Assembly: GCA_963665115.1 (NCBI GenBank)
Contig: OY762007.1
Location: forward strand, 4,512,001-4,576,000
Direction of reading: 5' to 3'
Origin: an uncultured Rivularia sp.
Lineage (GTDB): Bacteria > Cyanobacteriota > Cyanobacteriia > Cyanobacteriales > Nostocaceae
Length of the DNA: 64,000 bases
Of the stretch, positions 1-64,000 are shown in pieces. Under the pieces are notes generated by a model, which was not told the DNA's origin, made no database searches, and saw nothing but the letters and a program-made list of their open reading frames with translations. The position numbers were made by a program, and so were the translations under genes. Every line of letters begins with the position of its first letter. Position 1 is the stretch's first letter.

Positions 1-23
1 AAAATTAATAATAAATAATTTTA

Positions 24-144
24 GTAGGGTGCGTTATGACTTCAGCTTAACGCACCGAAATGTTGATAAGATCGCGAGTTTGCAAAAAAAAATAGATTGT
101 TTTTACCATCATGGTGCGTTGCGCTCTGCGACAACAAACCCTAC
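24..144. repeat. REP-like doublet (GTAG...CTAC ends, two internal hairpins)
   Basis: GTAGGGTGCGTTA..TAACGCACC at the left and GGTGCGTTG..CAACAAACCCTAC at the right, in inverted orientation. Confidence 0.65.
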
Positions 145-208
145 AATTATTTAATTTAATAATCCAATAATGCAACCAGATAATTGATAATCCAAAATCT
201 AAAATCGA

Positions 209-1538
209 ATGACAAAGCCTAAAATCTCTAAAAAAGTATCTACTGCTTTAATTAACTCGTTGGCTGCGGGGGTAGTACCCAGGGTTGGATTGGAACATAT
301 CGCGGTAGGTAGGGAAAAAGAACTAACAAGCCTTTTGCAAAATATCGAGGATGTTGCCCAAGGAGTAGCTGCATTTCGGTTTGTCATTGGTAATTATGGT
401 TCGGGAAAAAGCTTTATGCTGCAACTTGTTCGCAATCAAGCGATGGAGTTGGGTTTTGTCGTTACTGATGCCGATTTATCTTTAGAAAGACGATTAGCGG
501 GAAGTAGTAATCAAGGTTTGGCTACTTATCGAGAATTGATGAGTCGTCTTGCTACTAAAACTCGTCCCGATGGTGGTGCTTTTGTTTCGATTTTGGAAGG
601 ATGGATTAATAAAATTCAGCAGGAAGTAGTTAAAGAAAGCGGAATGAAGCCTAATGACGAGGGATTTGACGATACGGTAGAAAAGAAAATTAGAGAAGTA
701 GTTCAACAGATAGAAGATTTAGTCCACGGTTTTGATTTTGGTAATGTAATTGTTGCTTATTGGCGCGGATATCGTTTGGATGATGACGATTTAAAAAATG
801 CAGCATTACAGTGGTTGCGGGGAGAATTTAATACTAAAACCGAAGCCAAAACGGCTTTGGGAGTACGAGTAATTATCGACGATGAAAGTTGGTATGACTA
901 CGTTAAGTTGTTAGCCAAATTTGTTGCAGAAATTGGCTACAAAGGGCTTTTAGTTTTATTAGATGAAGCAGTGCATTTATATCAGATATCGCCTACAGCA
1001 AGTCGGCAAAAGAACTATAGCAGATTGCTGGCAATTTTTAACGATGTAATGCAGTGTAAAGCCGAACATCTTGGGGTGATCGTCGGTGGAACGGTCAAGT
1101 TTTTAGAAGATCCAAATAGGGGATTATTTTCCGATTCAGCTTGGCGAAGACGTACTAAAGAAAGCCGTTTCGCAGCCAAAGCAGGAGTACAGGAATATAA
1201 TGGGCCCTGCAATCAAGCTTAATCCTTTGAGTGAATCAGAAATTCTAGATTTATTACAAAAATTAGCTGACATTCACGCGCTGAACTACAACTATAAAAA
1301 AGCTTTAACAAATAACGATTTGAAAGAGTTTGTCAAAGAGATTATTAATCGTTTGGGAGCTGAAGCTTTACTGACTCCCGGCGAAATTGTCCGCGATTTT
1401 ATCAGCGTGCTAAATATCTTGCATCAAAATCCGCAAATTACTTTAAGCAAGATAATTCATGATTCCGAATTTAAACCCAGCACGATAAAAGCAAATACAG
1501 AAGTAGATGAAGATGGGGTTGCGGAATTTAGTTTGTAG
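209..1538 (+). CDS. DUF2791/BrxD-like P-loop ATPase (Shango SngB-like), split by a +1 frameshift near 1203
   Basis: LAAGVVPRVGL N-terminus, Walker A GNYGSGKS, Walker B LLVLLDE; ORFs 209-1222 and 1200-1538 join at GGGCCC. Confidence 0.8.
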
Positions 1539-1589
1539 ATTGGTAATTGGTAATTGGTAATTGGTAATTGGTAATTGGTAATTGGTAAT
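1539..1589. repeat. STRR heptamer array (TAATTGG)n, about 7 copies
   Basis: tandem ATTGGTA units directly after the stop codon. Confidence 0.95.
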
Positions 1590-1914
1590 TTTAACGGGCT
1601 GCTTCATAAAAATTAAATATAGTTTATAACTCTATATGAGAATTTATAAACCTAATTTTTTGAAAAAGGCGGGTTATCTAGGCTTCAGATTTTAACAAGC
1701 GATAATTTTTAGTTTTGAAGTATTTTCTGCAACAAAAATAGATAATAAATATGTTCGCTATCGACTTTATTCAAATTTATAGCGAAATACGATTTTATTG
1801 TATAAATGAATAGATTTATATCAAATGATTTAGAAACCTTTTATGATTGCAAAAAAAACAATCATGTCTTGAGTAATTATCTTGATTACCAAGCTTCAAA
1901 AGGGGACTAAATAA

Positions 1915-1931
1915 GATAGAAAAACTTTATC
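1915..1931. promoter_or_regulatory. possible LysR-type (NdhR/CmpR-like) operator upstream of bicA
   Basis: imperfect palindrome GATAGAAAAACTTTATC ~140 nt upstream of a bicarbonate transporter; inference only. Confidence 0.25.
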
Positions 1932-2005
1932 TGCGAAGGTCAACACAATTAAAGTAATGTGGGTGTAGACTTTTATTTGGGATAAAAAGGTTTAAATACT
2001 TGTCA

Positions 2006-2045
2006 CCCAATGCCCAATGCCCAATTCCCAATTCCCAATTCCCAC
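2006..2045. repeat. C-rich heptamer array (CCCAATG/CCCAATT)
   Basis: tandem repeats just upstream of the bicA start. Confidence 0.85.
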
Positions 2046-2071
2046 TTCTAAATTTATAACTCGTAATCTCT

Positions 2072-3754
2072 ATGCAACTTGTTCACGGATTGAATTTTAG
2101 GAACCTGCGCGGAGATTTATTTGGTGGTTTAACTGCTGCAATTGTTGCTTTACCGTTAGCTCTAGCGTTTGGGGTTTCCGTTTCACCGGAAGATGGTGCG
2201 ATTATGGGGCTGTACGGTGCTGTTTTTATCGGCTTTTTTGCAGCATTGTTTGGTGGAACTCCATCTCAAATTTCAGGCCCCACAGGTCCGATGACGGTGG
2301 TAATGGCAACTGTATTTAGTACTTTCGTTAGCAAAGATCCAAATACAGGAGTGGCGATCGCCTTTACCGTGGTGATTATGGGAGGAGCATTTCAAATCCT
2401 TTTCGGATTGCTGCGGCTGGGGAAATATATCACTTTAATTCCTTACACTGTAATTTCTGGCTTTATGTCGGGGATTGGATTTATTATCTTATTTCTGGAA
2501 ATTGGACCGTTTTTTGGACATCAAGGTTCTCCAAATGTCATCGAATCGCTGCAAAAATTTTCTGAATATGTTAGTACTGCTAATCCGGTAGCGGTGGGAT
2601 TGTCTGTTTTAACTTTAGTTATAGTATTTGGTTCCCCTCCAAAAATAAATCGAATTATTCCTTCACCTTTATTAGCGTTGGTAATTTGTACGCTAATTTC
2701 GGTTTTTGTATTTCCCGATAGCGGTATTCCAGTCATCGGAGAAATTCCGATGGGTTTACCCAAACCGCAACTGCCGCGATTGGATTTTAGCCAAATGCGA
2801 ATAATGGTAGAGTATGGTTTGATGTTAGGAACTTTGGGATCTATCGATTCGCTTTTAACTTCCTTAGTTGCGGACAATATTACTCGTACAAATCATGATT
2901 CCGATAAAGAATTAATCGGACAAGGAATCGGTAATGTACTCGCTGGTTTATTCGGGGGATTACCGGGTGCTGGTGCAACAATGCGAACCGTTATTAATGT
3001 CCGTGCCGGTGGAAAAACTCCGATTTCGGGAATGGTTCACGCAATAGTATTATTAGTAATTGTTTTAGGTGCAGGGAAACTAACAGAAAATATTCCTCAC
3101 GCAGTTTTAGCAGGTATTTTAATCAAAGTTGGTATAGATATTATCGATTGGAGTTTCATTAAACGCGCTCATAAAATATCCATGAAGGCTACTGGATTGA
3201 TGTACGCAGTATTATTTCTTACGGTTTTTGTAGATTTAATTACTGCTGTAGCCGTCGGAGTATTTTGTGCCAATCTATTGACTATCAAACGTTTAACCGA
3301 TTTACAAGCTAAAGAAGTTAGAGCAGTAACAAGTCCTGATGGAAATCATCATAAATTGGGTTTGAGTTTAGCAGAAGAACAGATTTTAAGCAGAGGGGAA
3401 GGTCGGATTTTATTATTTCACCTTGGCGGACCAATGAGTTTTGGTGCTGCAAAAGCAATCTCGCAGCAAATGTCGATTGTAGAAAATTATGATGTATTAA
3501 TTTTAGAATTTAATGAAGTACCATATCTTGGGGTAACAGCGACTTTAGCTATAGAAAATATGGTCAAAGAAGCATACGAAAAACGGCGTACTGTGTATCT
3601 AGTAGGTGCCAGCGGTGCAGTAGAAGACAGATTCAGAAGATTGAAAATCTTGCGACGAGTATTAGAACAAAATCCAGTAAATACACGTTTAGAAGCTTTA
3701 GAAAAAGCCATGATTATTGTTAATCAGCGTCGGGTAACATCTAATGAGTTGTGA
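2072..3754 (+). CDS. bicA: SulP-family Na+-dependent bicarbonate transporter with STAS domain
   Basis: GDLFGGLTAAIVALPLALAFGV, QISGPTGPMTVV, DSLLTSLVAD, GAGATMRT, C-terminal STAS GPMSFGAA. Confidence 0.88.
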   Translation: MQLVHGLNFRNLRGDLFGGLTAAIVALPLALAFGVSVSPEDGAIMGLYGAVFIGFFAALFGGTPSQISGPTGPMTVVMATVFSTFVSKDPNTGVAIAFTVVIMGGAFQILFGLLRLGKYITLIPYTVISGFMSGIGFIILFLEIGPFFGHQGSPNVIESLQKFSEYVSTANPVAVGLSVLTLVIVFGSPPKINRIIPSPLLALVICTLISVFVFPDSGIPVIGEIPMGLPKPQLPRLDFSQMRIMVEYGLMLGTLGSIDSLLTSLVADNITRTNHDSDKELIGQGIGNVLAGLFGGLPGAGATMRTVINVRAGGKTPISGMVHAIVLLVIVLGAGKLTENIPHAVLAGILIKVGIDIIDWSFIKRAHKISMKATGLMYAVLFLTVFVDLITAVAVGVFCANLLTIKRLTDLQAKEVRAVTSPDGNHHKLGLSLAEEQILSRGEGRILLFHLGGPMSFGAAKAISQQMSIVENYDVLILEFNEVPYLGVTATLAIENMVKEAYEKRRTVYLVGASGAVEDRFRRLKILRRVLEQNPVNTRLEALEKAMIIVNQRRVTSNEL

Positions 3755-3807
3755 TGTCTGGTTATTACGGTAATTGTAATCAAATTGATTTGGAAATAAG
3801 ATGTCAT

Positions 3808-4450
3808 TTAATTTCGTATATAGTCTTCATTAATAGCTGCATTTTCTATCTGGTTACGAAATAGATCGAGCATTGCAATTATTTCTGCGTGTAATTCTAT
3901 ATACTCTTCTCGATCGGATATCGAATATTCACCATGTGCAATTTCGTTTCTTTTCTTTAAAAGCTTAGTATCTATTAATACGGACTTTGTAGAGTAGGGT
4001 GAAAAGTCAATTCCTAAAATAATAGTTATTTCTTTTAATATTTCAGAAGAGAGGTTTGATGCAGTAGAAATTATGTCTTTCGGTAGCTCGCATCTTTGAT
4101 TTAATTCGTCTTAAAAAAAATCACAAACAGGTATATATAATGAAGGTTTATTTGTCTCTCTTGCCTCGTTAAGCCTTTCTTTCATTGCTAAAGCTAAAAA
4201 ATTGCTAGAAAGGTCTTTATAGCAAAGTTTTTGCATTCTGACATATTCCAGATAGGAATTTGCTGCTAATTTTACGAAACCTTCCCAATGAGCGTAGAGA
4301 AGACATATTCCACTGCGAATTAAGGCATTGTGTTTAGAAAGAGAAAATTTAGTTTCTACCAATGATTTAACTTCTGAAAGCTCTTTTTTTCGCCAAGCAA
4401 GTTCATTAGATAGTTTATCGCTTAGTTGTTCGGCAGTTTCTGAGCTTCAT
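3808..4450 (-). pseudogene. MAE_28990/MAE_18760-like HEPN nuclease, interrupted (+1 near 4438, in-frame TAA at 4111-4113)
   Basis: Reconstructs as MKLRTAEQLSDKLSNELAWRKKEL..LLYAHWEGFVK..CDFF*DELNQ..KKRNEIAHGE..EDYIRN*; Rx4H motif RNEIAH; ATGA overlap with the upstream stop. Confidence 0.75.
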
Positions 4451-5553
4451 TGGTGAGAAAATACCTCTCTACCAAGAGGAATAAGATATGGTAAACGTCT
4501 TGCTGCATTCACTCCTGCTCCCGACCATTTTTTATAAGTTGAATTTGTCCAAATGTTTTTAATGTTAGAAGAGATTTCGTTCGCTTGAGGTGGGTTTTGA
4601 TAGTTGTATCCAATTCCTAATGCTATGACTTCATATGCTGATAATAAAAAGCCTCCAATAAATCTATCTTGCTCGCGTTTGTATCTCTTAAAGCTATCAT
4701 CACTTAAAGCATCATCAAGAATATCAAATGTTTTTTTAAAAGCTTTTTCTATATGGCTATAATCTAACTTTTTATTAAGAGACATTTCACGCATTCCGTC
4801 TGTAAGGAAAACGCTAACATCTCCACCCAACTGTTTAAGACTTTCCTCATCTTTATCGAAAAGAAGAATAAAACGTAATACTAATTCCATATCATACTGC
4901 TCTTCATAAAGCCTATCGCTTAAGGCAATACAACTTCTAAATGATTCATAATTAGCAAGTGAACCCATCAATTCATATAAATCTTTATTCAACATTAAAA
5001 GAATACAATTTCTTACTTCTTGGGGTGTAGCAATTGCTCCTCCTGTATTCAGTCGCTGAAACAGTTCATATTTAACCATTTCATCACTTTCTTTTTCAAC
5101 GATATTAACTGCTATTTTTGCTCGCTTTATCAATAAACGTTGTGCTTGGTTAAAAGAATTTTCTTTATCGTTTGGATCGTCCCATTTTTTGCCTTCTAAA
5201 GAAGGTAAGTAGGTAGTTTTTTGCAAGGCTACACTTGATTTATTTTGTTGCTCCTCTGTTTTTAAAATACCTACAAATTCATATATCGTTGACAATCTTT
5301 GGACACCATCAACAACATCCCAAACACCATCATCTCTTTGACTAACAAAAATTGGTGGAATTGGTATTCCTAGAAGAATTGACTCTATAAAAGTTGATTT
5401 TTGATGGTCAGACCAACGAAAAATTCTTTGAAAATCTGGATGAATATCAATCTCATTATTTTGATAAAGGCTAATCCACTCACCAATAGACATTGAGTAT
5501 CCATCAGTACGAATTTCTTGCCTTGTTTTGTCAATCTCTTCTTGCAGGTGCAT
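4447..5553 (-). CDS. DUF262 (ParB/Srx-like, GmrSD N-terminal type) domain protein
   Basis: motifs PDFQRIFRW, DGVQRLSTI, FQRLNTGG. Confidence 0.88.
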   Translation of the reverse strand: MHLQEEIDKTRQEIRTDGYSMSIGEWISLYQNNEIDIHPDFQRIFRWSDHQKSTFIESILLGIPIPPIFVSQRDDGVWDVVDGVQRLSTIYEFVGILKTEEQQNKSSVALQKTTYLPSLEGKKWDDPNDKENSFNQAQRLLIKRAKIAVNIVEKESDEMVKYELFQRLNTGGAIATPQEVRNCILLMLNKDLYELMGSLANYESFRSCIALSDRLYEEQYDMELVLRFILLFDKDEESLKQLGGDVSVFLTDGMREMSLNKKLDYSHIEKAFKKTFDILDDALSDDSFKRYKREQDRFIGGFLLSAYEVIALGIGYNYQNPPQANEISSNIKNIWTNSTYKKWSGAGVNAARRLPYLIPLGREVFSHQ

Positions 5554-6089
5554 AATTTTAAATATTATAAAATTCTATTTACTTTACTACTGATTGTTGA
5601 TAGTAACGTCTCGCCATTCTATCGCTATAAATAACTTTTAACTGTTATTTACTTCAGATAATTCAATATTAATTTATGTTGGTTTATTCTGATATTATTA
5701 ATGATTTTCACTACATATTCTGTTTAGATAATTTATAAATAGTAGAGAAATATACAAACTAGTTTATTCAAATATATGACTGGGATAAAAGTAACATATA
5801 CAACTAATTTTGTTCAATTTTAGCATCACCTAAATTTTCATTATACCGTCCTACAGGAGTTTGAAGTTGATATCGTCTTTTCTCAAGTTATACAATTTAA
5901 GTGATTCAACTAGGACTTACTTACCCAACTTTCAAAAGAAATAATTATCCGATTCGTAAAAATTATCTAATTACCAGCCTTTGTATAAGCCTACATATAC
6001 AAAGGCTACTGCTGTAAAAATCCCCACTCTTTTGTGGAAAAGCTAGAATCAAAGTAGGGGTTTTAGACTGTGGAATTTCTGTAAAAAAT

Positions 6090-7499
6090 ATGAACAGTGA
6101 CATTTTAGGTTCCCGTTACTCGATCCAAGAACAACTTGGTAAGAAACCTGGAAGATATACGTATCTAGCGTTAGACGCAGAAACTCAAAATTTAGTCGTC
6201 GTCAAATTGCTTAAATTAGATAGTGATTTTGAATGGGATAGCTTAAAACTGTTTGAACGAGAAGCGCAAATCTTACAAAATTTATCTCATCCAGCAATTC
6301 CGGAATATCTTGATTACTTTGACATTGATTCACCTGAAACCAAGGGTTTTGCTTTAGTTCAAAGTTATATTGATGCAAAATCTTTAGAAGAACAAGTTTC
6401 AAATGGACGCACTTTTAGCGAAGCTGAGTTAAAAGAAATAGCCGAGAAGATTTTAAATATCTTAATTCATTTACACGAACGCAAACCTGCAATTATTCAT
6501 CGAGATATCAAACCCAGCAATATTTTGCTGACAAACCGTTCTGGAAATAGCGCTGGTGAAGTCTATTTAGTAGATTTCGGTTCGGTACAGAATATTACCG
6601 TTGTGGAAAATGGGACTTTAACTGTTGTGGGAACTTATGGTTATATGTCACCAGAACATTTTGGTGGACGTGCTGTTCCCACTTCCGATTTATATAGTTT
6701 GGGAGCAACTTTAATTTATCTTGCTACTGGAATGCATCCAGCGGATTTTCCTCAAAAAGATTTACAAATTCAGTTTGAAGAAAAAACCCAATTAAGTCAG
6801 CATTTTACTCGCTGGTTGAAAAAGGTATTAGAACCCAGTCAAGAAAAAAGATTTCATTCGGCACAAATAGCTTTAGAAGCCTTGCAAAAACCAGAGATAG
6901 TTAATTTTAGCTTTGCCGATGGTGCTGCGATCAAACCAGTTGATACCAAAATTTTATTAAAGAAAGATGTTGATAAAATCCAGATTATTAAGCCAGAAGC
7001 AGGATGGAATTTTGGTTCCTTTGCAAAGTTAGTCAACAATACAATTTCTACTTTCGTAGGACTAGTTTTCATAATGATTTTTAAGTCATTCCCGTTTGTT
7101 GGGTGGCTTATTTCGCTAACGCTTATCTGGTTAGGAGTAGCTAAATGGGCAGATTTTCTATTTGAAATATTTGGAAAAACTCGACTAGTTATAGGTAAGA
7201 AGAGAATTTATTTAAATTATGAAATTTTTGGGTTGAGATTTAAAAAACCTCGTCCATCTTTACGGCAAGATATAATTAAGCTCGAATACACTAATTCTTA
7301 TCTCCAAGAAAATAAAAATTCTAGGGGAAATGTTTCTTACAAAGAAATTTCACCAGCAATTATTATTTGGGCTGGAAATAAACAATATAAACTTACCGGA
7401 ATGACTCAAACCGAACTAGAATGGCTGTTAAAAGAACTGAGTGATAGCTTAGAATTACCTTTCCAACGTCGAATTTTACCTGTAGTTAAATCTGATTAA
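6090..7499 (+). CDS. Hanks-type Ser/Thr protein kinase with two TM segments and a C-terminal domain
   Basis: VVVK, HRDIKPSN, DFG, GTYGYMSPE motifs. Confidence 0.92.
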   Translation: MNSDILGSRYSIQEQLGKKPGRYTYLALDAETQNLVVVKLLKLDSDFEWDSLKLFEREAQILQNLSHPAIPEYLDYFDIDSPETKGFALVQSYIDAKSLEEQVSNGRTFSEAELKEIAEKILNILIHLHERKPAIIHRDIKPSNILLTNRSGNSAGEVYLVDFGSVQNITVVENGTLTVVGTYGYMSPEHFGGRAVPTSDLYSLGATLIYLATGMHPADFPQKDLQIQFEEKTQLSQHFTRWLKKVLEPSQEKRFHSAQIALEALQKPEIVNFSFADGAAIKPVDTKILLKKDVDKIQIIKPEAGWNFGSFAKLVNNTISTFVGLVFIMIFKSFPFVGWLISLTLIWLGVAKWADFLFEIFGKTRLVIGKKRIYLNYEIFGLRFKKPRPSLRQDIIKLEYTNSYLQENKNSRGNVSYKEISPAIIIWAGNKQYKLTGMTQTELEWLLKELSDSLELPFQRRILPVVKSD

Positions 7500-7534
7500 T
7501 TTTGCATTAATAGGGAATAGGGAAGATTAAATTT

Positions 7535-8259
7535 TTACAACTTATAAAAATCAAAATTACCCACCTTTGCAACAACATCGGGATTCTTTGCCAAACGCCC
7601 ATCTTCCATGTATATAATCCGATCGGCGATATCAAGAATGCGGTTATCGTGCGTTACCAGCAAAATCGTGCAGCCTTTCTCCTTCGCAAGACTCTGCATT
7701 AATTCCACCACATCACGCCCAGATTTTTTATCCAATGCTGCGGTAGGTTCATCAGCAAGGACTATTTTTGGTTCAGCAACCAAAGCACGAGCTATAGCAA
7801 CCCGTTGCTTCTGTCCCCCAGATAAATCATCTGGGTAATAATTTACACGGTCGCCCAATCCAACTGCTTCGAGCATTGCAATCGAACGGCTTTTCATTTG
7901 TGCTGTAGAAATACTCTTGTGTACTTCCAAACCCATTCTGACATTTTGCAAAGCCGTTAAACTGCCATGTAAATTGTGCGCTTGGAAGATGTAACCATTA
8001 CTGCGTCTAGCCTGCGTCAACTTGCCCGCATTAGCACCAATAAGTTCTTCACCCAAAACTTTCAAGCTCCCAGATTGTGGCGATCGCAAACCTCCAGCTA
8101 AAGTAAGCAAAGTAGTTTTACCAGAACCAGAAGGGCCCCCGTCATAATGATAATTTCACCAGCATTTATTTCCAAACTGATATCAAATAATACCTGCTTG
8201 CGAAGTTTTCCTTTCCCAAAAAAATGGTCAAGATTTTGAATAGAAATTACAGAAGACAT
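7535..8259 (-). CDS. devA: DevA-family ABC exporter ATP-binding subunit (frameshift near 8135)
   Basis: ATG at 8259 gives MSSVISIQNLDHFFG..IIIMTG, then GSGKTT in another frame; LSGGQKQR, LADEPT. Confidence 0.85.
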
Positions 8260-8327
8260 AAGAAGAGATAGTGGTTAGTAGTTAGTAGTTAGTGGTTAGG
8301 AGTTGGGAGTTATTGCAATAGATTTGT

Positions 8328-8352
8328 GTAGTGGGAGCATCTTGCTCCCTAG
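8328..8352. repeat. REP-like palindrome GTAGTGGGAGCATCTTGCTCCCT; family copies also at 9686-9709, 13297-13321, 23691-23713, 23848-23872, 47204, 47405
   Basis: same GTAG-flanked hairpin recurs in both orientations across the window. Confidence 0.85.
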
Positions 8353-8393
8353 CAGCAATCTTTTGTTCACTGTTGAATGTTAACTGCTCGCTG

Positions 8394-9575
8394 TTAAAAC
8401 ATATCTGCTGGATCTGCTGACTGAACTTTCCGAGTTGCTATAACTCCAGAAATCGCACACATAATTACAGTTAAAATAAACACCGTAGCTGCTCTACCTA
8501 CAGTCATGGCAATCGGTAAATTTGTGGCTTTTCTTGTTAATTGATAAAGCCCTAAAGGTACTATAGAACCTGGAATAAATCCTAATAAAGCTAAAATCAA
8601 AGCTTCTTCAAATACAACACCTAATAAATATAAATTGCGATAACCCATTGCTTTAAATGTGGCGTATTCTTTCATATGAGCATTTACATCAGTTGAAAGA
8701 ACTTGATAAACAATAATTACCCCAACAATAAATCCCATTGCCGTACCCAAGGTAAAGATAAAACCAACGGGAGATTCTCTCGACCAGAAGTCTATTTCAA
8801 ATTGAATAAATTCTTCGTGGGTAATAACTTTTATGTCGTCAAAATCTCTAAATCTATATTTTAAATCTCTGGCAACTTCTACAGGATCGTAACCTTCTTC
8901 AACCTTAATCAATGCTAAATTAATACTGCTAGCTTGGCGTTTACCGAATAACCTTAAAAAATTATCTCCGCTAGTAATTAAGTTACCATCAGCACCGAAA
9001 GAAGTTCCTAAAAAGAATAGTCCTCTAATATCTACAGTACGTCCTTCAATTTCCGTATTAACAGTTTTTCCTTGCTCAATCTGAGCTATAGCTTCTGTAT
9101 ATTCCCCCTTAGTTCCTTTATCAAATAAGAAAGTATCTGGGAGCTTGAGTAATGGCAATTGTTGCTTTAATTCTGGCAAATCTAAAGCTGGTTCATCCGG
9201 TTCAATTCCTAAAACTTGAATCGAAGTCTCTTGCTTAGTTTGGGGATTTTTCCATTTCACAATACTGACATACATGGGTTCTGCCGATTTTACTCCAGTT
9301 ATATCTTTTGCTTGATACATTCGTCGCCGCGAAAATGTAGATAAACTCTGCATATTTTTCGCTTTGGGACTAATCAAAACAATATCCGTATTCAAAGTCC
9401 GATTAAGACGAGTATTACTACTAAATAAAGCTCCTTGAAAACCGAGCTGCATAAACATCAAAACATCAGCAAAAGCAATACCCGAAATCGCTACTAATAA
9501 CCGACTTTTTTCATGACTTAATTGCAGCCATCCTAAAGGAGTTCGCCGCCGTAACTGTTCAATAAACCCAACCAT
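8394..9575 (-). CDS. devC: DevC-family ABC exporter permease (FtsX/MacB-like)
   Basis: RRTPLGWLQL, GIAFADVLMFMQLGF, EYATFKAMGY, ADPADMF. Confidence 0.9.
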   Translation of the reverse strand: MVGFIEQLRRRTPLGWLQLSHEKSRLLVAISGIAFADVLMFMQLGFQGALFSSNTRLNRTLNTDIVLISPKAKNMQSLSTFSRRRMYQAKDITGVKSAEPMYVSIVKWKNPQTKQETSIQVLGIEPDEPALDLPELKQQLPLLKLPDTFLFDKGTKGEYTEAIAQIEQGKTVNTEIEGRTVDIRGLFFLGTSFGADGNLITSGDNFLRLFGKRQASSINLALIKVEEGYDPVEVARDLKYRFRDFDDIKVITHEEFIQFEIDFWSRESPVGFIFTLGTAMGFIVGVIIVYQVLSTDVNAHMKEYATFKAMGYRNLYLLGVVFEEALILALLGFIPGSIVPLGLYQLTRKATNLPIAMTVGRAATVFILTVIMCAISGVIATRKVQSADPADMF

Positions 9576-9730
9576 AATTTTAGATTTTAGATTTTAGATT
9601 TGAATCGTTTCAATTAAATTACGTAATGCGTTAGTGCAGTCTGCCTGTAAGAAAACTGGGAGTATAATTTATAAGTATTGAGGAATAGCGAGCAAGATGC
9701 TCGCACTACGAATTCTTAATTGATAATTGT

Positions 9731-11056
9731 TCACCGATAGCTGATTTCCACTTCAACCTGCAAATTAGTAAACTTGCTCGCTATCTCGCTTGATTTCTCA
9801 TCCAAATTGATGCGAACTTCTACAACTTTTGCATCAATATTCTCGCTGGGATCGGTATTTATTACGTTTTGACGACGTATTTTTGAACCAATCCAATCCA
9901 CTTCTCCCTGCAATTGTGTTGGCAAAGAATTACTGGTAATAATCGCCTTTTGTCCGACTTTTATTTTACTAATATCTGTTTGATAAACTTCTGCTTCTGC
10001 ATACATCTGGCTGGTTTGCCCAATCTCGACAATCCCATTACTCGAAACCACTTCCCCCGCACGAGTATGTATTTCCAATACCTCACCAGCTTGGGGACTC
10101 CGCACGTAAACTTGCTTCAACTTCTCTTTAGCCTGATTTACCGACGCTACAGCATCCTTAACTTGTGCTTCTGCTGCTTGTACATCTACAGGGCGCACTT
10201 CAGAAACGCTGTCTAATGTAGCTCTGGCTTCGCTAATCTGCTTGCTTCCAGTATTGTTAATCCGTCTCAAAGCAGTCTCGGCTTCGCTGACTCGTTTAAT
10301 TCCTGTCGTTTCAGTTCTTCTAAGAACCGCTTTTGCTTCACTGAGTTGCTTTTGGGCTGTTTCCATTGCCAAACGCTTGCTATCAAAAACCGAACGAGAA
10401 ATAGCACCATCGTTGTACAACTTTTGATAGCGTCGATACTCAGCTTCTGCGTTTCTCAGTTCAGCCTCAATTCTCTCAATAGTCGCCTGTTGCGCCGCAA
10501 TATCACCCTCTAGCTGCGCTTTCAAGCGGATAACTGCATCAGCTTGAGCCGCTCTGTCACCTTCTAACTGAGCCTCCAAACGGGCAACTGTCGCCTTTTG
10601 CGCCGCAATATCGCCGCTTTTCGCTCCCGCTTTCACCTTCGCTAAATTAACTTGAGCAATTTTTACCTGTTGCTCGGCTTTGACAACATCAGCTTGCAGT
10701 CTATCTTTGTTATCGAGAACTGCAATAATTTGTCCAGACTTAATCTTCTCCCCTTCCTTAACCAACAATTGCTCGACTCTACTTTCTTGGTTAGATGTCG
10801 GTGCGGAAACTTTAACAATTTCTCCCTTTGGTTCTAAACTTCCCAAAGCAGTTACTTTTGTAATCTCAGGTACTCTAACCAGAGCTTCTTTTGCTGCATT
10901 AATTTCCGCCCTTTTAAATTGCCTGTAAGTAGTGACACCACCCACAGCAATTGTTGCGGCGATCGCCATTATCAACAGTTGCCGAGAACTAGGTTTAAAC
11001 GAGATATTGTTATTAGCTGCTGTATCGCGCACCATTGGGTGCCTCCTGGATACCAT
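9731..11056 (-). CDS. devB: DevB-family membrane fusion protein (HlyD-like)
   Basis: VTALGSLEPKGE, long coiled coil, AEVYQTDI, KVVEVRI; start may be the second Met. Confidence 0.88.
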   Translation of the reverse strand: MVSRRHPMVRDTAANNNISFKPSSRQLLIMAIAATIAVGGVTTYRQFKRAEINAAKEALVRVPEITKVTALGSLEPKGEIVKVSAPTSNQESRVEQLLVKEGEKIKSGQIIAVLDNKDRLQADVVKAEQQVKIAQVNLAKVKAGAKSGDIAAQKATVARLEAQLEGDRAAQADAVIRLKAQLEGDIAAQQATIERIEAELRNAEAEYRRYQKLYNDGAISRSVFDSKRLAMETAQKQLSEAKAVLRRTETTGIKRVSEAETALRRINNTGSKQISEARATLDSVSEVRPVDVQAAEAQVKDAVASVNQAKEKLKQVYVRSPQAGEVLEIHTRAGEVVSSNGIVEIGQTSQMYAEAEVYQTDISKIKVGQKAIITSNSLPTQLQGEVDWIGSKIRRQNVINTDPSENIDAKVVEVRINLDEKSSEIASKFTNLQVEVEISYR

Positions 11057-11071
11057 AAGGATAAAGAATGA

Positions 11072-11112
11072 ACTAAGCGGTTTAGCTATATTTATAAACT
11101 AAACTGTATAGT
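11072..11112. promoter_or_regulatory. two candidate TetR operators (ACTAAAC-N-GTTTAGT-like)
   Basis: ACTAAGCGGTTTAGC (11072-11086) and ACTAAACTGTATAGT (11098-11112) in the divergent promoter. Confidence 0.6.
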
Positions 11113-11166
11113 ACAATAACGTCAAGGGGTATCTAACTAAAGAATGAATTTCCGATTTAATTACTT

Positions 11167-11976
11167 ATGAAAGAAACACAATTATCCGAAAAAGCCGAAG
11201 CAATTCTTCAAGGAGCAATAAAAGAATTTTTAGTACACGGCTTTGCAGCTACAACGATGGATGGAGTTGCAGCTACAGCTAAAGTCTCGAAAACTACGGT
11301 ATATAGTTATTTTCAGGATAAGGAAACCTTATTTTTAGCTTTAACTGAGCGATTAACAAAGCAGAGGTATGACAGAGTATTTAATCCCCAGAAAGCTCAA
11401 TCCAGCAAAGAAGAAGTAAGCATTGTGCTGCATCGTTTAGCAAACAGTATGTTAGAAGCGATGATGGGCAATGAAGAAGCGCTAGGATTATTACGGATAA
11501 TTATCGGAGAGTCGGGACGTTTTCCTGAATTAGCAAGGGCTTTCGTCACTATCATTAAAAAATCGGCTTTACAGGATTTAACCCAATTATTCGAGTCTCG
11601 TAGCGAACTCAATTTACCCGATGCAGAAGTCGCAGCCAGAATATACATGGGTACATTTATGCATTTCGTGATGACTAGCGAAGTGCTGCACGGTAAAGAC
11701 ATTATGCCAATCGAACGGGATAGGTTAATAGACAACTTGATTCACCTACTAACCAGCAATCAAAGCAATGCAACTACAAAACATAAATCTTCCCGATGCA
11801 ACCGCAGCGATTCGGGTAAATTCCAGCAAGATTACAAAGCCGAGCAAAAACGCTTGCGCTCCATGAGACTCACAGATACAGCTTGGGAAAAACTAGCTGC
11901 CATCGCCGAATCAAATCAACTCAGTCGCAGCGAAGTTATTGAAATGTTTGCACGGGGAGAAGGATTAGAAAAATAA
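11167..11976 (+). CDS. TetR/AcrR regulator with a C-terminal ribbon-helix-helix-like extension
   Basis: HTH GFAATTMDGVAATAKVSKTTVYSYFQDKE; tail RSMRLTDTAWEKLAAIAESNQLSRSEVIE. Confidence 0.88.
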   Translation: MKETQLSEKAEAILQGAIKEFLVHGFAATTMDGVAATAKVSKTTVYSYFQDKETLFLALTERLTKQRYDRVFNPQKAQSSKEEVSIVLHRLANSMLEAMMGNEEALGLLRIIIGESGRFPELARAFVTIIKKSALQDLTQLFESRSELNLPDAEVAARIYMGTFMHFVMTSEVLHGKDIMPIERDRLIDNLIHLLTSNQSNATTKHKSSRCNRSDSGKFQQDYKAEQKRLRSMRLTDTAWEKLAAIAESNQLSRSEVIEMFARGEGLEK

Positions 11977-12158
11977 AGCATTATAAAATGTATATACATG
12001 GAATAAATCTAATTCACCCGAAACTAAAATTATGTATATACACGGCTGTAAATTTACCTGCTGCTATTGCTTATGGTAGATATATTCTATTTTCATGATG
12101 AGCGATTATGCTCAGATGATACTATGGCATCAAAATATAAAAACAGGGGCAAATCAAG

Positions 12159-12911
12159 ATGCTTGCAGAAGAAGATTCTTTGCTCGGACTCGATGATTCT
12201 GCTATTGAAACAAATCGCGATCCTTTGACTGGTGCTATCAGTCTTACTAATGCAGACGGCGATAGCTTCGCTCGCTCCTTCGACGATCGCAATATCTTGC
12301 AGGTAAGTAGTAAAGGAGAAGTTACCGTTCCTACCAGCATCACTACAGTTGAGTTAGGAATTCAAGTAGAAGCAGCAACAGCCGCTGAAGTTCAACAGCA
12401 AGTGGCTCAGCAGGCAACGGCTGTGGTAGATGTGTTAGAAAATCTCGATGTTGAAGAACTTCAAACCACCTCAGTTAGATTGTTTCCAGTCTATAGCTTT
12501 GAAAACGATACTCGAACGTTAACTGGTTTTGAAGGTAGAAACACCCTTTCCTTTGAGTTGCCCAACGAAGAAGCAGGAGCCGCTATAGATGCAGCTATCG
12601 AAGCAGGGGCAAATCTAGTACAAAATATCAGTTTCTCAGCTACAGATGAAGCCTTGCAGCAGGCACGTTTGCAAGCACTCGAACAAGCCGTAGCACAGGC
12701 TCAAACCGAGGCTCAAACAGTTTTTGAGACTTTGAATTTAGTTTCAGAAGAAATAGTTGGCATTGAAATTTTATCAATTGGCGCGTCAAATCCGATTCCC
12801 CAACCCCTCCAATTTGAAGTAAGCGCAGCAAGAGACGCAACAACACCTATAATTGGCAGCAATCAAACAGTAGAAGCGACAGTAGCTTTGGACATTCTTT
12901 ACAGCGAATAG
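12159..12911 (+). CDS. SIMPL/DUF541 family protein
   Basis: VSSKGEVTVP, LQTTSVRLFPVY, IDAAIEAGAN, ARLQALEQAVAQA pattern. Confidence 0.8.
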   Translation: MLAEEDSLLGLDDSAIETNRDPLTGAISLTNADGDSFARSFDDRNILQVSSKGEVTVPTSITTVELGIQVEAATAAEVQQQVAQQATAVVDVLENLDVEELQTTSVRLFPVYSFENDTRTLTGFEGRNTLSFELPNEEAGAAIDAAIEAGANLVQNISFSATDEALQQARLQALEQAVAQAQTEAQTVFETLNLVSEEIVGIEILSIGASNPIPQPLQFEVSAARDATTPIIGSNQTVEATVALDILYSE

Positions 12912-12913
12912 GG

Positions 12914-13274
12914 GATTGGTAATTGGTAATTGGTAATTGGGAATTGGTAATTGGGAATTGGGAATTGGTAATTGGTAATTGGTAATTGGTAATTGGTAAT
13001 TGGGAATTGGTAATTGGGAATTGGTAATTGGTAATTGGTAATTGGTAATTGGTAATTGGTAATTGGTAATTGGTAATTGGTAATTGGTAATTGGTAATTG
13101 GTAATTGGTAATTGGTAATTGGTAATTGGTAATTGGTAATTGGTAATTGGTAATTGGTAATTGGTAATTGGTAATTGGGAGTAGGGCATCGGGAATTGGT
13201 AATTGGTAATTGGTAATTGGTAATTGGTAATTGGTAATTGGTAATTGGTAATTGGTAATTGGTAATTGGTAATT
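12914..13274. repeat. long STRR array (TAATTGG)n, about 50 units
   Basis: direct tandem heptamer with a few GAATTGG variants and one interruption near 13180. Confidence 0.97.
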
Positions 13275-13368
13275 GTTGATTGGGTATTGAGAGCAGCTAG
13301 GGAGCAAGATGCTCCCACTACAAAATGATTTTTTCTACCGCCCTCTCCCCCCTCTCCCCATCACCCCA

Positions 13369-14139
13369 TCACCACGGCAAACGACTGCCATCCCAGGAGA
13401 AAAACTCACCGCTATCTTCTGGTTTAAGGTTAGATATTACACCGAGCAATAAATCAACGGTATGCTCGACGGGGAATAACTTTTCTGGTGGTACATTGCG
13501 CTGAAATGGTTGTGAAAGATTGGTATCTGTAGTACCGGGATGCAAGGTGACAACTATGGTTTTAGGACATCTTCGACTATATTCTATTGCCGTAGTTCTC
13601 ATGAACATATTTAATGCTGCTTTCGATGCTCGATATCCGTACCATCCACCCAAACGGTTGTCGCCGATACTACCTATCTTGGCAGAAATACAGGCAAATA
13701 TATTTTTTTCTTTATGTTTAAATAAAGGCTGTAAATGTTTAGCTAATAAAATTCCCCCGATACTATTTACCTGGAAATAGCGCATTAAATTTTCGGGATT
13801 AATTTGTCGGAGACTTTTTTCGGGCTGTATTTCTCCTTCATGCAAAATTCCCACACAGTTAATTACTAAATGCAGCTTGTCTGTTTCTGCGCTTATCTTC
13901 TCCACCACTGCGGATATTTGGGATTCTTGAGTAATATCCATTGAGAGACAAACTAACTTTTGAGAATATTCGCTTTGTAATGAAATTAATTCGGTAGCAG
14001 AATCAATATTGCGATAAGTCGCGTAAATTTTAGCAATATTATGATCTTGCAATAAAACCTTGACAAAACCCAAACCAATCCCTTGACTAGCACCGACAAT
14101 TAAAGCATTTGCGTTATCAATTTCTTCTATTACTGACAT
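13369..14139 (-). CDS. short-chain dehydrogenase/reductase (CsgA/C-factor-like)
   Basis: GASQGIG, YRASK, LHPGTTDT, WDGSRLPW. Confidence 0.9.
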   Translation of the reverse strand: MSVIEEIDNANALIVGASQGIGLGFVKVLLQDHNIAKIYATYRNIDSATELISLQSEYSQKLVCLSMDITQESQISAVVEKISAETDKLHLVINCVGILHEGEIQPEKSLRQINPENLMRYFQVNSIGGILLAKHLQPLFKHKEKNIFACISAKIGSIGDNRLGGWYGYRASKAALNMFMRTTAIEYSRRCPKTIVVTLHPGTTDTNLSQPFQRNVPPEKLFPVEHTVDLLLGVISNLKPEDSGEFFSWDGSRLPW

Positions 14140-14240
14140 TATCTATAAGAATCCGTTTTGATTTTTAAAATTACTCGTTAGTTAGGGAATTGGGCATTGG
14201 ACATTTGCCATTGGGAATTGTCCCATTAGCATTACCAATC

Positions 14241-14456
14241 CTAATCCTTACTCCAACAGCGCACGCAAAAAGAGAAAACAGATACCACTCCTGCAAGTTC
14301 AATTGCCACTTGAAAAGATGTAGGGCTTAAAGAAAAACCCCAAATTGAAATTAAAGCTCCGATGATAGCGGCTGATATACGAAGAACTTCTTCTTTGATT
14401 TTTATCGCTAGCCAAATAATCGCAAAGCCAATTGTCAAAAATAATAAGTAAGCCAT
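14241..14456 (-). CDS. small membrane protein
   Basis: 71 aa with ATG start and three hydrophobic stretches; co-oriented with the SDR gene. Confidence 0.6.
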   Translation of the reverse strand: MAYLLFLTIGFAIIWLAIKIKEEVLRISAAIIGALISIWGFSLSPTSFQVAIELAGVVSVFSFCVRCWSKD

Positions 14457-14536
14457 TATCTAATAATAAAAAAGCAACATTGAGTAGTAAGTCCGTTATG
14501 GAATAATTATCAAAGCAATATTAAAATATAGACTAA

Positions 14537-14685
14537 TAAGTAGGTAGGCTAGAATAAACAAAACTATGTAACAGAATGTAAAACTATTGAAGTGCTTGTG
14601 ATGATCCACACCTTCGGTGAATGCTTCGTTTCACTCCGTTCCACTCGCAATGACATAGTTATAAATTTTCCCACCCACCTACTTA
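14537..14685. mobile_element. MITE-like element with TAAGTAGGT terminal inverted repeats
   Basis: TAAGTAGGTAGGC..AATAAACAAAACTATGTAAC / ..CCCACCTACTTA; related copy at 56992-57122. Confidence 0.65.
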
Positions 14686-14768
14686 TCTCAATTATTTCTA
14701 TAAATTTGGGAAACATATGATTATACCAACTTAGGTACTAGTTTACACAACCTGTATCCAACTATATT

Positions 14769-15618
14769 ATGAAGCGAAACCTTTTATTTAAAGTAGTATT
14801 GGGGATGACTGCTTTGTTAGGGACAACAAGCTGTACTTCTAATAACACCACCCAAGCAGAAGTTAAAACTCAGCAGGAAATCAAGCTTGGTGGTTCGAGT
14901 AGTACTCATACAGCCATAGAGATTTTAGGTAATGCTTACGCAGTTCAAAATCAAAACATTAAATTTACTTTTTTACCCAAAGGTCAATCTGGAAGTGGTA
15001 TTGTTGGGGTAAAAAAAGGATTAAGGGATATTGCTGGTGTCAGTCGCAAACTTAAACCAGAGGAAGATGATGGTTCTGTGATATACAGGCAACTTGCAAC
15101 TGATGGATTAGTGGTAGCAACTCACGAGAGCGTAAAGGGAATAAGTAATTTAACGACACAGCAACTCAAAGCAATTTATAGTGGTGCTGTGACAAATTGG
15201 CAGGAATTAGGTGGCCCCAAACGAGGAGATTGTAGTTTTAGATCGTCCCGAAGACGAGTCTGCTAAGAGGCTATTACGCAAGTACTATTTAGGAAAAGAA
15301 CTAAAAAATGCTCCGAAGGTAGTAATTATGCGTTATGAACCAGAATTAATTAATGCTTTACAAAATACTCCCTATAGTATTGGTGCTTTTTCCCTTGCTT
15401 ACACCATCTCAAATAAATTGCCAGTTAACCGCCTTAGTCTTAATGGTATAGAACCTACTCCAGAAAATATAAAGTCTGGTAAATATAAGATGGTACGTAG
15501 TATTGGGGTTGTTTGGGATAAAAAACCGTCAGAAGCGACTCAGAAATACTTGGATTTTGTCTTTAGCAAAAAAGGAGCCGACATTTTAAATAATTCTGGC
15601 TTTGTACCATCAACTTAG
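14769..15618 (+). CDS. PstS-like substrate-binding lipoprotein (+1 frameshift near 15215)
   Basis: lipobox LLGTTSC, GGSSST, GQSGSGI, IYSGAVTNWQELGGP, DRPEDES; ORFs join at GGCCCC. Confidence 0.8.
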
Positions 15619-15630
15619 AAATACAAGCCG

Positions 15631-17628
15631 ATGTTGAAAAAAGCATATTCAAAACTCCCTTTAAAAACCAAAATTCTTGTACCTTTACTTTTGGTTTTTA
15701 TGAGTATCTGGACGGTAGGAACTGTCGGCTTCGGCTATTTTTTTACTAACCGTCTAGAAGAAAAACTCAAAGCCGAAACAAAGGGAGTTGCTTCTTTAGT
15801 TACTGGTACTTTGGAGCGCGAAAAACAATTACTATTTCTGAAAGCAAGATGGGTTGCTGACTCGAAAGAAGTTTCTCAGTTAGTAGCTAAAAAAGATCGA
15901 TCTGCATTATTAAGAACTTTATTACCTCTGAAGGAATCCTTGCAACTGGATTTAATTCAAATTATAGATACCAGCGGTAAAATACTCGCACGAGCGCGTC
16001 AGCAAAAAATTATTTTGGTTCAGTTTAATAATGCTGAGATTAATCAAGCGGCTAGTATTGGAATAGATTATTTTGATATTATCGCGACAGAAAATAATAC
16101 AGCTTCACTGCTTATCGGTTTAACTTCGGTAAAGTCTACTGAATCAATTTTGGGTGGGGTAATCGTCGGTACTATAATTGATGATGGCTTACTAACTCGC
16201 ATCCGCTCCAATACAGAACCACATCTAGTTACAATCCAAAATAATCAAGTAACTGCATCCACTCTACCCAGTGCTAAAAGTAATTCATGGCAAGCACCTA
16301 CAATCAAATCTCCGCCTCTAAAAGTTAATATTACAGGAAAAAATTATATTGCTTATGCTCTAGAAATCATTGGATTAAATGATGCAAAATCAAAATTAGT
16401 ATTACTCAATCCTGTCGCTGCTTTAGAGCAGAATCAACAGCAAATGTGGATTAGTATCATTATTTATTCAGTTATTGGAGCGACTTTATTTAGCTTAGTT
16501 GTATTCAAAATTATAACTTTTCTTACTAATCGGATTACCTACTTAACTAAAGCTACACAAACAATAGCACGCGGTGACTTCTCTACCTGTATAGATGTCA
16601 ATGGTAATGATGAAATTAGCATTTTAGCTCAAAGCTTTAACTATATGAGCGAGCAAGTAGCTTTGTTGTTAGAAAAGCAGGAAAATATCAATGAGGAATT
16701 AGAAATATCTAATCAAACTTTAGAGCATAGAGTAGAGCTAAGAACTTTAGAGTTAAATGAAAAGAATAAACATATTCAAGCAACTTTGCAAGAATTACAA
16801 CGTACCCAAGCTCAAGTAATTCAAAGCGAGAAAATGTCTTCATTGGGGCAAATGGTTGCAGGTGTAGCCCATGAAATCAATAATCCGGTGAGCTTTGTAC
16901 ATGGTAATCTCGAACCAGCTTGTATTTACGCTCAAGATTTAATTAGAATCATTGAACTTTACCAGAAACATTATCCGAATCCAGTAGAGGAAATAGAAAC
17001 AGAAATCGAAGCGGTTGAACTTGATTTTCTTAAGGAAGATTTCGTAAAACTGCTTGATTCCATGCAAAATGGAACCGAAAGAATTAAAGAAATAGTTTTA
17101 TCCCTACGAAATTTCTCCCGGCTTGATGAAGCTGATTTCAAGCAAGTAGATATTCATGAGGGAATTGATAGCACCCTACTAATTTTACATAACCGTTTGA
17201 AGCCAACATCTAATCATCCGGAGATTGAGGTGATTAAAGAATATTCTTCTTTACCTAAAATAGATTGTTATGCGGGACAATTGAATCAGGTATTTATGAA
17301 TATTTTAGCTAATGCGATCGATGCATTAGATGATGAAATTAATAAAAATCCAACTTTTACCCCTCAAATTCGAGTTTCTACAGAATTATCTGGAAATTAC
17401 AATATTAAAATTCGTATTGCTGATAACGGTTCGGGAATTCCCCCAAAAATTCAGTCTAAATTATTCGATCCTTTCTTTACAACCAAAGAAGTTGGCAAAG
17501 GTACGGGATTGGGTTTATCTATTAGCTATCAAATTATAGTAGATAAACATCACGGGAATTTATCTTGTAATTCCTCACCCGAAACAGGTACAGAATTTAT
17601 TATTGAAATTCCGATTCGTCAGAGTTGA
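15631..17628 (+). CDS. membrane sensor histidine kinase (periplasmic sensor, HAMP, HisKA, HATPase)
   Basis: two TM segments, HAMP DEISILAQSFN, VAHEINNP, DNGSGI, GKGTGLGL. Confidence 0.92.
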   Translation: MLKKAYSKLPLKTKILVPLLLVFMSIWTVGTVGFGYFFTNRLEEKLKAETKGVASLVTGTLEREKQLLFLKARWVADSKEVSQLVAKKDRSALLRTLLPLKESLQLDLIQIIDTSGKILARARQQKIILVQFNNAEINQAASIGIDYFDIIATENNTASLLIGLTSVKSTESILGGVIVGTIIDDGLLTRIRSNTEPHLVTIQNNQVTASTLPSAKSNSWQAPTIKSPPLKVNITGKNYIAYALEIIGLNDAKSKLVLLNPVAALEQNQQQMWISIIIYSVIGATLFSLVVFKIITFLTNRITYLTKATQTIARGDFSTCIDVNGNDEISILAQSFNYMSEQVALLLEKQENINEELEISNQTLEHRVELRTLELNEKNKHIQATLQELQRTQAQVIQSEKMSSLGQMVAGVAHEINNPVSFVHGNLEPACIYAQDLIRIIELYQKHYPNPVEEIETEIEAVELDFLKEDFVKLLDSMQNGTERIKEIVLSLRNFSRLDEADFKQVDIHEGIDSTLLILHNRLKPTSNHPEIEVIKEYSSLPKIDCYAGQLNQVFMNILANAIDALDDEINKNPTFTPQIRVSTELSGNYNIKIRIADNGSGIPPKIQSKLFDPFFTTKEVGKGTGLGLSISYQIIVDKHHGNLSCNSSPETGTEFIIEIPIRQS

Positions 17629-17887
17629 TTGCTTAATTTGCAAACCTATATGATTTGTAATAATTTCTGCTGTCAATAAACCTGGGTTTTTTACGAATTT
17701 TCTTCGTTTTTAGGCATTAAATGATATTTTATGAGAGATTTCGGGGGAAAATAAAGCTGTATCTACCAGTTTATTTGACAATAATTTAAGATAATCTTTT
17801 TAATAGGTTCGTAGTAGAGGCTTTAGCCTTCTCTTCCAAGGACTAAAGTTCTTACTAAAAACTTAATTTCAATTCAACAATCAACAT

Positions 17888-19054
17888 CTAAATCATCACG
17901 GTTTGTTTTCGCAAACTTTCAACTGTAGAAATAAAATGTTCTGCAACCGTATTAATTTCTTCAACTGTATTAAATCTTCCGATGCCAAAACGCACGGAAG
18001 CATAAGCTAATTTTTCTGAGTGCCCTAATGCTGTCAAAACGTGAGAAGGTGCGGTACTTATTGACGAACAAGCCGAACCAGAGGAAACTGCCATTATTGG
18101 CTGCAATCCTAATAGTAATGCCGAACCATCAACCCCTTCGACGCTAATATTTAAATTTCCCGATAATCTTTGATTAATATCTCCGTTAAGATGAATTGCT
18201 TTTAATTGAGAAATTTGTTTCCATAAGCTTTGTCTAAGTTCGGTAATAAATTCATTTTCTGTAGCTTGATTTTCTATGGCAATTTCTACAGCTTTACCAA
18301 ATCCAACTATTTGCGGTGTATATAATGTACCCGAGCGGATACCCCGTTCTTGCCCCCCACCATGTTGCTGGGAAGCTAACTTCACTCTTGGATTACGGCG
18401 ACGCACGTACAAGGCTCCGACTCCTTTACAACCGTAGACTTTATGTGCTGTTAATGACATTAAGTCAATATTCATTGCTTGTACGTCTAAAGGTATTTTA
18501 CCTATTGCCTGAGCGCTATCTGAATGAAAAATAATATTGCGTTCCCTACACATTGCACCAATTTCTGCGAGCGGTTGCAAAACCCCTATTTCGTTATTTG
18601 CAGCCATGACTGAAACTAAGATGGTGTCGTTGCGAAAGGCTTTTTCTAAGTCTTCGAGATTAATAATTCCATCTTTTTGTACGGGAAGAAAAGTAATTTC
18701 AAAACCGAGAGTTTTTAAATAGTTACAAGGATCGATGACTGCACTATGTTCGGTTTGTAGGGTAATAATATGTTGCCCTTGAGAAAAATAAGCTTCTGCA
18801 ACGCCTTTAATAGCTAAATTATTTGCTTCCGTAGCACCGCTAGTAAAAATGATTTCTTCGGGGCTTGCATTGATGGCTGTTGCGATAATTTCTCGGGCTT
18901 TTTTTACAGCAGCTTCCGCTTCCCAACCGTAAATATGACTAATACTTGAAGGATTACCAAAGTGTTCGGTAAAGTAAGGTAGCATTGCATTCAATACTCT
19001 TTGATCAACAGGTGTTGTAGAGTGGCAATCGAGGTAGATGGGACGTTGAGACAT
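17888..19054 (-). CDS. iscS: cysteine desulfurase IscS/NifS family
   Basis: start at MSQRPIYLDCHSTTP; TAHK PLP-lysine motif, SSGSACSS. Confidence 0.9.
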   Translation of the reverse strand: MSQRPIYLDCHSTTPVDQRVLNAMLPYFTEHFGNPSSISHIYGWEAEAAVKKAREIIATAINASPEEIIFTSGATEANNLAIKGVAEAYFSQGQHIITLQTEHSAVIDPCNYLKTLGFEITFLPVQKDGIINLEDLEKAFRNDTILVSVMAANNEIGVLQPLAEIGAMCRERNIIFHSDSAQAIGKIPLDVQAMNIDLMSLTAHKVYGCKGVGALYVRRRNPRVKLASQQHGGGQERGIRSGTLYTPQIVGFGKAVEIAIENQATENEFITELRQSLWKQISQLKAIHLNGDINQRLSGNLNISVEGVDGSALLLGLQPIMAVSSGSACSSISTAPSHVLTALGHSEKLAYASVRFGIGRFNTVEEINTVAEHFISTVESLRKQTVMI

Positions 19055-19309
19055 GGGATTCGGGGGAATAGGTAATAGGTAATAGTTAACTCTTGACTGT
19101 TGACTGATAAAGCTGCCCAACTTTTTCAGAATACTCAAAACTTGATATAGTTCGTTTTGCCTTCTGAATAATGTAAATTCATCAGACATTGTTAGTTTCA
19201 AGAAAGTAATTGAAAATTTTCTTCTAGGTAAGCAAGATTTATATTTTGGGCTTGGATAATTTGAACCATTTTATTAAAGCAAGCTACTTTAAAGATGATA
19301 ACTTAAAAC

Positions 19310-20779
19310 TTACTTCTTGATAACTGTAGTCCCAGCCAGCCTATCGTGCAAACCTTGCTTTTTAGAAGTAAACTGAATCATAATAAATCCAATCATTAAG
19401 ATTAAAATTGAAACTAATTTACTCCAATATCTGATATTCGCTTTCATCAAAGATATTTGTTTATCGTGTAAATCGGCGACTTTAACACCTAAAATTAATT
19501 TGCCTAATGTAGCTTTTAATTTAGAACTTTCTAAGCCAGTAAAATAAATCCAATTTATAAGCAAATTTATAATTAAAGAAGCTTTGGCGATCGCTGATAC
19601 ATCAGGAGTTAAAAACAGTAGACTGCCAAGTAACCATCCTGATGCTCCAAACCATCCTCCTGCAATACTTTCTCCAATAAATTCATTATCGAAACCAAGT
19701 GAAGAACTTAAAAAACCACCAACAAAGGTACCTATAATTAATAAAAATATTAAATCAATTGTGTAAGCAAAAAATCGTCTAATAAGACTTGCATAATTAT
19801 CATTTTCTTTAACTGTATTCTGCCTATTAATTATAGTAGATGGTATAACTGATTGTTGATTAACTGATTGGTTAGCTAATTTATGACTATTAATTTCAGT
19901 TAGTCTTTGTGAAATAATTTTAGTATTTTCGGGTCTAAAATTTGGGATATTTTCCATCATTTGGTCGAGCAGCGATGCAAATTCTGGTTTTACACCAAGT
20001 GTGCCTTCTTGCCATTTTAATTCACCAGTTTGTACATTATAAAAATCACCCGGTTCTCTTCCAGTAAGCAGGAAAACAAAAGTACGTCCTAAAGCAAAAA
20101 AGTCTGATTGTTGAATTGCTTGTCCGTGCATTTGTTCGGAAGGGGGACTATAACCAGCAGTCATAATTCCCGTAACTTGTCCTTGAACCTGTTTTGCTAT
20201 ATAAGTTTGCGTCACTTCTCGGGCGCTACCAAAATCAATCAAAGCCAAACGACCATTTGGTCTTAACATAATATTTGATGGCTTGATATCGCGATGAAAA
20301 AAGTTTTGACTGTGGACTTTTTGTAGAATATCAACAACTTCGCTTAACCATTGAATTGCTAATTTTTCATCTATAGGACGTTGTTGTCGTTGTCGAATAT
20401 ATTCCCATAAATCCAAGCCTTCAATTTTTTCCATTATCAAGCAATGAAGCGGTTCGGTACTACTTCTAGAAAAATAGACAAAATAACTGTCGGATTCTAC
20501 TTTCGGAATTCCGGGATGATTTAAAGACTTCAAAACCTCCGCTTCCCGTTGGAACAATTCCACAGCTTTAGGATGGTTATTGATCAAAACTTTCAACACC
20601 TTGTTGGTATTACTTCGGGCTTCATTAACCTCATAAGTTTTACCAAAGCCACCACCACCAAGTTCTTTTGTTACCCGATAACGTCCTTCTAGTAGCAATT
20701 CCGAACCGCAACCAAAGCAAAATAAAGTATTGTCGGGATTTTCTGGCTTCTGACACAGAGGATTAATACAGAGGCTCAT
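19310..20779 (-). CDS. Ser/Thr kinase with N-terminal 4-Cys prefix and C-terminal RDD membrane domain
   Basis: CINPLC..FCFGCG, GGGGFG, HRDIKPSN; RRFFAYTID..ATLGK..QGLHDRLAGT. Confidence 0.9.
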   Translation of the reverse strand: MSLCINPLCQKPENPDNTLFCFGCGSELLLEGRYRVTKELGGGGFGKTYEVNEARSNTNKVLKVLINNHPKAVELFQREAEVLKSLNHPGIPKVESDSYFVYFSRSSTEPLHCLIMEKIEGLDLWEYIRQRQQRPIDEKLAIQWLSEVVDILQKVHSQNFFHRDIKPSNIMLRPNGRLALIDFGSAREVTQTYIAKQVQGQVTGIMTAGYSPPSEQMHGQAIQQSDFFALGRTFVFLLTGREPGDFYNVQTGELKWQEGTLGVKPEFASLLDQMMENIPNFRPENTKIISQRLTEINSHKLANQSVNQQSVIPSTIINRQNTVKENDNYASLIRRFFAYTIDLIFLLIIGTFVGGFLSSSLGFDNEFIGESIAGGWFGASGWLLGSLLFLTPDVSAIAKASLIINLLINWIYFTGLESSKLKATLGKLILGVKVADLHDKQISLMKANIRYWSKLVSILILMIGFIMIQFTSKKQGLHDRLAGTTVIKK

Positions 20780-20954
20780 TTTTACGGATGGAGTTACAGC
20801 TTTACGTGATAGTTTAACTCCACTCGTATGTCAAGCAAGAGTAATTTTGTACAAGAAGCATGAGGAGACTGTGAAGAGAAGTTAGGAGTTAGGAATTAGG
20901 AGTTAGGAGTTAGAAGTTATTAAGAATAAACCTTTAATTGATAATTGATAACTG

Positions 20955-21656
20955 TTAACTGGATAAAGCCCACTCATACCCTTTTTTCAGTTTTTCTTTC
21001 ACTTGATTTTCAAGAATACTGCCGTGAGCTACAATAACTCTTTCAAAATCCCACTCAAGTAATTTTTGAATTGAATATTTTACTTTTTGTTTTTCTCGTA
21101 TCGCCAATTTTTCTAATATTGAAGGTTCTAGTTTTTTGTAACCTCCAATTAACTTCATAGTTAACTGAGTTATAAAAGGAAAAGTCTCATCAAAATGAAA
21201 AGCTGTATCGGTTAAAATCAAAGTTCGGCTTTCTCTATGAAAAAAAACAATTTCGTTTAATGGGAATGCTCCTTTAAAATCTAAAATTTTAAATCCCTCA
21301 AATAAAAAATATTCAATTTCATCTTGAGTTCCAAGTTTACCTTGAGTAAGAATTCTATCAAATTTTATATCCTGCCGTTTAGATTCTAAACCGGGAGCAG
21401 CAAAAATCTTTGCGTCTGAATAAATAGATTTGAAATTAGATATAGAAAGATGATGGTAAAGATTAGGAGCAATTATAGTCCCAACTTTACCAAGTTCGTT
21501 GATTTTAGTAATAGTTTTTTGATCCGCGTTAATTGGAGAAATCACTACAATTTCACCATTCTCAAGCCGAATAACGGTCATTCTCGTACCAACCTCCAGC
21601 CCCCAATATTTCAATTTTTGTTCGGCAACCCAGATATTTGTATCAACTTGCAACAT
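20955..21656 (-). CDS. DUF4336 family protein (metallo-beta-lactamase-like)
   Basis: GTRMTVIRL, IAPNLYHH, TLILTD, WDFERVIVAHG. Confidence 0.8.
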   Translation of the reverse strand: MLQVDTNIWVAEQKLKYWGLEVGTRMTVIRLENGEIVVISPINADQKTITKINELGKVGTIIAPNLYHHLSISNFKSIYSDAKIFAAPGLESKRQDIKFDRILTQGKLGTQDEIEYFLFEGFKILDFKGAFPLNEIVFFHRESRTLILTDTAFHFDETFPFITQLTMKLIGGYKKLEPSILEKLAIREKQKVKYSIQKLLEWDFERVIVAHGSILENQVKEKLKKGYEWALSS

Positions 21657-22027
21657 AGTTAATTACCTATAAGGGAACAAAGGAGAGAGGTGAGAGGACA
21701 AAGGAAGTTAGTAGTTAAAGGTTATAAATACATAACTATTAACTGATTACTGGTAATTGGTAACAAAATCCAGATTACCGCGTTCTTGTCCCGATCAAAT
21801 ATAAGCATACCTGAAGTTTTACCTAAACTCTTATTCTTATTCTTATGCTGCTATTCAATAATTCTTTTTTATACATAAAAAATCTAAATACAAGCTTATC
21901 CTAATGACTGATGGCACGGCTCATTAATGCTCTTAACATATAAAAGACTTTTCTAAACCGTAGATATTGTTACGTAATTTATTGTTCTATCTATTACTAT
22001 TATTAATCTAAGCAAACACTAGTAAAT

Positions 22028-23630
22028 ATGAAAAACCAGCAAAAGAACTTCACCTTTAAGTATTTCAAGCCAGTAAAAGCAGTAATAATAATATTGATGC
22101 TTGTATTTAGCTTGCAGTTTACACATGCAATGGCTCAGTCTAATCAATTTGCTCCTGTAGCTATTGATGGTAAACAACTTTTCCGAGTTAGCGATACTAA
22201 TAGTGAACCCGCAAAAAAAAGGGCTGAATACATTAATCAGATTATTAAAGATGCTGTAGAATCCCAAAAAATCCCAGAAATAAGGGTTAAAGAAGGCGAA
22301 CAATATGCAAGAATAATAGTTGATGGTAAACCTATTACCGTTACAAATAAGGACGTGCTTTCTGCTGAAGATGCTAATAAGCAAGCTTACGTCTGGGCAG
22401 ACACAATTCGTCAAACAATAAACAAAGCCATAGAAGAAAGGAGTGAAAATTTTATTCGTAATACATTAATTTTAAGCTCCATTCTTTTGGTACTAACAAT
22501 AGCGCTTCATTTTGTTTTAGGGAAGGTATGGGAAATATTGCTACGTAATGTTTCTCCACTGGTAACTTCTGAGGATTCATCCGACCAAAATCAACAAAAA
22601 AATAGCTTAAACATACTGTCAAAAGCTACGTTGTTTTTAGCGCGAACGGCACTTTGGGTAGGTGTAGCTCTTTATATTACTAATCTATTTCCTTTAACGC
22701 GAAAATGGAGTTTTGATATTGCCGGTAGTATACAGAAAAGCCTGACTTCACCAATCTTTAAAGACTTTTCAGTTACAGGCATTTTAATCTTAATCGGTTT
22801 ATTTTTAGGGTTAATTGTACTTTCGGGTGCTGTAACTAATATATTGCGATCGCGAATTTTGCGAGTGCTGCGAATCAGTCGAGGAGCGCAAGAAGTTATT
22901 GCAATTGTTTTTAAATATACGTTTATTGGAGTAGGTTCAGTTGTTCTTCTGCAAATCTTCGGAGTTGATTTAAGTTCTTTAGCTATTTTAGCCAGTGCTT
23001 TGGGTGTTGGTATCGGTTTTGGTTTTCAAGACATAGCTAAAAACTTTGGTAGCGGACTTGTATTATTATTTGAAAGACCTATTCAAGCGGGTGATTTTAT
23101 TGAAGTTGCAAACTATATGGGAACTGTAGAAAGTATTGGTGCCCGTAGTGTAACGATTCGTACTTTAGACAGAGTTTCGATAATTGTACCAAACTCGCGT
23201 TTTTTAGAAGACGAAGTAATTAATTGGAGTCATCACAATCCGATTTCTCGGATTCACGTACCAGTAGGAGTTTCTTACAGTGCTGATGTCAAAATAGTAA
23301 AAAAAGCACTTTTAGAAGCAGGAAAAAATCATCCTGAAGTGCTTTCAGTTCCTCAACCCCAAGTATTGTTTAGCGGATTTGGTGACAGTTTCTTTAGATT
23401 TTCAGCTATTAGTATGGATAGACGCACCGAGCCATCAAGTATCTATTAAAAGCGATTTATGTTTCCGAATTGAAGCAAGTTTGAAAGAATATAATATTGA
23501 AATTCCATTCCCACAAAGAGACTTACATTTACGTACCGGAGAATTACCTCTCAAACTTTCACCAGAAATAGAACAAGCCTTATTACGAAATTCAGTACAA
23601 CAAAACGGAAAAAATGGGAATGGGGCATAG
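22028..23630 (+). CDS. MscS-family mechanosensitive channel with periplasmic N-domain (+1 frameshift near 23390)
   Basis: GVGIGFGFQDIAKNF, ERPIQAGD, IIVPNS, EIPFPQRDLH. Confidence 0.85.
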
Positions 23631-23963
23631 AGAATTGGGAATTAGGGATTGAAAATTGATTTCGCTCTGTTTATTTTTACCAAAGTACCTGTAGTGGGAG
23701 CATCTTGCTCCCTATTCTAAAAAATTAACAAATAAAATATTTTCAGGTATCAGTAAATAATATATTTTCAAATACCAATGAACCAAATATAATCATACAT
23801 CAGCAAATAAAATAATTTCCAATATCAATAAACGACATTCGTAAAGGCTAGCAGGCAAGATGCCCGCACTACAAAAAATAAATATATAACTAAAAAGATA
23901 CCCAATTACCAATTACCAATTACCCATGCCCAATGCCCAATGCCCAATTCCCAATGCCCAATA

Positions 23964-25151
23964 TTAAATTGTCACCGGAGCTTCAATATAAATATTCGGC
24001 TCCTGCATGACAAACTCGATACCAAAATTATTCAATTTTTGAGAAACCTTTTCATTTGCTAAATTTAATAATTGTTTTCTCAATTCAAGAGAATTTTGGT
24101 TTGAACCTAAAAGAAAGAAAGTAATTCTAGCTCTAGTATGTTCTGGTTGTAAATCTTTATCGGTAGTAAGATCGGTCATTGATGCATCAATTTTATCAGT
24201 AATATCAGCGTTCGTTGTATGAGTTGAGTTGAAGTCTTCAAAAACTACTTTTGTGCTATCAGGTTGTACCCCAAAAAGTGATTCCATACTGTCTTCAACT
24301 ACTTGTCTTACTAAAGCCTGTCCTTTATCAAGTAGCTTTTGATTGAAGTCAAGGTATAGCAACACCATGACTTTTTTTCCACGGGTTACATTTTCGATTT
24401 CTACATTGGCTAATATAGAATTAGGTACAATCATCAAAGTACTTTTACCAGAAGAACGAATTTTTGTAGAACGAAATCCGATAGATTCAACTCGTCCATA
24501 AATTTCGGCTCCGTAGCTACTCGATGCCGGTAAATGAATATATTCACCTGTAGTAAAAGGTCTATCTAAATATATAACAATAGTACCTAAAAACTGTTCC
24601 AAAGTTTTTTGCGCTGCAAAAGCAACTGCTAATCCACCAATTCCCAAACCAGTGATTAAACCAACTAAATTGAATCTATCGTTAGCAAAAGCTAAAACAG
24701 CAATAAATCCTATAGTCAGATTAACAATAGTTTCAACAATTAATAGTAAATCGTCAGCTTGATAGCCCAATTTACGAATAATAGTCACACCATATGTTCT
24801 AATTAGTTGCCGAAAAACACCGGAAGCTAAAAAAGCAATGCTGAGGATAACTGCTAATTGGAATACATCCTTTAAAAATTCATAGAAGCCTTTATACTCA
24901 GAAATTAGACCTAAAGATAATAAAATTAAGATTGAAGTACCAGCCCATTTTAAGGCTTGACGGTTTGTATAGATTAATTTTTCATAGATATCAGTTACTT
25001 GTGGAGGCAAGAAACGGTTGACAGCTACTTTAATTAGTAAGGGAGTGTATCTTCCGATAAACAAAGAAGCGATAACGCATAAAACAAATATTTCTAAGTT
25101 GCGGATATCTTCTCTTAATACAAAATCAAGTATTTGATTCATAATTTTCAT
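23964..25151 (-). CDS. MscS-family mechanosensitive channel
   Basis: GIGGLAVAFAAQKT, DRPF, GRVESIGFRSTKIR, IVPNS. Confidence 0.88.
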   Translation of the reverse strand: MKIMNQILDFVLREDIRNLEIFVLCVIASLFIGRYTPLLIKVAVNRFLPPQVTDIYEKLIYTNRQALKWAGTSILILLSLGLISEYKGFYEFLKDVFQLAVILSIAFLASGVFRQLIRTYGVTIIRKLGYQADDLLLIVETIVNLTIGFIAVLAFANDRFNLVGLITGLGIGGLAVAFAAQKTLEQFLGTIVIYLDRPFTTGEYIHLPASSSYGAEIYGRVESIGFRSTKIRSSGKSTLMIVPNSILANVEIENVTRGKKVMVLLYLDFNQKLLDKGQALVRQVVEDSMESLFGVQPDSTKVVFEDFNSTHTTNADITDKIDASMTDLTTDKDLQPEHTRARITFFLLGSNQNSLELRKQLLNLANEKVSQKLNNFGIEFVMQEPNIYIEAPVTI

Positions 25152-25159
25152 AATTAACT

Positions 25160-26261
25160 CTAAATTGTAACTGGCGCATCTACATAGATAGTTGGTTCTT
25201 CTATATTGAAATCGATACCGTATCCTTTCAACTTCTGATTAATAGTTTGTGTAGCCACATCAAGTAATTGCCGACGCAATTCCATCGATACTTTACCAGA
25301 ACCTAATATGAATAAGCTAACTTGAGCTTGAGTCTTTGGTTCGCTATTTTTATTTAGAGTTCTAAAATCTATACGAGTACTGCGTGAATCAAGTCCGAAA
25401 ATATCTTTTGTACTTGTTAAAACAACCTGTTCGATTAATGCTTGCTCTTTGGGTTCAATTTTACGAGTAAAGTTCAAAGAAAGAATTGAAATTACCTTTT
25501 TAGCACCAGAAAAGTTTTCGATACTCATTTGAGTTAGCGAATTATTCGGAATTACTATCACCGTTCCTTTACCAGAAGTCCTAATTTTTGTAGAAACGCC
25601 ATCCAATAGATTCAACTCGCCCAAATGTACCGTCTGGCAAGCCAATATAATCGTCAATATAAAAGGGATGGTCGATATATAATACGACACCACTAAGAAG
25701 CTGCTCTATTGTTGTTTTAGAAGCGAAAGCAACTGCAACACCACCAATCCCTAAACTAGCTAAGAAACTAAATATATTTATATTATGAGTTTGAGCAAAG
25801 AAAATAAATCCGCCAAAAATAATTGCTAAGTAAGCTGTATACTTTCCTAAATTTAGTAGTTCGCTGTTAGCTTTACGACCGCTTTTTAAAGCAGATTCTA
25901 AAATATATTCATCAATATACTTCCCAAATATGCGAGAAAATAACCAGCAAGCTTCTATAGTTAAAATTAAACTAATGATTTTTTCTATTACTGGATAATC
26001 ATCTAGTACGGGGACAAATAAAGCAACAATCTCCATAAATCCTAATCCGAAAGCAAGTCCAATTAATTGTCTGTAAGGTTGCAATAATTTTTCTGTTTTC
26101 TCACCAGCTTCGGAAGAAACAAACAAACCCAAGCACAACTTAGTTATCTGAGGAAAGACACGACCTGTAAAAAATGCTATAAAGCTAAATACTCCGACAA
26201 TAAATGTTAGTTGAATTTTGGCACTAAAAAAAATATTATTCGACAATAATTCCATCATCAA
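25160..26261 (-). CDS. MscS-family mechanosensitive channel (+1 frameshift near 25595)
   Basis: GIGGVAVAFAS, GRVESIGWR joins STKIRTSGKGT in the next frame. Confidence 0.85.
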
Positions 26262-26831
26262 AAAATCTCCTATATTTAAGGTATGAGTTACTAGATAAAA
26301 TTACCGATAATCCGCGAAAATCTAAATCATTGCGTCTCTACAACGTCTCAGCATATTCCCACACTTGTTTAAAATTTTACTAATTACTAAAAAAAAGTTT
26401 TGAACTTATAGTGTTTTCTAATACCTTAAACAATTTATTGCTGAAAGCATTGAATAAGTATAACCTGGTCTTTAATACAGTTTTTATAGATAGTCTGCCT
26501 TATTACTAAACCACTATAAAGTATTTTCTAAGTACAAAGCCTTTTTGTCTGCCAACCATATTACTTACCATTAATACTGAAAACATTGATGATAGTCAAA
26601 TTAATTGATACATTTCAACCAAAAAAACAGTGATTAATAATAGTTAAAGTAAAAATAAATACTACTATACTTTTTGATGTTTTACGTATGTGAGGGAAAT
26701 AGAGTTCATAAACTGCCTGTTATGGGCAAAAATTACAGCGTTAAGAAAAAATGTACTTATATGTGACTGCTAATCGAGTTAAAGTATTAAGTGCATCAAC
26801 AATTACCAATTAAGGTTATAGCATCAAAATT

Positions 26832-28998
26832 ATGAGCGATGCATATAATAGACTCGCACCTTTTATCCAGGAATATATTTACAATCATAACTGGACGGAA
26901 TTAAGACCAGTACAAGCCGCTGCTTGCAAGGTTATATTTGATACTAATGCCCATTTATTGGTAGCCGCAGGTACGGCTTCGGGCAAAACGGAAGCAGCTT
27001 TTTTACCTGTTTTAACTCACCTTTACGAAAATCCTTCTAAAACTGTAGGGGCAATTTATATAGGTCCAATTAAAGCATTAATCAACGATCAATTTGAACG
27101 TCTTAACGACTTATTAAGAGAAGCCGATATTCCAGTTTATCATTGGCATGGAGATGTTCCTCAAACTAGAAAAAAGCAGCTTTTAAAAAGCCCGTCGGGT
27201 ATTCTGCAAATAACACCAGAATCTTTTGAAAGTTTATTAATTAATAAGCATGAAGATTTAATTCGTCTTTTCGGTGATGTACGTTTTGTAGTCATCGATG
27301 AAATTCATGCTTTTATGGGTACCGAAAGAGGTTGTCAGATTCTTTGTCAGTTAGAAAGATTGGCAAATTTAACTAAAAATCAGCATCGTAGAATCGGATT
27401 GTCGGCGACTTTAGGCGATTATTCTCTTGCCGAAGACTGGTTAAGTTCCGGTACTGACAAATCAGTAATTACGCCAAAAATTGAGGCAGCAAAGCGACAA
27501 ATTAAATTAGCTTTAGAGCATTTTTATGTTCCGGAAAAAGCCGATGCAGAAATTACTGACTGCGACAAATATATTTTTAATTTAAGTCAATCTCGCAAAT
27601 GTCTTATCTTCGCTAACAATAAATCGCAAACCGAATCTGTAATTGCATCTTTACGTCAAATTGCTGTAAGTGAAAGACAACCAGATATTTATCACGTTCA
27701 TCATGGCAGTATATCGGCTTCACTCCGACAAATTGCCGAAAATGCCATGCGGGAACCCCATCAACCTGCGGTAACAGCTGCAACGTTGACTTTAGAAGTA
27801 GGTGTAGATATTGGCTATTTACAGCGAGTCATTCAGTTAGAATCGCCCTCTTCTGTAGCAAGTTTTTTACAGCGTTTAGGGCGCACCGGGAGAAGGGGAG
27901 AACCTGCCGATATGCGCTTTGTTTGTCCGGAAAAGCAGCCACCTTTAGAAGCACCACTTCCCAAACAAATTCCTTGGCAACTTTTACAGTCAATAGCAAC
28001 AATTCAACTTTATTTAGAAGACAAATGGATTGAACCAATTGAACCCATAAAATACCCATTAAGTCTGCTTTATCATCAAACGATGAGTATTTTGGCAGCA
28101 ACAAAAGAAATCTCACCATCTGCTCTTGCCCAAAAGGTGTTTAACCTATCATCTTTTCAATATATATCTCAAGAAAATTATAAATTATTGCTACGTTATT
28201 TAGTTAGCATTGACCATATCAATAAAACTGATTCAGGTAAATTAATACTTGGTTTAGCAGGTGAGAAAATAGTCAAAAGATTTCAATTTTACGCTGTATT
28301 TCCCGAAACTATTGAGTTTAGCGTTAAACATGATTCAACAGATATCGGTACTATTGTTATAGTGCCAAAAGTCGGTAGCCAATTCGGGTTAGCAGGAAAG
28401 ACCCTGGGAAGTCTTAGACGTAGATTTTTCTAAAAAAACAATATTTGTTAAACAAGTAGAAGGGAAAGCCGGTATATTTTGGCGCGGCGGTAATGGTGCA
28501 ATTCACAGCAAAATATTAGAACGTATGCGTCGCGTTTTATTAGAAGATACAGAGTATGCTTATTTGCAAACAAACGCTAAAAAAAGATTACAAGAAGCAC
28601 GTCAATTGGCTTCAGACTTTGAGTTAGATAAACGCAATATAGTCAAATTAGAAAAAGGGAAATGCTGTATTTTACCTTGGATGGGTACCGTTGCTTACAA
28701 CACTTTCCAGAGATTATTAAACAATTTTTGTCGGGAATCATTAGAAATTAAATCTCTTGGTGGAGTTAATCCTTATTTTATGATACTGAAATTAGGAAAA
28801 GGTAAATTTGAACAACTTAACGACGAAATTTTATCTTTGTGCGAACAACGTATAGTCAACGAACATTTAGTTGCAGATGCAGAAGCACCAGAAATACAAA
28901 AATACGATAAATATATTCCTCATCCATTATTACGAACTGCCTTTGCAAGCGATTATTTGAATATGGAAGAAGTTAGACAGCAAGTTGCGCTTTGGTAG
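26832..28998 (+). CDS. Lhr-like DEAD/DEAH helicase (Shango SngC-like), +1 frameshift near 28403
   Basis: GTASGKT, PIKALINDQ, DEIH, SAT, HHGS, QRLGRTGRR; frame continues through 28525-28998. Confidence 0.85.
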
Positions 28999-29063
28999 GA
29001 GAGATGGGGAGATGGGGATATATTACTTTTAACAACTAACAACTAACTACTAACAATATTCCC

Positions 29064-30647
29064 ATGTACGATTATGTAATTGTTGGTGCAGGCTCTGCTG
29101 GTTGTGTATTAGCCAATCGTTTGACAGAAAATCCTCAAGTAAAAGTATTGCTTTTGGAAGCTGGTAGCCCGGATAAATCTCTAAAATTTAAAATTCCTGC
29201 GGGTTATCCAGATTTATTTAAAACTAAATATGATTGGGCTTTTTATACAGAAAAACAATCTAATTTGAATAACCGTCAACTTTATTTTCCTCGGGGAAAA
29301 GTTCTTGGTGGAAGTAGTTCAATTAATGCCATGATTTATATTCGAGGCAATTCAGATGACTACGATAACTGGCAGAATTTAGGCAATCAAGGATGGAGTA
29401 GTAAAGAAGTACTTACCTATTTTAAAAAAGCCGAAAACCAATCCAGAGGTGCCAACGAATATCACAATATAAAAGGACTTCTTCATGTTACCGATTTGCG
29501 CGATCGCAATATTCTATCTGAGATTTTTCTCCAAGCAGCAATGCAATTTGGACTAATTCACAACAATGATTTTAATGGAATACAGCAGGAAGGAGTAGGC
29601 TTCTATCAAGTTAATCAAAAACAACAGCAACGTCACAGTGCTGCTACTGCTTATTTAAAACCTGTATTATCTAGAAAAAATTTAACTGTTAAAACTAATT
29701 CGCACGTTACACGTATATTATTCTCAGGAAAGCAAGTTATTGGTTTAATTTATAAAAATATAAATATAAATAAAAATACAGAACATGAAATTAAAATCAA
29801 TAAAGAACTTATACTAAGTGCCGGAGCAATTAATTCTCCTCAATTATTGATGATTTCTGGAATTGGCTGTTCCAAACATCTAAAATCATTGAATATTCCA
29901 GTATTAATGGATTTACCTGGTGTAGGGCAAAATTTACAAGACCATTTATTTGTATCGATTGCCTATAAATGTACAAAGCCAATTACCCTAGCTAATGGCG
30001 ATAAACCACATAATCTTCTCAAGTATTTACTCTTCAAAAAAGGAGCATTAACTTCAAATATAGCTGAAGCTGGCGGGTTTTTAAAAACCGCAGAAAATTT
30101 AAATAATGTTAATCTCCAATTACATTTCGCTCCCGGTTGTTTAATAAATCACGGTTTTACGAAGCGTAAAGAACACGGATTTACTTTATGTCCCACTCTT
30201 CTATATCCTCAAAGTAAAGGTAAAATTACTCTACGCTCAAAAAACCCTTTAGAGCCACCAATTATTCAACCTAACTTTCTTGCAAATAAACAAGATTTAG
30301 AAACTCTATTGGCAGGAGTGAAAATAAGTCGTAAAATTTTACAACAACAAGCATTTGACCAATTTAGAGGAGAAGAAATTGTCCCCGGTTCGCAAATTCA
30401 ATCAAATGAAGATATTGATACTTTTATTCGTAATACCGCAGAAAGTTTATATCATCCAGTCGGAACTTGTAAAATGGGTAATGACTCAATGTCGGTAGTT
30501 AATTCAAAACTACAAGTTCATGGACTAAAAGGACTAAGAGTTGTAGATGCTTCGATAATGCCTAATATCATTGGCGGTAATACAAATGCCCCTACAATTA
30601 TGATTGCTGAAAAAGCTGCCGACACGATCAAATCAATGAACAATTGA
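29064..30647 (+). CDS. GMC oxidoreductase (choline dehydrogenase-like)
   Basis: GAGSAG, GKVLGGSSSINAM, NLQDH, YHPVGTC, GNTNAP. Confidence 0.92.
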   Translation: MYDYVIVGAGSAGCVLANRLTENPQVKVLLLEAGSPDKSLKFKIPAGYPDLFKTKYDWAFYTEKQSNLNNRQLYFPRGKVLGGSSSINAMIYIRGNSDDYDNWQNLGNQGWSSKEVLTYFKKAENQSRGANEYHNIKGLLHVTDLRDRNILSEIFLQAAMQFGLIHNNDFNGIQQEGVGFYQVNQKQQQRHSAATAYLKPVLSRKNLTVKTNSHVTRILFSGKQVIGLIYKNININKNTEHEIKINKELILSAGAINSPQLLMISGIGCSKHLKSLNIPVLMDLPGVGQNLQDHLFVSIAYKCTKPITLANGDKPHNLLKYLLFKKGALTSNIAEAGGFLKTAENLNNVNLQLHFAPGCLINHGFTKRKEHGFTLCPTLLYPQSKGKITLRSKNPLEPPIIQPNFLANKQDLETLLAGVKISRKILQQQAFDQFRGEEIVPGSQIQSNEDIDTFIRNTAESLYHPVGTCKMGNDSMSVVNSKLQVHGLKGLRVVDASIMPNIIGGNTNAPTIMIAEKAADTIKSMNN

Positions 30648-30969
30648 CAATTATCAAAATCCGCCTTTTTATATTTAATAAATTCATAACTGAGAATTAA
30701 CCCTGTCTGCGACATAAATAGGTATTATGACTTAAGACAGATGCAAAGCACATATTATTGCTAATGAAATACTTAACAGATAGTAATTCTCATCAATTAA
30801 TTTTAAATTAATTTAGTTTTTCAATTTAAATTAAAGCTAGTTAAAAAAAAAACTGTGATGCTGTGATAATCTTATCTACGAATAGACATAACTAGTTTTT
30901 TAATATACTGTTGCTTTCATATTGATTTTGATACGCTAGGAGTATTGAAGTAATGGGCTTAATTGATTT

Positions 30970-31797
30970 ATGCACTGGTTACTGACCGGACGATTAGCTG
31001 TAGAAAAAATAACAGTTCGGATTCCAGATTTGCCAGCATCGTTAAAAGGCATCCGCATAGTGCAAATGACAGATTTTCACTATGACGGCTTACGTTTATC
31101 AGAGAAAATGTTAGAGAAAGCCATAATTGCTAGCAACGAAGCGGAACCCGATATAGTAGTTCTGACTGGTGATTATGTAACTGACGATCCAAATCCGATC
31201 GATAAATTAGTCCTTCAACTCAAGCATTTACAAAGTCGCTGCGGTACCTATGCAGTGCTTGGCAATCACGATATACATTACGCTCATTCAAAAGCAAAAA
31301 TTACATCTGCTTTTACCAGGGTTGGAATTGAAGTACTCGAAAACGAAATTGCTTATCCGTTAGGAAAAGAATTACCACTAATAGGGCTTGGTGAATTTTG
31401 GTCTACTGATTTTAAGCCAGAATTAGTCATGAACCAGTTAAATCCAGCAAAACCGCGCATAGTTTTATCACATAATCCCGATACCGCCGATATATTACGA
31501 CAGTGGCGAGTAGACTTACAACTATCCGGTCATACCCACGGTGGTCATATTGTAATCCCCGGTATTGGCCCTGCGATCGCAGCTTATAGCAATATTGTTC
31601 GCAGTATGCCCAGAAAATTGCGCCGTAAAATGCCATTTGTAAAAACAGAATTTTTCAAAGTAGTCAGAAATTGGCAATGGGCAAAAGGATTTCATCAAGT
31701 CGGCAGCAATCAACTATACGTTAATCGTGGCTTAGGAACCTATTTACCGGGAAGACTTTTTTGTAACCCAGAAGTCACCGTTATTACCCTGGAGTAG
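30970..31797 (+). CDS. calcineurin-like metallophosphoesterase
   Basis: DFH, GDYV, GNHD, SHNP, GHTH. Confidence 0.9.
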   Translation: MHWLLTGRLAVEKITVRIPDLPASLKGIRIVQMTDFHYDGLRLSEKMLEKAIIASNEAEPDIVVLTGDYVTDDPNPIDKLVLQLKHLQSRCGTYAVLGNHDIHYAHSKAKITSAFTRVGIEVLENEIAYPLGKELPLIGLGEFWSTDFKPELVMNQLNPAKPRIVLSHNPDTADILRQWRVDLQLSGHTHGGHIVIPGIGPAIAAYSNIVRSMPRKLRRKMPFVKTEFFKVVRNWQWAKGFHQVGSNQLYVNRGLGTYLPGRLFCNPEVTVITLE

Positions 31798-31799
31798 AA

Positions 31800-31960
31800 G
31801 GAGGGGGAGAGGTAGGAGAGCGGGAGATGGGGGGACAAGGAGACAAGGAGACAGGGTAGAAATAAAACTCCCAACTACTTACTATTCACAACTCACTCCC
31901 AACTACTCACTACTCTCTACTCACTACTTACTACTCACTCCCAACTCCCAACTACTCACT
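31800..31960. repeat. purine-rich tract followed by C/A-rich heptamer repeats
   Basis: GGAGACAA repeats then ACTCACT/CCCAACT units. Confidence 0.8.
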
Positions 31961-32025
31961 GCTCGCTGTTCACTGAAAACTGGTGATAGACTAAAAGCGC
32001 TGGAACAAGGGGCAATATTAGCGCT

Positions 32026-32854
32026 ATGCATTGGTTGTTAACTGGTCCTTTAAGTTTAGAAAAACTCACGGTTAAGATAGAGGGTTTGCCAGCATCTACT
32101 AAGGGTACTCGTATAGTGCAGCTTTCGGATTTGCACTACGACGGTTTGAGGTTATCGGAAGAAATGTTAGAACAGGGCCATTATCACCAGCAATGAAGCT
32201 GAACCGGATTTGGTTGTTTTAACTGGTGACTACGTGACTGACGATCCCGCACCAATATATAAGTTAGTTAAAAGACTTAAGAATTTAAAATCTCGCGCTG
32301 GTATATATGCCGTACTAGGCAATCATGATATTCGCTACCGTACTGCAAAGGCAGAGGTAACAGCGGCACTTACAAGTATTGACATTAAAGTTCTCTGGAA
32401 TGAAATTGCTTATCCTTTAGGAAAAGATTTACCCTTAGTTGGATTAGCAGAATATTGGTCAAAAGAATTTAAGCCTGCATCGGTAATGAATCGGTTAGAC
32501 GATGAAACACCGCGTATTGTTTTATCCCATAATCCCGATACTGCCCAAATATTGCAGCAGTGGCGAGTAGATTTGCAATTATCAGGGCACAGTCACGGAG
32601 GACAAATTGTATTACCCGATATTGGACCTTTAGTAGTTTACTACAAAGAATTAGTTCGCATAATTCCCAAAGAAGTGCGGCAATTAATTCCATTTCTACG
32701 ACCAGATTATGTAAAAGTTCTCCGTCATTGGGAATGGGCGCAGGGATTTCACAAAGTAGGTAAAAATCAGCTATACGTCAACCGTGGCTTAGGAACTTAT
32801 TTTCCAGGACGCTTGTTTTGTCCGCCGGAAGTTACTGCGATTACCTTGGAGTAA
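32026..32854 (+). CDS. metallophosphoesterase, tandem paralog (+1 frameshift near 32176)
   Basis: ATG at 32026 gives MHWLLTGPLSLEK..DLHYDG; shifts at CAGGGCC into ORF 32210-32854. Confidence 0.85.
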
Positions 32855-32929
32855 GGGGATGGGGAGATGGGGGTATGGGGAGACAAGCGGACAAGGAGAT
32901 GGGGAGAGGGGGTAGAAAAACCTTAAATT

Positions 32930-33152
32930 CTTAACTCCTAACTCCTAACTCCTAACTCACTACTCCCTACTCCCTACTCACTACTCCCTACTCATAACTC
33001 ATAACTCATAACTCCTAACTCACTACTCCTAACTCACTACTCCCTACTCCCTACTCATAACTCATAACTCATAACTCACTACTCACTACTCCTAACTCAC
33101 TACTCCCTACTCCCTACTCATAACTCATAACTCCCTACTCCCTACTACTAAC
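32930..33152. repeat. mixed heptamer array (ACTCCTA/ACTCATA/ACTCACT/ACTCCCT)
   Basis: about 30 tandem 7-mers. Confidence 0.92.
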
Positions 33153-33154
33153 TA

Positions 33155-33209
33155 AATAAACCGCCTTTAGTTATGACCGAAAGATGTCAGTAATTAAAGG
33201 CGGCTTATT
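33155..33209 (-). terminator. strong hairpin, likely intrinsic terminator
   Basis: AATAAACCGCCTTTAGTTA..TAATTAAAGGCGGCTTATT; U-rich tail on the minus strand. Confidence 0.6.
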
Positions 33210-33804
33210 AAATATTTAGTAGATTGAAAAGAGTTGAAAATCAGAGTTTAGTTTTAAAATAGGTGAACCAGAATCGCAATTTCAGAAAAGTTTTTTACGT
33301 AATGTACATCCTGAATAATTTACTATCTAAGCAGTATTTTTTGTCTGCTTGCCGAAAACCTCCAAACTTACTTATTAATAGACTCAAGGCGAAAACACAG
33401 CATTTATTTTTTGTCGGATGTAACAATCGAAAAACTATTGCGATGGGATTAGAGCGGGAGACACTAACTCTAATCGAAAGATTTATTTGTAAGAGTTGTA
33501 ACTTGCTCGTGTCTTACTTATAAAATTAGCATCCGTTTTCTATAAAAATGACCAATAGTTACAGTCCGTAACTATTGGTAAACTTTCGCAATATTTGTCT
33601 AATTTATTTAATCATGACAATAGCAATTACTCATGTTTTTTCCTTGAAAAGTACTTTATCTTTCGCTAACTCACATCTTGCACCGCTTTCAAAAACCTGG
33701 TTTCTAAAGGCTCGTTGAGAGAACAAATATTTTGCTTAACAAAAAGATATAGAGACGAAGCTTTAGCTAAGTCTCTAGAAACGAATTAGTTATATTGGAA
33801 GTCC

Positions 33805-34054
33805 GTGACGCACCTACATCAAATCTGAGATTATGATGTAGGCTTCTCAGCGACTCGTCTTTGACGACATTGACTGAGCTTTGAAGCCCTACGCCCTAGG
33901 GACTTTTTATCAGATTGGTTTTTCATTAGTAGGCTGCATTTCGCGCATTTAATTGGATTACACCTACCAATTCGATAATACCACAAATCTATAAGGTCGC
34001 TTTCATCTCACCGCTTCCCTTACGGGTAAGCGGGAGACTTTCCACAACCGAATG
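33805..34054 (-). mobile_element. non-autonomous IS200/IS605-family derivative (left-end hairpin, omegaRNA-like region, right-end hairpin; no ORF)
   Basis: minus strand TTTAA|CATTCGG..TCTCCCGCTTACCCGTAAGGGAAGCGGTGAGATGAAAGCGACC ... GAGAAGCCTACATCATAATCTCAGATTTGATGTAGGTGCGTCAC. Confidence 0.7.
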
Positions 34055-34066
34055 TTAAATAAAAAT

Positions 34067-34771
34067 TTATTCAGCGGAGTTGCTGCTGCTGTTGCTGTCA
34101 CTATCGTTAGAGGAATTGCTGGTAGATGTTGAACTAGTTTGCTTTTTTGTTTCTGAAGAAGAATTATTGGTACTATCGTTTGAATTTTGAGGTTCCTTGG
34201 GAGCAGCTTGTTGTGGTTTCGCAGGTTCTGGTTGATTAACACCTTCTTGAGGTTGGACATTAATGTTAATGTCGCGTTGTTGAGGTTGTTGTGCTGGTTC
34301 TTGCTGTTGCGGAACCGGAACCGGAACCGGAACTTCAACAGGAACAGCTATTTCTCTAGTTCTTTCGATGATTGTAGTTGTATTATTTTCCGCAGGCTGG
34401 GAAGCTTCAGGTTCAGCAGGTTCCTTCTCTGTGGTTACGGGAGTTTCAATTGGTGTAGGTGTTGCGTTTTCTGCTTCTTTAGTTTGATTAAAATACCACA
34501 TTGCACCGCCTACTAAAGTTGCAAGTGCCGCAAGCATTACACCTAAGACTAAGCCTCCAGTCGTATTATTACTATCTCGTGCGGCTAAATTTCTTCTTTG
34601 GTAATCTCGTTCTTGAATCCTACCGGAAGCGTAGCCATCCTCATAAGTATTAGGATCGTTTTCAACTGTTTCACTGGTTCTTGTAACGTTGGTATGAATA
34701 CTACCGTCAGCGTTAGTATATGAATCCTGCTTGACTTCTTTGTTGTAGCTTCTTTCGTTGTTGTTAGTCAT
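34067..34771 (-). CDS. hypothetical single-TM protein with low-complexity Pro/Gln/Ser tail
   Basis: 234-aa ORF, TM GGLVLGVMLAALATLVGGAMWYF, TTIIER..VPVPVP. Confidence 0.75.
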   Translation of the reverse strand: MTNNNERSYNKEVKQDSYTNADGSIHTNVTRTSETVENDPNTYEDGYASGRIQERDYQRRNLAARDSNNTTGGLVLGVMLAALATLVGGAMWYFNQTKEAENATPTPIETPVTTEKEPAEPEASQPAENNTTTIIERTREIAVPVEVPVPVPVPQQQEPAQQPQQRDININVQPQEGVNQPEPAKPQQAAPKEPQNSNDSTNNSSSETKKQTSSTSTSNSSNDSDSNSSSNSAE

Positions 34772-35129
34772 AGGTATTTAAGGAATTATTTTGATTAATA
34801 AAGTATGAAAAAGTAAAGCATTTACAAATTAGATAGTTAATTTTATAATCAATCTTTTAATCTATATCTGTAGTTGCTTTTGAAACTCATATTTTGCTAT
34901 ATCCTCAGAATAACTTCTTAATTAACTGGGTGGTTCTATCTTCCGAAAGGTAGTCATACTATCCACAAGAATGACTTTTAACCCGTAAAAAAAATGTTAT
35001 ATTTGACGTTTTTTTATACATACAGTTTCGACTTTATCGTCAATTTAAAAATTATTTATCTAAGATGATGAAATTGATAGATAAAATGACTTTTTAATAT
35101 CAGTTAGTGTTAATTTTAATTAAGTGTAA

Positions 35130-36272
<1,143 letters not shown>

Positions 36273-36310
36273 AAATGTTATTATTATTGTAAAGATAACT
36301 ATAACAATTT

Positions 36311-36384
36311 GGGGCTGTAGCTCAGTTGGATAGAGCGAGCGCCTCCTAAGCGCTAGGTCGCAGGTTCGAGCCTTGCCAGTCCCG
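36311..36384 (+). tRNA. tRNA-Arg (anticodon CCT)
   Basis: GGGGCTG/CAGTCCC acceptor stem, D arm TAGCTCAGTTGGATAGAGC, anticodon arm AGCGC-CTCCTAA-GCGCT, T arm GCAGG-TTCGAGC-CTTGC; CCA not encoded. Confidence 0.97.
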
Positions 36385-36528
36385 TTTTCCGAAAATTAAT
36401 GAATAAAGTTATTAAATAGACTTTTAATTTGATCTACAAAACAGATACAATCTTTGATTAAGTCTGGTATTCTCTGTTGCTGCAATGCAATAGGCAGTGC
36501 ATATAAACTAGTAGATGGTTCTCTTGCC

Positions 36529-36560
36529 GCGTTAGCTCAGCGGCTCTGAAAGAGCATCGC
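36529..36560. mobile_element. 24-nt small dispersed repeat inserted in a HIP1 site
   Basis: GCG[TTAGCTCAGCGGCTCTGAAAGAGC]ATCGC; removing the insert restores GCGATCGC. Confidence 0.65.
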
Positions 36561-36851
36561 GAACATTGAATGACATCTATTCGTCAAAATAAATTAGTCC
36601 TGCCTCGTCCAATACCATACGTTCTCGCAACTTAAACAATAGTCAAGAACGCTTCTTCAAATACTTGTGAATATAGTTTCGCTCGAAATAATTGGGCGTT
36701 AAGGGGTGTTACCCCCTGTGCATTTTTTCACAAAGTATTTATATTTTGTTGGACATATTAATTGTTAACAGCGTATATCTTGCTGCGTTATTTTTATTTT
36801 TCTAGAATAAATTCCTTTCTAGATAGTCTAAGCGATAAACCCTTAAATAAA

Positions 36852-37397
36852 ATGCTCTCCAAAGGAATCTCTTCTCGGTTAATGCTTCTCGTTTTACCCC
36901 TAACCTTACTATGGGGTTACAAAAAAGTTCAAGCTGTATTTGTACAGCCACAAGCAATTTTGGTTTTAGGAGGCTCTACTAAAAGATTAGAACGAGAAAA
37001 ATTTACAGCTCATTTTGCAAAACAATATCCTAACCTGCCGATTTTGATTTCGGGAGGTAGTCCAGAAAGTGCGACAAAAAAGGTATTTATCAAAGCTGGT
37101 GTCGATCAAGAGCGTTTGTACTTAGACTATCGAGCCAATAATACAGTCGAAAATTTTACAACGTTAGTAGATGATTTAAAAAAAAGAGGAATCAAGAAAT
37201 TATATTTAGTCACTTCCGATTACCATATGCCTCGTGCGAGCGTAGTTGGCGAAATTGTTTTAGGTAGTCGGGGAATTGACTTTAAAACAGTATCTGTGCC
37301 TTCACAAAGTAATTCCGAACCAGTCGAAAAGTCTATCCGCGACGGAGTTAGATCGATTGTGTGGGTTGCTACAGGTTTGGGTGGTGGGGAGAAATAG
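36852..37397 (+). CDS. YdcF/DUF218 family protein
   Basis: ILVLGG, ILISGG, NTVENF, LVTSDYHMPRA. Confidence 0.88.
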   Translation: MLSKGISSRLMLLVLPLTLLWGYKKVQAVFVQPQAILVLGGSTKRLEREKFTAHFAKQYPNLPILISGGSPESATKKVFIKAGVDQERLYLDYRANNTVENFTTLVDDLKKRGIKKLYLVTSDYHMPRASVVGEIVLGSRGIDFKTVSVPSQSNSEPVEKSIRDGVRSIVWVATGLGGGEK

Positions 37398-37480
37398 AAG
37401 CCGAGGAAGCCGAGGAAGAATTATTGTTTGCTATTCCCTTTTCCCCGTTTCCTATTTCCTACCTCATTGAATATTGCAAC

Positions 37481-37783
37481 TTATGCCGCAGCTTTTTCTT
37501 GCACCAAAACAAAAGGCTGCACAATCAAAGTGTTAAAGCGTTTTTTTCGCTGCATATTCCATTCTCCGATTTGTACTGCTGAAGGTTTAGCAATCAACGC
37601 TTCATCAATCCAATTTTGGACTTCTGAGGCTTTATCACCAGCTATAGCTTCACCTACCTCTAATAAATCTAATTCAGAGGCTACTATAATTACAGAATCT
37701 CTTTGTGCATGAGGAATCAACCATTCCCATTCGGCTTCATCAAGGTTTTCATCTAATTGCGCTCTTAAATCTTGATTTGTCAT
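37481..37783 (-). CDS. DUF2288 family protein
   Basis: AEWEWLIPHAQRD, LIVQPFVLVQE. Confidence 0.8.
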   Translation of the reverse strand: MTNQDLRAQLDENLDEAEWEWLIPHAQRDSVIIVASELDLLEVGEAIAGDKASEVQNWIDEALIAKPSAVQIGEWNMQRKKRFNTLIVQPFVLVQEKAAA

Positions 37784-37923
37784 CAGTCATTATTTATTCT
37801 GCAATAATTAATATATAACAATTTTAAATTATTTGTGAAAATTCAAAGCCGGCTTCTTGAAAGAAGCCGTATTATTATGCATCACGAGATTATGGTTTGG
37901 ATTATATTACTTATAAATTTTGA

Positions 37924-38961
37924 TTAAACCTCAGCTTTCATTGCATCAATCTCAAACAATGAAACAATGACTCCTGCAATTGGAATTGAGATAAAAATAC
38001 CTAATAAGCCTGCAATTCTAGCACCTATTAGTAAAGCAAAAAATATTACAACTGGATTTAAATTCAGTGCATCCTGCATAACTCTAGGTGCAATTAAATT
38101 ATCTTGAATTTGTTGGAGTAAAATACAAGCTCCCAATACCTTAAGCGCCAACCATACACCTTGAGATAATACAATTAAAGTAATTACACTAATTCCTAAT
38201 GTTGCACCGATTCCTGGAATAACATCAATAAAACCGACTATTACAGATAAGACTAAAGGAAACGGTACCCCCAACACCACAAAAACCAGAAATGTTGTGA
38301 CAGTGAGAAACAGTGTTAATAATAATTGACCCCGAAAAAAGCCTAGAAATGCACGTTTCATGATTTTTGCAAACCTTTCACGTCGAGTACTCGGCACTAT
38401 TTTTAAAATAAAATTCCAAAGCTGTTCTCCTTCGAGAAGCATAAAAAATGAGATAACCGCAATTAAAACGAAAGTCGCAAAATTAGTAATAAAACCTTGG
38501 AATAAAAATAGAATATTACTAAGTCTCGCAATAGCTTGTTCTCTTAATACCTGTTCTAAGTAACTTAAATCTATCTGAAGATTTCGGTTCCTAAGTATCT
38601 CTTCCAATCGCTCAACCAAAGGCACTAAAGAATTTAGAAAAGTAGCTACACTATCAATTAACTGTTGTCCCTGGGATAAAAGTCCTAAACCTGCCGCTAT
38701 AGCTAAACTGCCAAGAATAACTATACTGATTAAGAAAATAAATATAACCGCTACACTATGAGGTACAAAGCGTTTTAGCCACTGTACTGGATAGCTAAGT
38801 AAAAAAGCCAAAATTGCCGCAAACGTAAAAATAACGATAACTGCTTGAAAATAAGCGAATAATTTTACGATTGTCCAACCGCAAGCAGCAAAAAGTAAAA
38901 AGCGAACTAAAGCAAAATTATTTAATCGTGTTAAAAAATTTTCACCGTCTGAATCATTCAT
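37924..38961 (-). CDS. AI-2E family transporter
   Basis: multiple TM segments, FFRGQ, IPGIG, QQIQDNLIAPRVM. Confidence 0.88.
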   Translation of the reverse strand: MNDSDGENFLTRLNNFALVRFLLFAACGWTIVKLFAYFQAVIVIFTFAAILAFLLSYPVQWLKRFVPHSVAVIFIFLISIVILGSLAIAAGLGLLSQGQQLIDSVATFLNSLVPLVERLEEILRNRNLQIDLSYLEQVLREQAIARLSNILFLFQGFITNFATFVLIAVISFFMLLEGEQLWNFILKIVPSTRRERFAKIMKRAFLGFFRGQLLLTLFLTVTTFLVFVVLGVPFPLVLSVIVGFIDVIPGIGATLGISVITLIVLSQGVWLALKVLGACILLQQIQDNLIAPRVMQDALNLNPVVIFFALLIGARIAGLLGIFISIPIAGVIVSLFEIDAMKAEV

Positions 38962-39131
38962 AAAATATTAAGTAAGTAGAAGGAAGGAAGCGGGAGACAA
39001 ATTAAATAGATAAAATTCGGTATGCCAACATTACCCGAAGATCAATTTAAGCAAATTTAGCTACCAATGTTACTTGCTTAAAGCATATTCTTAATACATC
39101 TTTTTAATACATATTGTCTAATTTTGCCGCT

Positions 39132-39770
39132 TCAACGTCCCAAATCGTGCATTTTATTAATCTCTACAGCGCATTTTTGGGTTACAGCTTCTAAATCTTC
39201 CTTAGTGGTGGAAATTGGAGCAGAAATCAACTCGCCAATTCTGATAGTTACCGGAACCCTTTGAGGAATACCCGAACCTTTCTGCTCAATATCCTGAGTA
39301 CCCCACAAACATACTGGTATAATTGGTGCTTTGGCTTTTGCTGCAATTAACGCCGCGCCTCTTTTAGGGTCTGTAATTCGTCCATTAGGCGTGCGAGTAC
39401 CTTGCAAGAAAATACCTACAGCCCAACCGCCCTTTAGATACTCCAAAGCACTACGAATTGCATTGCGATCGCCACTTCCCCTACTTACAGGATAAGCACC
39501 ATACAGTTGAATCGCTTGTTTCAAAACGGGAACTTTAAATAATTCTTCCTTCGCCATATAAGATACGGGACGGCAAACGCTATTAGAAACAATCGGTGGG
39601 TCAAAATTACTCGCATGATTGCTTACTATCACTAATGGGCCATTCCGAGGGACATTTTCCGCTCCATAAATACGCCCTCGGAAGTAAGCGAGAAGCATCG
39701 GATTTACTACCGAGTATTTAAAAGCTTGGTAAAGCAGGAGGCTAACAAAAGGTTCGCGATTTCGAGACAT
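39132..39770 (-). CDS. plsC: 1-acyl-sn-glycerol-3-phosphate acyltransferase
   Basis: NHASNFDP, FLQGTR; position in the plsX-fabH-fabD cluster. Confidence 0.9.
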   Translation of the reverse strand: MSRNREPFVSLLLYQAFKYSVVNPMLLAYFRGRIYGAENVPRNGPLVIVSNHASNFDPPIVSNSVCRPVSYMAKEELFKVPVLKQAIQLYGAYPVSRGSGDRNAIRSALEYLKGGWAVGIFLQGTRTPNGRITDPKRGAALIAAKAKAPIIPVCLWGTQDIEQKGSGIPQRVPVTIRIGELISAPISTTKEDLEAVTQKCAVEINKMHDLGR

Positions 39771-39997
39771 AATGCAAAATGGGCATGGGGGATTGGGGAT
39801 TGGGCATGGGGGACATTATTAAAGTAGTGAGTAATGAGTAATGAGTAGCGAGTAAAAATAGACGTAAAACGGCAGCGACATTTATGAGAATAATAAGAAT
39901 CAGTAATTTACTCTCTACTTGCTACTTGCTACTTCCTACTCCCTACTTGCTACTCCCTACTTGCTACTTACTATTCCCTACTCTCTACTCCTAACTC

Positions 39998-40887
39998 CTA
40001 ACTTTTAACTAATTCCGTTTCCGCCGCAGAGCGCACGTTTTCTAATTTTAAGCCGGAGGCTGTTCGCTTGATTAAACCTGTTAATACATTTCCAGGGGCC
40101 CAATTTCTACTACTCGTTCAATTCCTTGTTCTGGTAAGGCTAGTGCTATTTCTCGCCAGCGCACGCTTCCGGTCATTTGTTTTACTAAGCGTTGCTTTAA
40201 AACATCTGCTTCCACCGTGGGTGCAGGTTCAACGTTAGATAAAACTGGTACGTTAGCTTGATGAAATTCTACGGTTGCTAATACATCTTTAAATTCAGCA
40301 GATGCTTCTGCCATCATCGGTGAATGAAAGGCTCCCGATACATTTAATGGTAATTTGCGTTTTGCTTTCACTTGATTCAGGACGCTTTCTATCGCTTCAG
40401 GTGTACCGGAAATTACTACTTGTGCGGAACTGTTGTCATTCGCCAAAACTGCATCGTCTGTTTCAGCCAGAATTTTATCTAATTGTTCTCTATCGAAGCC
40501 AATTAAAGCTGCCATCTTACCACCAGCAGCATTCTCCATCAGTTCGGCACGACGCTTTACCAAACGCAAACCAGCAGACCATTCAAATACGCCTGCTACA
40601 TATAAAGCAATATACTCTCCCAAGCTATGACCGGCTACTAAATCCGGTTTTTCTTCTTTGCAGATAATATCGGCAAGAATAGTTTCTACCACATACAAGC
40701 AAGGTTGAGTATAAAGAGTACGAGCCAACTTATCTTCGTGATTCTGGCAAATGTCGCTAACGCTCCAGCCTAAAATCTCTTCAGCTTGAACAAACTTTTC
40801 CTTCGTTTCTGACAATTCCAGTAAATCCATTCCCATTCCCAGTACTTGGGAACCTTGTCCGGGAAATACCCATGCGGTTTTACTCAT
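39998..40887 (-). CDS. fabD: malonyl-CoA:ACP transacylase (+1 frameshift near 40097)
   Basis: FPGQGSQ, GHSLGE, SGAFHS; corrected tail GPGNVLTGLIKRT..LVKS*. Confidence 0.92.
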
Positions 40888-41090
40888 CAGCTATTAGTTT
40901 TTAGTTAGTAGTTAGTAGTTAGTGGTTAGTGGTTAGTGGTTCGTAGAGTCAGGAGTTAGGAGTTAGTAATTAGGAGATGAAGAAAGCGGAGGGAGCAAAG
41001 GGAGCAATTTTAAATTAATTTTTTTCCCCTGCCTCAAGAGCCTCTCCTGCTCTCCTTGTCCCCTTGCCTCCCCCCTCTCCCCCTGCTCTC

Positions 41091-42083
41091 TTACCTTCCC
41101 CACTGAAAAATCGCCGCGCCCCAAGTTAATCCAGCCCCAAAACCAGATGCAGCGATGGTATCTTGTTGTTTAATTTTGCCTTCTCGTACTGCTTCATCTA
41201 ATGCGATTGGTATGGAAGCAGCAGAGGTATTGCCATAATTAGCTACATTACTGATTACTTTTTCTGGTGGAATAGAAAGACGTTCTGCGACTGCATCAAG
41301 AATGCGTTGGTTGGCTTGATGCAATAGCAGCCAATCCACTTGCTCGACAGTCAAATTGGCACGAAATAAAGCTTTGTCAATAACTTCTGGTACTCGCTTC
41401 ACGGCAAAACGATAAACTTCTTTGCCGTTCATAGAAACATTACCAAAATTGCCTTTTGAGATACTTACACCATTGGTAAGTTCTTGGGATTGAGGTGTAT
41501 AGGCAAGCTTTAGACAGCTATTGAGAGTTCCATCACTTTTTATTTCAAACCCTAATAAATGGTCTTCCTTATTGGCTTGCAATACAGCAGCCCCAGCACC
41601 ATCACCAAATAATATGCAGGTGCGTCTATCTTCCCAATCCACCCAACGAGAGAGGATATCCGCCCCAATCAAGAGTACATTTTGAAATACACCCGTTCTT
41701 ATATATTGGGCGGCAGTTACCAATCCAAACACAAAACCAGAACAAGCCGCAGTCAAATCAAATGCTACTGCTTTGGTGGCTCCTAATTCAGCTTGAATTG
41801 CAGCGGCACTACCAAACAAATCATCGGGAGTGGAAGTGGCCAGCAAAATCAAATCCAAATCTTTTGCTTCAATTTGTGCCATTTCCAATGCCTTGAGACT
41901 AGCAGCAGTACCAATAGAAGTAACAGATTCGGTCGCCATCGCTAATCTTCGTTGACGAATTCCCGTTCTGGTGGTTATCCATTCATCTGATGTTTCAACT
42001 AGCCCGCTCAGCCTCTGGTTATCCAGAAAGGTTCCTGGCACAGCCGAGCCACTTCCTGTAATCGCTATTCCTAAATTTTGCAC
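41091..42083 (-). CDS. fabH: 3-oxoacyl-ACP synthase III
   Basis: AACSGF, HQANQRI, YGNTSAASIP; GTG start. Confidence 0.95.
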   Translation of the reverse strand: MQNLGIAITGSGSAVPGTFLDNQRLSGLVETSDEWITTRTGIRQRRLAMATESVTSIGTAASLKALEMAQIEAKDLDLILLATSTPDDLFGSAAAIQAELGATKAVAFDLTAACSGFVFGLVTAAQYIRTGVFQNVLLIGADILSRWVDWEDRRTCILFGDGAGAAVLQANKEDHLLGFEIKSDGTLNSCLKLAYTPQSQELTNGVSISKGNFGNVSMNGKEVYRFAVKRVPEVIDKALFRANLTVEQVDWLLLHQANQRILDAVAERLSIPPEKVISNVANYGNTSAASIPIALDEAVREGKIKQQDTIAASGFGAGLTWGAAIFQWGR

Positions 42084-42210
42084 TCATTCTCTCCGCAGCT
42101 ATCCGCTAGAAGGACTGTAAAAATCTCTACGATAATAATTACTAATCTATAGGCAGTATAAAAAAGAACTGTTCTATAGACTAGTAATATTAATTGCCTG
42201 CCTAGCTAAT

Positions 42211-43233
42211 TCATAAAACGCTTTTTTCGCTCAGATTTTGAGAGTGAATGCGTTGTAGTACCTGATTGTCCACAGCTTCTTTCGCTAGACGAATTGCACC
42301 GAAAATTGAAGGAGCTTGGGAACTACCATGACCAATTACACATATGCCGTTTACGCCTAAAAGTAAACCACCGCCATGTTCTGCTGAGTCTACCCGCTGC
42401 TTAATTCGTTTCAGGTTTGGTTTTAAAATAGAACAGCCAAGTTGGCCGCGCAATCCTTGGGGTAATTCCTCGCGCATAATTTGCAGCAAAATTTCCCCGA
42501 CTGCTTCAGCAAATTTTAATAAGACATTGCCTACAAAACCATCGCATACAATCACATCAAAATCACCAGAAAGCACATCGCGCCCTTCGGCATTGCCAAT
42601 AAAGGTAATGTAAGGATTTTCAGCAATCATTTGGTGGGCGCGTATGGCAACATCGTTACCTTTACAATCTTCCTCACCAATATTTAATAAACCAACTTTG
42701 GGTTCTGCCACACCCAAAACATACTGAGAATAGGCAGAACCTAAAACGGCAAATTGCTCCAAATATTTAGGACGGCAGTCTACGTTAGCGCCAACGTCAA
42801 GCACTAAGACTTGCTTGCTAGCCATCATCGTAGGGAATACTGCACCAATTGCCGGACGATCGATGCCCGGAAGTCTTCCCAAGCGAAGTAAAGCTGCTGC
42901 CATTGCTGCACCAGAATGACCGGCACTAATTACAGCATCAGCTTCTCCCTTTTTCACCAAGCTCATCGCCACGTTAATGGAAGCCTTCGGTTTGCGTCTA
43001 ATGCCGCTTAAAGGTTCCTCATCCATCGCGATCGCCCCTTCGGCAGGGACAATTTCAACTTGTTCTGACTTAACTGATGATGGCAGTGTTCGTTCAATAT
43101 CTTCGGGGGAGCCTACCAACAATACTTTTACACCTAATTCTTCGACGGCTCGCAGTGCGCCAGCCACGATTTCCCCAGGTGCATTATCTCCTCCCATTGC
43201 ATCAATAGCGATTCTTACGCCAGTCGATCCCAT
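42211..43233 (-). CDS. plsX: phosphate acyltransferase
   Basis: IAIDAMGGD, IDRPA, LDVGAN, LLNIGEE, CDGFVGN. Confidence 0.95.
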   Translation of the reverse strand: MGSTGVRIAIDAMGGDNAPGEIVAGALRAVEELGVKVLLVGSPEDIERTLPSSVKSEQVEIVPAEGAIAMDEEPLSGIRRKPKASINVAMSLVKKGEADAVISAGHSGAAMAAALLRLGRLPGIDRPAIGAVFPTMMASKQVLVLDVGANVDCRPKYLEQFAVLGSAYSQYVLGVAEPKVGLLNIGEEDCKGNDVAIRAHQMIAENPYITFIGNAEGRDVLSGDFDVIVCDGFVGNVLLKFAEAVGEILLQIMREELPQGLRGQLGCSILKPNLKRIKQRVDSAEHGGGLLLGVNGICVIGHGSSQAPSIFGAIRLAKEAVDNQVLQRIHSQNLSEKSVL

Positions 43234-44387
43234 TGCTCAGAGCTTCCAGAAACCTTACAAATTTTACCAGATGCCCCTACTAGTAGCAGTAGATTTTTAA
43301 CTACCAAATCTCGCTTTTCTAAGTAAGGCATCCACTTCGACTTTCGCTCAACATAACATGAATTCACCTCTATCACTCCACTCTCATCTCTTTACAGGTA
43401 AATGTTTTGAGCAATATTCCTCCGGTGCTAACGATACGTAACAACATTGCTGTTGAGCGTAAAGCAGACTAATATTGCATCTTGATATAAAGACTTATTG
43501 CATAAATTGCACAAAGCAGTAATTCTATTTTCCGTCAAGAAAGCTGATGTTTTGTAAGGCAAAATTTAATCGGGTGCTATTCTAAATCTTGTCATCATCG
43601 CTTTATTTACAGGCATATGCATATTGATTTCAACCATGCTCCTTATTCATCTTCCGCAGTGGAAAGAAATGCAAAAGGATTTGAAAGTGCTAGTTGATTC
43701 GTTTGCTATCAATAGTGATAAGTAGCACTACGTATGAGAATTTTGAAAAAATAGCAGTAAATATATTGGCTCTGGATTCAAGCAAACTACTAATTCCGAC
43801 CTAAAATTCAAAAAATAATGAAATTTCCCTGATTTGCGATTAAATATCTAGAAGATATTCACAGTTACGAAGGCGCATCCGTTTTAAAAGAGCGTTTTTA
43901 GTTTTTAGTAGCTAGTAAACAGTACCGTTGATAGCACGACGTGTATTTGGTAATTAATACTATGTCGCTGTCGTTGTTCTTACCCCTTCGAGAACCAACT
44001 GCTCTGCTAGATATCTATGAAACCGGCCCATTCAATTTTGCTCAAAGCATTGTCTGTTAAATATTTTATGAACTTTACAAAAACTCTTCATATTACTTAT
44101 AAAAGCAACTATAAATTTATATTTATCCTGAATTGGGACCGAAACCCAGGTTAATTCCCATAAGGGTTTTTCCCAATCAATTTGGTGCGATCGCCCAGAG
44201 AAGTGTGATAATAAAATCCATTACTTGAAAATTTAAGCATAATGGTTGAGGCAGATTGCAAGAGTTTGTTATATAGCTCTCTTCCGAAAGCAAAAATCAA
44301 CGGGTATCATTACTCAATGCTAATGGGTTTGCTTTGTGCGTAATATTACAGCAAAAAAGGTAGCAGTTACTTGTATAGGAGCAAAGA

Positions 44388-45710
44388 ATGCTGGAATTGT
44401 TTGGTTCGGGTTTAATTTCATTATGGTTAGACATGGCAGGAGTACAAGTTAAGCCAATGCAGGCTTTTGATAACTTAGCTTGGCAAGCTGGTACTGGCTT
44501 AGCTCTCGCCCCGGACCCAAATCCAACTAGAGGTAACACGATACGAGAATATCTTAAAGAACTACAAACATTAAAATTAATAAAACCCGAACAAACCCAA
44601 CTTCAAGGCATTTGGATGCAGTCAGGTCCGATACTGATGGCTAACCATCAAGGTACAAAACCCTTACCTGCTGCTTCTTTAACTAAAATTGCTACTTCAC
44701 TTGCTGCGCTCAAAAAATGGGGTCACGACCACAAATTTGAAACTTTGATAAGTGCTACCGGACCTATTAAAAACGGTGTATTGGAAGGAAATTTAGTAGT
44801 TAATGCTAGTGGCGATCCTTTATTTGTTTGGGAAGAAGCAATAACGATTGGCAATACGCTCAACAAAATGGGTATAAAGCGCGTCAATGGAAATTTAATT
44901 GTTGTTGGTAAATTTGCGATGAATTTCCAACGCAATCCCACATTAGCAGGACAAGCGTTAAAAAGGGCGCTCAATTTTGCTACTTGGCCCAGACAGATAG
45001 CCTTTCAGTATTCGCGAATGCCCAAAGGTACCCCAAAACCTCAAGTTGTAATTACAGGAAAAGTTGAAGTCAAAGACAAGGTTGAAATCTCTCAAATTCA
45101 ATTAATACGTCATCGCTCATTACCGATGGTGCAGTTAATTAATGAGATGAACGTTTTCAGCAACAATAAAATGGCAGAAATGCTTGCAGAATCTGTAGGT
45201 GGAGCAAGTGTAGTCCAATCAATTGCGGCTAAAGAAGCAAGAGTCCCGCAATTAGAAATTCAATTAATTAACGGTTCCGGATTAGGACAAGAAAATCGCA
45301 TTTCTCCCAGGGCTGCGACTGCGATGTTAATGGCAATTCAACGTTTAGCAACTCCTCACAATCTTACAGTCGCTGACTTTTTCCCCACTTCCGGCTTAGA
45401 TCATCGCGGCACAACTTACGCCAGACGCATTCCCAAATATACTGCTTTCAAAACTGGTACTTTAAGAGATGTCAGCGCATTAGCAGGAGTAATGCCGACA
45501 AAAAATCGCGGTTTGGTTTGGTTTGCAGTTATTAACAAAGGTGTTTACGTTCCGGGTTTCCGTTCCGAACAAGACAAATTACTGCAAAAAATGCTCAAAG
45601 ATTTAGAAGTACCAGCAACCGCTTCAAGTGGTGTGAGTCCTACTGAAGGGGTAAAAGCCATACCCGAGTTAGGTAAGGCTAGTCGTAATGATGTTTTGTA
45701 TGAAAGCTAA
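44388..45710 (+). CDS. dacB: D-Ala-D-Ala carboxypeptidase/endopeptidase (PBP4, peptidase S13)
   Basis: ASLTK (SxxK), SNN, NGSGL, KTGTL. Confidence 0.85.
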   Translation: MLELFGSGLISLWLDMAGVQVKPMQAFDNLAWQAGTGLALAPDPNPTRGNTIREYLKELQTLKLIKPEQTQLQGIWMQSGPILMANHQGTKPLPAASLTKIATSLAALKKWGHDHKFETLISATGPIKNGVLEGNLVVNASGDPLFVWEEAITIGNTLNKMGIKRVNGNLIVVGKFAMNFQRNPTLAGQALKRALNFATWPRQIAFQYSRMPKGTPKPQVVITGKVEVKDKVEISQIQLIRHRSLPMVQLINEMNVFSNNKMAEMLAESVGGASVVQSIAAKEARVPQLEIQLINGSGLGQENRISPRAATAMLMAIQRLATPHNLTVADFFPTSGLDHRGTTYARRIPKYTAFKTGTLRDVSALAGVMPTKNRGLVWFAVINKGVYVPGFRSEQDKLLQKMLKDLEVPATASSGVSPTEGVKAIPELGKASRNDVLYES

Positions 45711-45758
45711 ATTTAGGGAACTGGTAATTGGTAATTGGTAATTGATAATTGGTAATTG

Positions 45759-46920
45759 TTAATTATCAAAGTTCGGGATAATTTCTGTAATTACCCTCTC
45801 GCGCGAACTACCCCCCTTAACGACCACATTTTCTGTATTAAAATTACCAGTGGCACTATCACCTTTAAAAGTCAATTGAGGGTCCGTTTGAGCGTATGTA
45901 ACGTTTCCAGAGGCTTCTATTAATTGTTTGCTTAAATACCAAGTTAAATTATTCGATTGAATCGATTGACCTTTTTTTCCGATACCTCTAACGTCTCCTT
46001 GAACAAAAACTGTATCTTGAGGTATTTTTAATTCACCTCGATTCCCGCTTACAGTTATATTTTCAGTACGATGCACCACTTTCACTGGTGCATTTGTTTT
46101 AATATTTTCAGCGTTTACATTCCAAGTTATGGAATTACTAGCTATTTGTACCAAAGGATCTAGTAATTCGATAAAGGCATTTTTTGTAATATTGATAATT
46201 TTTGTTTTTAAGAAAATTTCAGCAGCATCTCCCCTACCGCGATCGGTGACTTTATTATTCTTGAAACGGCTAATTTGCATAGTGCGATCGCCAATTAATT
46301 TTTCCTGTTTAATCATCCAGGTTAATTGTTCGGTTTGCATTTGCAGTTGAGGATCGAATGATTTGGCTACTACTCCTCCAGAAAAATCAATCCGCTGTTC
46401 GCGGGTTTTAACTCTTGCTTCTTGGGCTACTGCTTGTAACTGTTTGTGAGTGCCGTTAAGTTGATTGCGAACAATCATTAAGTCTTCTTTGGGGTCGCCA
46501 TTCTAATTCATTACCTCGCAATACCACACCATTTTCAGGATCGGTTGCAACAATTTTACCTTTAAGAAATAATTGCTTTCCGTCTTGCCTAATATCAGCT
46601 TTGTCTGCTGTAATTTTGTAAACTATTTTACCGTCTTGATACAGTTCACCATAAGGATTCTCAGCATTACCTATTTGTTTTTCTTTGGTATATTTAGCTT
46701 GTTTAGCGTTTACTTTCCAAATTGGTTGACCTTTTTCATCAAATTGTTCTAAAGCTACACCTTGGAAAGTAAAGTTACTTTCGTCTTCTTGTACGGATTC
46801 GTCTTCGACTGGTTCGTCTTCAATAGTGGGCTTCTGGCTTCCACAACTAACTAATGTTAGAAGAGAGAAGGCGCAGGGCAGAAGGCAGAGGCTAAAAGCC
46901 CTGTGAGTTAAGCTTTTCAT
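45759..46920 (-). CDS. lptC: LPS export periplasmic lipoprotein LptC-like (+1 frameshift near 46492)
   Basis: lipobox LVSC, beta-jellyroll-like repeats; LEWRP joins KEDLMIVRN. Confidence 0.75.
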
Positions 46921-47203
46921 CCTGGATATTGTAGAAAGTTTTTTGCGCCATACTCTACTAACAGACGTAGAAAAAATTAATATTATCCGTATTTTTCTAT
47001 TTTATTTTTTGTTTGCAATAAAGGCTTTAGCCTTAAGTAAATAATTTTCAAAGTCTTACCGCTACTTTCTAAAATAGTTAATCGCGGAGTTACCAAGCGG
47101 AGTACGATTTATAGTAATTTCTGCGGAAAAAACCTATGGTGGTAGTGGGAGCCGAAATTCTCCCTAGTACTCCACCACATTAGTTTTGCAGGGTAATCAA
47201 AAT

Positions 47204-47429
47204 GTAGTGGGAGCGTCTCGCTCCCTCGTGACAATCAGCGAGCTTTCCCGCTCGCACTCCCGGAACCCAGCAGAATTATTGTGGGCAAGTACTAGTAGTC
47301 CTTTTCATTTGTTTTGACTGATTCGTTTTCTCGGTAAACCTTGGGAGACGTTATGTATAACGTCTCTACAACCCGTCAGAACAAATGAAATGCAATACTA
47401 GTCGCGAGCGAACAAGATGCTTCGACTAC
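47204..47429. mobile_element. nested repeats: REP-like doublet containing a TIR-bounded MITE (47291-47402)
   Basis: ACTAGTAGTCCTTTTCATTTGTTTTGAC..GTCAGAACAAATGAAATGCAATACTAGT between inverted GTAG palindromes. Confidence 0.65.
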
Positions 47430-47622
47430 AGAAATTAATTGGAATGACTTACTTAATTAACATTGAATAACATAAAAACGTTCTCATAATTAAGATGCGT
47501 CAGTACTAAAAATCCTTCAATATTGAAAGAATTCAGCTAACTAACGCATCTTACATAAAGATAAATTTTGGATGATTCAGCAATAGATGTCCAATAACTT
47601 ATCCCGCTCTTGTTTTTATGCT

Positions 47623-48261
47623 TTATTCCTGAACTTCCAAACGAGGATCTACCATACCAGGTGCAGGTGATTGCTCTAGAAAACTCATTTCGGGTAATGG
47701 GCGGTAAGGATATCCCTGACGAGGTGTTTTTTGAATATCATCTTTAACGGCTTCTAAATCAATGTAGCGATCGGAAACGTTAATCAAACTATCACTAGTC
47801 ATAGAACGTAAACTTACTACTTCTACTCTAACCCCGCGATAACTAACTGAATTCACAGCATATGCTAAATCCCCATCGCCACTGACCAAAACAGCAGTAT
47901 CGTAGGAATCTACTAAAGCCATCATGTCTACTGCTATTTCCACATCCAAATTAGCTTTTTTGGAGCCATCCGGTAGCTGCACCAAATCTTTAGCTATTAC
48001 TCTGTAACCATTGCGCCGCATCCATAATAAAAATCCCTGCTGTTTCTCATTTGTCCGATCTACACCAGTATAGAAAAACGAACGCAGCAATCTCGAACCA
48101 CCTGTCAACCTGGAAAGCAATTTGGTGTAATCAATTTCAATGCCCAACTGTAACGCTGCGTAAAATAAATTTGAGCCATCAATAAATATCGCTACACGAC
48201 CTCTATTTTCTAAAACTTGTTCTGGCGTAAATATTGACTCTTCTTGTAAATTATTCAACAT
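47623..48261 (-). CDS. NYN-domain (LabA/DUF88 family) protein
   Basis: IFIDGSNL, KANLDVEIAVD, LVSGDGD. Confidence 0.9.
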   Translation of the reverse strand: MLNNLQEESIFTPEQVLENRGRVAIFIDGSNLFYAALQLGIEIDYTKLLSRLTGGSRLLRSFFYTGVDRTNEKQQGFLLWMRRNGYRVIAKDLVQLPDGSKKANLDVEIAVDMMALVDSYDTAVLVSGDGDLAYAVNSVSYRGVRVEVVSLRSMTSDSLINVSDRYIDLEAVKDDIQKTPRQGYPYRPLPEMSFLEQSPAPGMVDPRLEVQE

Positions 48262-48539
48262 TTTTCTGATACCTCATTTGTTATTGTTGCAATTATGTTT
48301 GTTATTCTTGTAATAATTGAAACTTAGGCGTTACATTGATACGTAAGTTTCGGCTATTTATGATAATCATTCAAGGCTAATACTTACACCTTGATAAATC
48401 AACCTTTGTAACTAGCACGAGCATGATTTTAGATTTATAATTTGCTTCCTTTTTGCTTTTATTTTCTTGCGAGAGACACAATCCAAAATTTTTGCATCAA
48501 ATTCTGCATCAAATATTGAATTACTATCCCCTAATTAAA

Positions 48540-50138
48540 TTAATTCAGTTCAATAATTTGAAAAATCGGCTTTGCTTTGCCTAACTGCTGTTCGCTACTA
48601 AGCAGCCCCCAGTTTCCATGTCTGGCAAAGGGCGCGGAATTCGCAGTATCAGTTTGATTATTAAAGTCAATTCCAAAACCCAGTTGCTGATATATATCGC
48701 TACTAATATTTGGAATTACGGGAGAAATCAGATAAGCTCCCAACCTTACCGATTCTAAGACTACATACAAAACCTGTTCTAACTCTTGTTGTTTTCCTTG
48801 TTTGTATAATGACCAGGGTGCTTGTTCGTCAATATATTTATTACAAGCTTGAGACAATCGCAGAACTCCTTCGCAGGCTCGATCGAAGGCTAGGGCTTCG
48901 TAGTTAGTTTTTACCTGTTCCCCTAATCGCAAGCCAATAGCTTTCAAAGGATTATCATCAGGGACATTTTCGCTGGCAATTGAGGGTACGTTTCCCCCAC
49001 AATATTTTTTGACCATGTTTAAATTGCGATTTAGCAAATTACCTAAATTCTTCGCCAAATCTGCATTTACAACCTCAACGAATCTAACTTCATTAAAATC
49101 GCCATCTTTACCAAACCCGATTTCCTTAATAAAGTAATAACGAATTGCATCCGAACCATATTTCTCTACCAAGGCTACAGGATCGATGGTATTACCAAGG
49201 CTTTTACCCATTTTCTGACCATCCTTGGTCAAAAAACCGTGTCCAAATACTCTTTTAGGTATTGGTAAATTGGCACTCATCAACAATGCAGGCCAGGAAA
49301 CCGCATGAAAGCGTAAAATATCTTTACCAATTAAATGCAAATTGATTGGCCACCATTTAGCCAAAGCGTTTTCTAATGTTGGCTCTGAGTCCGGTTCGAG
49401 TAATGCAGTTACATATCCGAGCAAAGCGTCAAACCAAACATACAAAGTATGCTTTGGATCGTTAGGTACTGGAAAACCCCATTCTAAATTCACTCGCGAA
49501 ATCGAAAAATCTTGCAACCCTCCTTTAATAAAGTTGAGAATTTCGTTCCGTCTACTTTCTGGTTGAAGAAAATCCGGTCTAGACTGATACAATTCTTCGA
49601 GTTGACTTTGATATTTTGATAGCTTAAAGAAATAATTTTCCTCGTCTCGCCATTCCACTTCTTTATTAGTATGGATGGGACAACGATTTCCTTCTAGCAA
49701 TTCACGTTCTTCTTTGAATTCTTCGCAAGAAACGCAATACCAACCTTTTTGCTGACCAAGATAAATATCGCCGCTTTCCCAGAGTCTTCCAAAAAACTCT
49801 TTTACTATCGTTTCATGGTTTGGATTGGTAGTACGGATAAAGCGGTCGTATTGAATATTGAGCAATTCCCACAGAGAGACAAATCCCGCAGACATTTGGT
49901 CGCTAAATTCTTGGGGTTCAAGACCTTTACTTTCTGCCGTTCGTTGAATTTTCTGCCCGTGTTCGTCGGTACCCGTAATTAAAAGTACCGAGCGACCCAT
50001 AAGCCTTTGGAAGCGTGCCATCACATCTGCCGCCATTGTCGTGTAGGCACTGCCGATATGAGGCAAATCGTTTACATAATATAACGGTGTAGTAAGAGCA
50101 AATGTATTTTTCGTTTTATCCACTAGACTAATGCACAA
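48540..50138 (-). CDS. metG: methionyl-tRNA synthetase
   Basis: YYVNDLPHIGS, GTDEHG, YVWFDAL, KMGKS. Confidence 0.96.
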   Translation of the reverse strand: MCISLVDKTKNTFALTTPLYYVNDLPHIGSAYTTMAADVMARFQRLMGRSVLLITGTDEHGQKIQRTAESKGLEPQEFSDQMSAGFVSLWELLNIQYDRFIRTTNPNHETIVKEFFGRLWESGDIYLGQQKGWYCVSCEEFKEERELLEGNRCPIHTNKEVEWRDEENYFFKLSKYQSQLEELYQSRPDFLQPESRRNEILNFIKGGLQDFSISRVNLEWGFPVPNDPKHTLYVWFDALLGYVTALLEPDSEPTLENALAKWWPINLHLIGKDILRFHAVSWPALLMSANLPIPKRVFGHGFLTKDGQKMGKSLGNTIDPVALVEKYGSDAIRYYFIKEIGFGKDGDFNEVRFVEVVNADLAKNLGNLLNRNLNMVKKYCGGNVPSIASENVPDDNPLKAIGLRLGEQVKTNYEALAFDRACEGVLRLSQACNKYIDEQAPWSLYKQGKQQELEQVLYVVLESVRLGAYLISPVIPNISSDIYQQLGFGIDFNNQTDTANSAPFARHGNWGLLSSEQQLGKAKPIFQIIELN

Positions 50139-51164
50139 ATAAAATTACTTTTAAAAAAAACAGTTTTTTATCCGAACTTTTTCAGATAAAACTACATCAT
50201 TATACAATATTAGCCATGCTTTTTCAATCTACATTTTAATGTTAACAAATTTATTTGCTTTCGGTTTATTTAAAAATAAGTATAAGTAGAATTGATTATT
50301 GTCTGAATCCCTTATTTATAGCCTAATTATTATTGACAAAGACTTTTTGAATTCTTGTTACTATAAATACAAATTATTTTGCTGAGAAAAAATATATCCT
50401 TTATAAGGCTAATTTTTTCAGTCTAAATCAAGCCACATCTATATATAAAAATGTAAACAATTGCTTTAGTTAAATTTCGATATTCTGATAGAATTGATAT
50501 TGAAAACTTATGAATTAAAATAATTCGATGCTAATTTCTAAGTTACGACTAAATTTATTATCGTTCAATTTAGCTTCATTATTATAAGAGTTGGATACAT
50601 CAAGGTGCAAGGGTGTTTTAGTAAGTAACTATTCACTTCGTTGTAAATGCACCTATTTTTATGGCGACATTATTCAATAGCATTTGCTTTGTTTTTAATA
50701 GCAAAATAAGACAAGCGTTAATAATGCGAGAACTTGTAAAATATTTCAACTAAACTCTATAAATTTATTTCGGTTAAGATTGCTTTTCGAGCGTATTGCT
50801 AACAAATGTTAGAAGTTGTGCAATGAAATACCAGTTACGATTGCTTCTTTCTTATGAAATTAAAACAAATACCGTACCTATAAGGTAATCAATCTGGTTA
50901 GTATGGGTAATCTATAGTTGTCTTAGTCATACTACTCTATAAGTTGTCCTTATTAGAACGCAGCAACACCAAAAATATTTCTGGAAAAACACGCAAGAAC
51001 TATAGTAGAAGAACTTACACTTTCATTGTGAGTCAAAAATCACAAACAAAATTTATTAAAGTTGCCTTATCGATGTATATCAAAGAAGATTAACTCAAAC
51101 GTTTTTTCAAAACTTTCAGAATCTATAATTTTTCAATTGACTATTGACAATTAACTACTAACCG

Positions 51165-51980
51165 ATGAATAGATCAAAAGTTGGACTACAGCCGTGTTTC
51201 CTTGCTCCAAGAACAATACACTCAGATTATCCGCTATTTATATATTTGCCAGGAATGGATGGCTCGGGGCAACTATTGCGAACTCAAACGGAAGGTTTGG
51301 AAGCTGGCTTTGACGTGCGTTGTTTGGCAATACCGCGAGATGACTTGACTAACTGGGATGAACTTGTGTCAAGCGTGTTGAAGTTAATTCACGCCGAAAT
51401 CGAAAATACACCCGAAAGATCGGTGTATCTTTGTGGAGAATCATTTGGGGGTTGCTTGGCACAGAAGGTGGCAATTGCAGCACCACATCTGTTCAAGCGG
51501 ATAATACTTTTAAACCCTGCTTCCAGCTTTCGGATTCGTCCTTTTTTTGACTGGGGTTCGCAGTTTACCGGCTTTGTACCTAACTTTTTTTATGACGTAG
51601 GTGCTTTTGGATTACTACCCTTTCTAGCTTCCTTACCAAGAATGAGCAGTAGCGATCGCCAAGAACTTTTGCAAGCTATACGCTCTGTTCCAGCTGAAAC
51701 AATACGTTGGAGAATATCATTGCTTCGGGAGTTTTACATTGACGAATCCAAACTGAGTCAATTAACTCAACCGATTTTATTAATTGCTGGTGCTAATGAT
51801 AGACTTTTACCTTCTACCACAGAAGCTTTAAGGCTAGGAAATCTTTTTCCCAAGGCTACAATCCTAGTACTCAAAGAAAGCGGACACGCTTGTTTGTTAG
51901 AAAAAGATATCAATCTTTACGAAATTATGCGCGATAATAACTTCTTAGAATGCAGTAGCGAAGTTAAATCGACACCTTGA
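51165..51980 (+). CDS. alpha/beta hydrolase
   Basis: LPGMDG, GESFGG nucleophile elbow, SGHACLLE. Confidence 0.88.
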   Translation: MNRSKVGLQPCFLAPRTIHSDYPLFIYLPGMDGSGQLLRTQTEGLEAGFDVRCLAIPRDDLTNWDELVSSVLKLIHAEIENTPERSVYLCGESFGGCLAQKVAIAAPHLFKRIILLNPASSFRIRPFFDWGSQFTGFVPNFFYDVGAFGLLPFLASLPRMSSSDRQELLQAIRSVPAETIRWRISLLREFYIDESKLSQLTQPILLIAGANDRLLPSTTEALRLGNLFPKATILVLKESGHACLLEKDINLYEIMRDNNFLECSSEVKSTP

Positions 51981-51993
51981 AACCTTTTGAAAT

Positions 51994-52017
51994 GCCCGGT
52001 ATTGTTAACTACCGGGC
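51994..52017. terminator. hairpin after the hydrolase gene
   Basis: GCCCGGTA..TACCGGGC. Confidence 0.45.
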
Positions 52018-52109
52018 TTCAAAATTAACTAATATTTAGGAATGGTCGCACTTAGATATTTAAAATCGCTGTAATCAAGAGTTCCCTGTTCCCTTTTCCC
52101 TATAGCCTA

Positions 52110-52382
52110 AAACCTTACAGATTAGATTGTCCTCCGAATGCCGATGGCCTGAATATGCGTAAACAAGCAGGTTTAAATACAGAAGTAATTACTTTAATTC
52201 CATGTAATGCAGTTGGGATTCAAGATAGAAAACAAAGATACGATCGAGGTGGAATAGAATGGTATCTCATAGAATATCAAGAAAATACTGGATGGGTTGC
52301 TGGCAAATATCTCAAACAGCAAGCTATTAATCCGAACAAAACTACAAAATCTTCCAAATTAATTGCAAAAAAAAGACCCTGA
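52110..52382 (+). pseudogene. bacterial SH3-domain gene remnant
   Basis: frame reads ..PNADGLNMRKQAG..WYLIEY..GWVAGKYL; no upstream start or signal peptide. Confidence 0.55.
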
Positions 52383-52982
52383 CTTCAAATCAGAGTCCTA
52401 ACATGGTGCATCTACAGTTTTAATATTCATGGCATAAATTTTGTTGTCCGCATACTCAACCAGCATATTATACTTTTTTCAACAAAATTTCATATAAAAG
52501 GCTAGTTATTAAAGTTTATACAAATACAAGTATCTGCGGCTACATATAAATATTAATTTCATAATTGACATCTAAAAATGAATCATGATTCTATAACTTT
52601 CAATGCGAAGAAAAGGGTTTATGTGTGTTTTCAAATTAAACTTTTCTACATAAAAAATAGATTTACAACATAAAGATACCGCTGGTTAAAAAATATTTTA
52701 TGCTAAATTTTGTAAAAAAACGACTAAAGGCTGCGCTGGATAACACAAACTATATTTTTGGGCAAAAATAAATTATTCCTTGAAAGTCTTTTGAGGCTGT
52801 TTTTCATTACTTTTTAAAACGTTTAATTTCCCATAACTTTGACTTAGTAAGTACCGCTCTCGCCATCATTTTTATTCATTTAGTCGCAGTACAATTGCGC
52901 TTTTAGATGGATGTAAAGGTAATAGTTGCTCGGCTATATCTTAGATAAGAAATAATTTTATGTGTATATCGGGTATCTTTAA

Positions 52983-54251
52983 ATGTCAGATAAAGCCGGA
53001 CAAAAATCATCTCAACCAAATCCTCGGGCTTCACAAACAGAAGTTCATATTCAACCCCAAGCCAAAGAGAAAAATATAGAAATACCATTAGAAGAAGATT
53101 CAAATACATCCCCTTTAGAATCCTTGGCTAAAACGGTAAGTGAAGTAGGCGGAACAATTACCAATACTGCATTAGGAGTAGGAGCTATTGTTGGTGGTGG
53201 CGCTCTAGAAGCAGGCTCGGCAGTAGTTTCCACCGTAGCCTCCGTAGGGGAAGTTGCGGCAAAACAAACTCACAAAATGATCGAGCAAGCCACCGAAACC
53301 GCAGGAAACGTAGTCAGTCATATTTCCGATAACTGGCTAATTCACAGATTAGCTGGAGTCGTTAATTTAAATTGGCTTGTAGGTGCTAGCGATAATATTG
53401 ACTTCGTAAAAGCAGAAGCCGCAGTTAAGCATTTAAAACAAAAGCATCCTACTGAATCGCCAAGTCAATTAGCCCATCGCATCATGATGGATAAAGCAGT
53501 CAAAGCCGGTGGAATTGGCTTAACCACAAGTATTATACCGGGTGCTGCTGCGGCATTATTGGCAGTTGATTTTGCCGCAACAACAGAATTACAGTCAGAA
53601 ATGGTTTATCAGATTGCATCTATTTATGGGTTAGATTTGCAAGACTCAGCCCGCAAAGGTGAAGTATTAGCAATTTTTGGCTTAGGATTGGGAGGTGGTC
53701 GTCTTTTAAAAACAGCAGGACTAAGTTTACTGCGAAATATACCTTTTGCTGGTGCTGTAATTGGTGCGAGCGCTAACGCCACGATGATTTTTTCTTTGGG
53801 ATATGCTGCTTGTCGTTTTTATGAAACGAAACTGGATGCATCAGAATCTTTAAGCAGCGAAGAAACAATCGCCAAACTACAGCAACAAAGCGAAAATTAT
53901 CTAGAGACTGCCATTGTTCAAGAAGCAGTAATGGATCAAATTTTAGTACACATGATTCTTGCAAGTCATCCAGAACAAACTTGGGCAGAAATACAGCCGC
54001 AGTTGGAAAACTTAAACCTTAGTTCTAATTCCTTAGAAGCAATCGAGCAAAATATTAAATCTCCCCAGCCTTTGGATACACTGCTCAATAAATTAAATCG
54101 AGATTTTGCAGCACCTTTATTAGCTCAATGTTATAGAATTGCTAAATTAAACGATGAAACCACCTCGGTAGAACAAAATATCATCAATGCTATTACTAAC
54201 AAATTTGATGTTGATGCGAATTCTATTGAGTCGGTAGTTAAGAATCAATGA
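52983..54251 (+). CDS. EcsC/DUF697-like protein
   Basis: LQSEMVYQIASIYG, IPFAGAVIGASANA, LGYAACRFYE. Confidence 0.7.
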   Translation: MSDKAGQKSSQPNPRASQTEVHIQPQAKEKNIEIPLEEDSNTSPLESLAKTVSEVGGTITNTALGVGAIVGGGALEAGSAVVSTVASVGEVAAKQTHKMIEQATETAGNVVSHISDNWLIHRLAGVVNLNWLVGASDNIDFVKAEAAVKHLKQKHPTESPSQLAHRIMMDKAVKAGGIGLTTSIIPGAAAALLAVDFAATTELQSEMVYQIASIYGLDLQDSARKGEVLAIFGLGLGGGRLLKTAGLSLLRNIPFAGAVIGASANATMIFSLGYAACRFYETKLDASESLSSEETIAKLQQQSENYLETAIVQEAVMDQILVHMILASHPEQTWAEIQPQLENLNLSSNSLEAIEQNIKSPQPLDTLLNKLNRDFAAPLLAQCYRIAKLNDETTSVEQNIINAITNKFDVDANSIESVVKNQ

Positions 54252-54502
54252 TCAATTATCAATAATCAAATAATCAAATGGGCATAGGGGATTGGGCATT
54301 GGGAATTGGTAATTGGTAATTGGTAATTGGGAAAGAAAAATTTTGACCTTTAACCTTTAACCTAAATTACTCACTCCTCACTCCCAACTTCCAACTCCTA
54401 ACCACTAACAACTAACAACTAACCACTAACCACCAATTGTTGAGTACAAACCGCGATTTTTAAGCAATACTGGTACAAGTAAAGTCAATTTTTGGATACG
54501 AA

Positions 54503-55979
54503 ATGGAAATTAGAGCGAGTAATACACCGCTTTCAGATTGGTCTGGTGATGGTTTAGCTATAGGATTATTTGAAGATAACTTGGATTTAAGTGGCGATTT
54601 AGCTGCTGTGGACAAAAAGTTATCTGGTGCCTTAAAAGAATTAATAGAAGACGAAGAATTTAAAGGAAAGCCTAATAGTACTGCTTTCACTCGCTTAAGT
54701 GGTGGTACTTCTATTCGTAAAATTATGTTAGTTGGCTTGGGTAAAGCCGATGCTTTGAATGCTGAAACTTTACGACGTGCAGCAGCTTCAGTAGGAAAGT
54801 TAGCTAAGAAGCAGAAGTGTAAGACTTTGGGCATCAGCTTACCAGTTTGGAATGATGACACCGCGCAAACTGCACAGGCGATCGCTGAAGGTGTACAACT
54901 AGCACTTTATCAAGATAACCGTTTCAAGTCGGAACCCGAAGAAAAAGAAACACAAGTCGAAACCGTAGATTTACTAGGTTTGAGCGGACAAGAAGCAGCC
55001 GTTACCCTTGCAAATCAAATAGCTTCGGGGGTAATGTTGGCACGACAATTAGTTGCAGCGCCAGCTAATGAAGTAACCCCGATAACTATGGCGGAAGTCG
55101 CTCAAGCTATGGCCTCCGAACATAATTTAGAATTAGAAATTCTGGAAAAAGAAGAGTGTGAAAAGTTAGGTATGGGTGCCTTTTTGGGAGTAGCGCAAGC
55201 TTCTGATTTGCCTCCGAAGTTTATTCACCTTACTTATAAACCTCAAGGTACGCCAAAACGTAAGCTAGCCATTATTGGTAAAGGTGTAACCTTCGATTCT
55301 GGTGGATTAAATATTAAAGGTGCTGGCAGCGGAATTGAAACCATGAAAATGGATATGGGTGGTGCTGCGGCTACCTTGGGTGCTGCTAAAGCAATTGCTC
55401 AACTCAAACCTGATGCCGAAGTTCACTTTATTTCTGCCGTTGCGGAAAACATGATTAGCGGACACGCCATGCATCCCGGCGATATTCTTAAAGCTTCTAA
55501 CGGTAAAACTATCGAAGTTAATAACACTGACGCTGAAGGACGTTTAACCTTAGCTGATGCGTTAGTCTTTGCTGACAAGTTAGGAGTAGATGCCATCGTG
55601 GATTTAGCAACTTTGACAGGAGCCTGTATCGTTGCTTTGGGTAATGAAATCGCCGGGTTGTTTACTCCCAGCGATGAATTAGCATCTGAATTACAGAAAG
55701 CTTCCGAAAGTGCTGGAGAGAAATTCTGGCGGATGCCGATGGAAGAGAAGTATTTTGAAGGATTAAAATCTGGTATTGCCGATATGAAGAATACCGGGGC
55801 CTCGTGCGGGTGGTTCGATTACTGCATCTTTGTTTTTGAAGCAATTTGTTAAAGATACCCCCGCTTGGGCGCATTTAGACGTTGCAGGACCAGTTTGGAC
55901 GGATAAGGACAACGGTTATAATCCTTCTGGTGCAACTGGTTTCGGCGTGCGGACTTTGGTTAATTGGGTTTTAAGTTAA
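54503..55979 (+). CDS. pepA: leucyl aminopeptidase M17 (+1 frameshift near 55797)
   Basis: [25 protein letters not shown]; corrected tail [23 protein letters not shown]. Confidence 0.93.
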
Positions 55980-56206
55980 TAGTTTAATTAGTTTTTGAGG
56001 TGGGCAAATGCCCACCATTGGTTTAATCTGAAACTTTCAACATTGGCTTATTGTTTTTAAATAAAAGATTTCCAAAAACTTTCTACTTAGTTTTTATAAA
56101 ATAAAAATTATCTATAACAAAAACAACTTAATCAGGATTTACCTGTAATTATTTCTTAAAAACTATTTTCCTGATAATAATAAACAGTGGATTTAGCTAA
56201 TAAAAT

Positions 56207-56674
56207 ATGTGTTTAGAATTTGAGTATTTATCCCTTACTTGTACTGGAAAAAAAATACTAGAAAAAGCAATCAAAGGCGATATGCAAGCACAACGAGATG
56301 TTGGTTGCCTTCACATTTGGGGTGAAGAAGGATTTCCCAAATGTGAAGAGCGAGCAAGGTACTATTATACGTTAGCAGCTGAAAAAGGGCATTGCGAAGC
56401 CATGTGGGATGTGTCCACAATGTACCTAAATGGAGAAGGGGGAGAACCTGACATCTTCCGAGGACTGTTTTATCTTAAAAAGGCTGCATCTCGTAGACGT
56501 TGGGACATAGGTGCTGAAAATGCTGCTTCCTTCTTGGAGTATATTTATACAGAAGGACTCTTTGGTCTTGACAATGACGAAAACCAAGCTTCTTACTGGT
56601 CTAAAGTCTCTAAAGAACTGCATCGAAAATATCGTGGTTGGAAACGAAAATACGATGTGAGGGGAATTAGGTAA
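56207..56674 (+). CDS. Sel1-like repeat protein
   Basis: A..GD..AQ..VG, YYTLAAEKGHCEAMW..MYLNGEG repeats. Confidence 0.75.
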   Translation: MCLEFEYLSLTCTGKKILEKAIKGDMQAQRDVGCLHIWGEEGFPKCEERARYYYTLAAEKGHCEAMWDVSTMYLNGEGGEPDIFRGLFYLKKAASRRRWDIGAENAASFLEYIYTEGLFGLDNDENQASYWSKVSKELHRKYRGWKRKYDVRGIR

Positions 56675-56722
56675 GTCGGCGTTAAAAATTAAGGTATGTC
56701 CGCAGCGAGTGGAACGTAGTTC

Positions 56723-56920
56723 GTAGGTTGGGTTAAGCACGCGAAGAATAATCATATTCAACAATAAATTATGTTAGTGCTCTAACCCAACAAATTCTTT
56801 TTGGGGTATTCTTAAATATCTCAATAGATCGCAATCCTAGTAATGTTGGGTTACGACACGATAATTATAAAGTAGGCGTTACAAACGGAATTTGCCACGC
56901 GAATGTCTAACCCAACCTAC
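56723..56920. repeat. REP-like doublet GTAGGTTGGGTTA..TAACCCAACCTAC
   Basis: terminal inverted repeats; right part (56807-56925) duplicated at 58764-58882. Confidence 0.8.
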
Positions 56921-56991
56921 AAGCTTTGATAAATTAAAATTTGACACAACCAAGGCTTTAATTTTTATTTTTAGTTGATAAGTTGGATAAG

Positions 56992-57122
56992 TAAGTAAGT
57001 TGGCGGAAATAAACCAAGCTATGTAACAGAATATAAACTTAACTCAAAAAGCCTATTTAGCTGGAATTCAAGCTTGTTTACAAAACTAAATGTAGTTCTG
57101 CTTTTTTGAGCCGACTTACTTA
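56992..57122. mobile_element. MITE-like element, same family as 14537-14685
   Basis: TAAGTAAGTTGGC..AATAAACCAAGCTATGTAACAGAA / GCCGACTTACTTA. Confidence 0.65.
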
Positions 57123-57186
57123 GCTGGCAAGAAAAAAGCCTATAGGTTGTGTAATAAAATTTAGACTAAAACAAGCAGCACCATCT

Positions 57187-57519
57187 TTAAATATCTTCTT
57201 CTTTATCAATATCACCTATCAAAGGAGCTTGCGAACTGTGACGTACATGAAGTATAAAAACAGTATTTTCTCGAAGAGTAAATAAAATTCGGTACTTATT
57301 TCTTGATTTCCCGTAAATAAGTTGATGAATTTCTTCAGTAAATGTGTCATTTTCTGGAGCAAAACCACAACGCAAAGGCATTTCTTGTAAAGTAGCAACA
57401 GTATCCATCAAATCCCTAAACCAACTATCTGCATATACTGAGTTTTGCGCTCTCAACCAAGAATAAGCAGTATCAATCTCAACCTTTGCCGTTTAAGTAA
57501 ACCTAACTTGAAATGTCAT
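57187..57519 (-). pseudogene. RelE/ParE-family toxin with an in-frame TAA at codon 9
   Basis: MTFQVRFT*TAKVEIDTAYSWL..YRILFTL..VFILHVRH; start overlaps the antitoxin end. Confidence 0.8.
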
Positions 57520-57793
57520 ATTTTTGTTGCATTTCTCGCTCAAATTCTGTCATAGAAATTGTTCTACCAGCCTCTACATCTTCTAGCCCTTGTTTAATTC
57601 CAACGATGGCTTCTAATCTTTCCAATGCATCAAGCAATTTTTGGTAAGACTCTGCATCCTGAACCACTAATTCAGCTTTACCATTAACAGTTAACACTAC
57701 AGGTTCTCCTGTGTGCTTCATTTGTTCGATAAATGAGGGCGTATTTCGCTTAAAGCTTGAAAGTGAATGAATATCTCGACTGATATTTAACAT
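57503..57793 (-). CDS. Phd/YefM-family antitoxin
   Basis: IHSLSSFKRN, PVVLTVNGKAELVVQDAESYQ. Confidence 0.9.
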   Translation of the reverse strand: MLNISRDIHSLSSFKRNTPSFIEQMKHTGEPVVLTVNGKAELVVQDAESYQKLLDALERLEAIVGIKQGLEDVEAGRTISMTEFEREMQQKYDISS

Positions 57794-57917
57794 AGAATTA
57801 ATTATGCATCAAATTTGCACTAAATTTAATGCTAACAAATTTATTACTATTAAAATATTATCCCAGCCCAGAGACTGGGAACGAGTCAAAAAGACTTAAG
57901 TTGCGATTCGGCTAATA

Positions 57918-58289
57918 TTAAGGAAATTTAACAGAAAAAGACCAGCTATAAGATTTTGTTTTATTGTCTATAGTCCGAAACCGAATTTCAGCACAATTAA
58001 TCCCTAGCTGAAAAGAATTCGGAGTATAAGAAATTTTGTAATAACTTTGAGGCCAGTCACGGGTGCCACCAATCCGAGCTTGTTTGGTGACATCTACTCC
58101 ATTCACAAATAGTTGCACCGAGCCACGTTCAGCTTCTTCTCCCAAATTAAAATTTAATGCAGCACCAACAAACTGTACAGAAGTCTGTGCTGAGCTTTCT
58201 GTAGGAAACACTTCTAACAGTTGAGGAGGTGGAGGCGCAGAAGAACCCATCAACAAAAAACTTAATAAAATTGCAGAAATCTGCTTCAT
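57918..58289 (-). CDS. small secreted hypothetical protein (Ig-like fold possible)
   Basis: signal peptide MKQISAILLSFLLMGS, LFVNGVDVT, YSWSF. Confidence 0.65.
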   Translation of the reverse strand: MKQISAILLSFLLMGSSAPPPPQLLEVFPTESSAQTSVQFVGAALNFNLGEEAERGSVQLFVNGVDVTKQARIGGTRDWPQSYYKISYTPNSFQLGINCAEIRFRTIDNKTKSYSWSFSVKFP

Positions 58290-59065
58290 TGGAAAGTTAC
58301 CTATAACTAATGCTTAAGATAGGAATAAAACCTAAAAGTAGCTTTGTGAAGCAAGTTCTATCACTTTGGCACTATCAAACTATACAAATGCTTGTTAAAG
58401 AAGGAGTTAACAAATCGATAGTAAGGATATGCAGTTTTTGTTCTGTACATACTCTTTAGACAAAAATAAACTTAAAATTGTTTCCTAATATTTAGGATTA
58501 CATCTGTACTATCGCTACTCTACTAATTAGGACTTACTAAATAAAATTATAAACCTTATTAAATAAGGTTTTCAAGCCTTTTTTTATAACTGCAAGATTA
58601 TAGCACCAACAAGCTCAAAATCCTTGCACTTTCGTAATAAATTATTGGGGAAGTTTGGCAGCTAAGCCGCTAAACCTACTATTTTTAGAGATGTGTAGAC
58701 TTTGCTCTGTAGGATTTTTCCGCAAGCCTAATTACACACACGAGTTTTTTAGGCTTTCTCGGATATTCTTAAATATCTAAATTAATCGCAATCTTATTAA
58801 TGTTAGGTTACGACACGATAATTATAAAGTAGGCGTTACAAACGAAATTTGCCACGGGAATGTCTAACCCAACCTACAAGCTAACTGTTTAATTAGTTTT
58901 TGTGGTGGGCATTTATTTGTCCACCGTTAAATTATTTCAAATTTATATAACTACCTATCTTGCTGTAAATAGCATCTTATTTTGCTTTGTTGTGCATGAT
59001 TTACAGATAGGAAGGATAAAATTGCTTTTTTCGCCTTAAAAAAATCGCCATATTTAGATTAAACA

Positions 59066-59416
59066 TTGAATATTAACTTAGACGAAAAACTTAATAAGCT
59101 TGGTATAAGCCCATGTTGAGAAAAATATTTGAGTCCTCTGACAGAAACAGAAATTAAAAATATTGAACTAGAACTGGCAACAGTTCTCCCAAAAGATTAT
59201 CGAAGATTTCTTGCTAGGTATGGAGAATCGGATTTTGAGGAGTGTTCTTGTTACTCTACCGACGGCGGAGGAATTTTTCCTGGTACTTTCTTTGGCAAAA
59301 ATATTGAACAAGCAATTTTAGAATATAGCGAAAGACTTCCTGAGTTGATGATTCCAATTAATGAGGATGTAGCAAACAACTTGATTGGGCAGAGTCTCCT
59401 TAAACAGCATTCCTAG
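59066..59416 (+). pseudogene. SMI1/KNR4 (SUKH) immunity-like gene, interrupted and truncated
   Basis: EIKNIELELATVLPKDYRRFL motif; upstream TTG frame has an in-frame TGA; 3' end runs into a GGCTGGGAACGAG repeat. Confidence 0.65.
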
Positions 59417-59577
59417 CCCGGAGGCTGGGAACGAGTCATTAGATATTATCTCTTAGCCCGTGAAGACGGGCTTTGTTTCTGTAGCCCCAGACTTCTAGTC
59501 TGAGGGCAGATTGAGGACGAACATTTGAGATTTACTTTAATAAGCAATGCCCCATCCCCAATCCCCCATGCCCAAAC

Positions 59578-60648
59578 TTACTTCCTTTCCGGATGTTTGG
59601 TATCTTCAACCGAAGGATGTCCCATTTGGTTAATCGTTGCAATCATTTGATACAATCTTCCCAAATCCTTTTGATTGAAGTGCAACAGCAAGCGTGGAAG
59701 TCCAACAGCTTCGTCAGTTGCTTCTTGTGGTAAAGCCTGACTTTTCTCAATTTTTCCTTTCACCAAAATGCTGCTGAATTCAGTATTTAGCTTATCTACT
59801 TCAGCATCAGATAATTCTGACTTTAAGCGAATCACTAGGCGATCGCTCACATAGCGACTGGAATGATAAACTTTGAAAAATTGAGTTATAGCATCACAAG
59901 CAACCTGTAAGTTGTCTGTAACGGTATACAAACTCGGATCTTCAGGGCTTACTAAACCTTTTGCAACTAACTGTTTATCAATATATTCGCTCCAGGATTT
60001 CCAATAATCGCCACCGGGATGATCGATTAAAATCAACGGCACTGGGCCGAATTTACCAGTTTGACTCAAAGTCATGCACTCGAATGCTTCGTCTTGAGTG
60101 CCAAAACCACCGGGAAATAAAGCTACTGCATCGCTTTCTTTAAGCAAAAAGAGCTTGCGGGTAAAGAAATATTTAAAGTGGATTAGTTTATCATCACCCT
60201 CAATAATTGGGTTCGCCTCTTGTTCAAACGGCAATTCTATATTCAAACCAAAGGAATTTTCTCTTCCAGCACCTTCATGTCCGGCGTGCATTATTCCACC
60301 ACCGCCACCTGTAATTACCATGAATCCTAACTCAGACACGCAGCGCCCAAAATCCCTTGCCATTTTATAGTCTGGTGTTTCTGGAGATAACCGTGCCGAA
60401 CCAAATATGGTAACTTTGCGAACGTGACGGTAAGAATGAAACAACTGGAAACCCCGTTCCATATCTGCCAAAGATGACGATAATATTTTCCAATCTAGCC
60501 GGTCGATTTCTTCTTCTTGGGAAAGCCGTAATACAGTATTTAAAGCCTGCTCGATGTATTTCCGATTTTTTAACTTCGGTAATTTTTCTATTAACTCAAC
60601 GATATCCGTTTGAAGATGCTCTGATATATAAAAATCATTGGAGGTCAT
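59578..60648 (-). CDS. LOG-family nucleotide 5'-monophosphate nucleosidase
   Basis: IFGSAR, TGGGGGIM, FFTRK, PGGFGTQDE. Confidence 0.9.
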   Translation of the reverse strand: MTSNDFYISEHLQTDIVELIEKLPKLKNRKYIEQALNTVLRLSQEEEIDRLDWKILSSSLADMERGFQLFHSYRHVRKVTIFGSARLSPETPDYKMARDFGRCVSELGFMVITGGGGGIMHAGHEGAGRENSFGLNIELPFEQEANPIIEGDDKLIHFKYFFTRKLFLLKESDAVALFPGGFGTQDEAFECMTLSQTGKFGPVPLILIDHPGGDYWKSWSEYIDKQLVAKGLVSPEDPSLYTVTDNLQVACDAITQFFKVYHSSRYVSDRLVIRLKSELSDAEVDKLNTEFSSILVKGKIEKSQALPQEATDEAVGLPRLLLHFNQKDLGRLYQMIATINQMGHPSVEDTKHPERK

Positions 60649-61225
60649 GACAGTTGATGCCAAAATAACATTACAATTTACGCTCAATTTGGTGTAGAGT
60701 CTGTTTCCCGCCCCGTTACGGGGGTTTATAGTCCACAATCTATTATTTTGAACTCGATCGGTCCTTAAAGGGGATGGTATTTCTACTTATTAATTGATAA
60801 TCGGCAACATTCAAGCTATAAGAATAAGCGCACAATTAAATTAATAGACCTGAATTTGTGTCGAAAAAGGAAAGTTTGATTACTTTTTAACATTAAAAAC
60901 CACCTCTGGTTAATAAAACCAAGGCTCTTGTGACGATTGCCGTCGTCAACTTTTGCCAGTGGAGTAATCGTTTATTAATATAGATTTTTATTTAAAATAT
61001 AAAACTGACGTATATTGGTACGTCTGTATCTATACGAATATTTTATAGCTCCAAAAGTTGCATTTTAAACTTAACTTACTTTGTATCACCCATGCAAGCA
61101 AAACAAAAGTTTGATTGAAAGCTGCCTAAAATTCACTTGATTATTAGTGTTGGATTTAAAGCGATAATCCTCGTCCAAGAAAGGGCGAGGAGCATTTAAC
61201 GAGATCGGAAATAAATTTTGAATAC

Positions 61226-62848
61226 CTAATCAGTTTCAGGAAATACTTGTACTTTACCATTAGGGTTAAGAACTGCACGAACTCTTACATTCTGTCCGTT
61301 GCGACTAGAGTCAACGAAAGGTTGACCAATTTTGGGAATACCGGCTCTATCAACATTATCTCTCGCAGCTTTTCCTAAAGGAAGAAGTTGTTCGAGGGCA
61401 CCATCAACGCCTACTGTCATACTGTATTCCAAAGGCTGTGATAAGCCGCTAGGTGGTTTCCAGCGTTTGCTGAGATAACTTCTGATTTGGGCAACTTGAT
61501 TGGTATCGAATAACGTTTCGCTGTTGGCAGCAGCTGTTGTTGTAGGTGATTTGCTACCGTTATTTGCTGGGGCAGAGCGATTTTCTCTTAATTGTGTTGC
61601 TAAATCGTTATTAGATTTAGGCAAATTTGTCAGCAAATCTTTTTGACTATTTCCACTTTGAGGAATTGCATCTGCTTGTTTTGAGGGAATTATAGGTGTA
61701 GATGGATTAATCAATGAAGGTAAGCTAGTTTTACTTTTAGGAGTTGATGCAGAAAGATTTCCTCCAAGATTGGGTTTCGATTCAAGTCCCCCGTTAGTTT
61801 TCGCGGATGGAGAATTTGGGGAAATAGTAAAATTTGGTTTTCCCAATTGCGGTTTTGTCGCTGTGCTACTACCAAAACTACTGCTACCTAATGGCGGTAA
61901 AGGAATGTTCGACAAACTACTTGACGGATTTGTAGAGGCTGAAGGAAAGGTTGTACCAGGCTTTTGAGTTGCTGCTAAGTTTGGAAGGGGAGATGCCCCC
62001 GGCGCAGGTGAAGAGGCATTAGGAAGATTTAAACCCGTACCTAAAGTTGGTAATGGCGATATATTCGGTAAAGGGGTGAGCGAACTTTGTGGCGTTGGTA
62101 ATGGAGTTAACAAAGATGTAGAAGCAGCGTCATTACCAATTTCTTTGTTCGCTGTTGCCACAGTTTCACCCGTCTTATTTTCTTCTCGAAGACGGTTAGC
62201 ATATTGTAAAGTAAGTGGCATTAAACCCAAGCCTAGTACCAGCACCGCTGCAACAGGTGCCCAAGCAGGTATTGCAAAGCGGCTGCTACGCGGTTGTTGA
62301 ATATCGGTAGGTAAAGCAACTACATCAGCCATATATTCATCTAAAGCTGTTGCTAAATCAAACAATTGCAGCAAACCCAATTGAATTGAAGCCCCGCTGA
62401 CTTGGTTCGCTAAGGAACCAAGAAACAGTTGATGAGTCAAGTTGCTGCTTGGTTGTAAATAAATATTTCCCTTATAAGCAAATTCGTTTCTAGCATTAGA
62501 AATATCTGACTCTAAGTTAGGAACATCTTCTACCGATGTTGGCTTAGATGCTGTACTAGTCGAATGTGCTTCAACTCTCGAAGCCCAGAAATTTTCTGGT
62601 GGCTGTTGCAAGATTTCCTGTACGTAACCTGAGACTGCCGTAGATAAAGCTTCCAACCGATCCCGGTCGCCTTGGACTACAATAAGTTCTTTTTCTGGTT
62701 GTCGCGGATCGTCAAAACGAAGATTAAATCTAACCTGCTTGAGAACGGATTTACCCATCCAACGCGACAAAGGAGAACTTTGCGCCACAACTTCTAACGT
62801 GCAGGTAGGCGGCGTATACCGACGAATCACTGAATTTGATAGAGGCAT
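61226..62848 (-). CDS. DUF4335 family membrane protein
   Basis: RRYTPPTCTLE, QLFDLATALDEY, TM segment, Pro/Ser linker. Confidence 0.75.
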   Translation of the reverse strand: MPLSNSVIRRYTPPTCTLEVVAQSSPLSRWMGKSVLKQVRFNLRFDDPRQPEKELIVVQGDRDRLEALSTAVSGYVQEILQQPPENFWASRVEAHSTSTASKPTSVEDVPNLESDISNARNEFAYKGNIYLQPSSNLTHQLFLGSLANQVSGASIQLGLLQLFDLATALDEYMADVVALPTDIQQPRSSRFAIPAWAPVAAVLVLGLGLMPLTLQYANRLREENKTGETVATANKEIGNDAASTSLLTPLPTPQSSLTPLPNISPLPTLGTGLNLPNASSPAPGASPLPNLAATQKPGTTFPSASTNPSSSLSNIPLPPLGSSSFGSSTATKPQLGKPNFTISPNSPSAKTNGGLESKPNLGGNLSASTPKSKTSLPSLINPSTPIIPSKQADAIPQSGNSQKDLLTNLPKSNNDLATQLRENRSAPANNGSKSPTTTAAANSETLFDTNQVAQIRSYLSKRWKPPSGLSQPLEYSMTVGVDGALEQLLPLGKAARDNVDRAGIPKIGQPFVDSSRNGQNVRVRAVLNPNGKVQVFPETD

Positions 62849-62872
62849 GGCAGTAAATGCGTCTTGGACATT

Positions 62873-63478
62873 TCAAAATTTTGTTGAACGGTCTATAAGT
62901 GCTAGCCAGAGACGGCGGTGTCCACCGGGACCACTGTAAAAAACTAAATCTATCAGTAGTTTGAGTGCCAAATTGGTGAGTATATTTGTGGATATATTCT
63001 CATCCTCTTCCATCCGTTCTTGATAAGTGTTGCAGAAAGCATCGATGTAATCTCCCAATAAGGCAGAATAATGAGGTTCGCGGTTATTTTGAGCATTTTG
63101 CTCTAACAAGTCAACAGCACGGCGAATTAATTCTTGGTGCTGCTTAGCAAGATAGCAAGTAATCAAAACTAACGATCGCGCTTCCTCTACATCTAATTTT
63201 TTTCTGCCTCCTTGACCCTTACGTATGGGGTTAGATTGGCGCAGTCTCCATAGCGCCACCCGGTCTGGTACCCTTGATTCTAAATTAAGATTAATTGCCG
63301 CTGAGAGCATTGCCTCGGAACCAATGCCAGTCAAAGCTTCTAGCGCCAACAGCACCAAGTCAATTTGGGCCTTTATATCGTCCCATTGAATGGATGTTGG
63401 GGCGGCAATATTAGTTAAATCCTCCCACTGGGAACTAATAGTGGGTGAATCGCCAGCAGAGTGCATAACTTTAAGCAT
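62873..63478 (-). CDS. DUF3038 family protein
   Basis: DLVLLALEAL, LWRLRQSNP, GHRRLWLAL; adjacent to DUF4335. Confidence 0.8.
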   Translation of the reverse strand: MLKVMHSAGDSPTISSQWEDLTNIAAPTSIQWDDIKAQIDLVLLALEALTGIGSEAMLSAAINLNLESRVPDRVALWRLRQSNPIRKGQGGRKKLDVEEARSLVLITCYLAKQHQELIRRAVDLLEQNAQNNREPHYSALLGDYIDAFCNTYQERMEEDENISTNILTNLALKLLIDLVFYSGPGGHRRLWLALIDRSTKF

Positions 63479-63801
63479 AGGTGATCGGGCCTTTTGGGAC
63501 TGTTGCTGTTACCCATTTTGAAACCAGACTCTCAACATTTTATATTGGTTTCCGCAAGCTATAGCAAAAAACTCGCAATTCAGCAAGCTTTTTACCTGAT
63601 TTCAGTCAACAGCAATTCGTCTTTAACCTACTTTAGATTCAATTTCCATTTTGTCAAAGGGAAATTTTAGAATTGGTAATTGGTAATTGGTAATTGGTAA
63701 TTGGGCATTGGGCATTGGGCATTGGGAAGAGTTAAGAATTAGGAGTTAGGAGTTATGAATTAAGAATTTACTATTGGTAACTACTCACTACTTACTACTA
63801 A

Positions 63802-64000
63802 TCACTTAATGTAAGCAATAGTAACTCCAGTTCCACCATCATTTTGCGGTGCTGCTTCGTAATTGCTAATTCTGGGATGCTGCTTTAAAAATGCGTGAAC
63901 TCCTAAACGCAGTTTTCCGGTTCCATGTCCGTGAATTATCCATATTGCTCTTTCAGTTTCTGAAATTGCTTTATCCAAAATTAATTCACTATCTGCTACT
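63802..64000 (-). CDS. mutS2: MutS2 C-terminal Smr domain (partial, runs off the window)
   Basis: manual translation ..AIWIIHGHGTGKLRLGVHAFLKQHP..DGGTGVTIAYIK*. Confidence 0.85.
   Translation of the reverse strand, partial: VADSELILDKAISETERAIWIIHGHGTGKLRLGVHAFLKQHPRISNYEAAPQNDGGTGVTIAYIK

Follow-up and report, generated by a model that had tools for sequence, protein, structure and literature searches.

A decayed two-gene DUF262–HEPN cassette, likely an anti-phage module of PD-T4-2 type

Introduction

Within the 64-kb stretch of DNA analyzed here, the whole of which is referred to as the window, a gene for a DUF262 protein overlaps a HEPN gene whose reading frame is interrupted, which raises the questions of what such a pair does, whether the two genes belong together and whether the damage to one of them is real. 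Our answer, to which we give a probability of roughly 0.78, is that the locus is a decayed two-gene DUF262–HEPN cassette and likely an anti-phage module of PD-T4-2 type. The architecture of the DUF262–HEPN pair is already known, and the copy in the window is a decayed one.

Gene layout and genomic context

The genes of the module and all features within it lie on the minus strand. The main features of the locus are the following:

3808..5553, minus strand, DUF262–HEPN module
4447..5553, minus strand, DUF262/ParB-type NTPase gene of 368 codons, intact (ORF)
3808..4450, minus strand, HEPN gene of the MAE_28990 family, a pseudogene here (read-through translation and Pfam)
4447..4450, minus strand, stop/start overlap ATGA, in which the TGA of the DUF262 gene shares bases with the ATG of the HEPN gene
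3782..5894, no strand assigned, stretch of ~2.1 kb comprising the module together with the spacer upstream of it (window compared by blastn with the genome G007, locus L096)

An intact DUF262 gene running into the start of a HEPN gene by an ATGA had been described in the earlier note on this DNA, and both the 368-aa ORF and the overlap at 4447-4450 were confirmed; translational coupling of the two genes is predicted from this overlap. In the window the module is flanked by genes for a SulP permease and a Ser/Thr kinase. In the same-genus genome G007 (locus L096) only 254 bp separate the SulP permease and Ser/Thr kinase genes by blastn, and no remnant of DUF262 or HEPN was found at the module site. 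The earlier note had also placed the pair in an AT-rich patch, which is correct insofar as its GC content (0.330) is below the window mean (0.372, sd 0.03), but the departure is mild, as 8.7% of segments of the same size are equally low. The lack of a HIP1 site, offered alongside, is uninformative, because 14 sites in 64 kb lead one to expect only ~0.4 per 1.75 kb. A scan for promoters and terminators returned a number of sites that was not above that in shuffled sequence.

The DUF262 protein

Three motifs were located in the DUF262 gene:

5413-5430, minus strand, QRIFRW (QRxxxW motif)
5296-5310, minus strand, DGVQR (DGxQR motif)
5047-5061, minus strand, FQRLN (FxxxN motif)

These correspond to the DUF262 NTPase motif set QRxxxW, DGxQR and FxxxN as listed in PMC12065111, and they are largely invariant among 63 relatives, with Q42, R46, W47, D82, G83, R86, F166 and N170 invariant in all. 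The sole Pfam domain of the 368-aa protein is PF03235 (GmrSD_N/DUF262; E 1.9e-26), a DUF1524 domain being absent from it, and the N-terminal DUF262 domain is followed by a helical C-terminal part resembling those of NsnA and PD-T4-2A. Its best PADLOC match is to the NsnA (Menshen) model (1.2e-61), on which it scores higher than on PD-T4-2_A (5.7e-32), and the DUF262 partners examined in relatives all match both models (63/63). The AlphaFold2 model of a relative (pLDDT 86.9) gave BrxU, SspE and ParB-N as its best Foldseek rows, all of them weak (E 4.2e-3 or worse), and a profile search of the PDB with the DUF262 family gave no match. The protein is predicted to be the sensor of the module.

The HEPN protein

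In its intact form the HEPN gene would consist of 213 codons, starting from the ATG of the ATGA overlap and ending in a TAA at 3808-3810; in the window the frame from 4446 to 3811 translates to 212 residues and is interrupted by a single TAA. Two conserved motifs were recognized in it:

4279..4302, minus strand, LLYAHWEG, conserved N-terminal motif of the family
3934..3951, minus strand, RNEIAH (Rx4H), predicted catalytic motif of the HEPN RNase, downstream of the internal TAA

The earlier note had reconstructed a HEPN gene of ~213 codons with these two motifs, and this was borne out by the read-through frame, which matches PF18737 (HEPN_MAE_28990) over its full length (profile positions 2-211 of 211) with an E-value of 4.8e-58 and 197.2 bits against a curated cut-off of 26.8; the match to PF18735 has an E-value of 1e-43. 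Relatives with an intact 213-aa HEPN exist, and across 65 relatives L51, Y52, H54, W55, E56, G57 and F58 in the first motif region and R167, N168, A171, H172 and G173 in the second are invariant. NCBI names such relatives "MAE_28990/MAE_18760 family HEPN-like nuclease", and the 8.69-Mb genome has no second PF18737 match besides this gene.

Structure comparison also points to a HEPN fold for the repaired protein, as had been claimed. A model of a 93%-identical intact relative (pLDDT 92.6) gave 17 matches with a Z score of at least 8, and HEPN proteins make up at least 10 of these, including 4nqf (10.3), the sacsin HEPN domain (9.7), SO_3166 (9.7), AbiA (8.6) and HepS (8.4), in a range in which, by the tool's own warning, a Z near 10 for a helical bundle may reflect a common arrangement. 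With Foldseek, neither the HEPN nor the DUF262 model had a PDB match at E ≤0.001, a profile search of the PDB with the HEPN family returned only chance-level SPT6 rows, and neither protein was matched in NCBIfam at E ≤0.01.

Conservation of the pair and its proposed function

The cassette family is widespread, a HEPN relative being present in 344 species-representative genomes, from which 80 loci of several phyla were kept for analysis. A DUF262 homologue is found directly upstream of the HEPN gene and on the same strand in every one of them (80/80), which upholds the proposal of a DUF262 plus Rx4H-HEPN two-gene module. The DUF262 stop overlaps the HEPN start in 67 loci, by 4 nt, as in the window, in 52/80 and by a 1-nt TAATG-type arrangement in 15/80, and in locus L031 the two proteins are joined in a single frame of 585 aa. 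Across the 80 loci the pair has no conserved third partner, methylase included, in agreement with the earlier note's view of a system without a methylase; the largest family of flanking genes occurs in 16/80 loci, all of one lineage. Within the genus, purifying selection acts on the two genes alike (dN/dS 0.09-0.23 in 35/36 pairs).

According to PMC12065111 and PMC10952713, DUF262 domains in the systems that have been studied are DNA-sensing NTPases. By analogy with published work on DUF262 domains (GmrSD, BrxU and SspE) and on HEPN RNases, we suggest that, where both genes are whole, the DUF262 protein would act as a DNA-binding sensor that detects phage DNA by means of its NTPase cycle. Activation of its HEPN partner would follow, and this partner would cut RNA (tRNA or mRNA) and so halt the phage, with the infected cell probably sacrificed in the process. 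In this strain, where the sensor half alone remains, the module would give no such protection.

A different view of the same pair is that it is toxin–antitoxin-like, with a HEPN RNase toxin restrained by a DUF262 antitoxin and a main role in addiction or the response to stress. The pair does resemble toxin–antitoxin modules in the order of its genes, in how tightly they overlap and in its small RNase partner, and such roles have been proposed for other HEPN dyads of the MAE_18760 family that are paired with a ParA/Soj ATPase (PMC3710099). Copies in which DUF262 is broken and the HEPN frame whole, of which there are nine among the 80 loci, show that HEPN alone is not always lethal; they can be counted in favor of this view, but they also oppose a strict antitoxin role, since loss of an antitoxin should be lethal. 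The DNA-sensing character of the studied DUF262 domains likewise argues against it, as does the fact that the closest validated system, PD-T4-2, was selected by phage defence, and we consider a toxin–antitoxin role unlikely.

The same loci bear on the suggestion, made in the earlier note, that the broken HEPN gene reflects loss of a toxic component. As a general pattern this did not hold up: in a sample that was reached through HEPN rather than through DUF262, and is therefore biased for counts of which partner is broken, 7 of the 80 loci have a broken HEPN gene and 11 a broken DUF262 gene, about as gene length predicts. Since HEPN is broken no more often than DUF262, the toxin is not generally the first component to be lost.

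A premature stop codon in the HEPN gene

That the HEPN gene in the window is broken at two places, as first noted from the sequence, was verified. The lesions and the run of T residues adjoining one of them are as follows:

4111..4113, minus strand, in-frame TAA replacing Leu112 (TTA) (read-through translation, DNA alignment and run contigs)
4113..4120, minus strand, T8 run on the coding strand, the first T of which is the T of the TAA (alignment)
4437, minus strand, an additional A (coding strand), which turns AGAACT into AGAAACT (DNA alignment)

The TAA at codon 112 removes the C-terminal half of the protein, and the Rx4H motif is untranslated here because it lies downstream of this stop. 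Among eight aligned loci (that of the window and seven from same-genus relatives), the codon at this site is Leu (TTA or TTG) in five. The TAA is carried by contigs from three near-identical runs, X1, X2 and X3, which derive from three samples (word depths of 206, 78 and 288, respectively). X4, a strain that is ~99% identical, has T>A at 4112, which gives TTA (Leu), and it is without the extra base. Given the TAA at codon 112, no full-length HEPN protein can be produced in this strain. Rescue of the TAA by slippage or programmed frameshifting at the T8 run was considered and rejected, as the stop is in frame and shifts of +1 or -1 also meet stops.

Recurrence of the stop codon and decay of the module in the genus

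The same TAA was identified in two other species, in the fragmented assemblies of G009 (280 contigs) and G015 (410 contigs), and in the module tree it falls at three separate places: G000, which has the window allele, is sister to G003 (support 100/100), G015 is sister to G006 (100/100), and G009 stands alone inside a clade supported at 96/98. In the sequence flanking the TAA (10 nt upstream and 22 nt downstream), G000 resembles G003, not G009. Close relatives with an intact HEPN gene have T9 followed by A or G at the site of the T8 run, and the TAA likely arose when the last T of a T9 run changed to A. A frameshift at the same T run occurs in another lineage (P0122/P0125), and the distant MAG L086 has a TGA at the codon of the TAA. 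From these observations the end of the T9 run is likely a mutation-prone site that has been struck about three times in the genus. Gene conversion over very short tracts, in place of repeated mutation, could also account for the recurrence.

Two readings would give the T run a role beyond that of an accident. The first, that T9 is a hypermutable weak point by which a costly RNase effector is silenced again and again without loss of the DUF262 sensor, such that mutation would turn an abortive-infection toxin on and off and the orphan DUF262 would be useful in itself, appears to us quite improbable. The second takes the nonsense mutation at the T run not as plain decay but as a contingency locus, a selected switch by which an effector that is costly can be turned off reversibly. 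Speaking for such a switch are the TAA at the same codon at three positions in the tree, the frameshift and the TGA just described, the coexistence of TTA and TAA alleles in strains about 1% apart, and the dN/dS values for the G000-G003 pair, which are 0.03 for DUF262 and 0.27 for HEPN. However, T9 is what the usual AT-rich codons (TTT TTT TTA) produce and most of the family has not retained it (it is present in about 12/89 rows of the family alignment), large deletions have also destroyed the module in G001, G013 and G017, breakage in the 80 loci tracks gene length, and a reversal of the T-to-A change needs another substitution. A selected switch is thus very unlikely.

The extra base and the question of read errors

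Owing to the extra base at 4437, the reading goes out of frame after codon 4, such that the frame of the ATG reads MKLRNCRTTKR and then stops; in six of the eight aligned loci the reading from the ATGA start is MKLRTAEQL. The assembly and X1 have the extra base, the contigs of X2, X3 and X4 do not, and an extra A is found at the corresponding position in the separately assembled relative G003. The extra base may be a polymorphism or an artefact. Over 5.7 kb the only differences specific to X1 are the base at 4437 and a 1-base insertion at 1205 that splits a gene, with zero substitutions, a pattern that fits platform-specific indel errors. The earlier note had allowed that either lesion might be a read error, and this survives for the extra base and fails for the TAA. 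The more sweeping explanation, in which errors of sequencing or assembly account for both lesions and the organism itself has an undamaged HEPN gene, is highly improbable, as the TAA is a substitution in contigs of three runs from three samples and recurs in the assemblies of G009 and G015, and the extra A is shared with the independent assembly of G003.

Implications of the decayed copy

With the TAA in place, we view the locus as a decayed cassette in a genus where every stage in the decay of such a defence module can be seen: intact copies, recurrent nonsense mutation at a run-end hotspot, frameshift, large deletions and an empty site. The occurrence of intact and null alleles in near-identical strains could make it a natural case for the study of the cost and turnover of a toxic effector. 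In addition, the PADLOC models would flag only an orphan NsnA-like protein here, and the MAE_28990-type branch would probably be missed; this annotation gap is a matter for curators and not new biology.

Comparison with known systems

The HEPN fold and the Rx4H motif are shared with HepS, the C-terminal domain of AbiA and the HEPN-MNT toxins, and the corresponding structures (9oik, 8oz7, 5yep and 7ae2) match the HEPN model with Z scores of 8.4 to 9.7 at identities of 6-18%. Those proteins, however, are controlled by a phage tail tip, a reverse-transcriptase domain and MNT, not by DUF262. With GmrSD, BrxU and SspE the module has in common the DUF262 NTPase domain and its QRxxxW, DGxQR and FxxxN motifs, but in those systems a DUF1524 HNH nuclease is fused to DUF262, whereas here there is none and the predicted effector is a separate protein of RNase type rather than a fused DNase.

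Menshen (NsnABC; Millman et al. 2022; Li et al. 2025, PMC12065111) resembles the module in the make-up of its NsnA-type sensor, but it requires the ABC-ATPase NsnB and the effector NsnC (an inactive-PIN domain and a nuclease domain), in place of which a stand-alone HEPN protein is found here. The notion that the locus is a Menshen remnant that lost NsnB and NsnC and has an unrelated HEPN gene alongside draws on NsnA being the best PADLOC match, and we reject it as highly improbable, because no ABC-ATPase or NsnC-like gene adjoins the pair in the window, none is conserved in the 80 loci, and HEPN is the constant neighbor with a stop/start overlap.

A survey of HEPN proteins from 2013 (PMC3710099, Table 1) records operons in which a MAE_28990 HEPN gene is combined with a ParB-type gene. 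The entry, which is a computational note only, concerns the same Pfam family (PF18737) and the same ParB-type neighbor, and differs in that the 80 loci studied here have no conserved methylase gene next to the pair.

The closest counterpart is PD-T4-2 of E. coli ECOR65, described as "DUF262, HEPN" and validated as an anti-phage system (Vassallo et al. 2022, PMC9519451 supplement). Its deletion from ECOR65 increases plaquing of T4 (PMC9519451), and a strain with the H127A mutation is listed in the supplement to that paper; among the papers since 2023 in the literature searched, none dealt with its mechanism, judging by their listings. By hhalign, the authentic PD-T4-2A matches the DUF262 family with a probability of 99.6 (E 4.3e-24, 287 columns), although the DUF262 proteins are only 24% identical. 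The top HHpred matches reported for PD-T4-2B are PF18735 and PF18737 (PMC9519451), under which the HEPN protein in the window also falls, but PD-T4-2B has 167 aa compared to 213 aa here, and their relation is undetectable beyond the Rx4H region: hhalign of the authentic PD-T4-2B with the HEPN family gave a probability of 0.2 (E 0.3), with alignment only around Rx4H, and the PADLOC model PD-T4-2_B gave no row for the window HEPN (E ≤10) or for 65 relatives (E ≤1). The settings differ as well, since the E. coli copy examined lies beside satellite-type genes (psu, ogr/delta and integrase), whereas the module described here occupies a fixed chromosomal site between the SulP permease and kinase genes and is broken. 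Nevertheless, the order of the genes, with DUF262 (PF03235) first and a small Rx4H HEPN second in a two-gene operon without a methylase, is the architecture of PD-T4-2 (PMC9519451), and together with the PADLOC matches to NsnA and PD-T4-2_A this removes the novelty that the earlier note had left conditional on the lack of a named match.

The DUF262-HEPN gene pair

The earlier note had described an intact DUF262 gene whose stop overlaps the start of a HEPN gene, and this arrangement was borne out by the open reading frame, the Pfam matches and a read-through translation, which gave the following features:

4447..5553, minus strand: DUF262 gene, intact ORF of 368 aa
4447-4450, minus strand: ATGA stop/start overlap, DUF262 TGA and ATG
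4446 to 3811, minus strand: HEPN frame past the overlap, 212 residues with a single internal TAA

The DUF262 protein matched the Pfam family GmrSD_N/DUF262 (PF03235, E 1.9e-26) over residues 29-185 and has all three of the DUF262 motifs listed in PMC12065111 (QRIFRW, DGVQR and FQRLN). The HEPN frame matched the whole HEPN_MAE_28990 profile (PF18737, E 4.8e-58, positions 2-211 of 211), with HEPN_RiboL-PSP as its second Pfam match (E 1e-43), and LLYAHWEG and the Rx4H motif RNEIAH were found where they had first been read. PF18737 has no other match in this genome of 8.69 Mb. The predicted structures agree with these identities, as at least 10 of the 17 matches to the HEPN model (pLDDT 92.6) with a Z of 8 or more were HEPN proteins, and the best structural matches of the DUF262 model (pLDDT 86.9) were BrxU, SspE and ParB N-domains, all of them weak. 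Outside the window the genome has five further PF03235 matches, probably in GmrSD-like proteins: the open frames that hold them are 598-634 aa long for four of the matches (two share one 610-aa frame) and 407 aa long for the fifth.

The module is indeed lower in GC than the window (0.330 versus 0.372 ± 0.03), but 8.7% of same-size windows are equally low. Similarly, the module contains no HIP1 site, as had been noted, but this says little because 14 sites in the 64-kb window lead to an expectation of about 0.4 in 1.75 kb.

Conservation of the pair

A search with an intact relative of the HEPN protein, at a cut-off of E 0.001, identified 2603 proteins, the best 120 of which were 208-229 aa in length and 74-100% identical, many of them named by NCBI as "MAE_28990/MAE_18760 family HEPN-like nuclease". 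A HEPN relative was encoded in 344 stretches of species-representative genomes, and 80 of these loci, which by their record titles came from Cyanobacteria, Chloroflexota, Acidobacteriota, Planctomycetota, Desulfobacterota and others, were kept for neighbourhood analysis. At every one of the 80 loci the gene directly upstream of HEPN, on the same strand, was homologous to the window's DUF262 gene, so the homologues co-occur as a pair; the stop/start overlap was of the ATGA type in 52 and of the TAATG type in 15. At one locus (L031:2891-4633, a Fortiea record) the DUF262 end ..LGRERSIFYC continues directly into MKVRTAEQL.. within a single 585-aa frame that holds both genes; the joining is either natural or due to an indel error.

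No third conserved gene was found beside the pair among the 80 loci; the largest family of flanking genes, encoding a Uma2-family protein, was present at 16 loci, all from Microcoleus or Tychonema, and the remainder were housekeeping genes. Nor was a conserved methylase or NsnB-type ATPase found next to the pair in these loci, in support of the earlier suggestion that the module has no methylase partner.

Lesions in the HEPN gene

Both lesions that had been named in the HEPN gene, a +1 base and an in-frame TAA, are present. In an alignment of the window locus with seven same-genus relatives, the intact start is the ATG of the ATGA overlap, reading MKLRTAEQL.. in six of the eight loci, and an extra A at about 4437 (AGAACT to AGAAACT) shifts the frame after codon 4 in the window and in its nearest relative, G003. 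The stop lies in TTT TTT TAA, where the coding strand has T8-AA in place of T9-A; two relatives, G009 and G015, share it, and the other five loci have Leu (TTA or TTG).

The Logan contigs of four sequencing runs from one study (X1-X4) were compared with the window. Those of X1 were identical to it, and those of X2 and X3 kept the TAA and were identical but for one base missing at 4437 and one at 1205, the latter in a BrxC/BrxD-like gene. X4 differed at 19 other positions in the first 2 kb compared, had no extra base and carried T>A at 4112, giving TTA. Intact, TAA-only and TAA-plus-frameshift alleles thus coexist among very close strains. The earlier note had allowed that either lesion could be a read error. 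This was not the case for the TAA, which is real because it is a substitution supported in three runs from three samples (word depths of 206, 78 and 288). The frameshift is more difficult to assign: the X1-specific differences over 5.7 kb were two 1-base insertions (4437 and 1205), each splitting a gene, and no substitutions, which looks like platform-specific error, but the same extra A at 4437 occurs in the separate assembly of G003, from which the 1205 insertion is absent. With or without the frameshift, the TAA is enough to remove the C-terminal half bearing the Rx4H motif.

Other features of the window

One extra C at 1205, within GGGCCC, breaks the BrxC/BrxD-family ATPase gene (PF10923; 209-1538, plus strand) into two ORFs, 209-1222 and 1200-1538; this base is absent from X2, X3 and X4. 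Without it the frame is 442 aa, and in relatives the gene is one unbroken ORF of about 453 aa. Either this defence-type gene too has recently been frameshifted, or the insertion is a platform error. Between this gene and a SulP gene the window has heptamers repeated in tandem (ATTGGTA x7.4 and CCCAATT x6; 1539-1590 and 2006-2048), which we take to be STRR-like repeats. Word depth at these arrays rose to about 10^5 in each of X1-X4, which marks them as members of a highly abundant repeat family, and contigs break there. The ABC-ATPase, FtsX-like permease and HlyD-type genes clustered at 7535-11056 (minus strand), beside a gene for a TetR-family regulator (11167-11976), resemble a common efflux-type operon.

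Decay of the module across the genus

Some part of the module was present in 12 genomes among the window's own (G000) and the 24 same-genus genomes searched. Both genes were intact in five (G004, G005, G006, G010 and G019), the HEPN gene had point lesions in four (G000, G003, G009 and G015, the last with a further 13-nt deletion at the DUF262 end), and large deletions were found in three (G001, G013 and G017). In G001 (L093; C2:95000-99600) a 560-bp deletion fuses DUF262 residues 1-301 to HEPN residues 120-213, and a 110-aa protein, P0128, has been called across this deletion on a contig equal in length to that of L093 (237528 bases). In G007 the module site is 254 bp, versus 2114 bp in the window.

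The three TAA alleles did not group together when the module's sequences were put on a maximum-likelihood tree but fell at three separate places, with G000 sister of G003 (100/100), G015 sister of G006 (100/100) and G009 alone within a clade supported at 96/98; the sequence adjoining the TAA in G000 resembles that of G003, not G009. A T-to-A change at the final T of T9-A is expected under the transient-misalignment ("dislocation") model of substitution, and because the TAA fits this model we read the site as a mutational hotspot. A frameshift in the same T-run occurs in a metagenomic contig (P0122/P0125), and in a Bdellovibrionales MAG (L086, 1148-1780), whose HEPN protein is only 42% identical, a T7 run precedes a TGA at that codon (..VIDFF*); the DUF262 gene of this MAG also has a stop near the contig start. 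The repeated run-end nonsense mutation, together with intact and null alleles in near-identical strains, is the one mildly unusual point about the module.

The suggestion that the toxic effector is lost preferentially did not hold in general. Among the 80 loci, which were retrieved via HEPN and are therefore biased against badly broken HEPN genes, the HEPN gene was broken in 7, the DUF262 gene in 11 and both in 2, and 7:11 is close to what the gene lengths (642 and 1107 nt) would give. In 35 of 36 pairs the dN/dS values of both genes lay at 0.09-0.23; those for G000 and G003, based on few changes, were 0.03 for DUF262 and 0.27 for HEPN, which hints that constraint on HEPN may be relaxed in these two lineages.

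Proposed mechanism

What the sequences show directly is which parts are present, that they are strictly paired and that the two genes overlap; the mechanism proposed here goes beyond this. By analogy with the DUF262 proteins of GmrSD, BrxU and SspE, as described in PMC12065111 and PMC10952713, and with published HEPN RNases, the DUF262/ParB-type protein would bind DNA, sensing phage DNA by an NTPase cycle, and would then switch on a HEPN dimer. The HEPN protein would cleave RNA and so halt infection, probably through abortive infection. Since the effector is truncated ahead of its catalytic motif, the module of the window strain would not function in defence.

Comparison with known systems

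In PADLOC the DUF262 protein matched NsnA (1.2e-61) and PD-T4-2_A (5.7e-32), and 63 of 63 partner proteins from relatives matched both models. Menshen, according to PMC12065111, requires NsnB and NsnC, whereas both are absent at the window locus.

The supplement of PMC9519451 lists PD-T4-2 as a validated "DUF262, HEPN" system, with PD-T4-2A as PF03235 and PF18735 (probability 97.8) and PF18737 (96.9) as the top HHpred matches of PD-T4-2B; it also lists an H127A mutant strain, and T4 plaquing is reported in PMC9519451 to have risen after PD-T4-2 was deleted from ECOR65. An authentic pair was taken from an E. coli genome for comparison. Its flanks (L097; NZ_CP013025.1 3551401-3556450) carry psu (polarity suppression) and ogr/delta, with an integrase gene on the other side, and look like a P4-like satellite; a search with a 50-nt primer arm located PD-T4-2 in 17 out of 5426 complete genomes of E. 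coli. PD-T4-2A aligned with the window's DUF262 family over 287 columns (probability 99.6, E 4.3e-24), whereas PD-T4-2B (167 aa) had no alignment with the HEPN family outside the Rx4H region (probability 0.2), and none of 65 HEPN relatives matched the PD-T4-2_B model. We assign the module as a PD-T4-2-type DUF262-HEPN cassette of the MAE_28990 branch, present in the window as a broken copy of a known kind.
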